NCBI GenBank assembly: GCA_904063045.1
Contig: CAJFCJ010000019.1
Location: forward strand, 2,433,700 to 2,497,699
Source: Dimorphilus gyrociliatus
Lineage: Eukaryota > Animalia > Annelida
Direction of reading: 5' to 3'
DNA: 64,000 nucleotides
The notes under the pieces are model-generated. The model did not search any database, had not been told where the DNA came from, and worked only from the letters and a program-made list of their open reading frames with translations. Of this stretch, positions 1 to 64,000 are shown piece after piece. Both the position numbers and the translations under genes were made by a program. Each line of letters starts with the position of its first letter. Position 1 is the stretch's first letter.

Positions 1-16
1 ATCATTTACACAAAAA

Positions 17-1216
17 ATGGCTCAAAAGATATATAATGTATTAAAAAAGAAAAATACAGGAAATTACAAATCAGGAATCTATTCCGACTACGAGGTGCCT
101 AAGGATCATTTACCTTTAGCAAAGCTCATGTGGAATTGGTTAAGGATGGTAGACAAACCAGAAGAACAGGTTAATTTTCAATTGTTCGAAAATATCATTT
201 TATTTTAAAGTTAAAGTATAAAAAGAAAATTCGATAATAATTATAAATCACTTTCATCAAACTGTTCACTAGGCTGAATTTAAACAATAGGATAATTAAA
301 CGCTATTAGTTCCGAATGAATCACCCCGAAGTCAGCAAAAAAAAAAATTAATATATATCATGAATAAAGAGATACTTGATAAGAGTTACAAATATGAAAT
401 TGACTTTATTTCAATTTAAGTGAAGGCGTATTTACTTTCTTCAGCAGAAATCAATAAAAAACTAATGAATCTAAATTACTTTAGTATTGTATCTCACTTA
501 CTCTTGAGTCAGATTTCTAGAGAAAAATTATTGTGTAATAAAAATGATTTACTCTTTATTTACAGTGTGACGTCCTCATCCTTGTTGCAAGTAATGACAT
601 ACGATGTGCGAAATATGCTGTACAGCTTTATCATGAAGGTTTAGCTAAGACGATTTTGATTACCGGAAAGTCAAGTAACGTTAGCAAGTACTTAACAAAA
701 GAACCTGATTGGCAAACATTCGTACGCTACCTCTTTACAAATGGAGTTCCACCTTGTTCTATTATCTTAGAAAATAAAGCGACAAACACTATTGAAAATA
801 TTTTATTCTCCGAAAAGAAGTTATATGATCTGAAAACGAACTATTCTTCATTAATTTTCGTTACTGTGCCCTGGCTTTGTCGGCGTTTTAGCGCTATCTT
901 TGAAAAGAATTGGCCTAATTCTAAATCATACAGAGCGTTATTCACTTGTCCTTCGTTTGCATTGGAAGACTTTCCGAACGATAAAACTGGTTCTTTAGCC
1001 GATGCAATAATACTTATGATGTGCACTATAAAGAGGATGTCTTCTATTTTTACGGAGCATTTACAAGGTCATGTAAATATACCAAAAGAAATTATCGACG
1101 CCTACGATATACTTATAAGTAGCAGGCAATATTCAACTTTTTTTGAGATGGAGCAAACTATACCAAATACGCCTTATGAACAAACTAAAGAAGTACCATA
1201 TATAATTTATAAATAA
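17..1216 (+). CDS. DUF218 (YdcF/SanA/ElyC-like) protein, 2 exons (17-169, 566-1216), about 267 aa; true start may lie upstream of the window
   Basis: GT at 170 and AG at 564-565 join AKLMWNWLRMVDKPEEQ to CDVLILVASNDIRCAKYAVQLYHEGLAKTILITG in frame with ORF 656-1216. That ORF carries GVP..IILENKATNTIENILFS and RRFSAIFEKNWP, typical DUF218 motifs. Confidence 0.8.
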
Positions 1217-1389
1217 TTTTCGATCTCATTTAATAAACGACGTAAAACACAAATTTTTTACATTTTTCTTGTAATATTCTAAAGTATTTCTCAATATTTT
1301 TTATACTATCGCAAAGTACCAGTTTATATTAGGATAAGACCAGTCATTGTAGTCCATTTCCTTCTTACATAATTCCTAACTGAAAGAAA

Positions 1390-2624
1390 ATGTCTGGCAA
1401 AGTCATAGTCGTTCCAACTGATGTCGAATTTGTGCAGCATCTTAAAAATGCTGGCAACAAGCTTGTTGTTGTTGATTTTTTTGCAGATTGGTACGTATTG
1501 GATAAAATTCATTTAATATCGCTCAGTATCTACATATTCCCTTTTAGGTCTGGCCCATGCCGACAAATCGCACCAAAGTTTGAAGAATTTGCTGCTAAAT
1601 ATACCAATGCTGTATTTTTGAAAGTTGATGTAGATCAATGCGAGGTCTGAATTCGTAAAAGCGCCAATATATTGTTTAAAGCATTCGGTTTTACAGGAGA
1701 CAGCTCAATCTCAAGGTGTTTCTGCAATGCCCACTTTTGTTTTATACAAAGTACAAAAAAAATTGGATAAAATGAGTGGTGCTAATGCTAATGGACTAGA
1801 AGAACTTATAAAGAAGCATTATCAAGCTGATGACGATGATGATGTACAAGTAAAAGGATATGTATGTTGCTATCATCCATTTTTCCAATAATTTATCAAA
1901 TGTTTCATTAGCAATTTATAAAATTAGCTTTGTTTTGTTATAGGTTGATTTGTCAACTTTCCTTGATAAATCTGGATGTGTTTGTTTAAATTCTGACGAT
2001 GAACATACTCTTGAACATGGGATGAATAAAAAAGGCGGATTCTTACAATCTGATTGTGATGAACAGCTTCTCATAACGTTGGAATTTAATCAGCAAGTAA
2101 AGATTCATTCTTTGAAAATTAATGGACCTCAAGATAAAGGACCAAAGACACTTCGCATATTTATTAATCAACCCAATACTTTAGATTTTGATTCTGCGTT
2201 GAGAAACAAATGCACTCAGGAAATTGAGTAAGTCGATTATCATACTTTGCATTCGTAAACTAAACTTTCTCCAATGATAGACTAACAAAGGAAGACCTTG
2301 AAGATCAAGCAATTGTGCCTTTAAAATTCGTTAAATTTCAAAACGTGAACAATTTAACGGTAGATATGATTCGTTAACGAAAATTTATTATTTTTATTAA
2401 TAATTTTCTGTATTCGTGGATATTTAGATTTTTGTAAAGGATAACCAAGAAGATGATGATGTTACACAAATCGATTTCCTTGGTCTAATCGGAGCTCCTG
2501 TCAATACTACAAATATGGGAGAGTTTAAAAGAGTATATAGAATTTTTTTTCTTATAATTTTTCTATACATATTTATATTATTTAATTTTTAAAGGTTGCG
2601 GGAAAGAAAGGAGAAAGCCATTAA
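1390..2624 (+). CDS. TXNL1: Thioredoxin-like protein 1 (N-terminal Trx + C-terminal PITH domain), 7 exons
   Basis: [11 protein letters not shown], then intron 1491-1547, then [19 protein letters not shown]. The PITH domain has [30 protein letters not shown] and LKFVKFQNV; C-terminus is [12 protein letters not shown]. Confidence 0.95.
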
Positions 2625-2698
2625 AGTACATAAAACATACTATTTGATTAGGAAATCTAATATTTTCGACTGTCTATGTACAATAAAGTAAACATGTC

Positions 2699-4030
2699 TC
2701 AACCGTTCCACCAATTCTCAAAGTCATCATATAACTTTTCATCAAAGAATAACATGTCTCTAAGTAAAATAAAATCAATCATTATCGGTGGTAAACTGAG
2801 TTGAACTATCAATTTTGCTCTTGTCCATATATTCTCACCTATTGATTCTCGTATCACAAGAGAACAAATTCGTTTAAGAGTAATATTGTTCCATGCAGGT
2901 ATTGGGTCTCTAATTGACCCGTTTTCTAAAAGCATCGTTAAAAGTTTCTCACTGCAGTTTTCTTCTACAAATTTATACGAAAGGGATTTCCTAGGGATCG
3001 AATTTAAATCGATAAGCATTCGAAATATATCCGGTCTCTTTATAATATCTTTGTAAAGTTTTGGACATGGTTTCAAACTACAACCTCCCTTTAGTAAACA
3101 CAGAAGGGCCTTAACATGACCTTTGACGACAGCTTGCTTTAGGAAACTGACTCCACTATTTGATTTCAAACTGCAACCACCCCTAACAAGACTTCTGACA
3201 ACTAGATCCAATCCTTCGCTTAAAGCATAATTTAAAGGCACCAGATTTGCAGAGTCAACGGCGTCTAAGTCGGCACCAGCATCGATTAAAGCGTCGTAAC
3301 ATAAGCCAGTATGAGCTGCATAATGCAGTGGAGTTTTTAGATTACTGTCACGAAAGTTCAGCTTCGGTTTATATTCAAGCAATTTGTAGACAACATTTGC
3401 ATTTCGGTTTTGAATGGCAGCATGTAAAGGCGTATCACCCGTAGGGAACATGGATGGTGAAGGAGATGCTTTAATGAGTTTTAAAGGTAAATAGCTAATT
3501 TGATATTAATAAAAAACAAAAAATATTACCTAAAGAAGTAGCTTTATTTATATCTGCTCCAAACTGGAGTAATACGTCAATCGCTTTGATATATCCATAA
3601 TAACTAGCTATGTACAATGCAGTTGCATTCCTAGAATTTGTTTCGTCAATGCTAAAGCCGCTCTGTAAAGCACCAGGATTACGAATAACTCATACTTTTT
3701 TAATCATTTACCTCCAATAAAGTCTTTAAAATTTCTACATTTCCCGTTCTGGCTGCAAGCACAATTAGAGGTTCATCCAAACATAAGGCTCTTCTTAGGC
3801 CATTTTTGAAAACGTTTAGTAGGATTTTTAAACCCTTATTATTTTGTCGTTTTATAGTTAATACAACGGACTTTTTCAATTCGTCTATATCGTACATTTG
3901 ATTGTTTATTAAAAGCTGCGCTCTATGCAGGTTATTGTCCTCTACAGCTGATACTAGACTGCAATAGCATATTTATTATGTTTTAAGATGGCAAAATCCT
4001 AAATTTTAGACAAGAAAGATCAAACCTCAT
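2699..4030 (-). CDS. Ankyrin repeat and SOCS-box protein (ASB-like), 4 exons
   Basis: Ankyrin repeats (GDTPLHAAI, KTPLHYAA, ATALYIASYYG) and a C-terminal SOCS box (TLKRICSLVIR..LSLPPIMIDFI). First exon ATGAG 4030-4026 and intron 4025-3959 give MSLVSAVEDNN. Confidence 0.85.
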
Positions 4031-4083
4031 AATAAACAGTTTATTTAAAACAGATGACGATTACAAATAAAAATTAGCTTCGA

Positions 4084-5861
4084 TTAGTTGAAGTCTGGAA
4101 CCCTCACTCTTTCAACAGTACAGTCGCATTGTTCTATGTGCTCCTTCCTATCTGACCTCTTTGCGCATGTACTGCAACAAGCAGTTTTGCCAGAATTTCT
4201 GCAATCTGTGCAAGATAAAACTAACTGCTTGCAGTGCTCGCTAGAGCATAGTTTGTATTGATCCCATGGTTTTTTGCAATAGCAACATTCCGCTATAACT
4301 TGGTCGTTGTATGAAATAGCATATCTATTGTCAAAGACAAACAATTTCCCCTTAAAATGTCCATTTGGAAACTGTTCTAAATATTTGTGAATACCTCCGC
4401 TGAGTTGGTAGATATCTGATGCCACTCCCTTTAGAAAAAGAAAAATTGGATTTTATATATTTCCATATTTTTAGAACAATAGTAGGTTATCCGATTACCT
4501 TACTCTTTAAATATGCAGATCCTCTCTCACAGCGAATTCCACCTGTGCAATACATATAGACTTCTTTATCCTTAAACATATTTAGATTTTTGTCAACGTA
4601 TTCAGGCCAGTAGCTAAATTTTCTTATATTTGGATCAATTGCACCAGTAAAACAGCCCTTCAACATTGATGAGACGTTTGAGAATAATATATCAAACAAG
4701 GGAAAAAAACTTACAATTTTACTTTCGTAATAATTTCTGCAATCAATAAATATTTTGTTATCATTCGGTTTATTCAAATGATCTTCAACAGCCGAATGAA
4801 ATTTCTCAGCAGAAATATGAGTAGCTAAAAGCAATTTGTTTGATACGTATATATAATAAAAAGGAAAGTTTAGTTTGATATTTATTCTTTCTATTATCTT
4901 ACATGCTTTTTCGAAAGATAAATCATCAGGATTTATTCCGAGACGACAGATTTCTGAGTAAATTCCTACTTTTAATCCCTCTGGAAAATCTTTAGAATTG
5001 CCGTTACTCATCTGGTCAGAGTAAATTCATCATAAAAATTTTTTTATATGCTATAAAATGAATATAAAGTTTGAAAATACCTTAAAGTCAAATTCTGTCA
5101 TATCATGAAACAGAGGGTGCTTTTTAAAGCACTCAACAAAGACTTTAATCTTTCGAAAGTCATTTGAACCAAGTGTAGCATTTACTCCTTCGGACGCAAT
5201 TCTCACCTGTAGAAAAATTAAATAGATATTTTATTGTTTACTTTAATTTCTTGTTTTAGTTGTACTTTTCCAGTAAGATCCAAACGTTGACATAGATTTA
5301 ATAGCCAATTCTTTATTCTTTCCACTTTTTTGATACACCTACGAGAAATATTTATAACTGTAATTATCATTTTAGTATTTGCCTAAGACTTACCTATATT
5401 TGTAGAACAATACAATGACACCATCATTATAGTTTTCAGGGGGTATCGTTTCGTTTATTAAATCACCTATATTTTTTGGCAACCATTCCTGTCCTTCGTA
5501 ATTTCCCTCATTATCATCTTCAACATCCTCAAATTGGCTGTCAAGCTTTCGTTTCTTATTATACCTTCTTTTCAAATCTGGGCAACTTTCATCATTATTT
5601 TTCAAATCGGAGGCTCTCTTTGAAACGTCTTGATTATGATTGATGGCAACATGTCTGTGAAATTCGCGTTTACTTGCAATTTTCTTGTCACAACATATCC
5701 AAACACCATCCTCAGTTTTGCAACTATTAACAAAATCAGTGAAAGCCTGTATGGATATTAAAACGTGGAGCGATAAAAGAGTAATTAACGCATATTCATT
5801 TAATTACCAATTTTTTAGCGACTTTTTCAATGGCGGGATCTTTTATTTGTTGGTTTGACAT
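4084..5861 (-). CDS. TSTD2: Thiosulfate sulfurtransferase/rhodanese-like domain-containing protein 2 (TrhO-like), multi-exon
   Basis: VIVLFYKY, IDCRNYYES, MYCTGGIRCERGSAYL, YQLSGGIHKYLEQFP..FKGKLFVFDNR and a Cys-rich C-terminus; ATG at 5861 (MSNQQIKDP). Confidence 0.92.
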
Positions 5862-7317
5862 TCTTAATTCTCAAATTATCTAACTATAGTGTCAATTGAC
5901 TAAAAAACTTTTATTAGCAAGTATAAATTATCAAAGTTTGTAGTCAGTGGTGAGATAGAGATATACCAGTTTACGTTCAAGTCATGTTGTTATGATATAT
6001 TTCTAAGTAATCGGCCCTAAAGGTCGGCTGTCATGTTTCATTAACAAACATTCAATTAGACACGTATTTGCTATATTAGCAAATATTAGACAAGTCTTAG
6101 AAAAAGCGATAAAGCTTAAGAAAAAACCGACCAAATTGAAAAATAAAAAATGTTCTTAAACAATCTCAACACTCTAAAGGTTTTTTATGAACATAAAAGA
6201 AACTAAGATGAGAACTCTTGAACAAAATTGGAAATAAAATTTAATAAATTTGCAAATATGTCGAAATGTTTTTTATTTGTAAAAAAAAGTCGTTTCTGTG
6301 AATAAAAAGGAAAGAGAAAAATATTTTAAATTAAATTTTGAAAGAAAGATGTCAGCACTTACCGGACCTGCTTTTGTATGATACGATGAAGAAATCAATA
6401 AAAGGTCTATATGGCAGCCCGCCGTTGCTCGTCTCATTTTCCGTATACCTTTTCCCCCCACTGCCTTCGCTCCTTGAGACTGTTTTGAATAAATATAGCA
6501 TTGTCAATTGAGAAGGTGAGGCCTTGTAGTAAATAACTGAACGGCTGTATTGTATTTCTTTTCTTTTATCTAATAAGGATTATATTTATTAAGGTCTGTA
6601 CTTCATAAATTACTTTAATAGCAGTAATAATCATAGACTTGAACTTAAATAATAAACAATTTGTAGAAACTGTGTCATTGGAGCAAAAGAAAAAGAGAGA
6701 GCATTTTCTTATATATCTATATTTTAGTATATATGTATACAGTATAATATCTGTGCTTATTGTATATTTATATAAATACTACATAGCGTATATTAGTAGA
6801 ATAAGTAAAACACAACCCATATATGAATTGATTCTTTACCATTGATTCACTTTATTCAAGGATCTGCTCTCATCGTGAATGAATATATATCTTACACATT
6901 TGACAATGAAATTGGCTAAAGGCCTATGTGGTAGCTTTAATGCTTTATTCTGTTTTTCCCTCTTTATTTCTCTTCACAAAAGTTTTTACTCTATTTGAAC
7001 ATTTTAACTCGACCACGCGAATTTTACTTCTATTATATATGTACCCGCCCGAACTAGCTTTCACCTTTCTTTTAATATATACTCTTAACCGAAATTTGAA
7101 CAGGGCAGATGTTTGAATAAGATAATAGAACGCATATATTTACAAAGAAATTCCTCTGTAGATTCTGTAATATTGACTTTGGTAAGCGTAAAGTTCGTTC
7201 ATGAATTGAAGTGTAGTTTTATTATACAATACATATATACATATATGATATATTCTTACTACTATTGTATATTAACTAACTTAGCCCTTTATCCAAATAG
7301 CCTCAAGACATCCAGCT

Positions 7318-10300
7318 ATGGAAGAGTGTTATGATAGGGGAAAAGAATGCTTGAACAAGTATCAATTAGGGAAGGCTGAACAAAACTTTCTCGATGTTCT
7401 TCGTCAATGTGATATTACTAAAAAGAGATCTAGAGTTCTATACGTTCACTCTATTCTTCACTTGGCATTTATATATCATAGAGCTTCCAAGTCTTCTTCC
7501 TGTACGCCCACTCGTGCTTTTTTCCATCAATTACATGCTTCCAGTTTACTACGAGGAATTTTGGAATTTGACGAGTGGGATGGCAACACCTTCCAAAAAG
7601 AACGTTCAAAGAAACTACTTGAAGAATTAGAGGGTAATTTATGTGAAGTTGTGCGGGGCAAGTTTGAGCAGAGTATAGAAGATAAACAATGGTTATATAA
7701 ATTTAAAGAGTTTGTTAATGAACAAATGAAGAAATCACAAATTATTGAAGCCGAAATTGAGATAATTGTTGAACCTTCTCCAGAAATTGAAATTCTACCT
7801 CTTGCTCCAAAGCCTATGGAGACTCCCCCTCCAGATAAAATGATTAAGGTTGATAAAGTGCAAGGTGCAATTAAAGCTCTAGTTAATGAAATTCTGCTGG
7901 ATAGACAAAGAAAGCGTCTTTTACAACGTTTACATAAAAAATTCGGCAGAAGAAACGAAAGGTTAGCACTCTCATATTCCTTACCGGATCTTACAGAAAT
8001 CCCGGAAATCCGGGATATTCTTGAAGCGGAAAACGGTGCTAACAGTGAAGAAGACGAAACTACTGATGACGTTACAGAAGGTGTGTTTGAAGATGAATTA
8101 AAAGATGATGAGAAACGATTAAAACCGCATTCAATAATTGAATTACCTGTTGAAACAATAGAAGAACAACAATTTTCAGATGATGACTCAGATGAACAAA
8201 CTCTAAGTGATAGTTATACAAAAGTATTGACAATTGAAGAAGAAAAGGAGGAGGAGGAGTTTTGTGAGGAAGTGACTGTGGAGTGGAAATACGTGGGTGG
8301 TCGCCAAATACCGGTTCACAATTTACCCAAGACTTGGAATGAAAAACATCGTTCCAAGAAGGTCGAAGTGACTAGTTGTTCTATTACCTTACGCATTTAC
8401 CCTGGTCTTAAGCAAAAAACTTTAGATAATTCCTCTAGTTATCATAAATGGACTCATAAAGTCTCGACGTTCGAACCAACTTCACCTCTAAATCAAATAC
8501 AACACTGTATTAATATTCCGAATAGTTATCATTTGACTCCATCCAGCAACTTGGCCACATCGGGAGATGCAATTATTTCACAACTTCTCTCAATATTCTA
8601 TAGGGTTGCAAAATTAGCATTCGATCATCAATTAATTGACGAGTGCCGTGGAATTTTAGACGAATCTCTCCTTCTTTTGGGCGAGCAGGAAGAAAAAGAA
8701 CAAGATAGTCGGTTATTTGGATCAATTGTTGAATTATTAGCTAGAATAGAGTGCTCTTTTGGGGAATTTGAGAAATGCGTTAGACTATTTGAAGAGGCTA
8801 TTGAAGTTCGTGAGCACTTGAATGTTCCAGAAGTTCAAATTCAAATTCTTCAGTGTTACGTATTTCTGGGGGATGCATATTTGTCATACTACACTAAAGA
8901 TGGCGCCTTTTTTAGCCATCTTTTACTTATTGTAAAGAGACATCTAGAAAATGAAGAGGACGATGACGATGACGAAACTGATTATAGTGAGGACTATAGC
9001 GTTAGTGTATGGGAAGCAATCAAATATTACAAAAAGGCGTTATATGCTGCTCATCATCTGAAAAAGAAGCATGAAAATAAACAACAAATAATCTCATCTA
9101 TAGTCATTCAACTGAACACGAAACTGGCTGATTGTTATATTTTAATAAGAGATTTTGATACGGCTGTTGAAAATTACGAGTACGTTCTCTGCTTGTTAAG
9201 AAATGCCAATGCTTCAACAACGCTTAGGGCAAATGCTCATGTATTAAGTTTATTGGCCACAACGACATTCCTTATTGGTAATCACGCTAAAGCAGCCAGC
9301 ATCTTCGAATGCGCTGCGATTTTACAACAGCATTTATCTACTTCGGCAAGCTTTTCGCACGTATTCATGCTGACACTTTTAGGAGTGTGCCGTTCACTCT
9401 GTAGTCAACACCATAAAGCGATCTCAGCTTGTTTAAAAGCATTTGAACGTTTCTCTCAGCTATATACACAGGTCATAACAAATTATGGTCAATTTTGGTT
9501 TATTGTTCATTTATTATACATTCTTGGCGATTCGTATTGTAAAGTTGCTTTATATGATAAAGCTTTGTTCTATCTACATTTATCTAAGCGTTTATTGACT
9601 ACTGGACAATTTGTTTGCAAGAAACAATTAATTAAATCTGTTAAGAGGATGGGAGACGTTTACTCCGAAATGAACGATATAGTATCTGCTACGAAATTTT
9701 ACGATGAAGCAATATCTATAAGCGATAATAGCTTGATTTGTGATGGTGATTTAGCAACAACTACGGCTAATATGCATGTCGACGCAAAGCAGTACGCTCA
9801 AGCTGGCGTCTATTATGAAAAGGCAAGAGACCAACAGAAAAATATGCAAGACTCCATGAAGATCGATTATTCTAATATACAAATGCAACTTGCTAACACT
9901 TGCATAGTGGCTGGTGATTTTTTAAAAGCGATCGAATGTTACGAAGAAGCCATTGAGACTATGGAAGAACTTGTAAAGAGACCAAAGCAAACAATTTCAC
10001 ATGCACTTTATATGTTAGCTTTACTTAAGAGTGACTATATAATTAAAAACAATCTTTTTGAACGTTCAATCGCTGAATATCCGACCAATGCTGGAAGAAT
10101 ATTCTATGCCTATTTTCTACTTAAAGCTGATCGTTATGCTGAATGTTCCAACCAACTATTAGATTACCGTTGGAATAGTGAGTCTACTCTTGAGATTACG
10201 AAAGTTTCTCAGAATGTTTTAAGGCCTTACTTTGAGTTGGAAATTGAAGATTCTGCTGAGTTTCTGATACATCTGAACTGTCTTGCTGCTGTCGCATCCA

Positions 10301-10893
10301 TTATTTCCTATTCTAAATTAAATTTATCTGATTACGTAACGGAGATATTGTTGGATCTTGTGAGAAAACGGTGCAATTCAGTATGGTGCTCTGTTTGTTT
10401 AATGCACGCTTTTTTTTATTCGAAACTTTACAAGGAATGCCTTGAAGTTTTTCAAAATCTTCTACTTGATGGAATTCCAGAGGAAGTTAACATTTCCGTT
10501 TGTAGTTTAGCTTGCATGGCCTATATCCTTGACTATTCTTATTGGTTAGTTACCGTTCTCAAAAATATTCAAAAATTTAACCGTAAACAAGCCAAAGAAA
10601 GAACTTTGATAGAGCATGATTGGATGGAAACTTCTAAACCAGAGCTCGAAGAGGAAAGTGATAGTGAGGAAGAGTGGAGGGTACTTGAGGAGGTGGAAGA
10701 AAATACTCCGGATATTATTCTCAGCTCGATAGATAAGACGTCAGATTATATTAATGCTAACGGCGTCACAGAAGACCTAGTAAATGGGAATGAGGAAGTT
10801 TGGATTGAAGAAACCGTAGAGACGCCGAGCGTTATTTTGGAAATGTTAAAGTGCAATTCAACCTCATCTAAGTTTTATTCTCTCCTAACTTAA
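7318..10893 (+). CDS. Large intronless TPR-repeat protein (1191 aa) with acidic linker
   Basis: Single 3.6-kb ORF with at least 9 TPR-like units (e.g. LLARIECSFGEFEKCVRLFEEAI, LADCYILIRDFDTAVENYEYVL, MGDVYSEMNDIVSATKFYDEAI, LANTCIVAGDFLKAIECYEEAI). Confidence 0.85.
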   Translation: MEECYDRGKECLNKYQLGKAEQNFLDVLRQCDITKKRSRVLYVHSILHLAFIYHRASKSSSCTPTRAFFHQLHASSLLRGILEFDEWDGNTFQKERSKKLLEELEGNLCEVVRGKFEQSIEDKQWLYKFKEFVNEQMKKSQIIEAEIEIIVEPSPEIEILPLAPKPMETPPPDKMIKVDKVQGAIKALVNEILLDRQRKRLLQRLHKKFGRRNERLALSYSLPDLTEIPEIRDILEAENGANSEEDETTDDVTEGVFEDELKDDEKRLKPHSIIELPVETIEEQQFSDDDSDEQTLSDSYTKVLTIEEEKEEEEFCEEVTVEWKYVGGRQIPVHNLPKTWNEKHRSKKVEVTSCSITLRIYPGLKQKTLDNSSSYHKWTHKVSTFEPTSPLNQIQHCINIPNSYHLTPSSNLATSGDAIISQLLSIFYRVAKLAFDHQLIDECRGILDESLLLLGEQEEKEQDSRLFGSIVELLARIECSFGEFEKCVRLFEEAIEVREHLNVPEVQIQILQCYVFLGDAYLSYYTKDGAFFSHLLLIVKRHLENEEDDDDDETDYSEDYSVSVWEAIKYYKKALYAAHHLKKKHENKQQIISSIVIQLNTKLADCYILIRDFDTAVENYEYVLCLLRNANASTTLRANAHVLSLLATTTFLIGNHAKAASIFECAAILQQHLSTSASFSHVFMLTLLGVCRSLCSQHHKAISACLKAFERFSQLYTQVITNYGQFWFIVHLLYILGDSYCKVALYDKALFYLHLSKRLLTTGQFVCKKQLIKSVKRMGDVYSEMNDIVSATKFYDEAISISDNSLICDGDLATTTANMHVDAKQYAQAGVYYEKARDQQKNMQDSMKIDYSNIQMQLANTCIVAGDFLKAIECYEEAIETMEELVKRPKQTISHALYMLALLKSDYIIKNNLFERSIAEYPTNAGRIFYAYFLLKADRYAECSNQLLDYRWNSESTLEITKVSQNVLRPYFELEIEDSAEFLIHLNCLAAVASIISYSKLNLSDYVTEILLDLVRKRCNSVWCSVCLMHAFFYSKLYKECLEVFQNLLLDGIPEEVNISVCSLACMAYILDYSYWLVTVLKNIQKFNRKQAKERTLIEHDWMETSKPELEEESDSEEEWRVLEEVEENTPDIILSSIDKTSDYINANGVTEDLVNGNEEVWIEETVETPSVILEMLKCNSTSSKFYSLLT

Positions 10894-11273
10894 ATGCTTC
10901 AATGTTTATATTGAATTTTTTAAACTTATTAAACAAAGAAATAAACTTTGTACAGAGATAAAAAAGAAACTTAACACGAATTTCTAAATCTACAGAATTT
11001 ATTCAATTACTTATTTTCGTATTTACAAAAGCAACGATAACTATTTATTGATTATAAATTTCTTGTATTATTTGGCTAATTAACTCACTTGACTAAACTA
11101 TAACTCTCATGTGTTGTATATAAATTATTGTATATAAATAGTTAAATATAAAAATCCTTGAATAAGTATTGTTTTTCTTGCTGATTTAATAAAATCAAAG
11201 AAGTGAATTAAATATGAACATTTCCTTAGCTTTGTTTATTCAAACAAGAAAAAATATTTTAGTGAAAAGCTTT

Positions 11274-13434
11274 TTAAACTTCTTTGGTAGTTAATGTACT
11301 TTTTAAGTTTTCCATTTGTAATTTAGCATCCCAGATGCAATCCAAAACGCTAACACCCCTATAAAAGAAAAATGAATAAAGTGTAATTGAAGTAATAGCA
11401 ACATTATTTAACACGAGGATTAAACCTGAATGAAGAACCAATGAAAGATACTGGTAAGTTAGACGAGAGCTCTTCAACTTTATTAACAATATCACAATGC
11501 CCAACTTTATATTGTGGAAGACAATCTTTATGTACGTTTGTCTCGATTCTCATAGGCTCGTCCTTAATGCCTAGTTGTTGCCGGACGGATTTAATTGATT
11601 CCTCCTCTATTCTGGAATTCCCCTGTGTATGATCTTTACCGAAAACTTTATCGAACCAAGCTCCCCCGGACATAACAGTTAATCTTGTTGTTGGGCGTTC
11701 TTTATTATCGTGCTCAGGAAAGACGCAAGATTCATATACAACGCCTAAATTCTTCGCCGAACTTTCCCAAGACGGTACAAGATGGCCGAATCCTCGATAC
11801 TATTTATAGAATAAATTAAAATGTTATAGAAAATAAATAACCATTGTGCTTTTAAAAATTATTATAGCTATGCAAATGAAACTGATATAAGAGGATTGAG
11901 AGTATAATTATTTGAGAATGGCCTCTTTGACTAGTTTTGTTTACACGTAAAATTCTATACGGACCTGAGAAGGAAATACATCGCCTTTATATTCAATTGT
12001 ACTAACTCCAACTGTTACAGCGTCAATTTTGTCTAATTCATTTCTTAACTCTTCTTGTTCCTTTTGCAAAACTTTTGAGATATCTGCAATCAGAAGATTG
12101 TTATAAATAACTAGACAACATGCAACTTTATTTCACCTGAACTAAAAGTTGAAAATACAATATGATCGGCGCTAATTTGACCTTTATCCCAGAAAACGTT
12201 TACTTTTCCATCAGTAAAGTCGACACGTTTACAAGCATTGCCAGAGAATATATGTACACCTTCATCTTGTAATTTTTTTTGTAGGCCTTCAATTAGAGTT
12301 TGCAATCCATTTTCCATATTCCAAGTAGCCCATTTTTCTTCTATTGATCGATTAACGAGCGATGATTCAGAATCGTATGGTTTCTCTGAAATAAATTATT
12401 ATCTTTAGAATTTGTAGGAATATGAAAAATAAGTATAGTGTTTAATACTTCGTCCTAAAATTGATCCAAGTAAAATAGAACCGTGCTGCATTTGGTATTT
12501 GAACATATCCGGAAAGCAAGCTTTTGCACTAAGTGACTTACTATCTCCTCCAAATACTCCTCTGCAAAACGGATCTATAGCATTGTCCGCTAACTGCATA
12601 AATGCATAAATGATAGATAAAGATTACTCTTATTATTTGTTTTAGCTTACGTCTGTACTAAATCTTTTCGAAATAAATTCATGAATAGAGCAATCATTTT
12701 TTAAACGATTAAATTTGAAAGGTTCTCTCCAAATGGAAGATAGTAAAGATTTCTTGAACGGAGGGGTTTGTCTGATAATCTGCATCATATCTGTTATCGT
12801 TTATAATTTGGGGAATAAAGAGGCACGGTAGGATAAATTGTTGCTTACTGTTTGGTAGACAATACATTTGATTATTTATGAATAAATATCGATTTGTAGT
12901 TGCAACGTGATTTCTTGGAACAGAGATTATTTTATCCGATAAACCAATATCTTCAACCTTCAGATATATAAACTATTTGAGTAGGTTTATTAAACGAAAG
13001 CAATTCCGAACCATTTCTAGAATGTTTTTCCCAGGACCATCCCTTCTACCTCGTATACTTCTGGGACCTTTTTCGTAAACGGCTCCGTCCTCTTTCCGAA
13101 CGCTCTGTACCCATCCTCCCAAATTGCTCGACCTCTCGAGTATTATTACCTGAAAGCTCCCAAATGTAATTTTCGGATTTTACAAACAGTTAGCTAATTC
13201 CATAAAGAATATATAGATGCTCATAGAGTATCTTATCAATATTTATGCCAACTTTATAATTAAGTTGAAAAATAGCTCAGTCTGACTTTTGAGCGATATT
13301 ATAACTAAACAAGAAAAAGAAGAATAAAAGTCATATAATCGAACCTTTTTTACAATGTCTTTTGGGATTTTAGACAAATAGTATGCGGCAGAAAGACCAC
13401 TAATACCCCCACCTACAATAACAACTGAAGACAT
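11274..13434 (-). CDS. PPOX: Protoporphyrinogen oxidase, multi-exon
   Basis: N-terminal FAD motif VVIVGGGISGLSAAYYL; DPFCRGVFGGD, WNMENGLQTL and CLPQYKVGH; terminal GVSVLDCI. Confidence 0.93.
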
Positions 13435-13487
13435 TTTACAACGATATCTTTAGGATAAAAATCATTAATTGTGAAAATCGGGGACTA

Positions 13488-13497
13488 GGTCACGTGA
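13488..13497. promoter_or_regulatory. E-box (GGTCACGTGA, USF/MiT-type) just upstream of the PPOX ATG
   Basis: Exact GTCACGTGA about 55 nt upstream of the PPOX start, in the PPOX/NDUFB3 divergent region. Function is inferred only. Confidence 0.35.
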
Positions 13498-14229
13498 ATA
13501 TAGAACTTTTCAAAATTAGATAGTAAATTGTTAAGAAAAAACTCTTTAATAAGCGTTCTTAATTGTTGTTTTTTTACTCTATTTTGACAAGGTTAACTTA
13601 ATTATTTAACCATCACCTAACTTTAAAAAAATCTGCATATTTTGCATATATTTAAAGTCTTTCATTTCAAAATATATTATGCCCCTATTTAACATTGATT
13701 TTTAAAATAAATCATTCGAGAATTAGTTTTCTAATGATTAAATTTCAATAATTAAGCATAAATATTGATATGTTTTCCAACAATACCGTTTACTTTTGAG
13801 CTTCTATTCGTTTTAGATATTTAAAAATACAAAAACGTTATGCAATGTATAAATTTATTATTATTATTATATTGAGTATGAATTATTGTGACATTATTTC
13901 TATAATCGTTGAAAGACATATTAGGCAAAAAGACTAACAAAAAACGTATTTTACAAAATGATTGATTTTCTGTTTCTTTTTTCTTTTTTACTTCATCCTT
14001 TTTACGATAAAGCAATAATTCTACTTTAACTCTATCAAACTTTGAAATGTTGAGAATGTTTAATTAAAATTTTTAAATTGATCTTTTGTAAATTAAACTA
14101 ATTCTCTTGTATTTATAAATTTTTATAAGAGATTCCAAGATAAATTTTAAATTAACAAAAAAAATCAGCAATTATTTTCCGAAATATTTATTAGGTTGAA
14201 TCGTATAGTAGTAGAAGAACAGAGGTCAG

Positions 14230-14651
14230 ATGGGAGCCGAAAAAACCTTTAAAGTTCCTGACTGGAAGAGTTATAAAATAGATGGAATTAAGGAGTTAGA
14301 ATGGACTAGAGATAATTTAGCAAGAAAAGGCTTGAAAGATCCATGGCTAAGGTAAGGATGAAGGCGAATAGGTTTTAGTGAGCGAAAATATGGTTTTAAT
14401 GCCATATTTATATCGTTGCTACTAATGTGAACTATCATAATCGTCTGTTATATTTCGATAGAAATGAGGTATGGAGATTTCAAAATCATCCCGGACCCAT
14501 GAAAAACGTGCTTATTACGTTCTCGAGAGGATTCAAGTATGCCGTTGGTTTAATGGCAATTACTATAGCCGTTGACAAAGCCTTTGGTATTACCGAAAAG
14601 CGAAGTCACATTAATTATAAGCATCCTGACGCGGACTACCATCATCACTAA
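14230..14651 (+). CDS. NDUFB3: NADH dehydrogenase 1 beta subcomplex subunit 3, 2 exons
   Basis: FKVPDWKSYK..LARKGLKDPWLR, then an intron, then NEVWRF..GFKYAVGLMAITIAVDK and a His-rich tail. Confidence 0.93.
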
Positions 14652-15146
14652 ACAAAAAGAATAGAAGCTATGTGTGTGAAAGACAGTAGAATTGCCAACT
14701 TAATAATAAAAAGTTATACAAAAACAAAGCGCAAAAAGGCGATATCAAAGTGCGGCGAACAGTAAACTAAAATTAATCAAATTTTTATTCGTGCGTCGTT
14801 TTGTGAAAAGTTGTATTTTATAACTATTGCATATAAAATAAAATACTATAATGGCGATCGTATAAAATGAACAACAAAAGAAAATAAATAAACAATAAGA
14901 AAGAGTAAACTTTTTTAGTGTTTATAGAAAAGATGAAAGATTCTAGAAAGACCAGTTTAGATGGATATCTTACTATCAATTGATTTTCTATAAAATGACA
15001 ATTAGTTTATTGTTGGAAGAGAGTTTTTTCCACTTTCTAAATTGGTCAAATACGAAACCGACATTTGTTCGCTTAAAGTTATTCAGTGTCCTGAATTTGA
15101 TATTGATTCGATTGTTTAGTTGTCAGAAAATTAAAGAAACTATTCG

Positions 15147-17410
15147 ATGAATTCTGCCGCAATTCCAACCCCTGTTGAAGATATACATGGAGATGGAAGG
15201 TGGATGAGTATGGTAAGATAATCAAAAGTTTCTTAAACATTAACTTATGACACTAAATTGTCATAATTAATCGCTTCTTATATTATCGCCACTGCTACAT
15301 CCGTGTTTCTTACAGCATCAACGATTCGTCGGACAAGTTAAAGAAAAGGAGCCAGAAATTCTTTTTATTGGTGATTCTTTGATTTCGCAGATGGCTTTAA
15401 CTGATGTAATATTTCTTAAGTCTTATCGTTGCGTACTCATGAAATTATAGCTTCCAACATATACCCGCAAGACAGTTGCTGTATATAATTGATTAATTTT
15501 TTAGATTAAATCAGTCATTCAACTTTTAAGTGCAAAAAGCAATTACCTTTTAGCGAGAATCTGAATTATTTTACAGTTATGGCAAAAGATGTTCGTACCA
15601 TTACACTGTTTGAATTTCGGAATCGACGAAGACAGAACAGAGAATGTTTTATGGAGAATCTCAAATGGTGAATTGGAATGTATAAGTCCAAAGGTTATTC
15701 TCTATAATAAGCTATTCGCCCATAACTATTTTAAATTTCCATTCTGTTTCTAAAATAGGTCATAATATTATTAGTGGGAACAAACAATTATGACAACTCA
15801 GCCGAAGAAATATCAGAAGCAATTTTAGCTATAGTAGATGTCGTTCAAGGAAAGCAACCTCAGTCGCAGCTAATTGTTATGGTGAATTATTTAAATATTA
15901 ACTCGTACATCATCTAGTCAAATTCTATAATATAGAATCCTTTGGGAGGAATAGATAGAATTGTATTGAGTGAACGAATTTTATGATTTTCTAGTTTGTT
16001 TCTCTATAAGTTCTTAACTATTGTAAATAAGTAATGTAATTGGATAAGAGAGGGACGTAGAAAACCGTACACTTTCAAATTTCTATTGATTATAAAGTTA
16101 AACAGTTAATCACACTTTTTATTAATGATAGTGTCATGGGCAAAATTCCATTAAAGTATCATTATTTATGATATTTTGTGTTATTTATTATAGTTTTTCC
16201 CCTCTCAACCCTTAGGGAATTCCACCAAGAGGAGAAAATCCGAATCGTGTAAGGGATAAAATTGAAAAATTAAACTCTTTACTCAAGGTAGAATATCAAA
16301 TTGATATTGAATTTTTATAAGTTTAACCATACAGTATTTAATTATTTTCAATTAATTTAGCTAAAGTTGGAAAAATTGGATCAAGTAACATTCTTGCAAG
16401 TCGATACTTCAATGTTTGTCAACTCAAGTGATGGAACTATTGACCCTTCCGACATGTACGACTATTTACACTTTACTACCAAAGTAAGTTGAGAAAAAAT
16501 AAAAAAGACCTTACATAAATAGATATTTCATTTCTTTTGGTTGACGGGGGCAACAAAGCAAGCTAAGGCTTAATGGTGCTCTTTTATAGTCTGTGTAATC
16601 TTTGAGCGCATTGCACACAACCTTTCAGAAATTTTCTGAAAGTATTTCTCACAATTACACTAATTGTAAATATTTGTTGATAAACTTATCTTTATAGAAT
16701 TTATTTTAAAATTTATCAACAATTTTTTACCCTAGCTATAAGTAAATGGTAATCTAGTTTTGTCTATAAATCCAAATATAGGCAAAAAAAAATCAAACGG
16801 GACTTTTCATTATTCCGGATTAACGGTAAACAACAGATGGTTCAATGCGTAAAATGTGTTGAAGTCAAATAGAGGTCGCTGGCTCGCTCTAGCTTAAACT
16901 ATATTTGGACAGAAGTATACTACTTGGAATAATTAAAGAGTTGATAATTTTTTAACATAAAAGCTATTGAGCTATATTTATTCATTCAAACATACATCAA
17001 TCGCTTAGAAATATAAAAATAATATTATTGAATTCAGGAAAGGCGTTTTACCTCCTGTTCGAAAAAAAAAATCGAATTGTTCCGAGTTCGAAAAAGCGAA
17101 AGTTTTGAATTTTATATACAAATAATAAAAAGCCCTGTTTATTATACAATATAGACCTATAAAAAAAATACTGGATATATCAATAGTGCAAATAAGGTTG
17201 CACCACCTTTGGATGTGATGTCGCAAGAGTCACTGAATTTGCATTTTCCTTTTAGTTTTAGTTTTTTCGATAAATAATAATAAATAAATTTTTTTTTCTT
17301 TCCATAACTAGGGATATCAGAAATTAACAGAGCCGTTATTGGACGAAATAAATAACTTACTGATGTCATTTGAAAGAACAGATAGTATGGATGCTCCAGA
17401 TGACCTATAA
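15147..17410 (+). CDS. Platelet-activating factor acetylhydrolase IB alpha subunit (PAFAH1B2/B3-like, SGNH hydrolase), 7 exons
   Basis: MNSAAIPTPVEDIHGDGRWMSMH, FIGDS, LNFGI, VGTNN, GIPPRG and MYDYLH; last exon 17312-17410 is GYQKLTEPLLDEI. None of these exons appear in the ORF track because they are short. Confidence 0.92.
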
Positions 17411-18448
17411 TAAGACTAAGGAAAATAAAAGGCTTTTCTTCCGGCTTAATCGTTCAAGCTTTAAGCTTCTACAGGAGTGAATCTGTTCTATATAAATGTG
17501 TATATCTAAATCATCATTGTGTTCTAAAAATGCTGAAGTATATGTGTGTAAGTCATATAGTGCAGGAATTAAATAACTTGAAGAAAATAGCTTCTTCTGT
17601 GTTGATATAAAAAAAGAAACATACAAGTGCATTAATGAAAAAAATTATACATAAAAAAGAATATCATTTGAAATTTTACTAATATTGTTGCATACTATTT
17701 TATATATTCCTTCTCTCTTTCTCTTATTTTCTTAACATTTGAATCATGAGGCTGCATCTAAGGTATCGTCGTACACATAAAGGCCTCCCTCTTCTTTTTA
17801 TAGGTTATTCTTTCTTACAATAATAATTAGCCATTTTTTTTTTAGAATGGTATAATTTGAGATTTTAGAAAAAATTTTGCTTAAAACAAAAGATATACTG
17901 CCAAATGCTTTAATATTCTATACATTTATGCCAATAAAATGTATATATATATATATATATACATAGATAAATATATTAAGTAACTGTCATAAGTAAGTAT
18001 AAATTATGGTTTTATCCAAGAAAATATGAGTTTGAAAGTGAAATTTCTTCTACGTCTCAGTTTTTATTCTCAAGATTTTTCTGCTGTCAAAAGGTTAATG
18101 TTTCTAGGAAAAGAATTGGAGTTATTCATATCGTAAAATGACATAAATGATTGATATTCGATGATTAGAAGCAAATAAAAAATCCGAAATTTATGGATAA
18201 AATATACTTGTAATCTCTTTAGGACTTAAAAGAAAACCATTTTTTGTATACTCATATTAGTCTTGAATAGAACAGTAATTTATACTTATATATATATATA
18301 CATATATATTAATATATAGCAAATAAACTTTTTGCTTTTTCCTTCTTTTACTAAGTTAATTTACGTGCATTTAATAGAAGTTTGGGTGAATATTTTCAGT
18401 AATTTTCTCATTTATGCCTTGTAGAAGGATCTATTATCACAATAAGCT

Positions 18449-21400
18449 TCATACTTGAGAAAACTCGTTGCTGCAAACTGATTGATTACTATGGTGGGAA
18501 GAAGAATCCTTTTCTGTCGATTTCTTTCGGGGAGCAGCTATTTGTATGGTCTGAGGAAAAAGATTGCGGCGACGTTCTTCTTCTTTCTCTCTTTGACTAA
18601 TTACTACTGAGAGATTCCTGATTTCCTCCTGCATAGATCCCATAATTGTTACAACGCTAACAAGCGTCTTTTGATTTTCGCTCATTACTAGACGAATATG
18701 CTCAATGTTATCCTTGAGACGTTCGTCTTCCCTAACCGCGCTCTGAACGTGTTGCATTCGGACATCGAGTATTTTTAAACTACGTTGAATAGCATCCAAC
18801 TGAGGGATGGACAGCAGTTGAACTTGAGGCGGTCCACCGTGTGGGACAGAGGGTCGTCTGCAACGCCTTTGTACAGGATGAATGGACGGCCTACGTCTTA
18901 GGCGATTAGAGCCGGCCGGTGGAGTATCAGGAGGTTCTCCGTCACCTGTATAAGATGCTACTTCGTTCGGCTCATCGCTATCAGCATACATCGGCTCTTG
19001 TCTGTAATCCGTATTAAACAAATCATCCGATCGATAGTTAATGCTCTCTTTGCCTTGTGACTGCATTAGACCAGATCTCTCTTCCTCTTTCTGTCTTTCC
19101 AGTTTAAATAAATATCTTCTAACCAATCTTTGCATAATTTCGCTATAAGCAGTTTCAGGAGTATCCAAATTTAATGACTCGCAGACATTTTCTCGGCGCT
19201 TTTTGATAAACGTCTGTCTTTTGGCTTCTTCCATTTCTAACAGGGCATCTTGATCGCCTCGTAAAGTTTCTTTGAGCCATTGAAAGCCATATTTCATTGA
19301 CTTTGGAGTAGGAATCATATTAAACGGCACGGGCAATGTGCATCCCTCATCAATATAATTCATCCATAGCCTAGTCCTAGCAAATTTCCATTCTACGTCA
19401 CAATCAGTTTGAATGTCTTCAAAAGAGTGTGACATCATAGCAATTAACATATTTATCAGCACAATAATGATGACAACATGATAGGATGCAAATAGAAATG
19501 TTCCAACAGCTTCAACAACAGACGTCGCATGTACATTCCTACTTGGAAAGACTTCTGTAAGACGATCATTTGATGATACGCCATCTATTGGTTAAATTCT
19601 TTTATAAGAAAATTATTTAAACAAGACAGGAAACGATTAAATCATTAGTATTCCATGAGCGTTTAGAATACTTACTCTTATCCTTGTATTGAACTTTGAC
19701 GCTATTCACATTAATTAAGCCGAACATGGCCCAGAATAAACTATACAAGGTGTGCGGAAGTCTGTGGAAAATTTGTAAGTAATAATAAAGAAATAATAAG
19801 AGGTATAATGGTAAACAGGCGAACCCCTGGAATGCTTCGGAAGCGTGTTTCGTGCTCTTTACTCCATCCTGTTCGATATCGTAGGTCTGCGAACCGTAGT
19901 ACCAATATAAATTATGCAGACCAACCATAAAGGCAAACAAGACCTGTGAACAAAAAAGAGAGATTATATAGGAAATGACAATCGATAAGTTTTCTATTAA
20001 AGGTTCTGTGTCGGATGTTTGACGTTATTACGCCTAAACAATCAGCCGTTATATTTACCAGCGTAAACAACACCATGAATCTGGTGATATCGCCGATAAC
20101 TCTGCCCAAAGAGATCTGTAATGGTCCAAGAACTTCAAACGCCGGCATCAAATAGGTAGTTCGAGCAATCGATAAGACGTTAGCTATGGCAAAGAGGACA
20201 TCGGAAACGATTTCCGGATCGTCTTGTTTCCATTCGAATCTCGCTATTGAGATAAAAAAAATTGTGATATTTTAGTTTGATGATATAAAAGATAATAAAA
20301 GGAAGAAATAACTTCATACAAGCTTTAAGAAAGTAGGCATCCTTAGTTTCATTTAATATTATATCGAAATGGGTGAAATTCCTATCAATTAGAGCTTTTC
20401 TGGCCCTCAGCATACAATGATATCTTTCATCAGTTTTCTTGATCCAATGATCAACAAGAAAACGGAGAACGTACGAAGCTAGATAGAGCGACAGCACCAT
20501 AAAATCGACGAAATTGTAATTGTCCAAAACATAAACTCGAACGCCTGAATTGTATATCTGCTTACATTCCATCCACAATAAACCGGCTACCCAGAACATA
20601 AGACATATTTGTACGTTTGTTATAAGAGTGTTAGCCGGACGAAGTCGAGCTTTAAGTAAACCATCGGCTAAATCCTCATACGATGCCGAATCTACACTTG
20701 CCGATTTCTTTTGTAATTCGTCCGTATTCTTTACTGAAAAAGATTTTTCATCTAGGCGGAAGGTAGCCGCAGCTAATAGGATTAGGAAGCAGATGTGCGA
20801 AAGTGTAAAGGTGATAAACTTGGCGGTGGGAGAACGCAAAATGTTGCCTAACTTTGTATCAGGAGTTACTATGTAAATAAAGCAAAAAAATGGTAGCAGA
20901 GGCATAGTAGCCAGATAAAGTAACAGTTTCTTCCACCATACTAGGGATTGCAGAAAACCTAATTCGGAACCATACCAAATAGATGTGAGATGCTGTTGAC
21001 AGTTGGGATGTGCGACGAATTTTTTCTCCTCGTATTCCATGGCCATTCGAAGTCTTGCTAAAGGATCTCTAGTTTGGAAGATACCTCCATCCTCACTCTC
21101 CGAACCTTCACTTAACATTGCTTCAACTTCTTGTGTTCCTCTACACAAGTCCATCATTTCACAAGCAAAGTTCATACACTGCTCTACTAAGCTCAAATAC
21201 TGATTCTTAAATTCTTTTTCAACTTGTGCCAACTTTTTCATCTCTTGCCTTAAATAAAAAGTAGTCATAATCGGGTCGGGACTAGATAATGCCATGTAGG
21301 CGGGACTTGCCAAAGCACGGTAAGCATTCAACCTCGACCTCGACCTCTTCAGCGAATCATAGTTCTGTTTGGTTACGCAATCGTTGCACGTACAGGAGAT

Positions 21401-22579
21401 GGGGTGGGGCTTTTCGATAGTGTGATTTCGGGAGAGGAACATTTGAATAATCTCATGGTTATTGTAGTGCGCAGCAAGGATTAGTGGCGTTATATCCGGT
21501 GAGAATTGTGACTTCTCTTCCATTCGGAAAAATGGGTCTTTAACTCCAACTTTCTTTACCTGTTCTTCTCCTGCCATATAATTTGGATGCTCAACAACTG
21601 CCCTAACGATCTTTGTGGCCCCTTTACTGATCGCATGTAATAAAGCCTCCTCTATTCCGGCGAATGATAGCTTATCGAGGATCAACTCAATCGATTCTAT
21701 ACATTCTGAATCGACAGCTAAGTGCAGTGCGTTCCTACCCATGTAGTCGACGCAATCCACATTTAAACGCGCCTCTTCATCTTCGAAAGACTGACGAATG
21801 ACGCCGACGTCTCCGAGTGCAGCAGCCGACAAATAGACTCTCTCTTCGTCCGTTAACTTTATGTTCGGCAGCAAATGGGCAACGGGTCAGGGGGTAAAGG
21901 GGGGAAAAGGAAATGTTAGCATGTACTTTCTCAATTAGACGACGGAAACGCCAGTACTGATCGATTCATTTCGACCGGAAATAACGGACGGCGTTGCCGG
22001 TTTGTTTATAGAAAAATAATTCAAACAACGCGTGATCGTTACTAATTACTCTACGATATAAAGATTAAATACCTGAACGTCCTCGAAGTTTGTGAATAAT
22101 GAACCTCTCGACGACGGCGTCTTTCGTAGATCTTGTAAATTCATTTGCGGTCTATAAAAGAAACGATTAAGTTAATTTTACATTTTTCTATAATATACAA
22201 AAAAAGTGACACATAAAAAAGTGTTACATTAAAATTGCTACAGTAAATTCATATATACATGATACAAATGAATATAAAAGCGAGCAAGCTTTGTCACAGT
22301 GAGACTTTTTACTTTCTGGAAATTATGAACGCTATGCATAAAAGTATAACGCCAAATGGAAAAGGGATAGACTACTATAAACCGCCGAATGGAAGACATA
22401 AACCTCAAATAATTAGTGTCGTAATTGAAGGAGGGAGGTTGAATGAAGGGGTTAATTTTCGAAGGAATTTCTTCCTTAGACGAGTTTGAAACTTTATTCC
22501 GTGCAACAGTTGTAGACCTCCTGTGAACATTTCCGTCAGGCAGGACAATCCTAGGTACCTTTAAACGACTTTCATCCAT
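18449..22579 (-). CDS. TRPC-family transient receptor potential channel (alternative first exons extend to 25475)
   Basis: Ankyrin repeats, the TRP_2 zinc motif (HPISCTCNDC), DSLKRSRSRLNAYRALASP, FVAHPNCQQ, LGPLQISLGR, pore LFWAMFGL, TRP box EWKFAR and a class I PDZ-type end SQV*. N-terminal exons are 22579-22404 and 22151-22073, then the main exon from 21856. Confidence 0.93.
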
Positions 22580-23968
22580 CGTTCTCTCTTTACCGTAAAA
22601 ATGCGCGGCCGCTTTTATTTTTTTTGCAGTCGCGACACCTGTATGACAAACTATGATTGCGCCCTCTAGCCACTCTTCAATTGCGCAAAATTAGCGTCGC
22701 GATTCATATAGGCCTAGGCGTCGACGGTCGGCATTTAGGGCGTCAGTTGGCGCACGATTGATGGCATTCATTTTCCCTTCGTCTCCCTTTTGCTTCGTTT
22801 TTTGCTCAAAAGAGTAATATTAAAAAAATATCCCCGTCTAAGATTGCCTATCTTCTTACAACAAACACAAATCTTCCATCGGAAGATAGACAATCTGTTT
22901 CGCTTATAAATTTCACATGAACACTTAAGGAAGATTATTATCAGACTTATTCATACAGTACAGATATTCTCATCTGCAAAAACTATAGCTGTACTATAAA
23001 AATACATAGACGTTCATAGTTCCATTAATACATATATATATATATATATACAGTATATACTGTACGTATATGTTTATATATATATATTTGTCATAAATAT
23101 ATATATATGGAGCGCAATCGTATGAGATAAATTTGTGCTGTTCGAAATCGGACACTCCTTAAACAAGACCAGTAGACCAACCGTTTGCGTTTCCCGCGTC
23201 TAATTTTTGCCTGATAGGCCTATACACGTACAGTTCCGTATAGACAGATTTCCGTCCCGACGGAATGCTGACTCGACAGTCAATTTGTCGCCTAACTTAC
23301 ATATCACTAGTGACCATGTTATTGTAATAGACGGTCGGTAGGGCGAATTGCGGAAGAAAAGCTCGACGGCTTTCTTCTTCGTCCTCTTCTGGTCCAATTG
23401 GGACATGATTAATCCGTACTCGCTTTTCCGCTTTCGAAGTCTTCTTCATTTTCACTTGTCTTTAAACTTTCTTCTTTTATAAGTAATTTCACTTCTCTTC
23501 CTTAAGAATTTAAAAGATTAAGAAAGTTGCACGAAACGTTACTCGTCCTTCTCGTCCATCTCATCTACTGAGCTCCGGAACGTCTGGTGGCCGTTCTATT
23601 CCGCTCATACAAACATTACATTTGCTTTGCAAACCACAAACCACGTTATTGATGAGCGAATAAGAATTCATACCTGCAACGCATCACCGACCCTGACGCA
23701 ATGTTCAAACCAACGGATAAAAGGCCAACTATCGCATTCTCTTTACCGATAGTCGTTTCCGGCATTTTATAATCCATTAATTAATTTCCTAAAACGGCGC
23801 TAAATTGCTTTACGCATATCTGTGAGACGATGGAGACGACAAGCATTCTGCGGAGTTTTGCCTCACTGTCTTTCTCCCTCTCTCCTCTCTTACTATGTTT
23901 TTCTTTTTCTCTTTCTTTTCTCTTAGGACCGTTGAGACGGTGGCATAACATTTATCCGTTTTTAATTC

Positions 23969-23982
23969 ATATATATATATAC

Positions 23983-24040
<58 letters not shown>
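23969..24040. repeat. (TA)n microsatellite
   Basis: About 70 nt of nearly pure TA dinucleotide. Shorter TA runs occur near 17941, 18290, 23035-23110 and 29040. Confidence 0.95.
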
Positions 24041-24041
<1 letters not shown>

Positions 24042-26248
24042 TGCGGGATAGGAGGAGAAACGTTCTTGCAACGTGAGTGGAATAATTACGACATTTTCGA
24101 GCTAGCATATGCACGGTCGTGCACTAGTAAAAAGTGAGAAAAGTTAAGATGATAATGTGCCAAACAGGATGTCTTTATTGTATAGAGAATTTATTGACAG
24201 CTAAAGAAATATTTCCGATTTTTCTTGTTTCCCATCAATTTGACTGTCGCATTTCAGGTTGCGCCATCTCTTGGACAATCGAGTCATTAAGGGCGGGCTT
24301 TTATTTTCAAATATAGGTCAACTGCAATCTGTCGACGCTATCAGCAATCACGGCGCTTGCTTGCTGGACAGAGGCCAGCTGGGGCATCGTACTGGCGTAT
24401 AAAAGTATTTATAGAACATCAACGAGAGAGAAAATTTCCGTGACGCTTATTAACCGATAGCAATGGCAGGGTCGCTCGACGCCGTAGAGCGTCGTTTAGA
24501 GGCCGATAAGCGCTTTTTTCCTACTTTGATCAAATCGAAGCGTCAAAGTATGTAAAAAATGGACAGAGAGATAAGGAACAGCGCGCAAGAAAAGGGAGAA
24601 AAAAAACAAACAAACAAGAAAATTCGATAAACGGCGGCGTAAATTATCGGGGCGCTCGATAGCGATATATTATTCGATTTAGAGAGGCGGTCGACAATTA
24701 CGCCTATTGTTGCTTAGACGGTTCGGCCAAGATGACCTACGGAGGTCAACTCGTCATAGTTCGTCATGCCTGTCACGTTGGTGGGCAAATGATTGAAAGA
24801 CGTGCCATAATTGTTTCTCGAGAGTTTGCGGTCTAGTAAGTGTTTGCACGTTTTTCAATGGCCTAATATAGGCTGAGTAAACTAATTCATCATACAGCCG
24901 CAAGACTTGATTTCATGCGCTATAGAGCTTCCATATATCGTTGTTACGTATTAATTATATCAGATTTAGTAAGTGATACTACATTTCTACGATTTGGATA
25001 GGGATATGAAGAAGGGAAGGGAAAAGAGACGGTTTTCAAAAAGAATAAGACAGTCGCACGCTAAACGCTGCGTCATTAATGCAGCACGGCTGGAGAAAAT
25101 TAGTAAACTTTCATTCCGGGCATATATAAATCCCACATGATCGACCGTAAATCGCGCTCTCTCTCTCCCTTACACGTCTGAAGTTCCCGTGAGGTAAAAA
25201 TTATTTAAAAAATACTATTATCATTATTATTATTATTTCTATAATAAGCATTATTATTTATACAATAAAGAATAAATGAATTATACAGACGCAAACCTCC
25301 ATGACGTCGATCCTCCGTTTTTCTTATAAGTCCAAGATGTGTGTAGGGGCGATCCTTCGCAATCGTCATCCGTACTAGTATCACCAGCAGAGGATTGTGT
25401 ACGGACGCTAGTCAAAGGAATTTCTTCCGGGTTACGATAGGTTTTATTACGATTTAAGTTGAAATAGACGCTCATCGTAACCGACTAAAAACTAGCATGT
25501 TAAGAATATGTAGTAAGACCGGCCAGCGTCTATGCGTCTCCGCCTCTGCCCGGACTAGACATATATCAACTGGCGTCGCGCTATATACCTTATCAGGCGT
25601 CTAACTTTTTCTTTTTTTACTTTTTAGCCATACCCAATCGACAAGACAACGTCTTAAGATATTGTTAATCAAAACAGGGGTGAGAGAAAGGAAGAATTTA
25701 AGGGTATAAATATAGAAGATATCCTATTTACACTCGGATTAATCAATCGTACATCTGGGACGACCGAGTACAATAATTATGCTGCAGGAATTTGCAAGCT
25801 GACAGCCTTCTGTATTAACGGGATTTTTTCTTGCATTAATACAACCGTCTATTTACACACAGCTCCAAATACTATATACATACAACACGTAGGTAAAATT
25901 AGACACATTTTACTGTATTTTTATTTATAAGGCCGTTTGTACATGTGTATATTACTTATTTGTATGATATTCTTTTACGGGAAAATCAGTAATTCAATTT
26001 ATATCTCTTGTGTCCACTATATATTCATTGTATATTACATACACATATATATCTTTTAGTTATCTATAGTCAAGCTGTGTACAGCCTATACTAAGATAGT
26101 TAGACGGCTAAAGTTAGTTATCCTGTAATCAATACGGTGAAGAAAGTAAGCAACGGAAGGCTTTATCAATTAATATTTCAGTGAGTAGCGGTAAATTATA
26201 TTTTTAAAGGCAATAAAATCAATATAGCGCCATCTTTGGTGACAAATA

Positions 26249-27395
26249 TTAGTCTTTTCTGAATAAAAGAATCTTGTTGTTACTCGGCATATCGAACTGT
26301 AAGGGATTAAGAAAATTTCATCTCTGTCATAAAGTAGCATATACAGGAAAAACGAAAATAAAGGAGAAGAAGGAAATGGGAAACAAACCATTTTTTCCAA
26401 TTGCATTCCATTTTCTTTGGCTAACTTTTCTAATTCGTCGACATCGCGCAATCCCCATTCTGCGTTCCTTAATACGATAACCATATAAATCGTTATGTAA
26501 ATATACTATCAACCGCACATATTTATACATATTTGCATAGATAAGCTTCGTGTAATTGTAATAAATCTATTTAATGTCTATTTCTACGTACTGTTGTCGT
26601 AGCATATTGTCGAATTGAACGTTACTTTCCGGCGTTATTATTCCATGCAATTTATAAGGCTGAAAATGGAAAAATAATAAATTGAGTTGAATAAGCTTGA
26701 TGAAAGATTAATAAAAGAAAGCTTACCCCATAAGTTATTAGTAGACCACCTTTCTTTAAATAGTATCCGCTGCCCTTGAATAAACCCTATAATAAGATTA
26801 TAAAAAATATATCAACTTGCTCAATAAACATTTACAAGCTGCATATGAAAAAAAGTATAAAATAAGAAAAAAACAACAAATGTACCTCAGAGCAGAGAAA
26901 GGGACTTATATGCATCATATTAGAATTAAATACCACATCGAAAGTTTTATTTGTTAATTTTCCACTGGCCCAATTTGATGGATTAATTGTGACGTCCAAA
27001 AGAAGTGGTGTCTGGACATTGAAACATCTTCCGGAAGCTGCTTCTATATGATCTCGTATACTATGAATAAAAAGGGTAAGTTTTTTAAAAAACATTAAAC
27101 AATAATATTAAGCGAGATAAATAATTTATACCTCTTTAAATACTTTTCGTCACAATCTGTTGGTAGCCATGTCAGATGGGTTAGATTCTGAGAGAAGTAT
27201 ACTGCATGTTGACCAGTGCCTATTTATTGTGATTAAAAAGAAAAAAATTGCTGAAGGTAATATATTAATTAGTCAATGTCAACCTGCTGCTATTTCTAGA
27301 ACGGCTTGTTTTTCATCCTGCGGTTTTAATACTTCCTTTAAAACCTGGAGTATAGGCTCCTTATTTCTTTCAGCGGCCGGTGATTTCAATGCCAT
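26249..27395 (-). CDS. METTL26: Methyltransferase-like 26 (DUF938), multi-exon; in-frame upstream ATG at 27485 possible
   Basis: SPAAERNKEPILQVL, VLEIAAGTGQHAVYF, INPSNW, NMMHISP, LRNAEWGLRD and MPSNNKILLFRK. Confidence 0.92.
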
Positions 27396-27438
27396 ATTTC
27401 CATCCTTTAGACTCTTTATTCTGTAGCCTAGCAGACGA

Positions 27439-27502
27439 CAGGAAGTGACGCAAAATGACGGAAATATTCTTCGAGGGAGAAACATATCATTTGCGCATGC
27501 GT
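27439..27502. promoter_or_regulatory. Compact bidirectional promoter with ETS (CAGGAAGTG) and NRF1-like (TGCGCATGCG) motifs
   Basis: The motifs at 27439-27447 and 27492-27501 lie between the METTL26 ATG (27395, minus) and a plus-strand ATG at 27527. Confidence 0.45.
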
Positions 27503-27526
27503 CAACTGAAGTGAAGGTCGTGAATC

Positions 27527-27969
27527 ATGTTTAAAGTTATGGATCAAAAGACTGACCGCATTACAAAGGCAAGAGTAGGTATGTATTTGTCAAATTTACT
27601 ATAAATAACATTAAATATTATATCTAAAATATTATGATTATAAATTTTTCTGTGACCATGATATTTCATTGTTTACCCCCATAGGTCATCCAGAAAAGAA
27701 TTTTCAACAACTCAAAAGGGTACGCGACTTCGAAGCATTATATCAATTCGACAAAGAGTACGTTCTTTTAGAAGCACTTTTTCGTGTTCGTTTACGTTCT
27801 TCTTTTTATTTTGTTCAGCATCCCGCAAACTCCAGTCTTTAAAGAAGGCAAAAATAAACGACAAAAAAACCGCCTTGATGAAAAATCTCTGATATCTAGA
27901 CCATTTGATTCCTCTTGGAATCACAAAGCATGTGTTTCATATATGAAAGAAGGTAGGAAAACTCTCTAA
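27527..27969 (+). CDS. Predicted small basic uncharacterised protein (91 aa), 3 exons (27527-27578, 27685-27757, 27819-27969)
   Basis: Two canonical GT-AG introns with matching phases (1, then 2) give an open frame MFKVMDQKTDRITKARVGHPEKNFQQLKRVRDFEALYQFDKDIPQTPVFKEG...; no family recognised. Confidence 0.5.
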
Positions 27970-28369
27970 TATTTTATAGATATTTTTAAATATACAGTAT
28001 ATATATAAACAATATAACAATCGTTCAAACCAAAGCCACCTTCTGTTCATTAATTAAACTGAATCTATGATAAAAAATATAGATATAGCATTAATTCTTT
28101 CTCTCAAATGATTCTAGTATATTTATTTATAACCTTTCACTTTTTATGTAGCTTATCAGACTTATAAAAAATATATGCATACAAAAGCAATAATGGACTT
28201 CAGAGGGGTTTTTTTAGATATCTTCATCTAAAATTTATTGTTTCAGTTGGTTTTTTTTTTAAACCATATTTTCCAGTCATTATTGCTGGGAGAATTATTA
28301 TGGCAGTGTTTCTCAATACTCTTAACTAGTACGTTTCAGCAAAAGATTAATTATTATAGTTTTCTCCTA

Positions 28370-28371
<2 letters not shown>

Positions 28372-28413
<42 letters not shown>
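28372..28413. repeat. (CT)n microsatellite
   Basis: About 20 CT units. A second (CT)n/(ATCT)n run lies at about 61520-61558. Confidence 0.95.
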
Positions 28414-28416
<3 letters not shown>

Positions 28417-28563
28417 ATGATTAATTTACAGTAGAAGAGATTTACGTTATATATATATTTAGACATATATTGTATGTCTTATTATTATTATATAATAATA
28501 TAAATATATACTGAATATAAAAGGTCATTTTTCAAACAATATTGATGTTTCTTAATTGATAAA

Positions 28564-28725
28564 ATGAAACTAATGCTTCCTTTCTTTACCACTAGTATAA
28601 TTTTGTTTCTTTCTTCTTCAATAGCTATGAAAAGGGTTCAGGACAAAGCCACACGAAAAAACTATCAAAGTATCGACTATTTAATTTACTATCAAAACAA
28701 AACTCCAATAAGCGATAACGGTTAG
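28564..28725 (+). CDS. Possible small secreted peptide precursor or first exon of a secreted protein (53 aa)
   Basis: MKLMLPFFTTSIILFLSSSIA resembles a signal peptide; it is followed by KR and RK sites and ends DNG*. A possible GT donor lies at 28721. Confidence 0.3.
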   Translation: MKLMLPFFTTSIILFLSSSIAMKRVQDKATRKNYQSIDYLIYYQNKTPISDNG

Positions 28726-29405
28726 TAGAGAAACTATCCTTCTTTAGATAATAATAGTCTGTTAATGGCTTTTTTATTACATATAATGATAATTATATAT
28801 ATCTTATTCTCTCTTAATAGATTATAAGAAATTTGATATGAAAAAATTTTTAGTAAATCGTAAAGAGGATTTATTATTGAAAGGGGCGAAGGGATCTACC
28901 GCGTGAAACCCACTTTTTTCTAAAAATTCAAGAAAAGGATTATTATGAAACTACTTTCTTTATACGCCTGTTAAAACGAATTGTTTATTTGTTAATAAAA
29001 TTTAAAAAATGACATATTGATAAACAATTGCAGCTTAGATATATATATATATATATATATATATTAGTTATAAATATTAGAATTATTAGAAATGTGGTAT
29101 ATAAAAAAAGGGTGACGCCTGTCTGTCTGTCTGTGAGTACGTCGGCTGCCAGACCAGACATGATGAAATTCTAGAAAGTTCTGCGTAATTCTTGTGGGAA
29201 ACAAAGAAAATTTAAAAGTTCCATGGGAAAATTAGAGGGGGTATTTATATCACAGAGCAACTATCTACCGTAATCAAAGCCTATTAGCAACTTAAGATAG
29301 TGAACTAGCCAATCAGCAATTGAAAGTCAATTTTTTATCCAGAAAGTTCCCACGCCATACCAAAAGTGGGTTATTACGTCTGTCATTTGGTGGTGAAGCA
29401 TTGAC

Positions 29406-30908
29406 ATGGCAGCTAAAGAAAGAAGAGAGATAGTTCTTGAAGATAAAATTGAAGATGTATGCAAGAAGTTCGACTGTACCATTTACCGCGAGAAAAGACA
29501 AAGAACTTTTGGACCAAGGCCACCACTAAAGACTTTTAATCCGGAAAGAGGTTCGGAAGTTTTTGTTAATTCACTACCCCGTAATTTATTGGAAGATGAG
29601 TTGGTACCTTTCTTTAGTACTGTCGGAGAATTGTATGAGACAAGGTTAATGATGGAAGATTGGGATGCACTAAACACCCAAGGTTTCGCTTTTGTAAAGT
29701 ATACATCGACCGAAGGCGCCAAAGCGGCTGTTGATAATTTGAATGGCGCTCATATTAGACCCGGTTGCCCCATTTCGGTAAAAATAAGCATCGATAATAG
29801 AGAGTTGTATATAACTTGCATAAAAAGGACTCTGACCAAAGACGAAATACTCAATGATCTATCAAAAGTCTTAGCGGGTGTAGTGGACGTAACTATATAT
29901 AAGAATAGCACTAATCCACCTAATTATAGTAATAGGGGATTCGCTTTTATTCAATTTGAAAATAATCGTCTAGCAGCCAAAGCTAGAAAATTAATAATTC
30001 AGAAGAAAGTTAAAGTTGGTGGAGTTACTATTTGTGGCGAATGGGCTGAACCGGAGCATAAGCAAGTCAATGTTGCATTTATGGGTGAAAGACCGGAAAG
30101 TATGAAACACTTGTTTGTTAGGAACGTAGGGGTCGATACAACGCCTGAAGAGCTTTGCGAAGAATTTAATAAGGCAATTGGAAAACCGGATGCCGTGGCA
30201 AACGTGAAATGTTTTAATGAAGCGGCCTTTATCGATATGAAAACAAGCGAAGATGGTGTACTCGCCGTTTCGATTATGAATGGTAGAGTCTTCAAAGGTC
30301 AAGAACTATCAGTTGTTCTCTCAAAGGCTCAATTTAAAATGGCTAATCCCCTAGTTGAAAGGATAACGAATCGCTTCAAATTTTATCGTCTAGACGTTGT
30401 ACCTGGATTGGAAACTGATCGCCAATCACATCTTGGAGCTCGAAGATTTGATCCAAATGGTTTTGTTAATATGCTATTGGCATTTTGCAAATTTGGTGAT
30501 GATTTAAATAGACTAGAAACTCCCATTTGGATATTTGAGAGGACGGTAACTGAGAGTGGAAAAATATATTTTTCTTGTACTTGTAGAGTTGACATTAAAA
30601 CTGGTGGATCTTTATGTGCAAAAACCGAAAAACTCTATGAAAAATCTGAGCACGCCAAGATAATGTCATCAGCCGTAATGATTAGGAGAGTAGCAGAATT
30701 TTTGTTATGGCAGCAACCACCGCAGCAACAGCCTCCTGCCTACATGCACCCAATACCATCATACCCTCCCCAAATGCAATACCATTTACAGCAACAATTT
30801 GTTCCTGTTCCAATTACTGAAATGCACCCTCATCCAGAATACATCTATAATGAATGTTCACGAGTCTACGACTTCTCAGCGATGAGTCATAATCTTCATT
30901 ACTACTAA
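29406..30908 (+). CDS. Intronless A1CF/RBM46/RBM47/DND1-family RNA-binding protein (3 RRMs + C-terminal dsRBD-like domain)
   Basis: QRTFGPRPP; RRM1 GSEVFVNSLPRNLLEDELVPFF..LYETRLMM..GFAFVKY..ISIDNRELY; RRM2 NRGFAFIQF..EWAEPE; RRM3 KHLFVRNV; a putative DSRM region and a Q/P tail. Confidence 0.85.
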   Translation: MAAKERREIVLEDKIEDVCKKFDCTIYREKRQRTFGPRPPLKTFNPERGSEVFVNSLPRNLLEDELVPFFSTVGELYETRLMMEDWDALNTQGFAFVKYTSTEGAKAAVDNLNGAHIRPGCPISVKISIDNRELYITCIKRTLTKDEILNDLSKVLAGVVDVTIYKNSTNPPNYSNRGFAFIQFENNRLAAKARKLIIQKKVKVGGVTICGEWAEPEHKQVNVAFMGERPESMKHLFVRNVGVDTTPEELCEEFNKAIGKPDAVANVKCFNEAAFIDMKTSEDGVLAVSIMNGRVFKGQELSVVLSKAQFKMANPLVERITNRFKFYRLDVVPGLETDRQSHLGARRFDPNGFVNMLLAFCKFGDDLNRLETPIWIFERTVTESGKIYFSCTCRVDIKTGGSLCAKTEKLYEKSEHAKIMSSAVMIRRVAEFLLWQQPPQQQPPAYMHPIPSYPPQMQYHLQQQFVPVPITEMHPHPEYIYNECSRVYDFSAMSHNLHYY

Positions 30909-31153
30909 TTTCTTTTATACAAGTATATTTTTTCATTTTCATGCTAGATACTAGCCATTTTGGACATGAGCAATTTTTTTCATATATATATATAGGCCTG
31001 TTTATATTTTTTTTGTCTTTTCGTAATTAGCTATCTCTTCTGTAAAACTCGTAAAAATTTTCAAGGATTTCTTTTTCCATTTAATACAGTTTTTTTTTAA
31101 TAAAAATTGTCAGTTAGATTAAGTATAATAAATCAAGCTACACGCTCAGTAAA

Positions 31154-31600
31154 CTAACAATCCAGATAATGAGCAGCAATAAGCAAGTCAAGAGATATAT
31201 TCGGGTCGACAGTAAACTCAGGGATCGCTGAGAAGCTACAAGCGTAATGAGCCTTAAACATAATATAAACGCATACTTTCTCAAGTATATGAGACTGCAT
31301 GTCTTTGAAACGGACAGTAAATATTTCTCCAGTTCCTTCCTTATAATTACCTAGTAATAAATTATATATATTTAATTTTATTAAAATTATTAAATTGACT
31401 ATTTAAGAATAAAAGAGTATATATATATAATGCTTACCAGAGAGCATCTTTCTTATTGTACTGGAGCATAACCAGGCAAATTGAGTTTTGATTATAAATT
31501 CATGACCTCCTGCAGTTAGTTTTAGATATTTAGGTAAACGTTGTTTCTCGATGATTATTATTTCCTCTCCAAATGAATTGACTTCGTCTATTATGAACAT
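31154..31600 (-). CDS. Divergent Elongin C paralog, 2 exons (31600-31438, 31350-31154), 119 aa
   Basis: KYLKLTAGGHEFIIKTQFAWLCSSTIRKMLSG, then NYKEGTGEIFTVRFKDMQSHILEKVCVYIMFKAHY..IPEFTVDPNISLDLLIAAHYLDC*. This is colinear with ELOC (VKLISSDGHEFIVK..SGTIKAMLSG..SHVLSKVCMYF..IPEFPI..LELLMAANFLDC). Confidence 0.88.
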
Positions 31601-32481
31601 TTTTATTGTCCTTTCTCCAAACTGAAAATTGTTCTAAATTTTATACTGTGATATTCATAAATTAGTACATCTCTTTAATAGATAAAAATAATAATGAGCG
31701 AGTTGGTAAATTGATTAAATATCATAAACATTTCTTTAGTATTATTTGTACAAATCTATGAGTTTCAACTTGTACACATTCCTGTCAATTTAAGTAATTA
31801 ACCTGGCGTATATAGTTCATAAAAAATGAAGTTAAGTATTAGTTCTAAATATAGTTATTTAACAAAAACATAATGTTTACTATTAATCGAGAGTCAAATG
31901 TAGTTGATTCAAAATAGTACTATTTTAATTTTATGGAAAATATTATCCTTGTTAGGTCACATGACCGTGACACGATAGGCGAAATAACCAAAATGACTTA
32001 CCAGTTAACAACTCCAACTCAAGGAGAAAGTTTCTCTTTATCGCTGATAACTTTCAACTTCCCCCATTCTATACTAAAAGCTGTAGCATATATCAACAAT
32101 TTAATTATAAGAGTATAGTTGCATTGATGTAACCTAATAGGCTAATTTATAAGCAATGCAATCTCCTGTGGAGAATTACTTTGTTGATACAAAAGCACAG
32201 ATTTATTACCTAAACTATATAAGATGATTTTGAATTAATGAGAATAATGTAAATTAGCCTTATCAAACTTGATATAATTATAAATATTTCAGAATAGCCA
32301 GTTGTGAACTATAACATTAATTATAAAACATATACTCAAGAACTGTCACAATAATGAATATTTAATATTGATATTATTTATAGAAAAAAATGAATAGGTC
32401 ATAATTTCGAAATTATAATATTTTTATATAACAACTAATTAAATATAAATAATTAGGAAAAGAAGATGGAAAGCGTATTCA

Positions 32482-35400
32482 TTACATCATCACAGATCCA
32501 GTTTTTCGTCCCACCCTCATCGTATACGGCTCATCATACCTGTCCAACAATCCACTTATCATGTTAGCCAATTCCAAAGCCGTAGGTCTTGATTGGGGTG
32601 TCAGGTGCCAACATTCTCTGATACATGTATATATGTCATTTGGAATAGAGATATTGCCCCTGTGTCTTGGAAGTCTATCGCCAGATTTTAATTTCCTTAA
32701 TACCAATGTTTTCATTCTTACTCCTTTTTCGAGAGGCTCTGGTAATAGTCCATGACGAGGTTTATCTCCTAATGTAAACACTTCCCACATTGTTACACCC
32801 ATCGCCCACATGTCATTTTTCCTTGTAAATTTCGAAGTTTCCATCGCTTCAGGAGCTGTCCAGAGAATAGGAAACTTTTGTGAGTGTGATAAAGTGTAAT
32901 AGTCAGTCTCATCTAATATTCTTGACAGACCAAAGTCGGATATTTTACAAATATCTTTGTCAGCCGTCAATAAAATATTTCTAGCTGCCAAATCTCTATG
33001 AATAACATCACATCTATGTAGATAATCAAGACCGTAAGAGATCTGATAACAGTACTTCAATAATTTAATATAATCCATATGCGACCCGCTATCACGTAAT
33101 CTATGCAAATCACTTAGTAAGCTTCCACCCGCCATAAACTCCATTACGAGCATTACTGTGCCGTCAGCTGTTTGTCTACTATCAACCATAGCTAAAACTT
33201 TCACAATATTTTGGTGGCTCAGATGAGCTAGAATTGAAACTTCCTCTAAAAGTTCTTCTAAATCGTCTTCTCTTGCAGTTTTTAGAACTTTAACAGCACA
33301 GGGTATTTTACTTGCATGATCATTTAAAAAGCCTTTGAAAACTTGACAAAAGAATCCTTCTCCCAATGCAGTGTCGTTATCTAATTCGATATCTGTAGCA
33401 TTTCTAAATAAGTCCGTTGGAATAATTCTCTTAGCACTACTAGAGACTAAGCCCAGTGAATGTTTATTTTTGATACCCAATAATGATGGCGAAGTAGTTT
33501 CAATATTTGATGGATATTTCACGCAAAATGTTCTTCTTTGTAAATTTTCAGACACCTTGTGCATTATAACTAAAGATTGAGATGGCGTTAGACGATCTTC
33601 AGATCGAAATTTCCAGCATCCTCTCATCAGATCCATATAAATAGGAGCTAAAATATTAATAACTGATATTATTGAGTTTAAGACATTATCTTGAATAAAC
33701 TAACCGGTCCCGTTATTCACTGAACAATTCTCAGGTATTGGTAGAAACTTTTTCTTACTCAACTGTTTTAATAAGACGTCGGGTGAATCTTCACAAATAG
33801 GAAGGTCTCCGGCTGTCAAGACCTGCCATAGAGTTGTACCAACAGCATACATATCACTTTTTGACGAGACACTCGATAACTCGCTAAAAAGTTCAGGTGC
33901 TAACCACGGTAGTCTACCTAAATTACTTGAATCAACTAACGATTGCTCATCAGCATAAGTTACCACGCCCGGATCTGTTACCTTGACAAGAACATCACCA
34001 GTTTGACGATTATATTTGCTCACCTGTTAATCATCAATTGACAATCTAAAACATATTTATGAAAAGAAAAAAATCTAAACAAATACCATAACATTTCCTG
34101 CGTGGATATTTCCATGTATAGATCCCATTTTGTCCAAGTAACGAAAAGCATATAGAATTTGAGAGCAAATGGCTACGAGATGCTCCAAAAAAAGTTTTGG
34201 TCGATAAGAAAAAAATGTCATGAGACTACCGAAGCTGTTTAAAAAAGTAATTACTTTATAAATTTCCTTATACAAATGGAAAAATTCAATACGGGCAATA
34301 TTCCATAACAATACACAAGCTTGACATGTGGCTAACACCGTAAAACCTTATTAAATTAGGATGATTCCAGTTTTGAATAACAGTTGCGGTAGCTTGTAAG
34401 TGTTGCTATCGAAAAGTAGACATTTTGTTAAGCTCTTTTCAAAAGTATTATCTTACTGATGCATTACCTCCATTTCTTTTGAGGATTCTAGAGAGGATTC
34501 TTCTGGAAATAATACTCTTTTTAAAGCGACGTGATCGGAGAGTTCTTTCTTTAATTCAGCCCTTAGAACTTCTGTATAGAGTCCCTTTCCTAGGGAGTTT
34601 TTTACCAATAGTAGTTCACTTGGAATTTGATAAGCTTGATGATTAATGAACGAAGGCAATGGAGATGGTGCCATACACAATTCAAGACCACTAATTAAAC
34701 CAAGGGAAGATTCTAAAAACAAGTTGATTTTTTATGTAACTTTCAATTAAAGTTAGACTTATCAAAGTGAAACTAACTGATTGGTCTTTCTATAGGTCTA
34801 ATACTTCTCTTAACCTTTAAAGCCGAATGGGAAAGATGCCGCTGTTTCTTGTAGGAATCAACAAGTCTTCCTAACGTATCAAAGGCTGGTTGACGGGATA
34901 TGTGTATCATTCTTCCCGATTCTGAGAAAAGAGAATCTAAATAGAATTGTTTTTTCCATCTGTCATATTGAATTTCCGCCCTTCGAATGTCAAGACCACC
35001 CTCATAAACGTGCCAAAAGTGAAGATGAAATCTATACCTATTCATAAAAGATTCATTTTCGATAAGCCTTTCTAGGAAACACACCATATTTTTTAATATA
35101 GCTATCATAAATTATATATTTTTCTTCAAGACTTAATAGATTGCGACATACCATATCGTACAATGTTGAAAAACAATGTAATAACCTTTTGATTTTTCAT
35201 GTATCATTCTCTTTTTAGCAAACTCTTCTCTATTAAATTAATTTCAGACAACTATTAAATTTTTCTAGCCTAATTATGGAAGTGAAGAGATATGAAGAGT
35301 CTTACGTAATTGGTCCGTGGCAATGCCACATTGATAATGCATCAAGCATCGGAGAGCCGATTGATGGGGGAAAGACTAATTCTTTAATATGAAATGACAC

Positions 35401-36422
35401 AGACATTCTGTAATACATGTAAATAGCTGCAGCAAATCCATAAGCTATCAATTCAGCATCAAAGAATAATTTTGTAGCCTTTTCTCCATTAGGCGAAACT
35501 TGGTCAGTAAATATGGTCATAACTGCCATTGCCATATCACTCTCATACTTAACATTTACATCCGTAATACTCTCTAAAGGGCCTACGTAACGAAGTAAAT
35601 GCTATTTATTAAATTAAGCATCAGTGTTCGCCGTAAAGTTGTAATAAATTAATGATATCTTACAGATTGTGTCCTATGCCATCTGGTATAAACACAAATA
35701 CCAGGATTTGACGCATGATTAGCATCAACAACAACTTGATAACTAACGCCATTTGGACTTTCCCTGCCTTTTGCTATGTAACAACCATAATCCGGAGCTA
35801 ATCTGAATAATTCTGTAACAAATTTCTGCTGTGCGACTAATGGATCAATATCTTTGGCATTTCTAATTTTCTGTTCTGGAAAGCATGAAGCAATTAGAGT
35901 CGCCCAATTTTTGGCCGTATCTCTTATCAATTTATTGTTGAAGTTCACTCTATCCTCCATATAATCGTCTCTACATTGCAAGAAAATATACTGAGTTGCA
36001 CCGGTATCTGCTGTATCTTTATAGGTGCTTGAGAATAAGTAATCCAGTTGTAAAGGTCTGCAAGCCATTCTTAAAACGTATTCATTAGTTATGTCACTGC
36101 CGCACTGTAATTTTTCACCTAAAGGTACCAATGTCTTCAAGTCCAAATGAAACAGACCAAATAAATCAACAAACATGGGCGTTATACCACTTTGTTCAGC
36201 AACAATGTTCCTTAAATGTTCACATAAATATAGACGATTTCTTTCAGCAAAATGAAAACAATCAAAACGTTTTGCCGGATGTAAAATATAAGCGTAGATT
36301 GCTATTCCATAATTTGGCACGTGGACGAAATCCGCTTGTAGTCTTCTCTCTAACTTTTGATCATTCTCTATTCGCCAATAGGTTCTCTTAATAGGTTGTT
36401 GTGAAGAATTCTGCTCGGTCAT
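32482..36422 (-). CDS. JAK: Janus kinase (FERM-SH2-like-pseudokinase-kinase), multi-exon
   Basis: Pseudokinase LGKGLYTEV, IHGNIHAGNVMV, KVTDPG and LPWLAPE; kinase HRDLAARN, KISDFGLSR, DYY activation loop and WTAPE; SH2-like exon 34773-35108 and N-terminal FERM-like exons. Confidence 0.9.
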
Positions 36423-37492
36423 TACTTCATTGATCAATTAATAGAATTTATTTTTAAATTAAAATTATGTCAGCCATGTAAAATTTTAAATTAATGATTT
36501 GGTCCATCCACTTTTCTAGTTATTTCGCTTTTTTTAAGTGCATTCACAACTACAGTTTTTTATTATAATATATAAATTACTATAGGATAATATTTTACTT
36601 TAGTTCCACGAGCATTATGCATATAATGTAAGTTTGAGCATCAAGTTTCATTGCCATTTCAAACGTATGTGTGTGTGTTTTTTTTTAAATGAATTATAGG
36701 TGCTGTGCTCAAATTTAGTAAAATTAAGCATGTAAGAATGGGTAATAGACATTAGATTACTTATTATGCATTATTTTTGGTTGTATTATATAAGTTTTTG
36801 ACGGTTTCTTTTTAAAAATCAATGGTTATGTTCGATCAATCAGCGACATCTGTAATGTTCGAACGAAAATAACCCTAAAATGTTCTATAAAAATTAATTC
36901 TGAAGATTAAAATTTATATTACAATAATGAGATAGTACTTCGAAAACTATTCCTTGAAAATTTCTTTTTAATAAATCAGAAAAAAAATACTCATAGGAAT
37001 TTTGTAGGTCACTTTTTTTGGAGCTTGAAAAAAGCTTGGATCCCTCTTCAACCGTTATATTCTGACCTATAAATTGAAATTTAACAGGTCCCCCGTTTAA
37101 TTTTAATCTGGTGACATGTCGTAATGCCTTTCTATTACGTCACTAAAGTGCAGAACTGTTCAAATTTCCCTCCTAGTTCATTTGGTGAATAGCGTGTCGA
37201 CTGTGTGCTTCAAATTTCATATATAAACAGTAAGTGAAGTTAATTTTATGATGACTTGTACTCATTCGTTTTTGGCCTTCGTGAAATATTTCATAGACAT
37301 CGAAGAAGCGTTATAGGCCGGTAATTACGCGCCTCACTTAAGCGTGGTGTACACTTTTGCAACTCAAGAGAGTTATAGATCTCAGTTAAATTAAAATTTT
37401 GTCATGGAATTTATTACCAGTATTTTACTGGCCAATTATTAAAAAAGTGAAAACTTGACTTAGAAAACTCCATTAAAAGTGTGGAAGATTTG

Positions 37493-37502
37493 GCGCATGC
37501 GC
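37493..37502. promoter_or_regulatory. Perfect NRF1 palindrome GCGCATGCGC in the JAK / LOTUS-RRM divergent region
   Basis: Exact match 150 nt upstream of ATG 37653. Confidence 0.4.
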
Positions 37503-37652
37503 TCTACCGTCTTCGCACATTACAGCATTGTCATCTAAAAGTTTACAAAATTTTTTTTAAGGACAGAATATATAAAAGTTTTTGTTCGTAAAGTTCTTGT
37601 CCAGGTTCTTGTCATAGCCCACTTGGGCAATTCTGATTTCGTTTCAGTGAGT

Positions 37653-40600
37653 ATGGATCGCTTAGAAAGTTTTAAACAAGCAATTCGCGCAACACTTACT
37701 TCGGCTAAACACGGACAGACTTTACCAGAGTTAAGGAAGAGTTTTCTTGAATTGGGGATTAGGCCTAACCCATTCGAAGAGATGAAGATTAGTGAAGTCG
37801 ACTTCTTCACAAAGTACCCCGATGTAGGTCGGATGGAAGTCCACAACGGTATACACGTGTTTTTTGCTATTCCAACGGCTCAAGACAAGCATATCCATAA
37901 AATGGTGCAACAACAGAAGAGGGGAAAACTTAAAAGTCTAACTAAGCGAATTGAAACTGCGAAAAGACTTGATACCAGAGGGAATTTTCGACCAGTTGTG
38001 AATTGTAGTATGCGAAATAGAAGATTTGCTTCAAACCGAGGTGGATCTCTTTCAAGGTAGTATTTCCTTAGAAATATATAATATTATTATATCAATTGTG
38101 ATTGTAGATCTAGCATGCCATCCAGAATGGCACTGAATGAAATTAGAAACAGAACAGTAAGTTACTAGAGCTTTGATTAAAAAATACAGTTAAATATTAA
38201 GCACTGATATTTAGAGCCAGCAAAAGTTGATGCCAAGCAGAAGCTTTCCTCCCAATACTAGAAGTGTATGTTGAAATTTTTGTAATAATTCTCGATTTTT
38301 ACTTTTTAATCTTGAAAGGGCACTTTTACGAGCTCAATAGGATCTAGGGAGAACACCAGCTCGACTGCGTCATACAGTTTAGTAAGTGTTTTAATTTGAA
38401 AGTTTCCGTAGTGTTGATGCACGTTTTCCTTACAGGCAAGAGGAAATACAACTACGTCAGCGTGTGTCAGAAGGTCTGATGTGGCTTTAGATATGGCCAG
38501 AAATAAAAATAATTCAAGTCAAGATAGCGAAGTAAGTATATTATCAATATTAGTCTTTTAAAATATCTAAGCAACTAATTCTTTGAAGATTTCATCAAGA
38601 AGTAGCTGTACTTCTTCAACATCAAGACTAAGGGTGTGTTTTCAAACTTAAAGAATGATAGAATTAAAATAACGAAATCTTTAATCCTATCAGGCTATCA
38701 TGAACGATCCCTTTCGTAATAAACCGACCGTAGCAACCCGAAGAGAAGTCAGTTAATTTTTATATTTTAAGTTAGTTTTACCGTTTTCATTACGTTTTGT
38801 AATAGGGTTCCCCGGTATTTAATTCTGGATGTGCTAGTCGTTCAAGTGAAAGTCATTACAATAGCCCCTCAGAAAATTTTTCTCGCGGTGTGCAAGCCAG
38901 AGGAACAGCTATTTCCGATAGGGAGAATAGGAATCCTTATAATATGAAAGATGATGAACGGGATATAAACCTCAGAAGAAATCTCGGTACTCCAGCACCT
39001 AAGAAATGTACGGTGATAGTTAATCCCGATGCATCAAGTAAGACTCTAGAATCTGAAAGTACTGGGAAGCGCAGTGCGACTTTATCAAGAATTCAACCTG
39101 CTCGAATCGAATTTGAACCCAAGTCCGATTCATCGAGACGAAAGCTAAATTCTTTGGAGAATTGTATTTCTGCTGATTCAGAAAGCAATAAATCGGTTGA
39201 AGTAAAACCACTGACTACGAGTTCTTTTCCTAGAAGACTATCATGTGAAAATAACATCTCTCAGGTTAATAAATCCTCAGAAAATTCTACACCAAAACGA
39301 GGTATTCCTTTTGAACGAATACGAAAATCCATCGAAAACCTTGATCTCTCTGATAACAACAAAGTTAATTCTATAGTTGTTAATCGAGTTAACCAGGATG
39401 AACATTTAGAGAAAAGAAACGATACCAGCATTTTGGATACTAAGAAACAAGTTTGAATTTTTACTTTTATTGAAAAAATTTACAAGTTATCTTCTTTAGG
39501 ATCTGGATGTTTTGGGTGATAACCTTCGTCAATTAGCCCTTCGGAATAGAAAGAATGAATCCGACAAATCGAGGGAGGTTTCTCTTGATAATATCAAGGA
39601 CATCACGGACCCACTTTGCTTGCCAGCAATAGATGCAAGTTTTTACTATCTATATTCAAGATAAATACAAAAGTTGCTGATTTAAAATCTATTTTTGTAG
39701 ACCCCAAAGGAAGCCTCAATTTCAGCATGCAGGAGAATGATTACAAACCATCTGGCTTTGAATAAAAGAAAAGTCATTTCATCTTTAAAATCGGTAAACA
39801 CTGCTTCTTTTCTAAGTTGAACGACACAGCTTATCTAATTGATCATTCAAAGAAATTAAATATGGTACTTTTTAGGAAAAGAATGAAGAGACAGACACAG
39901 TTGTAACTTCCAAGAAAATCGTACCTAGTGGAACACCTATAAGTAAATATTCTTAAGTCTATTCTCTATTAAGTGAAGTGGTTTATGAATTGCATCTCAG
40001 TTGCCTCCTTGTTATACTCACATTTACAACTGTGAGATTCATTAAGGTTCAAAATAAAAAATATGGTACACGGCTCTAAACATCATTATACCTGCCATTT
40101 TATTTGAATTTTTCTTTTTTCAATTATAATTTCACTGATCTTACTCATTTCCAATAGATAAGGGACCATCACAATTGGAACGCAATATTATGAACGCAAA
40201 ATTGAACGAAAATAGAGCACTAGGTAAATATATTTTGCAATAGTTTATAACAAAACACAAAACATTTGTAAAGAAACTTTAATTTTTTTCTTTATTCTTT
40301 CTATCTTTTATTAACAGGAAAGAACCATGTTTTGAATGAATTTTTCATTTGTGGTATACCACTTGGTACAACTGAACTGGAGTTGAGAACTTCTCTCTAT
40401 GATTATGGGTTTATAGAGAAAATGACTTTGAAAATGGGCTATGCTTTTGTGACATTTTCCTCAGCCGAAGAAGTAAGAGCTATTTTGAAAACACGATATA
40501 TAGATCTCAAAGGGACAAGAATTGAATGTAAAGAAATGCAAACAAGAGATAAGTTGCATCATGCAGTAGACAAATCTGAACCTTTATATGATGAATTCTT

Positions 40601-40814
40601 AGTGTATGTTAAAAGCGTACCAGCTTTCTGGTCGGATGAAAAGCTAAAGGATGTATTTTCGTCTTTTGGTAATGTAACTAATGTCGCTAATTCCAGAAAA
40701 GGTTATGGCTTTGTCTACTACGATAATAAGGATATTGCAGCTGCTGTTGTTAAACAAGGGACTTTGCTAGTGCAAAACGTTTTGTTGATGTTAGAAAAAG
40801 GAAGACGTCTTTAA
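37653..40814 (+). CDS. LOTUS (OST-HTH, extended type) + disordered linker + tandem RRM protein, 13 exons, about 754 aa
   Basis: N-terminus FKQAIRATLTSAKHGQTLPELRKSF..PNPFEEMKISEVDFFTKYPDV..IHKMVQQQK. Exons 37653-38056, 38108-38156, 38215-38265, 38319-38381, 38436-38531, 38589-38633, 38694-38747, 38806-39450, 39500-39634, 39701-39793, 39876-39942, 40158-40223 and 40318-40814 sum to 2265 nt in one open frame. RRMs have GYAFVTF and KGYGFVYY. Confidence 0.8.
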
Positions 40815-41112
40815 TAAACTTTGAACTTTTTGATAATGTTAATGTCTGATAGTCTGGTAACTTTACTTAGTTGAAGACCAGACAGTTCCTGTACAGAAGA
40901 GCAAAATAATTTTATACATTCCATTTTAACATTTAGTGATCGGAATATTTAATCATTTTCAATTGGTAATTTGCAGCTTTCATTTCACAAGCTCAGTTTA
41001 TTTAATGCTAAAAGATTAATCTGGAACTCACGTATATCATTATATTTTACTTAAATGTTGAATATGATTTAATATTCTATCGTGTATACTAACTCAGTTA
41101 TATACTACAAGG

Positions 41113-41436
41113 TTATTTTTGTAACATGAAATAAGGAGACTCGTCACTTCTCTTAATATTTTCGTCATAGTCGTCTACTGCTTTTTCACTACTTCCTGGA
41201 CGAATTTCGGATGTTTCTGAATTTTTTCTTCTTACATATGCAGTAGAACTAAAATGCCTTATCTTTGCCTTTGTTTTACCGCAACTAAAGGACAATCCGT
41301 GAAAGAACGTGTACAAAGCGAGTAATATTGCAACTAGTAAGAATATAAATTTAAGAGGATAAAACGGATCTGTAACGTCAACTTGAACAGAAGTTCCTTT
41401 AAAACGTTCAGTTACGTTCTCTTGAACGTCATCCAT
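41113..41436 (-). CDS. Uncharacterised small membrane protein (likely last exon; an upstream hydrophobic segment may add a second TM)
   Basis: TM segment FIFLLVAILLALYTFFHGL. The frame stays open upstream of the ATG as VLLCVFGFIINIFFISPK, after a possible AG acceptor. Confidence 0.45.
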   Translation of the reverse strand: MDDVQENVTERFKGTSVQVDVTDPFYPLKFIFLLVAILLALYTFFHGLSFSCGKTKAKIRHFSSTAYVRRKNSETSEIRPGSSEKAVDDYDENIKRSDESPYFMLQK

Positions 41437-43958
41437 CTTTGGAGATATAAAGAATATGTTGATGATAAACCCAAAAACACAGAGCAGAACTTATATTAGA
41501 GGATACTGTAACTCATAGCATATTTACAGCGTATGTATACATACATTCATAACTATACTGTATATAAAATAATTCATATTTAAAAATTGGTGACAAGTAT
41601 GTTTTTTTTTATTATATAAAATAACTTAAAGCTAGGAAGTAAACAAGACGTTTTATTATATAAAGTGCAGGCAAAGCTCTCCTATCTTGTCCCTCAAATC
41701 ATTTTACGGATATTCACCTCTACTTGAGAATACAAGCCAACCTCTCGATCGATTTTAGATTATTTATTGGGTTGTTAATTTCTAGGCTTATGTATTATAT
41801 TTTAACGGTAGTTTTTAAAGTAAGAACCAAATTTTCGCGTCGTCTACAATTGTTCATTTAAAAGAATAAAGAAAAAACGAAAGAAAGAGAAAATAGACTT
41901 GGTTTGGTTTAGTTAATTAAATTGGATTATTAACTTGAATATCTTTTCTCGCTAGTCTAATAGATATTAACACTGAATCATTTTATAAATGTTTTAAGGG
42001 TGCAGTCAGATAGTCCTCTGATCTATTTAGACTGTTATGTCTCTTTTATGGGCAATCTGTCACTCCATCCTAATTTAACCCCACGAATAAATAATATAAC
42101 CACTAGAAACATTATTCTTTTCAAATCAAGTAGAGACAGAAAGGAATAAGGATGGAAAAATGGGTGAAAATTTTCAATAATGACCATTAATCCGGAAATA
42201 AAACGACGATAAGCGTCACAGATCAATCAACTTTTACCAGCTAAGGAATAAATGAAATTTCTATTTAGAAAGAATAAGAAAGAACATATATCTTTTAACG
42301 AATAAAGCCATTTATTAAATAAATCTATTGTAATTTTCATATCTGGCAATATTTTTCGTTCTTTCAACTTTCTTTCTCTAAACGTTTTCAACCTAAACAA
42401 GTTCAAATTCTTCTTCGTTTTCTCTATTTTCAATAATACTTATTCATTAGGCCTATATATTGAACAATTTTTCTTTCTCCATAACGTTCTATTCTATACG
42501 GATTAATATACTTTTAGCTCGCTGTTTTTAAGGATTAAGAGATATATCGTGTTACTTTTACTATTTCCTTTTTGAATAAGACAATTAAACGTTGTACTAT
42601 TTAAAAGAAAACTAGTAAAAACGAAACAATTGTGTGTTTATATAATAAACAGTAGCGTTTTTAAGTTTTCAAATAATCAAAATAGAATCATAATTTCCTT
42701 AATATTTTTCTTGAAATCAATCAATTAGGAGAAGGAAGGAAGGAAGGAAGGATAGACAAAGAGAGAGAGAAAGAGAGTGGGAGGAAAGAGGGGTTGGGTG
42801 AAAAGCATGTTTATAATGATATATAAATAGGGCTATTGTATAAGAAGAATAATACAGTATTTAAACAATAATTTATATAATCTAGAAGAGAGGAATATAT
42901 TTAATAAGAATATTGAGTGGGTAGATAGATAAAGAGAAAATAAAGATTTCTTTCTCTCTCCCCCTTACAACCTCTCTCCCTCTTTATAATTAATTTCTCA
43001 ATTTATTTCCATTGTTTAAATACAATAAAATATCGTGTAGTTGGAATTTTTATTTGTCATAAAGCACCCTTGAATAGTTACTTATTTCAAGGAATTAAAC
43101 CAATAAATTAACCGTTAACAGCTTGTTTTTTCTATTAATAAATTATAGCTTAGAAATGTCTGAACAATAATTTAAATAAGACTTGATATTAATGTATTCT
43201 AGATTTTATTTTATGAATAATTTACAAGTATATATAATAAGTTTATTGTTATATATAAGGGTTTAAAATTTCCGAAAATATAATATAAATTTGCATATAT
43301 GAATATTTAAAGTTTCAATAAGTTTGCGTATATATTATATACAATATATGCATATATGTACAAAGTTCCTTATGTTTTATCATTATACGTAAAAGAGACC
43401 TAGGAATGAATATAGCAAGCTAAAACAAGCTGTAACGCAACATCAATAATATAAATTGATCATTGTCAGCGCCACTTTTCATCCGTTAAAGTGATTGGTC
43501 ACCTCTATGGCACTCTGTTTGCCGCAATTATATTTACTTAACAACCATATATATTCATTATATATCTTTCCTTAGAATGTATTTTTTGTTTCCTTCAATT
43601 TCAATTCTCCACTGAAGACACAACTGATCAGGTAAGAAATATTTAAAAACAAACAAACAAACAAACAATGTGGAACGGATAAGAGGTAGTTTTTTTTATG
43701 ACTAAGGGGATTGAATAGATTGTGGAAAAAACATATTCATCATGGATAAATTATATACAAGTTAACAAATATTTATGGGAATAAGCTGTTCAATCCTATC
43801 AGTTCAATGAATGACATGAATTCACGTATTGCGAGTCACATATATAAATATTATGTTGACATTACCGCTAAACTATTGTGAATCTTATTGAGCACAATAA
43901 GTCCACTCCAATTTTTTTAGTAAGGGTTTTTAATCATTTCTACCTACAGCCTTCAGGT

Positions 43959-45965
43959 ATGAACAAGGAGAAATCAACTCTTCTCTGGTGTTATAAAACA
44001 CCCAATAAACTTTTTACTGTAAATTTGGAGGACAATCCTCTGGAATCAATCAGAAATTATGTTTCGAATAAATTAGATATTCAAACAAATTATGAATTAG
44101 TTACCATTGGAGGAGCTTATTCTAAATTTATGCCTATAAAATCGGTTTTATCGCACACGTTGTTGGATAGCATTATATTGGTACTACCAAAGAAGAGTAT
44201 TAATCTAACAATATGGAGGAAACAAGAGGAAATATGTAGCTTAAATATTCAATTAATGCAAACCGTTTATCACTTGAAGAAAAAGCTAAGTGACTTAAAA
44301 GGTTGGCCGGTCAACTTGATTGATTTTACATTTAAAGGTGATATCCTTGAAAATTCAACTCAATTGGCTAATTTACAACTGGACGGAAAAATTCAATTGA
44401 TTCTTCAACCTTCCCCTCCATTTATCATTATTGTTGAAACATTCTGGGGTGATACCTACCAAACGGAAGCGAATAGATGTAGTACAGCTAATGAGATTAT
44501 TCAATCAATTATCATTCAGACATTGTCTGAAAGCGTAAGGTTCGACTATAAAAACTTTCTTCCGCCTATTGAATCGTACGTACACCTTATTATGCTCAAA
44601 TTGAATGGAACTCTATTAAAGGGTAACGAATGCTTAAATAAGTATAATTTAAAACCTGGCGATATCGTTAAAATAGTCACAACCGGTTTAGAAAGAATGG
44701 AGGAAATTATCGATATTCATATTGTATTATCAAAGGGAACAGTCCTCGAAATGGTATCTGCAAGGTATGATACTTGGTTTATTATAGCATTAAAATTACA
44801 TTTTCTCCTGGGCATTTCTATTGACAAGATAACGATTGCCTTAAATCATGGTCATGTTAAATTACATCAACCTTTATTAGACTCTGAAGATTATGATGAG
44901 AAAGCAATAATTACCGCCAATGTCTATACTAATAATAAACCTAAGGGACAATCTAACGATTGTCTTAAACTATCCGTGAAAGCTCCATCTGGCGTTGTTC
45001 ATCAGTTTTCTCTAAATATTAGAAGTAAAATTAAAGACGTTAAAAGGATACTCAGACAAGAGAAACTATTAGAAGAGATTAAATATATGAATATTCTTCA
45101 TAATAATCAAATTCTATCCTCGAATTTCCGTATTATCGAATTAAGGCAAAATGAGATCATCCATCTAGAATTGCAATTAAAAACTATATCACTTAATATT
45201 AAAAGTAAAGGAAACTTAGATATTCAATTAACTATTCCAATAAAAACAAGTTTAGCTCAACTAATTGAAAAGATTAAACCGAATACGGGAAATCTTGGAA
45301 TTATTCACGCGGGAAAATATCTTGAAGAGAACGAAGAAAATAATCTTGTCCATCATGGGCTTTATATAAATAGTTCAATTTGGTTGAGTACAATTGAAAA
45401 TGAAAATATATTATATTTAGCAACATCTACTGCAATTGTTCCCTTAGTTATAAGATCAGAGGGAATAGATGGATTACAAATTCAGCAGCTACAATTGTCA
45501 GTGGGTAGTAGAATATCATTGCAATTGTTCGCTAATTGGAGGTATAAAAGAGAATCTAAGACTCGTGTAAGAAGACACGTTGTGTCAAGATTGTGTAGAA
45601 ATAGTCCTCAACCGTCGAGGACTCCTATGAAAGATTATTCGAGAATATTATCGTCAAGACAATCGGCTAGAACTACTAGATTTGCCGGATTATCGGCAAG
45701 GCCCAGTTTAAGCAGACAAAGTACGGGTGTTAAATCGATACAGGAGAATAATTGGACAATGATGACTCCTCTTGAGTATAGGAATTTAAGACAGCAAAAA
45801 CTTTTCAAGAATCAGTTTTACGAACAATTAGCTCAAGAGCAAAGAATGAAAGATTGGAAGAACAGTCCATGGTCTAGTATTGAATTGAGACAACTAGTAA
45901 GATCCCCTCAAATAAGTATTGTTAGGGATACTTTTAAGAGTGATAAATTAATAATTTCAGAATAG
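43959..45965 (+). CDS. Protein with about 6 tandem divergent ubiquitin-like domains and an S/R-rich tail
   Basis: Repeated roughly 75-aa beta-grasp-like units, e.g. INLTIWRK..TVYHLKKKLSDLKGWP..FTFKGDILENSTQLANLQL, LKLNGTLLKGNECLNKYNLKPGDIVKIV, LKLSVKAPSG..KIKDVKRIL and IIHAGKYLEEN. The ORF is open from 43878; first ATG is at 43959. Confidence 0.7.
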   Translation: MNKEKSTLLWCYKTPNKLFTVNLEDNPLESIRNYVSNKLDIQTNYELVTIGGAYSKFMPIKSVLSHTLLDSIILVLPKKSINLTIWRKQEEICSLNIQLMQTVYHLKKKLSDLKGWPVNLIDFTFKGDILENSTQLANLQLDGKIQLILQPSPPFIIIVETFWGDTYQTEANRCSTANEIIQSIIIQTLSESVRFDYKNFLPPIESYVHLIMLKLNGTLLKGNECLNKYNLKPGDIVKIVTTGLERMEEIIDIHIVLSKGTVLEMVSARYDTWFIIALKLHFLLGISIDKITIALNHGHVKLHQPLLDSEDYDEKAIITANVYTNNKPKGQSNDCLKLSVKAPSGVVHQFSLNIRSKIKDVKRILRQEKLLEEIKYMNILHNNQILSSNFRIIELRQNEIIHLELQLKTISLNIKSKGNLDIQLTIPIKTSLAQLIEKIKPNTGNLGIIHAGKYLEENEENNLVHHGLYINSSIWLSTIENENILYLATSTAIVPLVIRSEGIDGLQIQQLQLSVGSRISLQLFANWRYKRESKTRVRRHVVSRLCRNSPQPSRTPMKDYSRILSSRQSARTTRFAGLSARPSLSRQSTGVKSIQENNWTMMTPLEYRNLRQQKLFKNQFYEQLAQEQRMKDWKNSPWSSIELRQLVRSPQISIVRDTFKSDKLIISE

Positions 45966-46045
45966 TATCTTATTAATATTTTAAAACAATAATAAACTTA
46001 ATTAAAACAAACTCAATCTCTTAATTAACTCTACCAAAATGTTAA

Positions 46046-46855
46046 TCAACTAGAATCATCGGTTGTTGAATAATGTTTCTTTTTTCTCTTACACTTCTCA
46101 TCTTCCTTTTTAATCATTTTCTTTTTCTTTTTCTTCTTCTTAAGCAATGTTGTTGTTGTTGTTGTTGTTGTTGAAGAATCAGAAGGCGTAGTTGTACTAC
46201 TGGTAACAGTTGAACTTGAAATATTTCCAGCGTTTTCCGATTGTGGAGGCGGTTGATGAAGCATAGCCGCCTGTAAATAACTTTCAACTGGATTCTTTGC
46301 CTCTTGAATAATTATGGTATCAGGTTCTTTACGACAAGAAGTTTGCCATATTTTATAGATACATATTAATACACCAATGCAAATAAATATAAGTATAATT
46401 AGCAATGTCCACCATAACCAATTACCTAGATTATTATACCAAGAGAATAGAGTTTTAAAAGGATTTGCCAGTCTCCTATTTCTAACCTTCTTAGTCTCAT
46501 TAACATCAACTATTGCATTTCCACGAAGCGTTCTAGAAATTCTATCAATTGTTAATAATTTGAGATCATTCATATTTAACTTTGTTGTATTATATTTCCC
46601 AATAATTGTGTAAGTAAACAGACTTTTAATACGATTTCTTACAATTTTACAATTATAATCAGCCCTATTGCATATTCTTTTCAAATATACTAGAAAATCT
46701 ACGCTATTTCGTTTACATTGCTTTTTCAATTGACTTGATGCTAATGTACAATTTATTCTGATTGTTATTGAAGGGTACGTAATCTTCTTAGCATCATAAT
46801 GAATTAATATTGATATAACTATTACTAAAAGTGTAATGAATCCATCTTTTATCAT
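46046..46855 (-). CDS. Uncharacterised type I membrane protein (signal peptide, about 120-aa ectodomain, TM, poly-Thr/poly-Lys tail)
   Basis: Hydrophobic N-terminus, TM WLWWTLLIILIFICIGVLICIY, and a cytoplasmic tail with a (GTT)n-encoded Thr run and a Lys run. Confidence 0.7.
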   Translation of the reverse strand: MIKDGFITLLVIVISILIHYDAKKITYPSITIRINCTLASSQLKKQCKRNSVDFLVYLKRICNRADYNCKIVRNRIKSLFTYTIIGKYNTTKLNMNDLKLLTIDRISRTLRGNAIVDVNETKKVRNRRLANPFKTLFSWYNNLGNWLWWTLLIILIFICIGVLICIYKIWQTSCRKEPDTIIIQEAKNPVESYLQAAMLHQPPPQSENAGNISSSTVTSSTTTPSDSSTTTTTTTTLLKKKKKKKKMIKKEDEKCKRKKKHYSTTDDSS

Positions 46856-46969
46856 TTTTTTTTAAGAAAAAAAACTTGTAAAATAATGTATTTTTAAAAT
46901 ATTTGAATTTTGCATATTTATTAAAGTTATAGGCCTTTTGAACGAATTTTTTTTCTTATAACCATTTTA

Positions 46970-49900
46970 TTATTCATACTGGGAATTAGCAGCTTGAATT
47001 TGGCAAACACTATCCAAGTTAATCAAGTGTCTCATTGTTGGACGGCCATGAGGACAATTCTATTGTAAGAGGGGAAAAAAATTAGTTCTAAATTTCAATT
47101 TATTAATTATATAGATTTTTTATTTAATACCCAGGGTTGATCAATTTTTCCCATATTATCAATAAGCTTTCTCATTTTTGCCATTGACAAGGCCCTTCCA
47201 ATCATAATCTATAAATAAAATTTGTAATACGAGTGAATAGTTAGCTATTCAGAGTACTCACTGATGATCTACAAGCTCTAGACGCTAACATCTTACGAAT
47301 TCTGGAAGGTCTACACATAACACCCTAAAATAGATTATTAGTCTTTACTATTATTAATCTTGTTTGTAATCTAGAATTCAACTAACCGGTGAATCAGCCA
47401 ATATGTAAATCAATTCTTCTATGTCTTTATTATAATTAACATATTAATATGTAGGAAATATATGTATATAATATATAGTTTATACAATATTTATGAGAAT
47501 GGTTATGTTCAACATTGTATATTTACCTTCTTTGCCAAATTCCCAATTTTTAGACGTTGGACAATTAATCAATTTAGTTTGGCAACCGGGTTGTTCTATA
47601 AATACAATCATTCGTCATAATTTAGTTTATATATAGTCAATAGGAGATGTTTTATACCATATTCATCAACTTCAAATCTAAAACCGTTACTTTCAAATAT
47701 TCTTATGTTTTCTAACAAAATACTTTCATTAACTGGCGTTAATTTTAGATGTTGGGGTCTGAAATTAAGAAATATAGTAAAATTAGAGAGAAATTTGTTT
47801 TCTTACATAATCAGCGGTTGCGATTCAAGAATTGTTGTGGCCTGAAGTCTTTCAAAATTATATTTTTCATCACTAGCATGTTGATCAACTATGAATAAAT
47901 CTCGATTTAATTCTGTAATAATAAATCCTAAATTGAATTGTCCAAGGACTTTCATCTCTTGAAAGTTTTCTTTTCTAAAAAAGAAGAGAAAGTGTACTTT
48001 ATATTTAAATTCAGTAAAAATTATTAAACAATAATTTCACTTTATCTCTCTTCTTAATTCTTCTTCAGCTTGTTGATTCGATTGTGGACTAATACTACTT
48101 GAAAAATTTTTATCCCATTTATTCGATCTGTTTCTTATTTCCTCTTAATAATGTAATAAATATATTAAAATTGCATGTATATTTACAGGACAAGTGAATA
48201 ATAATGGTTCACCTCTATTTTTAAAAGATTCTTTTAAGAGATTCATACTGAAATGACACGGAACTTGAACTCGTAGATTTTTACATACATCGAGACTGGT
48301 ATCCTTGAAATTATTATGTAATGCTATTGTGAAATGCTTGTACTTTAATAAATTTACAATAGAACTTACTAAAACTGTGCTATCTCGAGGACTACTTTTA
48401 GTTTTCTTTTTTGTTTTTGTTAGTGTAGGCGAAGGGGTTTTAATTGATGAATCTTTCTCTTTTTCTTTTGGGCTTTGTTTAGGGCTTTTCTTATTATTTT
48501 TCGTTAGACTTTTGGTAAAACTTTGACAAATATCTGACATTGTTTTTGGAGGTTTAGATGGCACTTTTTCTGGTTGTTGTTGCTGTTTCACTTCATCGTG
48601 AGTCAAGAGTAAATTAGTTGGTTTAGTGGTGCTGGTTTCAGAGTTGCTTAATTTGACTATTTCTTTTTGCTTTTGCTCGGTTGTCGTCTTTTTTGGTTCG
48701 GGTTGTTTCGTGCTTACAACCATTTCTACATTCTTTTCAACAAAGGGTGCCTTATCTTTTTTATCTGCAGACTCCATGTGAACATCATTGCCCTCAATTT
48801 TCTTACTGACCTCGGGCGATTTATCTTTTTTAACACTTTCCTCTACTTTGTTATTGATTTTTGATTCTTTGTCGTTACAACCTTCTGGATCTTCAATTCT
48901 TCTCTTCTTCGGAAGTAATTCCTCACTTTCTTCATCTGAAGATAACGCTCTTAGGAAACTTGTAATGTTCGGTTCTAAAATCGAAAGTAGATAATAAAAG
49001 TAGAAAAATAATTAATTTTAGTTAGAGAATTTACGTTGCTTCGACGCCTTAGCTAGACTTGTCTGGAGTATTTTGGCAAAAGAATTAGACGAAGGTGTTC
49101 TAGATTGACTATTAGAAGGTAGTATGGGAGAGTTCGATAAACTTTCTAACAGTGGTTTTGACTGTGATCTGTGCCTTTTTTAAAACAGAAAAGCTATATA
49201 TTACTCTTATTTAACTCTGCAATTCAATTAAATAAATTACCTGGGAGTACTAGAAAATCGAGGAGTTGATGGATTACTCCGTAGAGTGTAGATTGATGAT
49301 CTCGGTGTCAAAAATTCAAGCAACGAAGTCTGTATAGTAAAAGATAATTATGATGTAATTAAAAGAATCTTAGCTCAGTACAATTATTCAAACCTTGACG
49401 ATAGATAGTAAATATTTTTCATTGTTAAGCATCAATTGTCTCTTATCGGGAGTAACATTGATGTCAACAGAATCTGTTTTGGGATGAACGAATAATCAAT
49501 ATTAATTAAGGAACTATTTGTTCATTAAAAAAAATAAAATACCTTTAGAAAGTCTTATATTTAGAACTAGAAAGGGATATTGCTGTTTATTGAACGTATG
49601 ATATATCTCATTAACCAATTTGGAAAGCTGGATAAAAATTTATACGAATAAATACTATTTTGGTTCAATATCGATAAGTAAAATATACTTTTTTCATATC
49701 GCAAGGTCGATTATTAACATAAAAAAATTGTCTATCTGGTGAACTACGTCCCTTACCATGATCAGGTGACGAAATATAACCGTTTATGCTAAAAAAATAA
49801 GGCAAATTACTATACATATTGAAAAGATAGAAACGTTTCTCTACATAAAATCGGAATGATCCTTTTCATTTTTTATACCATACTCCTCAAGAACTTCATC

Positions 49901-51016
49901 AGAAGGTGGTTTTTGAATGAAGGGTATAATATTCTTTATCTTTTTTATGAATAAAAACTCCCTTATGAAATTATAAATAACTTTTTAAATTATAATATAT
50001 GCTTACTTGTTCAATACCAAATATTTGTGAAACGTTACTTTTGACATCTTCGCCTCCGCTAACATTCAATAACCTATCGGTCTTACTGAAATATCAAAAA
50101 TATTTGTAAAAAAGAAGATCTATCATTACAAATTGAAAAATGTAATATTTACGAATTTACCCCTTTCCAGTTGTATTTGTAACAGTTATTTTCTTATCTA
50201 ATATGATGCCGTATTCAACAATTTTATTTAGAGTATCAGGAAAATCTTTCTTTGCAATATTTCGTTCAAATTCTTTCCTCCGAACTGGTAAATTTGTAAA
50301 TATATTTTCAATTAAAACAGTTGTTCCTTTCTAAATTTGATGAATGGAAGAAATAATTAGGCCAAAGTGAATATTTTGTCTTTTTAATAAGATAACATAC
50401 TAACTTGGCAAGATACTTTTGTTTTTTTCTTTATTCTACCATCTCTACCAAATTCTATTTTAGCTCCAATTGATACTGATTTATGTCTTGTTGTCATTGA
50501 AAAATCACTAAAATATATAGAAAAAATAACCATTTAAATGTTTTCTCATTGAATAATTGCTTATAGCATAAATTACCTAACACCACAAATAGAACTTAAA
50601 GCTTCTCCCCTGAATCCAAAGGTATCGACGCTGGTTAGGTCCGAAAATTTACTTATTTTCGAGGTATGATGTTTTAGAGCTATGGTAAATCTTAATGACA
50701 GATTTTGAGAAACATGTTTAATATTAATTTACCAATACTATCGAAATTCTCTTCTTCTATGCCATCCCCGTTATCCATTACTGAGAAACTTTTTAAACCC
50801 TTATCTTTGAACTTAACATCTAAAGATTGTTATTTTATGTAAACTATAATTGGTTGAATGTTTAATGAAACCTATTATTGTTGCTCCTGCGTCAATACTA
50901 TTTTCAATCAACTCTTTGACAGCAGTCGAAAGTGTTGTAATAACTTGACCTGAGCAGATTTTATGAACGCTTTCCTTATCTATAGCATTAATAATTCCTG
51001 AGCTTGAATCAGCCAT
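46970..51016 (-). CDS. PMS2: Mismatch repair endonuclease PMS2, multi-exon
   Basis: [67 protein letters not shown] and [11 protein letters not shown]. Confidence 0.95.
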
Positions 51017-51362
51017 GGTTCTGTCGATTTGATGACCTGAACGAAAAGACGTCCATATAATTGTATATGGTAATTTTTTAAAATAAATAAAACTTTATTA
51101 CTTATAATTATGATATGCTAGAATAAATCTTTCTGTGTGATGTAATACAACTGTTAATTATAAGCTTGATAGACAGGGAAATAAAATAGTTGGTCAACAG
51201 TTCGCGCTTCTTTGGATTATTTATCGAAATGATTACGAAAATAATAAGCGTGTCCTGTAAAACAGAACTACTTTCGACAAGAAAGTTTTCCGCGTGTTTC
51301 TAATTAGATCTATTTACTTGGAGGCAAATATACAAAGTTCATCATTAGTAACAAAACTACTA

Positions 51363-53874
51363 ATGTCTAATAATACACAAGGAAAGAAAACCGTCTATAT
51401 TGGTGATTCTAGATTATTGTCCAGAGTTAAACAGGTAATTCACCCATTTTCGAGTGATTCCATTTTCTCTTAGTACCAAATTTTGCAGATCGTCCTTGAA
51501 AAATTTAACAATAAAAGAATAGATATATGTGACTTAAGTGAAATACTAGTAAAACGATTTGCGTAAGTAGATTTTAGCATAAATGGTCAGATTGTCCCTA
51601 ATATACGTCTTTATGAAGTGAGTACAATCGAAGGAAAAGAAAACCGTTTGAAAAATCTGTTGAAAAAGGTATGATAAAGAAAATAACTGAAGATCGTTAA
51701 TTTACATTTGTGTATACTTCTATAGCCGTATCCGAGCTAATACGTTTGAAAGCCATACCAGAACAACCAGAAGAAAGCGATTCATTTTCAGACGACAACG
51801 AATCATATGTTGAATATAAAGATACCAACTCAGTAAATAACCTCATGACTAATTTATACAAAAGCTCTCCTAAACCAAAACCAATAGATAAGTTCACGGA
51901 AGCAACCGAAAAAGCACCAAAAGAAACTCTATCGGATAATATTGAAAAAATGGAAGATGAAAGACCTGTCAAGAAAAAGCGTAAAATAGAATTTAAAAAA
52001 AAACAAACCGTAGAAATAACTAAATCTACAACAACATTCGACGATGTTGGTGGATGCGAAGAGATACTTTTGGAAATTTGTAAATTAATTACTCATATAA
52101 GACATCCTGAAATTTATAGACAGATCGGTGTAACAGCTCCAAGAGGTATACTTCTTCATGGACCTCCTGGGTGTGGAAAAACTTTAGTTGCTAACGCTAT
52201 TGCAGGAGAATTAAATGTAAATTATATTAAACTGGCAGCAACAGAAATTGTCTCAGGTGTTTCAGGAGGAAGCGAAGAACGATTGAGAGAAGTTTTTGAT
52301 CAAGCTGTTGAAAGTTCTCCATCGGTTTTATTTTTGGACGAAATAGATGCTGTAATGGGGAAGAGGGAAAATGCTTCCAAAGAAATGGAAAGAAGAATTG
52401 TTTCTCAGCTTCTTACATCCTTAGATGATCTCAGCGAAAAAGATGCCAATGTTCTTGTGATAGGAGCTACTTCAAAGCCAGATAATTTAGAGCCAGCCTT
52501 AAGGAGAGCTGGAAGATTTGATCATGAAGTATGTCTAGGAATGCCCGACTGTCCTGCTAGAGGAAAAATTTTACATATTCTTACAAAAAATATGGCTTTG
52601 CGAGACGATGTTGATATTGATAAGATTGCAATTTTGACTCCTGGTTTCGTTGGTGCTGATTTGCAGTCTGTTAGTAGAGAAGCAGCATTAAGTGCAGTAC
52701 ATAGGGAATTAGACACTCCGGAGGATCTGTCTTTAGCTAGAATGTGGCTTCAGAATCCTCAGACTTTGTCAGATGAGCGTTTATCAAATTTAAAAGTTTG
52801 TAATAAAAATAATTTATTTAATTATATTTAAAAATACATGTTTTCAGATTACAATGGAAGATTTTGTTAAAGCTACAAAAATGGTTCAGCCATCTTCAAA
52901 ACGAGAAGGATTCGCTACAGTTCCAGGAGTTAGTTGGTCTGATGTTGGAGCATTACATGATATACGAGAAGAGCTACATCTTGCTATTGTTGCACCTGTT
53001 TTTCACGCTGAAGCATGGAATAAGTTGGGTTTGAGACGAGCAGCCGGAGTACTTTTGAGTGGTCCGCCTGGTTGTGGAAAAACTTTACTTGCAAAGGCTG
53101 TGGCTAACGAAGCGGGCTTGAATTTTCTTTCAGTTAAAGGTCCGGAATTACTGAATATGTATGTTGGAGAGTCTGAAAGAGCTGTAAGGCAAGTGTTTCA
53201 AAGAGCAAGAAATTCAGCTCCGTGTGTTATTTTCTTTGACGAAGTTGATGCCCTTTGCGGTAAAAGAGGACGAGAAAGTTCAGAATCATCTGCTCGAGTA
53301 GTTAATCAGCTGCTAACAGAATTAGATGGCGTGGACGATGGTCGGAGTAAAGGAGTATATGTTCTAGCTGCTACTAATCGTCCTGATATTTTAGACCCTG
53401 CATTACTCAGACCAGGTAGGCTTTTTATTTTATTCGTTTTTATCACACTGACGAATATGTTGAATTTATAGGAAGATTAGATAAATTACTTTACGTTGGA
53501 TTGCCTGCTGAAAATGATCGATTAGATATTTTAAAAGCCATAGTCAGAGAAAAGCCACCATTAGCCGATGATGTTCACTTAGAAGAGTTGGCCAAAAAGA
53601 TGGAGTATTATTCTGGAGCCGACATTGCAGCAGTTGTACGTGAAGCTTCCGTTATTTCCCTAAGGGAATGGCTATCTGGAGGAAAAAAAGATTACACAGT
53701 TATAGTTCATTTGAGACATCTTGAACAGGCACTTACTAAGGTGAAACCATCAGTATCAGTACAGGTTCGTGAGCATGCATTTAACATATATATATATATA
53801 CATCTTCTTTTCTTTTCCTCTGAAAGGATCGAAACAGGTATTTGAATATGAAGAAAATTCTTTCCGAAAAGTAA
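51363..53874 (+). CDS. NVL: Nuclear valosin-containing protein-like AAA ATPase
   Basis: N-terminal [10 protein letters not shown], two AAA modules with [41 protein letters not shown] and [31 protein letters not shown]. Confidence 0.93.
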
Positions 53875-54152
53875 CTATTTGCTAATTTTGAAGTGTTCAA
53901 TGTAAATATTTTATTATACTTGTTTCAATTTAGGAAAATGTTAATTACTTTAAATAAATTCTGTTTTTGATAAAAGCTGAAATATGATAATTTAGTACAC
54001 TTCCTGGTGAATTTACTAATTAAATTATAGACAAAAAGGATATCTTAAAAAGATTAAAATTTGAATAAGAACCACTCTAAATGCAAAAAAAAATGTATAC
54101 ATGACTTCCTATTTCCTTAAACTTGTTGGAAAACAATCAAGTAGTTGTAAAA

Positions 54153-56940
54153 ATGGCGGAAAACGGTGAAAAGAATCAGTTGGGTTACTTGAAGGATATA
54201 ATAAATAATTTATATTCACCTTCTGACAAAAGACATAAACTCAAGAATAGTGTTGAAAAAGATTTTAAAAAGTGTGATAAAGTTTTGGAAGAATTAGTAG
54301 AAGAGAATATAAATTCCCTAGAGTCTTTAGTTAGTTCATTTGGCAAAATTTCTCAAAAAGTTGTTGATTGTCAAAAGAGGATAAAAAATGTTAGGGAAAA
54401 TCTGAATGGTTGTAAAACGTACTTAACTTGCAAACGAGGAGAATTAATGAACTTGTGGAAAGAGTCAATTGAACATAAGACTTTATCATCGTTATTGAAT
54501 CAAGTAGACAAAGTGAAAGAAGTTACTCAACAGTTACCTTTTTTACTTAAGAATAAACGATATATTGAAGCTACAAGTTCTGTTGTCTCATGTATTAAAA
54601 TAATCGACACGGATCTCAAGGATGTGGAAGCATTAGGAGAAACAAGAGAGGAATTAATATTAAGAAGAAGCGAAATTATTAAGAAACTACAGAGTGAACT
54701 TCATAAGCAAATTTACGTTAAATCTACCGCGTTTATAGTTAGAAATTTCCAGAGATTAGGCTCTGCTAGAGGTTCAACAAAATCGACAAATCATATACAC
54801 TGTGATGTCAGTCTCCAATCTGAAATCTTTCTTGATAATGAACGCCACAACGAATTCATTGATGCAAATTTAAATGAAATAAGAAATTCGAAAGAAATAA
54901 GCGATATACTTGGATACGATATTGAAGATAAACCAGTACAGTATATTGGTGTACTTATCGAATCCCTAATGATTTTCAATGAATTGAAAGAATCCCTCCA
55001 ACTCGTTAGAAGGAATATTGAATTTGGATTTCTGTCAATTATCAATAGGGCATCTCGACAAGTTTCTGATAATGCCCTTAGTCAAGACGAAAAGCTAACA
55101 AATAACTCGCCTTTACTTAGAGATTTATTTGATTTAATTTTGAGACAATTTAGGCTAGTTGTGCGTGTTCACGAGGTATTACTTGCTCATTCACACAGAG
55201 CACATTGGAGTAGAGGTAATCATCCTCTGGATGTATACAATATTACCAATGTTTGGGAACAAGCTCAAAAGTTAGTAAGACAATTGTTTTTAGAGTATAT
55301 CTCTATTTCAAGTAATAAGGACGAATTGCAAATAAGGAAAAAAGATGATCCTTTCCAAAGTTATCAAGTAGTAGCGGCTCTTTTTCAAAAAAAGAGGCTT
55401 CAAAAAAATGAACCTCTATTCCAATTTGAAGGATCATCTCATGCCCATAGCTTAAGGTCATACGAAAGGGAAGAGAGACAAAGCATCTACGCTAATTTGG
55501 GTGTGGAAGAGGAGAATTTTGAACCGATTACCACGCAAATGACATACGTTTGTCCTCCAGATACCGAAAATATTATTTATATCTATACACCCGTTAGCGA
55601 TTTTTCACTTGAAATTGAATTAGCCTTAAACGATACCAATTCTCAACTTAAACAAGATATTACTAACTTTATAAACAATGTTTATCTATTAAAGGTTAAA
55701 GGTGAATGCTTAGAGAAGCTTCAAGGAGTTACAAATTATGGTGATTGGCACACTTCACAAACTTTGGTTTACAATCGCACCGATAAAACTCAACTGCCTA
55801 TATTTACGTCTGCAATAACAGTTATAGATTCAATTCATAAGTTGAAAGAAATATCTAAGCTAATTCCTAAACACAAAGGGGATTTTTGCATGATGCTAAG
55901 CGATCTTGTATGCGTTTTCTATAACAAAATGAATAAAGTACTCCAGTCTATCACCAATAGACGACAAGTAAGCGTATCATGGGTTCAGGACGAAGATATT
56001 GAGCGGCATTTATTATCTCAGCATAGTTGGACCGTATTCGAGAGTATCAATGTGGATAAGTCTGTCCAGAAATTTAGCGAAAATGCTGAAAAAGAAGCTG
56101 ATATGTTTACAAACAATTTAATTTCTCAGAACCTACTAACACAAGATGATTTAATTTATGATGATACAAGAGATGCTCTAAAAGCATTATCTTGCATGAT
56201 TCATACAATTCTCTATCTTTTGGAGCATTTATCAAAATGTGATATACCAATTAAAGCTGAATTAGCGAAGTTATGCAATTATTGTACTTTATTAATCTTC
56301 GTTGAAATAAGAGTTATATGTTTTTTCTACCTGCAACCGCTCTTCGGTATGTAGAAATAGTATACTTTTAAATCTAATTATTCTTTTCTTATCTTAATTA
56401 GGCAACATGGAGAAGGCAGGAGAAAAATTACAAGTTGCTGTGAAACAATTTCATCAAAAAGTTTATAATCCTCCATCTGATGATTTAAAGGTCGATGAAA
56501 ATATTATAAAATTAAATAAGAGCTTAGAGGCTATCGCCGACACGTTAAGATATTTTCTTCCCGTCAGCCATTTCCGATATGTTATGTCAGGAATAGGCCA
56601 TGTCATAGCCTCAATTTTCATAAATTGTGCATCGAAATTGAAGAGAATGAATCATAACGGAGTAAAAAAGATGATAAGAAATATATTTTCATCGCAACAG
56701 ACTGTGAGTAGTATACTTGGATCAACTTCATATACTGGATTAGATAAAGCGAGACAGTATTACGAGCTTTTCTATAGAAAACCGGAAGACTTAATAATTG
56801 CAATCGTAGAAAGAGGAGTTGGTACATTTACACCTTTTCAGTTAGAGGCCGTAGTTCAATTGCAACACAGAACTTTAAGACTGTCTGAAGATAAGCTAAA
56901 AGAGAGTTTACAAAAGTTGAAAGAAGCTTATACATATTAA
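54153..56940 (+). CDS. EXOC4: Exocyst complex component 4 (Sec8), 2 exons
   Basis: IKNVRENLNGCKTYLTCKRGELMNLWKESIEH, ELHKQIYVKST, SVSWVQDEDI, FVEIRVICFFYL and GIGHVIASIFINC..GVKKMIRNIF. Confidence 0.93.
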
Positions 56941-57253
56941 ATGAAATTTGTTAAAATATAATGAATTTCAAATGATAAATACATTTTTCTTCTTGTGTAT
57001 TGGTTTTTTGCTCGAAAACAAAAGCTTTCAATTTTTTATCATATATTCATATATCGTATAGCTATCACTCGAGAGATACACTCACATAAACAAATTAGCA
57101 TAGAGGATATGAAAAAGATTTCGTTATTGAATTATGCTGATGATGAGTCTTCCTAAATACATTTAAAATTTTGCATTGCCCTGCTTGTAAAAGTATTTAA
57201 AAGTTTTCCTGTCTTGGGCATTTTTCACTAAAGTACATTATTATTCTACGAAT

Positions 57254-58108
57254 TTATAAATAAACATTCGTAATTGATTTGAATGAACGTCGGCATAGTG
57301 GGCAAATTCTTCTTCGTGGTCCCAGTTCAGCTAAGCATTTTGCGCAGCTTACACATAAACACAAGTGTTTACATGGCATTATTAAGACCGATTTTATCTT
57401 ATCTTTACACACAACACATAGCCTTCTATTTCTCTCCTCTTCTAATAACCTCTCAGACGAAAAGCTTCTTGGAAGAGGAGTCAGACGACTATCAGACTCG
57501 TTAGGCAAATCTATCTCCACCGAATGATCAGTCTCATATCCGTCTTCTGAATCAGTAGCAATTTCATACTCTCCATTATCCTCAAGAACTCGAAATAAGT
57601 CGTTTATTGATATTGGTCGTCTATTATTGTTTATTCTTGTTACAATAAAAATCACACAACAACCAACTACCATTAAGCCTAGAGTGAAGAATAAAATATA
57701 TATGGCTTTCTTATTTAGGCAAACTTCTGTGGGTTTTTCATCCTTAGTACTCCATTTGTTTGTTGAGCAATATAGGCCATCGGAACTATCTTCATGAATA
57801 AAAGCGCCTTTGGTCCATTCCTCTAAGTAATACGATACGAAAGAGAACGTAACAGCAATAGATTTAGCACTGGTTGCTAAATTAGATGCTATGTCTTTGA
57901 ATAGTTTATTATTGAAAAATTCGGACTCTGATATGTTTTGGACTATATCGTTTATTTGGCTCATGATAGCGTCCATAACACTGAGAAGGCTCTTACCGAA
58001 AATGTATGCGTAATAGAAGAAACCAAAAATGATGCTGTTGTGAAGATTAATACAAGATAGTAAAGAATCAAATACAAATGAAAGGAGAGAGATAATTTGA
58101 TTTAACAT
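57254..58108 (-). CDS. RNF26: RNF26-like membrane RING E3 ligase, intronless
   Basis: Hydrophobic N-terminal segments, and a C-terminal C3HC4 RING LLEEERNRRLCVVCKDKIKSVLIMPCKHLCLCVSCA..ICPLCRR. Confidence 0.8.
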   Translation of the reverse strand: MLNQIISLLSFVFDSLLSCINLHNSIIFGFFYYAYIFGKSLLSVMDAIMSQINDIVQNISESEFFNNKLFKDIASNLATSAKSIAVTFSFVSYYLEEWTKGAFIHEDSSDGLYCSTNKWSTKDEKPTEVCLNKKAIYILFFTLGLMVVGCCVIFIVTRINNNRRPISINDLFRVLEDNGEYEIATDSEDGYETDHSVEIDLPNESDSRLTPLPRSFSSERLLEEERNRRLCVVCKDKIKSVLIMPCKHLCLCVSCAKCLAELGPRRRICPLCRRSFKSITNVYL

Positions 58109-58817
58109 TCTTCAATTCGTAAATTCCAAGAATGTGTAAGTGGTGTATAAGTCACATTTCAAAAATTACGTAATTTTGGACGATAATATGATACGAACTG
58201 TTCTATTGTCTATCTAAAAGCTGTAGGGTAGACTTTGAATAGAATCTAATAAAATATATCCTCATTAATACCATCTTAACTCATCCTATTAGAAAATAGC
58301 TGTTTATTGTTAATATTTGTTTAATAAAAATTAAATACGTTAGATAAAAATAGTTTCAATTTTAAAATATTGTCACTTATTTTTTATATAACTTACAAAT
58401 ATATTACTAAACCACTTTTAGACAGACCGAATTTGAACAACTTTTTTCTTTCTTTTGATTGCAATTACTCTTTTCGGGCTAACTAAATGTTTAAATTGTA
58501 AAGAAATTAAATTACTTACACATCTATCTTATTCATCATGACTTCACGAATATTTCAAAGGCTTTGATATTAAGTAAGATGGATAATTAATGTAATTTAC
58601 TTCCGACGACGTTCTCTCCGCTCTGCTTTACGCCATATTATTTAACATTACATTTCCGGAACTCAATAAAAATAATAAATTTAACTAAATAAAAAATTTT
58701 CAATACTTTCAACCGTTTTCTGTTTTTTATTCCTTTTTTTTAACCAATCCAATTAACAAAGAAAATAAATCTTAAATATTAATATTTAATATATATGTAG
58801 AAAGATTTGTTTCTTTT

Positions 58818-60377
58818 TTAGAACCAATTAACTCGTATTCTTTTTGCCAATTTGAACAAGAAAAATGTTATTGTTGGTATAGATAATAAATAGAGAAGGT
58901 AATTTTGTTCTAAAAGTCCAACTGTAGTCGATTTTTTAAAGAGAATCCCCTTTAAGAAATGCTTGCCGGTTTCCGTTATTCTAACTCGGACAATTTTACC
59001 CATAAGTTTTGGATCTGGGGCAACAATAACTTGATGATAACTCTCGGTATGACCAACATAGTTGATACCGTCACTTGCCATTTCTGTTATTAGAATATCT
59101 TGTTCAGTGTCCATTAAATGATCGTAAGGTCTGTAAGAATGGAAAAGTTCGTGAAGACGTTTTGTTCTCTTCTTTACTTCTTGAGGATCAATCTTTTGCA
59201 TTCTAGCGGCAGGAGTTCCAGGACGTGGGAAAAACTGATTTATAAATAAACTTGCAAATCTGTATTTATCGACAAGCTTCATTGTATCTTCGAAATTATC
59301 ATCCGTTTCAGTAGGAAAACCGCATATAATATCTGTAGCAATGTTCGCTTCATTTACTCTAGCTTTAATTACATCACATACTTTACAAAAATCTTCATTA
59401 GTATATTCTCTCTTCATGTCTTGAAGGACCTCATCAGATCCACTTTGAACAGGTACGTGTAAAAATTTATAGACTCTTTTATGGTTCATTATATCTGCTA
59501 TCTCTTCTAAATGCTCCAAAATGTATGGGGGATTTGTCATTCCTAGTCTTAGGCGACACCCTTCAGGTATTACTTGTACTAAGCCCCTTAAAAGTTCTGG
59601 TAAATTTGTGTTAATATCCCTTCCATAAGCTCCAAGATCTTCTGAAGTTAACCATATCTCAACAACACCCTCCTGAAAGCAATCTCTCGCTCTGTTAATA
59701 ATTTCATCTGGTAGGTAACTGGCGAGATCTCCTCTTGCGTGCTTCGTTTTACAATACGTACAATTGTTCAAACAACCTGTATTGATGGGAATAATTTCTA
59801 TCAGAGGATTTTTTCTTACTTTAGGTAAAGAAAGAGATGGTCCAGCTAAACGTTTTCCATTTTGCCTTCTTGCGGAGAGAAAACTAACAGAGTTCCCTTT
59901 TAAAGTTTCTTCAACCACTTGGCAAACTTTATCAATCTGTTGAACCCCAATTATGCTTAAACCTTTTATATATTGGGTATTCTTTTGTCCTTGAGGTATA
60001 CATCCGGCCAGAACTACTCGTTTGCCGTTATCTAAGCTCGATTTTATTTCATTTCGAAAATGATCTTCAGCAGGACTCTTGACTGTACAGCTATTTAATA
60101 AACATAAATCGGCTTCGTCTTTGTTGTTGGTTAAATCGTAGCCTGCTTTTGATAACAATCCTGCCATGTATTCAGAATCTGAATTATTGTGAGAACATCC
60201 CCACGTTTTCAAGTAGATTTTGTGAAGGCCCGGTACAAAACTATCCACGTGTGGAGTTTCCTCTAAGGATATTTGCCGCTTGACAATGTTATATGATGTC
60301 TTCTTCAGTTGATTATTTGAATCAAGACTGTCTGCAGTTATAACATCTTCAATATCCTCGATGTTAGCGTTAGCCAT
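58818..60377 (-). CDS. CDKAL1: tRNA ms2t6A methylthiotransferase, intronless
   Basis: [19 protein letters not shown], radical-SAM [25 protein letters not shown], a TRAM domain and a C-terminal TM. Confidence 0.96.
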
Positions 60378-60849
60378 GATTTCTAGATTAATAAAGACTG
60401 ACTAACTAAAGTAATTTCGTCGTGTTGCACATGGATTGCATATTTCTCCTATATCTACCAGTTTTTATGCTTTAAATAACTAGTGCCATCTATTGGAATT
60501 TATTGTCTCGTTGATTTTGTTATAAAAGATACATTAATGAATAGATAATTCGTACAGTAAACTTACAAGAAGAATATTCTTATAGTGTTTCCACTTCCAT
60601 ACACGATTTATATATTTATTATACATATATATATATATACTAATACATTTGTTTATGCTTAAAAAGCTACGTTATTGAAACTAGTTAATAAAGTTCGACA
60701 TTTTTCTAAGTGGATGTCTTTCAGAAACGCTGAGAAAAAGAAAGCGGAAAGTTAATTAGCAGTTACATTCTTGAATAAGTGAGGCGCTCCTGGTACGTAC
60801 TCTTTTACGGTTTCAAAAGATTTGCAGGTAGAATTAAGCCAAGAAAGAA

Positions 60850-61337
60850 ATGAAATGCCCAAATCTAAGACGAACTTTACCTTTTCTCCTTTCATTATTA
60901 CTTCTCTTAAACGGTTTGACTAATTAGTAGAGACTTTTATTTTATATTGAATATATAAAATCTAACCTAGATTGTTAATGTTTTAATAATTTATTATATT
61001 TTAAGGAGGATGGACGCTAAGATGCTATTCTTGTTCTGTTACGCGAGACTTAAAAAATAATCGGGAAGAGGCGGATTGTATGACAAATTATACTTTATCA
61101 TTGATTAAAGATTGTGAGCCACATGAGAAAGTTTGTTTAAAAGAGACATTTCAATATCATAATACGATTACGATGTTAAAAAGATCTTGTAATGCAAAAT
61201 GCGAGGGAAAGTGTACGATAATTGATGGAACTGGTAGATGTGTTAGTTGCTGTTCAACTGATCTATGTAATAATAGTAACAAAATTCAATGTTTATTCTC
61301 GTACTTTGCTTTTCTCAGTGTCAATTTGTTTTATTAG
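60850..61337 (+). CDS. Ly6/uPAR three-finger (quiver/sleepless-like) protein, probably GPI-anchored, 2 exons
   Basis: Signal exon MKCPNLRRTLPFLLSLLLLLN, then GGWTLRCYSCS..C..C..C..RSC..C..C..CVSCCSTDLCNNS with a hydrophobic tail. Confidence 0.85.
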
Positions 61338-61516
61338 AATTGTCAAATATATATTGTTTGTAACATTTCAAATCTTATATTTGTTTGTTATTAAATCCTA
61401 ATTATACTAGATAAATATTGTTTGTCATACTTAAACGTTACATATGGTAAATACGTATAGTCTATCTATGTTTAAAATCAACATTATCTCTTTCTCTTTC
61501 TTTCTTTTTTTCTTTT

Positions 61517-61558
<42 letters not shown>

Positions 61559-61812
61559 AACTTAGTCAATAAATCTTCGTGTGTTCTAATTCCTTTTGCT
61601 TTTATTATAACGCTAAGATTTCCCTATACCTATTGCCCGATTCAAAGAAAGATAAATCAATCAATAGTATTACAAATTCTAAATGGTAATAGTATGATAT
61701 CGAGTTCTAACAAGCTTAAGGGACTGGTCTTTTATAGGCCTATGGGATTGTATGTAAACTTTCTTTAGCTTACAAAGAGTGAATCGATCAGCATTTTTAA
61801 CTATCATAGGTA

Positions 61813-62277
61813 ATGAATGAAGGAGATACGCCATACGTTAGTCCACGATTATGGACACCAAGCCAACAAGTTGAAGAGAGGAATAGAGATATTCGGGCGA
61901 GTGTTGTGAGGGAATCAACAGGTTTAACTCCGCCATCTAAATTTTTGGGGGCTGGTACAATTTTTATGGGTGTCGTTGTTTTTATTACTGGTTTAATTAT
62001 TCTGATTTTATCCATTGGAAAAGTAATCTCAGTCGTTGTGGGAAGAGTATTCGGAGTAATTCTCATACTGACTGGTTTCTTGGTTCTCCTCTTTGGATCA
62101 ATATATTTCGGTATAGTTGTTTCGAGACATGGTAAAATAATGAAGGATAGAGAAAAACTTGAAAGAATGAGGACTGAATATATGAACAGTAATTCATGGG
62201 CGAATAAGACGGAAAATGTTAGAAGAACACCCGAAGAGTTAGCCAAGATAAGTAATCTCTTTCAAGCAAAATCATAA
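61813..62277 (+). CDS. Small two-TM protein, loosely PIRT/TMEM100-like
   Basis: Two hydrophobic helices (IFMGVVVFITGLIILILSIG; VFGVILILTGFLVLLFGSIYFGIVV) followed by a basic/charged tail. The family call is tentative. Confidence 0.55.
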   Translation: MNEGDTPYVSPRLWTPSQQVEERNRDIRASVVRESTGLTPPSKFLGAGTIFMGVVVFITGLIILILSIGKVISVVVGRVFGVILILTGFLVLLFGSIYFGIVVSRHGKIMKDREKLERMRTEYMNSNSWANKTENVRRTPEELAKISNLFQAKS

Positions 62278-62477
62278 AAAACAAAATCGCCAGTTTCCAT
62301 TAGTTTGTTTGTTTGTTTGTACATAATGATATAAGATATGAATATTACTATTGTTGTTATTCTTTTCTAAAAATTAGTTTATCATGTATATTGTATCTTG
62401 TAAATTATTGTAGGATTGGAATATTAATAACAAGCTATAAGTCAATATAGTATAAAATAGCAGATGACGCTTCTTGA

Positions 62478-64000
62478 CTAATTGAAAGTTTTCGTTCCGG
62501 TAATGTAAAATTTGGAATGGAGAATATTCGACGGCAGACTAGTTTGTTGGAATGGTTGTTGACCTCCGACATAAACGTTTAGCGTTCCTAAATAGTATGA
62601 TTAAGATACTTATTTATATCATATCAATTACGTATAATACCTTGCTCAATTACGTAGGAATCATGCTTCCAACCGGCCATAATTTGATATGGAATTCTCA
62701 TTGTAACCTTTACAGTTTCTCCAATTTTTACTCTTTCTATCCTTTTGAAATCTGCTAACTGAATCTTTGGCATAGTCACACTTGGACTCTCCCAACTGAT
62801 GTATGCTTGAACAACCTCATCACCGGTGTACCAACCAACATTTGATAGAGAAACTGATAGTTCAAGATCTTTTCCCGCCTTGATGATAGCGTATTTTAAT
62901 TGTAATTGACTATACTGGAAAACCGTATAAGACAAGCCATATCTGTGAAAATTTAACAGCGTTTTATAATACTTCTTTTAGGGATAATTTGCTACTTTAA
63001 TCAAAAAGAATTAGTATTACCCAAAAGGGTACATAGGATTTCCTTCAAAGTATCTATAAGTCCTTTTATTCATCGAATAATCAATCATCGGTGGTACTTG
63101 AGCTAAGGTGGTTGGCCAAGTTGCCACCAACCTGCCAGCTGGATTGGCGTAGTCTTCCCTTAAGGTAAGGACATCAAAAAGAGCCTCTCCTGTGGCTTGG
63201 GCAGGATATCCAATTGTAAATATAGCATCAACAAGAGGGTTATCTTTAGCCCAACTAATATCTACTGGACCGGCGTTAAACAGTAGAACTATCAAACGAG
63301 CTCCAGACATTTCTGTTCAAAATATACATACAATTCTTTTATATAGAATGAAAATACTATTCTCTATTTGAATGAAACAGACTAGTTTTAGCGGCATCCA
63401 TTATAAGACGAGTTTGATTTCCTGGGAGTTCTAAATTTGCTCTATCATTTCCCTCTCCTTCCCAACTTCCCAAACCCATACAAGCAATAATGTAGTCGGC
63501 ATCATTAACGGCTGAAGCTATGGTGAGGGAATCGTACTTGTGGCATCCTATATCGAAACATCCTTCTGCTTTTGTAACAAGTTTTCCTAGATTTTTTAAA
63601 CCGGTCCAAGGGGTTGTTGTATATTTCGGTTCTACGTGAGCTGCATACGATCCAAATTGTTGGTTGGCATCGTCGACAAAAGGACCGATAAGAGCTACCT
63701 TTCGAGGTTTTGATCGAATGGGAAGAGCTTCCCGGTTATTTTTTAAAAGGACAAAACTCTGAACAGCAGCCAATAAAGCCGTGTTCGTGTGAGCACGGTT
63801 GTGAATAATATCATCAAATTTGTAGGTATTATAGATATTATATTCAGGGGGATCAAATTCCCCTAATTTTAATCTAGTAAGAAAGAGAGGCTTGATAGCT
63901 TCTCTGACAGTTGATTCTTTAATCAGGCCTCTTCCTACAGCTTCAATTAAAAGAGAATAGGGCGATTTTCCTCCAGGCATATTAAAATTTGTTCCGGCAT
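62478..64000 (-). CDS. Glycoside hydrolase family 3 beta-xylosidase-like protein (3' part; 5' end lies beyond the window)
   Basis: RLKLGEFDPP, AAVQSFVLLKN, EGEGNDRANLELPGNQ, GYPAQATGEALFDVL, PAGRLVATWP, RTYRYFEGNPMYPFGYGLSYTVF, a Fn3-like GDEVVQAY domain and last exon GTLNVYVGGQQP..*. Confidence 0.92.

What the first reader, a model, noticed from the sequence alone, without database searches (positions are those of the whole stretch)
37653..40814. Extended-LOTUS + IDR + 2xRRM protein without Tudor: candidate new germ-granule scaffold
Hand splicing joins the LOTUS exon to the RRM exon through 11 small exons in one open frame of about 754 aa. The C-terminal helix IHKMVQQQK resembles the extended LOTUS of Oskar/TDRD5/TDRD7, which binds and stimulates the Vasa helicase. 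Those proteins pair LOTUS with Tudor or SGNH domains, and MARF1 pairs minimal LOTUS repeats with NYN and RRMs. A single N-terminal eLOTUS, a long S/R/N-rich linker and two C-terminal RRMs is an architecture I do not recognise. It could be an Oskar-analogous germ-plasm nucleator: LOTUS recruits Vasa, the IDR condenses and the RRMs select mRNA. That role is inference.
Basis: partly seen in the sequence, partly recalled or inferred. Interest (0 to 1): 0.75.

Follow-up and report, generated by a model that had tools for sequence, protein, structure and literature searches.

The report
Annelid eLOTUS–linker–double-RRM gene
A small marine worm carries a gene that joins a Vasa-binding-type LOTUS domain, copied from the TDRD5/7 germline family, to a long disordered linker and two RNA-binding RRM domains instead of a Tudor domain. 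The layout resembles insect Oskar, but its germline role is untested.

Summary

- **N-terminal domain.** Exon 1 fails Pfam OST-HTH but is a real extended LOTUS. Its profile finds only the N-terminal LOTUS of LOTUS+Tudor proteins (TDRD5-like). An AlphaFold model (pLDDT 84) best matches the Oskar LOTUS from the Vasa complex (Z 11.6), including the extra C-terminal helix. Both tested Vasa-contact positions are conserved (Ala13, Ile81).
- **C-terminal domain.** The last exon holds two canonical RRMs.
- **Linker.** About 476 residues are S/R/N-rich with net charge +34.
- **Conservation.** A related species keeps the same gene order under purifying selection.
- **Origin.** The LOTUS groups with the worm's own two LOTUS+Tudor paralogues, which suggests a lineage-specific duplicate that carries RRMs in place of Tudor.

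**Limits.** No transcript could be reached, so "one gene" is an inference, which I put at about 0.88. LOTUS fusions to RRMs in general, and LOTUS+IDR scaffolds without Tudor (C. elegans MIP-1/2), are already described. Vasa binding and a germ-granule role are untested. I rate it a new variant of a known kind, of moderate interest.

The parts
37653..38056 (+). Exon 1 (134 codons + 2 nt). Residues 1-92 form the LOTUS domain, followed by a basic tail.
   Evidence: 72% identical ORF in a relative. Profile hits to N-terminal OST-HTH of LOTUS+Tudor proteins. AF2 pLDDT is 88-96 over residues 1-90.
37887..37919 (+). Residues 79-89 (KHIHKMVQQQK): the C-terminal alpha5 extension that defines an extended LOTUS. 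Ile81 is the equivalent of Oskar L228.
   Evidence: Helix 79-86 in the model. Aligned to Oskar up to residue 237 of 5nt7_A. Matches the family consensus HIxKMVxxQK.
37689..37691 (+). Codon of Ala13, the equivalent of Oskar A162 (Vasa-contact position, small side chain).
   Evidence: Mapped through the alignment. The numbering was checked on Oskar L199 and L228. Mutant data are in PMC5458760.
38108..38747 (+). Exons 2-7 (45-96 nt each) with introns of 51-60 nt: S/R/N/T-rich linker.
   Evidence: GT-AG borders and phases. e2 is conserved in the relative with the same junction phases.
38806..39450 (+). Exon 8 (215 aa): the main disordered block. A conserved island lies at residues 169-194 (39310-39387).
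   Evidence: 36-39% identity to the relative, with a near-invariant island. No Pfam hit. No word-search hit.
39500..39577 (+). Exon 9 (donor at 39578). The open frame continues to 39661, but the later GT at 39639 is out of phase.
39701..39793 (+). Exon 10: a 31-aa conserved island in the linker with a basic NKRKV stretch.
   Evidence: 83% identity to the relative. dN/dS is about 0.05.
39876..40223 (+). Exons 11 (39876-39942) and 12 (40158-40223), the last linker exons, separated by the 215-nt intron 11.
   Evidence: GT-AG borders and phases. Not recognisably conserved in the relative.
40318..40814 (+). Exon 13: RRM1 (about 40338-40547), RRM2 (about 40596-40799), stop at 40812-40814. AATAAA at 40813-40818.
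   Evidence: Pfam RRM_1 4.4e-17, two stretches. RNP1 and RNP2 motifs are conserved in the relative. PDB hits to PABP and hnRNP A1/A2B1 tandem RRMs.

Best explanation
This is one protein-coding gene of about 735 aa in a compact annelid genome; an earlier scan note names the species as Dimorphilus gyrociliatus.

Shown:
- The N-terminus is a single extended LOTUS (eLOTUS) domain, homologous to the first LOTUS of TDRD5/TDRD7-type LOTUS+Tudor proteins.
- The C-terminus is a pair of canonical RRMs.
- The roughly 476 residues between them are S/R/N-rich, basic and poorly conserved, apart from three short islands.
- Both end domains are under purifying selection against a related species.

Inferred from the tree: the gene arose in the dinophilid lineage by duplication of an eLOTUS+Tudor gene, and the Tudor part was exchanged for RRMs.

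Inferred mechanism, not tested:
- The eLOTUS docks on the C-terminal RecA domain of the worm's Vasa helicase and stimulates its ATPase, as shown for Oskar, Tejas and Tapas.
- The RRMs hold single-stranded RNA.
- The basic disordered linker adds multivalent RNA and protein contacts.
Together these would make the protein an adaptor that brings Vasa to particular mRNAs, probably in germ granules or nuage. That logic is the same as Oskar's eLOTUS-linker-RNA-binding OSK layout.
For: LOTUS homology
- A profile of exon 1 plus its orthologue found 61 other proteins at E<=1e-3 among 1.84 billion.
- Every long hit except one repeat artefact carries Pfam OST-HTH at exactly the matched N-terminal residues. 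Most also carry TUDOR and none carries an RRM.
- Named members are TDRD5 or TDRD5-like.
- PDB sequence search with exon 1 plus its orthologue alone gives TDRD5 3s93 at E 0.0019, then TDRD7 and Oskar. The family profile gives 3s93 at 1.7e-31 and Oskar at about 1e-10.

Fold
- AF2 pLDDT is 84 overall and 88-96 over residues 1-90.
- The Foldseek top hit is 5nt7_A, the Oskar LOTUS bound to Vasa, with 91 of 92 columns aligned.
- VIA-align gives Z 11.6, rmsd 2.4, model 1-90 against Oskar 148-237. The nine best chains are all LOTUS domains.

Interface
- Oskar A162 maps to Ala13 and Oskar L228 to Ile81. These fit the residue classes that Jeske et al. report (small at 162, small hydrophobic at 228); in Oskar, A162E and L228E abolish Vasa binding.

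Partner
- A locus with two CCHC knuckles plus a DEAD-box helicase lies at C7:4208761-4210236. Its C-terminal domain best matches Drosophila Vasa 5nt7_B (1.6e-54, against DDX3X at 7e-43). The equivalent of the invariant F504 is kept.

RRMs.

One gene
- All 12 introns are GT-AG and 10 are 49-94 nt long. The published median is 66 bp, and the species has no operons or trans-splicing (PMC7854359).
- e13 has no ATG before RRM1.
- Flanking genes are on the other strand. The order e1, e2, e8, e9, e10, e13 is kept in the relative, with the same junction phase at e1/e2; the phase at e12/e13 is inferred to be the same.

Selection: pN is 0.11 (LOTUS) and 0.28 (RRMs) against pS of about 0.8.

Origin: the tree places the gene in a clade (support 99/97) with the worm's two LOTUS+Tudor paralogues.
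Against: - No RNA evidence for the splice chain could be reached.
- A GT-AG chain also exists in every shuffled control.
- The e9/e10 junction needs a weak donor (GTTTCT), and exons 3-7, 11 and 12 are not recognisably conserved in the relative.
- Pfam OST-HTH does not hit exon 1 even at E<=1.
- In the worm's Vasa candidate the equivalent of F508, which Jeske et al. call strictly aromatic, is Leu.
- There are no expression, localisation or binding data.
- The tree rests on 104 columns and fast-evolving sequences, so the single dinophilid clade could partly reflect shared rate or composition.
Confidence: 0.55

Rival explanations
1. One gene with the same domains, but it does not work through Vasa or germ granules. 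The LOTUS could bind G-rich or G-quadruplex RNA, or a deadenylase complex as in MARF1. The protein would then be a general or somatic post-transcriptional regulator.
For: LOTUS domains bind G-quadruplex RNA (PMC7498356) and MARF1 LOTUS domains bind CCR4-NOT (PMC6168497), as seen in the abstracts listed. The F508 equivalent of the Vasa candidate is not aromatic. There are no expression data.
Against: By sequence, tree and fold, the LOTUS belongs to the TDRD5/7/Oskar extended class, not the MARF1 minimal class (5yad Z 7.3 against 5nt7 Z 11.6). It keeps both tested Vasa-contact positions. The genome has its own NYN+LOTUS MARF1-like gene elsewhere.
Confidence: 0.27
2. Two neighbouring genes were joined by hand: a LOTUS+linker gene and a separate small RRM gene.
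For: No transcript evidence. Chance GT-AG chains are easy to find. The largest gaps (123, 82, 215 and 94 nt) lie between e9 and e13. Met codons exist in e10 and e12.
Against: e13 has no ATG ahead of RRM1, so it must be spliced to upstream coding sequence. A promoter, 5' UTR and start would have to fit in 215 nt or less, in a species reported to lack operons and trans-splicing. e10 is the best-conserved linker exon and is in phase on both sides in both species. The same strand and order are kept in the relative, bounded by opposite-strand genes.
Confidence: 0.12
3. A decaying duplicate or non-functional chimera of a TDRD5-like first exon and an RRM fragment.
For: Restricted to two related taxa in the data searched. 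The linker evolves very fast.
Against: There are no in-frame stops or frameshifts in either species. Synonymous sites are saturated, while LOTUS residues 1-92 stay 80% identical and the RRMs 53% identical, with RNP motifs intact.
Confidence: 0.03

Closest known systems
TDRD5 / Tejas and TDRD7 / Tapas (LOTUS+Tudor germline proteins)
   Same: The N-terminal domain is homologous to their first, extended LOTUS. It has the same fold, the alpha5 helix, and the small residue and Ile at the two tested Vasa-contact positions. The nearest relatives of exon 1 are the worm's own LOTUS+Tudor genes.
   Different: There is no Tudor domain anywhere in the locus and no further minimal LOTUS repeats. Two RRMs sit at the C-terminus instead.
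Oskar (insects)
   Same: The same layout logic: one eLOTUS, a disordered linker, then a C-terminal RNA-binding domain. The best structural match is the Oskar LOTUS in the Vasa complex. Like Oskar, it is a lineage-restricted gene assembled around a TDRD-type LOTUS.
   Different: The RNA-binding module is a pair of RRMs, not the SGNH-like OSK domain. Sequence identity is only about 22%. No evidence of germ-plasm localisation or of LOTUS dimerisation.
MARF1 / Limkain b1
   Same: Combines LOTUS and RRM domains in one polypeptide.
   Different: MARF1 has NYN and RRM(s) N-terminal to many minimal LOTUS repeats that do not bind Vasa (PMC5458760). Here a single extended LOTUS comes first, there is no NYN, and the genome's NYN+3xLOTUS gene is elsewhere (C5:2820153-2823030).
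C. elegans MIP-1/EGGD-1 and MIP-2/EGGD-2
   Same: LOTUS plus long disordered regions without Tudor, acting as scaffolds that recruit the Vasa homologue GLH-1 (PMC8331183, PMC8616582; abstracts).
   Different: Those proteins have two LOTUS domains and no RRM. No sequence relationship beyond the LOTUS superfamily was seen.

Membership tests
LOTUS / OST-HTH superfamily | Match to the Pfam model PF12872 | tested here: not met
   No hit at E<=1 for exon 1. The six-frame genome scan at E<=10 also misses it. Two other members of the aligned family fail as well: 33 of 36 pass. This is an operational criterion, not a structural one.
LOTUS / OST-HTH superfamily | Significant profile homology to accepted LOTUS domains over the same residues | tested here: met
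   (best outside hit 3.3e-15). OST-HTH sits at the matched residues. PDB: TDRD5 3s93 at E 0.0019 with the two-sequence profile and 1.7e-31 with the family profile.
LOTUS / OST-HTH superfamily | Winged-helix LOTUS fold | tested here: met
   Predicted model only, pLDDT 84. The nine best VIA-align chains are all LOTUS, Z 7.7-11.6. Foldseek's best-ranked hits (5nt7, 3s93, 2lh9, 3rco) are likewise LOTUS domains.
Extended LOTUS (eLOTUS; Jeske et al. 2017) | C-terminal alpha5 extension after the wing | tested here: met
   Helix 79-86 with pLDDT above 90. Aligned to Oskar up to residue 237. Matches the family consensus HIxKMVxxQK.
Extended LOTUS (eLOTUS; Jeske et al. 2017) | Small residue at Oskar-162 and small hydrophobic residue at Oskar-228 | tested here: met
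   Ala13 and Ile81, also present in the relative.
Extended LOTUS (eLOTUS; Jeske et al. 2017) | Binds the Vasa C-terminal RecA domain and stimulates its ATPase | not testable with these tools
   Only the presence of a Vasa candidate with the F504 equivalent could be shown.
TDRD5 / TDRD7 | One or more Tudor domains C-terminal to the LOTUS | tested here: not met
   No PF00567 hit in the window among 35 genome hits. No Pfam hit in e8 or e9. The relative's locus also lacks one.
MARF1 | NYN nuclease, RRM N-terminal to tandem minimal LOTUS repeats | tested here: not met
   The only NYN hit in the genome is at C5:2820153. There is a single LOTUS here, of the extended type, and the RRMs are C-terminal.
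Oskar | C-terminal OSK (SGNH-like) domain | tested here: not met
   The C-terminal exon is RRM_1 x2, and no other Pfam family was found in e8 or e9.
RRM (PF00076) | Pfam score above the cut-off and aromatic RNP1/RNP2 motifs | tested here: met
   62.2 bits against a cut-off of 20.7, two stretches. RNP motifs are conserved between the species.

The most novel reading that the evidence does not exclude
Dinophilid annelids independently built an Oskar-like germ-plasm or nuage organiser. A duplicated TDRD5/7-type eLOTUS that recruits and activates Vasa was fused to a condensing basic linker and to RRMs that select mRNAs. This would be a second, convergent case of a lineage-specific germ-granule nucleator assembled around an eLOTUS plus an RNA-binding domain.
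Probability: 0.15. Interest if true: 0.85.

Novelty: new variant of a known kind. Interest (0 to 1): 0.5.

Why it matters
Germ-plasm organisers such as Oskar, Bucky ball and the nematode MEG/MIP proteins are lineage-specific, and none is known for annelids or other spiralians. This gene has the two features that make Oskar work: a Vasa-type eLOTUS and an RNA-binding domain. It was built from different parts and is traceable to a recent duplication of a LOTUS+Tudor gene. If it is expressed in the germline and binds Vasa, it would give a natural experiment in how such organisers arise by domain exchange. The host is a small, culturable worm with a compact genome. If it is not germline-expressed, it is simply one more LOTUS-RNA-binding fusion, a theme known since 2010.

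Tried and rejected
- **Pfam on exon 1** gave nothing, and the OST-HTH genome scan missed it. I did not take this as absence of a LOTUS.
- **Single-sequence AF2** of exon 1 was too poor to use (pLDDT 50.7). It was replaced by a 36-row alignment.
- **Word searches** with e8 and e13 found only the relative, or nothing. So neither transcripts nor wider orthologues were reached.
- **The GT-AG chain test** showed that a frame-keeping chain is not significant by itself, so I do not use it as proof. Its maximum-coding paths are not gene models.
- **Intron identity figures** are meaningless for AT-rich short sequences and were ignored.
- **A second, degenerate LOTUS** was sought in the other exons; none was found.
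- **A donor paralogue for the RRM module** was sought; only a weak hit turned up at C19:2353895. The Atlas and PDB give only generic tandem-RRM similarity.
- **AATAAA hexamers** are too common here to mark an internal 3' end.
- **Hit P0004** is a repeat artefact.
- **Joined protein left out.** A full-length fold and a length-matched architecture search were therefore not done.
Full report
**Setting.** The window is C19:2433700-2497699 of a 77.9-Mb, AT-rich genome in 349 contigs. An earlier scan note names the species as the miniature annelid Dimorphilus gyrociliatus. I did not verify the species independently.

**Gene model.** Reading the three forward frames gives 13 exons with GT-AG borders and consistent phases; coordinates are in the parts list.
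- The model totals 2208 nt, which is 735 aa plus the stop.
- Ten of the twelve introns are 49-94 nt. The others are 123 and 215 nt.
That frame stays open to 39661, but the GT at 39639 leaves phase 1. Exon 10 must start at 39701 in phase 0, because its first residues are conserved in the relative.
- Only the donor at 39578 fits. In the relative the same exon runs 50 codons to a strong in-phase GTAAGT. So either this species uses the upstream donor or the assembly has a small indel there.

I tested how much the chain itself is worth. A dynamic program that looks for any frame-keeping GT-AG chain found one in 100 of 100 dinucleotide shuffles of the interior. The chain alone is therefore weak evidence. 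The real coding length exceeds all shuffles, mostly because of exon 8 (z 3.2 here, 5.2 in the relative).

**Is it one gene?** No transcript could be reached. Word searches with e8 and e13 returned only a relative's genomic ORFs, or nothing. The 1.84-billion-protein search returned no spliced product. The case for one gene is indirect:
- Intron sizes are typical of the species.
- e13 has no ATG before RRM1, so it must be spliced to upstream coding sequence.
- No gap exceeds 215 nt, in a species reported to lack operons and trans-splicing.
- The neighbouring genes lie on the other strand.
- A related species (Logan assembly of SRR23372228, locus L009) keeps the same order between the same opposite-strand neighbours. 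The matches are e1 at 72%, e2, e8 at 38%, e9, e10 at 83% and e13 at 55% identity.
- The e1/e2 junction has the same phase in both species. The e12/e13 junction is inferred to be phase 1 in the relative as well, and e9/e10 is in phase there.

I put one gene at about 0.88.

**N-terminal domain.**
- *Pfam fails.* OST-HTH does not hit exon 1, nor does a six-frame scan of the genome at E<=10, although that scan finds other LOTUS genes.
- *Lead.* A language-model look-up pointed to LOTUS clusters (score 0.91).
- *Library search.* A profile of exon 1 and its orthologue (A1) was searched against 1.84 billion representatives. It gave 61 other proteins at E<=1e-3, nearly all matched at their extreme N-terminus. 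All 26 longer hits I scanned, except one repeat artefact, carry Pfam OST-HTH on the matched residues. Most also have Tudor, two have dsRBD, and none has an RRM. Of the 36 rows of alignment A2 (34 shorter hits, this exon and its orthologue), 33 pass OST-HTH and none has an RRM. Named members are TDRD5 or TDRD5-like.
- *PDB by sequence.* With A1 alone, six of eight hits at E<=10 are LOTUS domains, led by TDRD5 3s93 (E 0.0019, query 6-91). With the family profile, 3s93 scores 1.7e-31, TDRD7 and Tejas about 1e-19, and Oskar about 1e-10.
- *Fold.* AF2 with the 36-row alignment gives pLDDT 84, and 88-96 over residues 1-90. Foldseek ranks 5nt7_A first; this is the Oskar LOTUS in complex with the Vasa C-terminal domain, with 91 of 92 columns aligned. 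VIA-align gives Z 11.6, rmsd 2.4, 86 residues, model 1-90 on Oskar 148-237. It is followed only by TDRD7, TDRD5, Tejas and Oskar chains down to Z 7.7; the MARF1 minimal LOTUS scores 7.3.
- *Extension.* The helix at residues 79-86 is the alpha5 extension that defines the extended class (PMC5458760).
- *Interface residues.* I mapped Oskar numbering through the alignment and checked it on L199 and L228. Oskar A162 corresponds to Ala13 and Oskar L228 to Ile81. These fit the residue classes the paper reports for eLOTUS domains; in Oskar, A162E and L228E abolish Vasa binding.
- *No second LOTUS* is hidden in the other exons.

**C-terminal domain and linker.** Exon 13 has two RRM_1 matches (4.4e-17) with standard RNP1 and RNP2 motifs that are conserved in the relative. 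Its similarity to PABP, hnRNP A1/A2B1 and RBM14-like proteins is generic. No close paralogue exists in the genome.

The 476 linker residues are 16% Ser, 11% Arg and 10% Asn, with net charge +34 and mean hydropathy -0.98. They have no Pfam hit. They are poorly conserved except in e2, residues 169-194 of e8, the start of e9, and e10.

**Selection and origin.** Synonymous sites are saturated between the two species (pS about 0.8). By contrast pN is 0.11 for the LOTUS, 0.09 for e10, 0.28 for the RRMs and 0.48 for e8. The end domains are therefore constrained.

The genome holds two other eLOTUS genes:
- C19:970911-971276, an N-terminal exon followed by a second LOTUS and a Tudor at 968391-969101.
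- C7:2175468-2176484, LOTUS plus Tudor.

In a maximum-likelihood tree of 65 eLOTUS domains, these two groups and the LOTUS-RRM pair form one clade with support 99/97. The simplest reading is a lineage-specific duplication followed by loss of Tudor and gain of RRMs. The caveats are the 104 columns and the fast-evolving sequences. The genome's MARF1-like gene (NYN plus three LOTUS) is at C5:2820153-2823030, so this gene is not MARF1.

**Partner.** A locus with two CCHC knuckles and a DEAD-box helicase at C7:4208761-4210236 has a C-terminal domain that best matches Drosophila Vasa (5nt7_B at 1.6e-54, against DDX3X at 7e-43). The invariant F504 is kept, but the F508 equivalent is Leu. Bombyx Vasa shows Met in the same aligned column.

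**Comparison with what is known.**
- LOTUS fusions to RRM, KH, CCCH, S1 and dsRBD domains were listed in 2010 (PMC2848206).
- LOTUS+IDR scaffolds without Tudor recruit Vasa in C. elegans (PMC8331183).
- New here is a TDRD5/7-type eLOTUS followed by C-terminal tandem RRMs. It was seen only in this worm and one relative among the data searched. Many short hits are single exons from unspliced contigs, so absence elsewhere is not proven.
- The layout parallels Oskar: eLOTUS, linker, RNA-binding domain.

**What was left out.** Nothing in the window looked human.

**Verdict.** The domain interpretation is supported. The functional reading is plausible but untested. I class it as a new variant of a known kind, with interest 0.5.

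Noticed in passing
window 39578-39661: The exon 9 frame stays open 28 codons past the only in-phase donor, and the next GT (39639) is out of phase. In the relative, the homologous exon is 50 codons long with a strong in-phase donor (L009 9954-10103). This could be an alternative 5' splice site or a 1-2 nt assembly indel.
   Followed up: partly
window 39701-39793 and 39310-39387: Two short islands in the otherwise fast-evolving linker are nearly invariant between the species. They are exon 10, which has a basic NKRKV stretch and dN/dS of about 0.05, and residues 169-194 of exon 8. They are candidate binding motifs, a localisation signal or a helix.
   Followed up: partly
G000:C7:4208761-4210236 (L019): Vasa candidate (two CCHC knuckles plus a DEAD-box core). 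The equivalent of Drosophila F504 is Phe, but the equivalent of F508, reported as strictly aromatic, is Leu.
   Followed up: partly
G000:C17:972581-973900 (L001, L002, L004, L008): Four Pfam-positive LOTUS repeats lie in one 882-aa open frame, with no Tudor or NYN hit on that contig. This is another LOTUS-only gene whose identity was not worked out.
   Followed up: no
G000:C5:2820153-2823030: NYN followed by three LOTUS domains: the genome's MARF1-like gene.
   Followed up: partly
P0018 and P0033 (hits): Owenia fusiformis and another taxon have eLOTUS + dsRBD + 3-4 Tudor proteins. This is a TDRD variant with a double-stranded RNA-binding motif.
   Followed up: no
window 40813-40818: An AATAAA hexamer overlaps the stop codon of the gene, consistent with a very short 3' UTR. 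The hexamer is common in this AT-rich sequence.
   Followed up: no
Logan samples ERR14224704 and ERR14224705 (P0003, P0002): A further dinophilid-like sample carries near-identical copies of the two LOTUS+Tudor paralogues. Its DNA could not be fetched, so whether it also has the LOTUS-RRM gene is unknown.
   Followed up: partly
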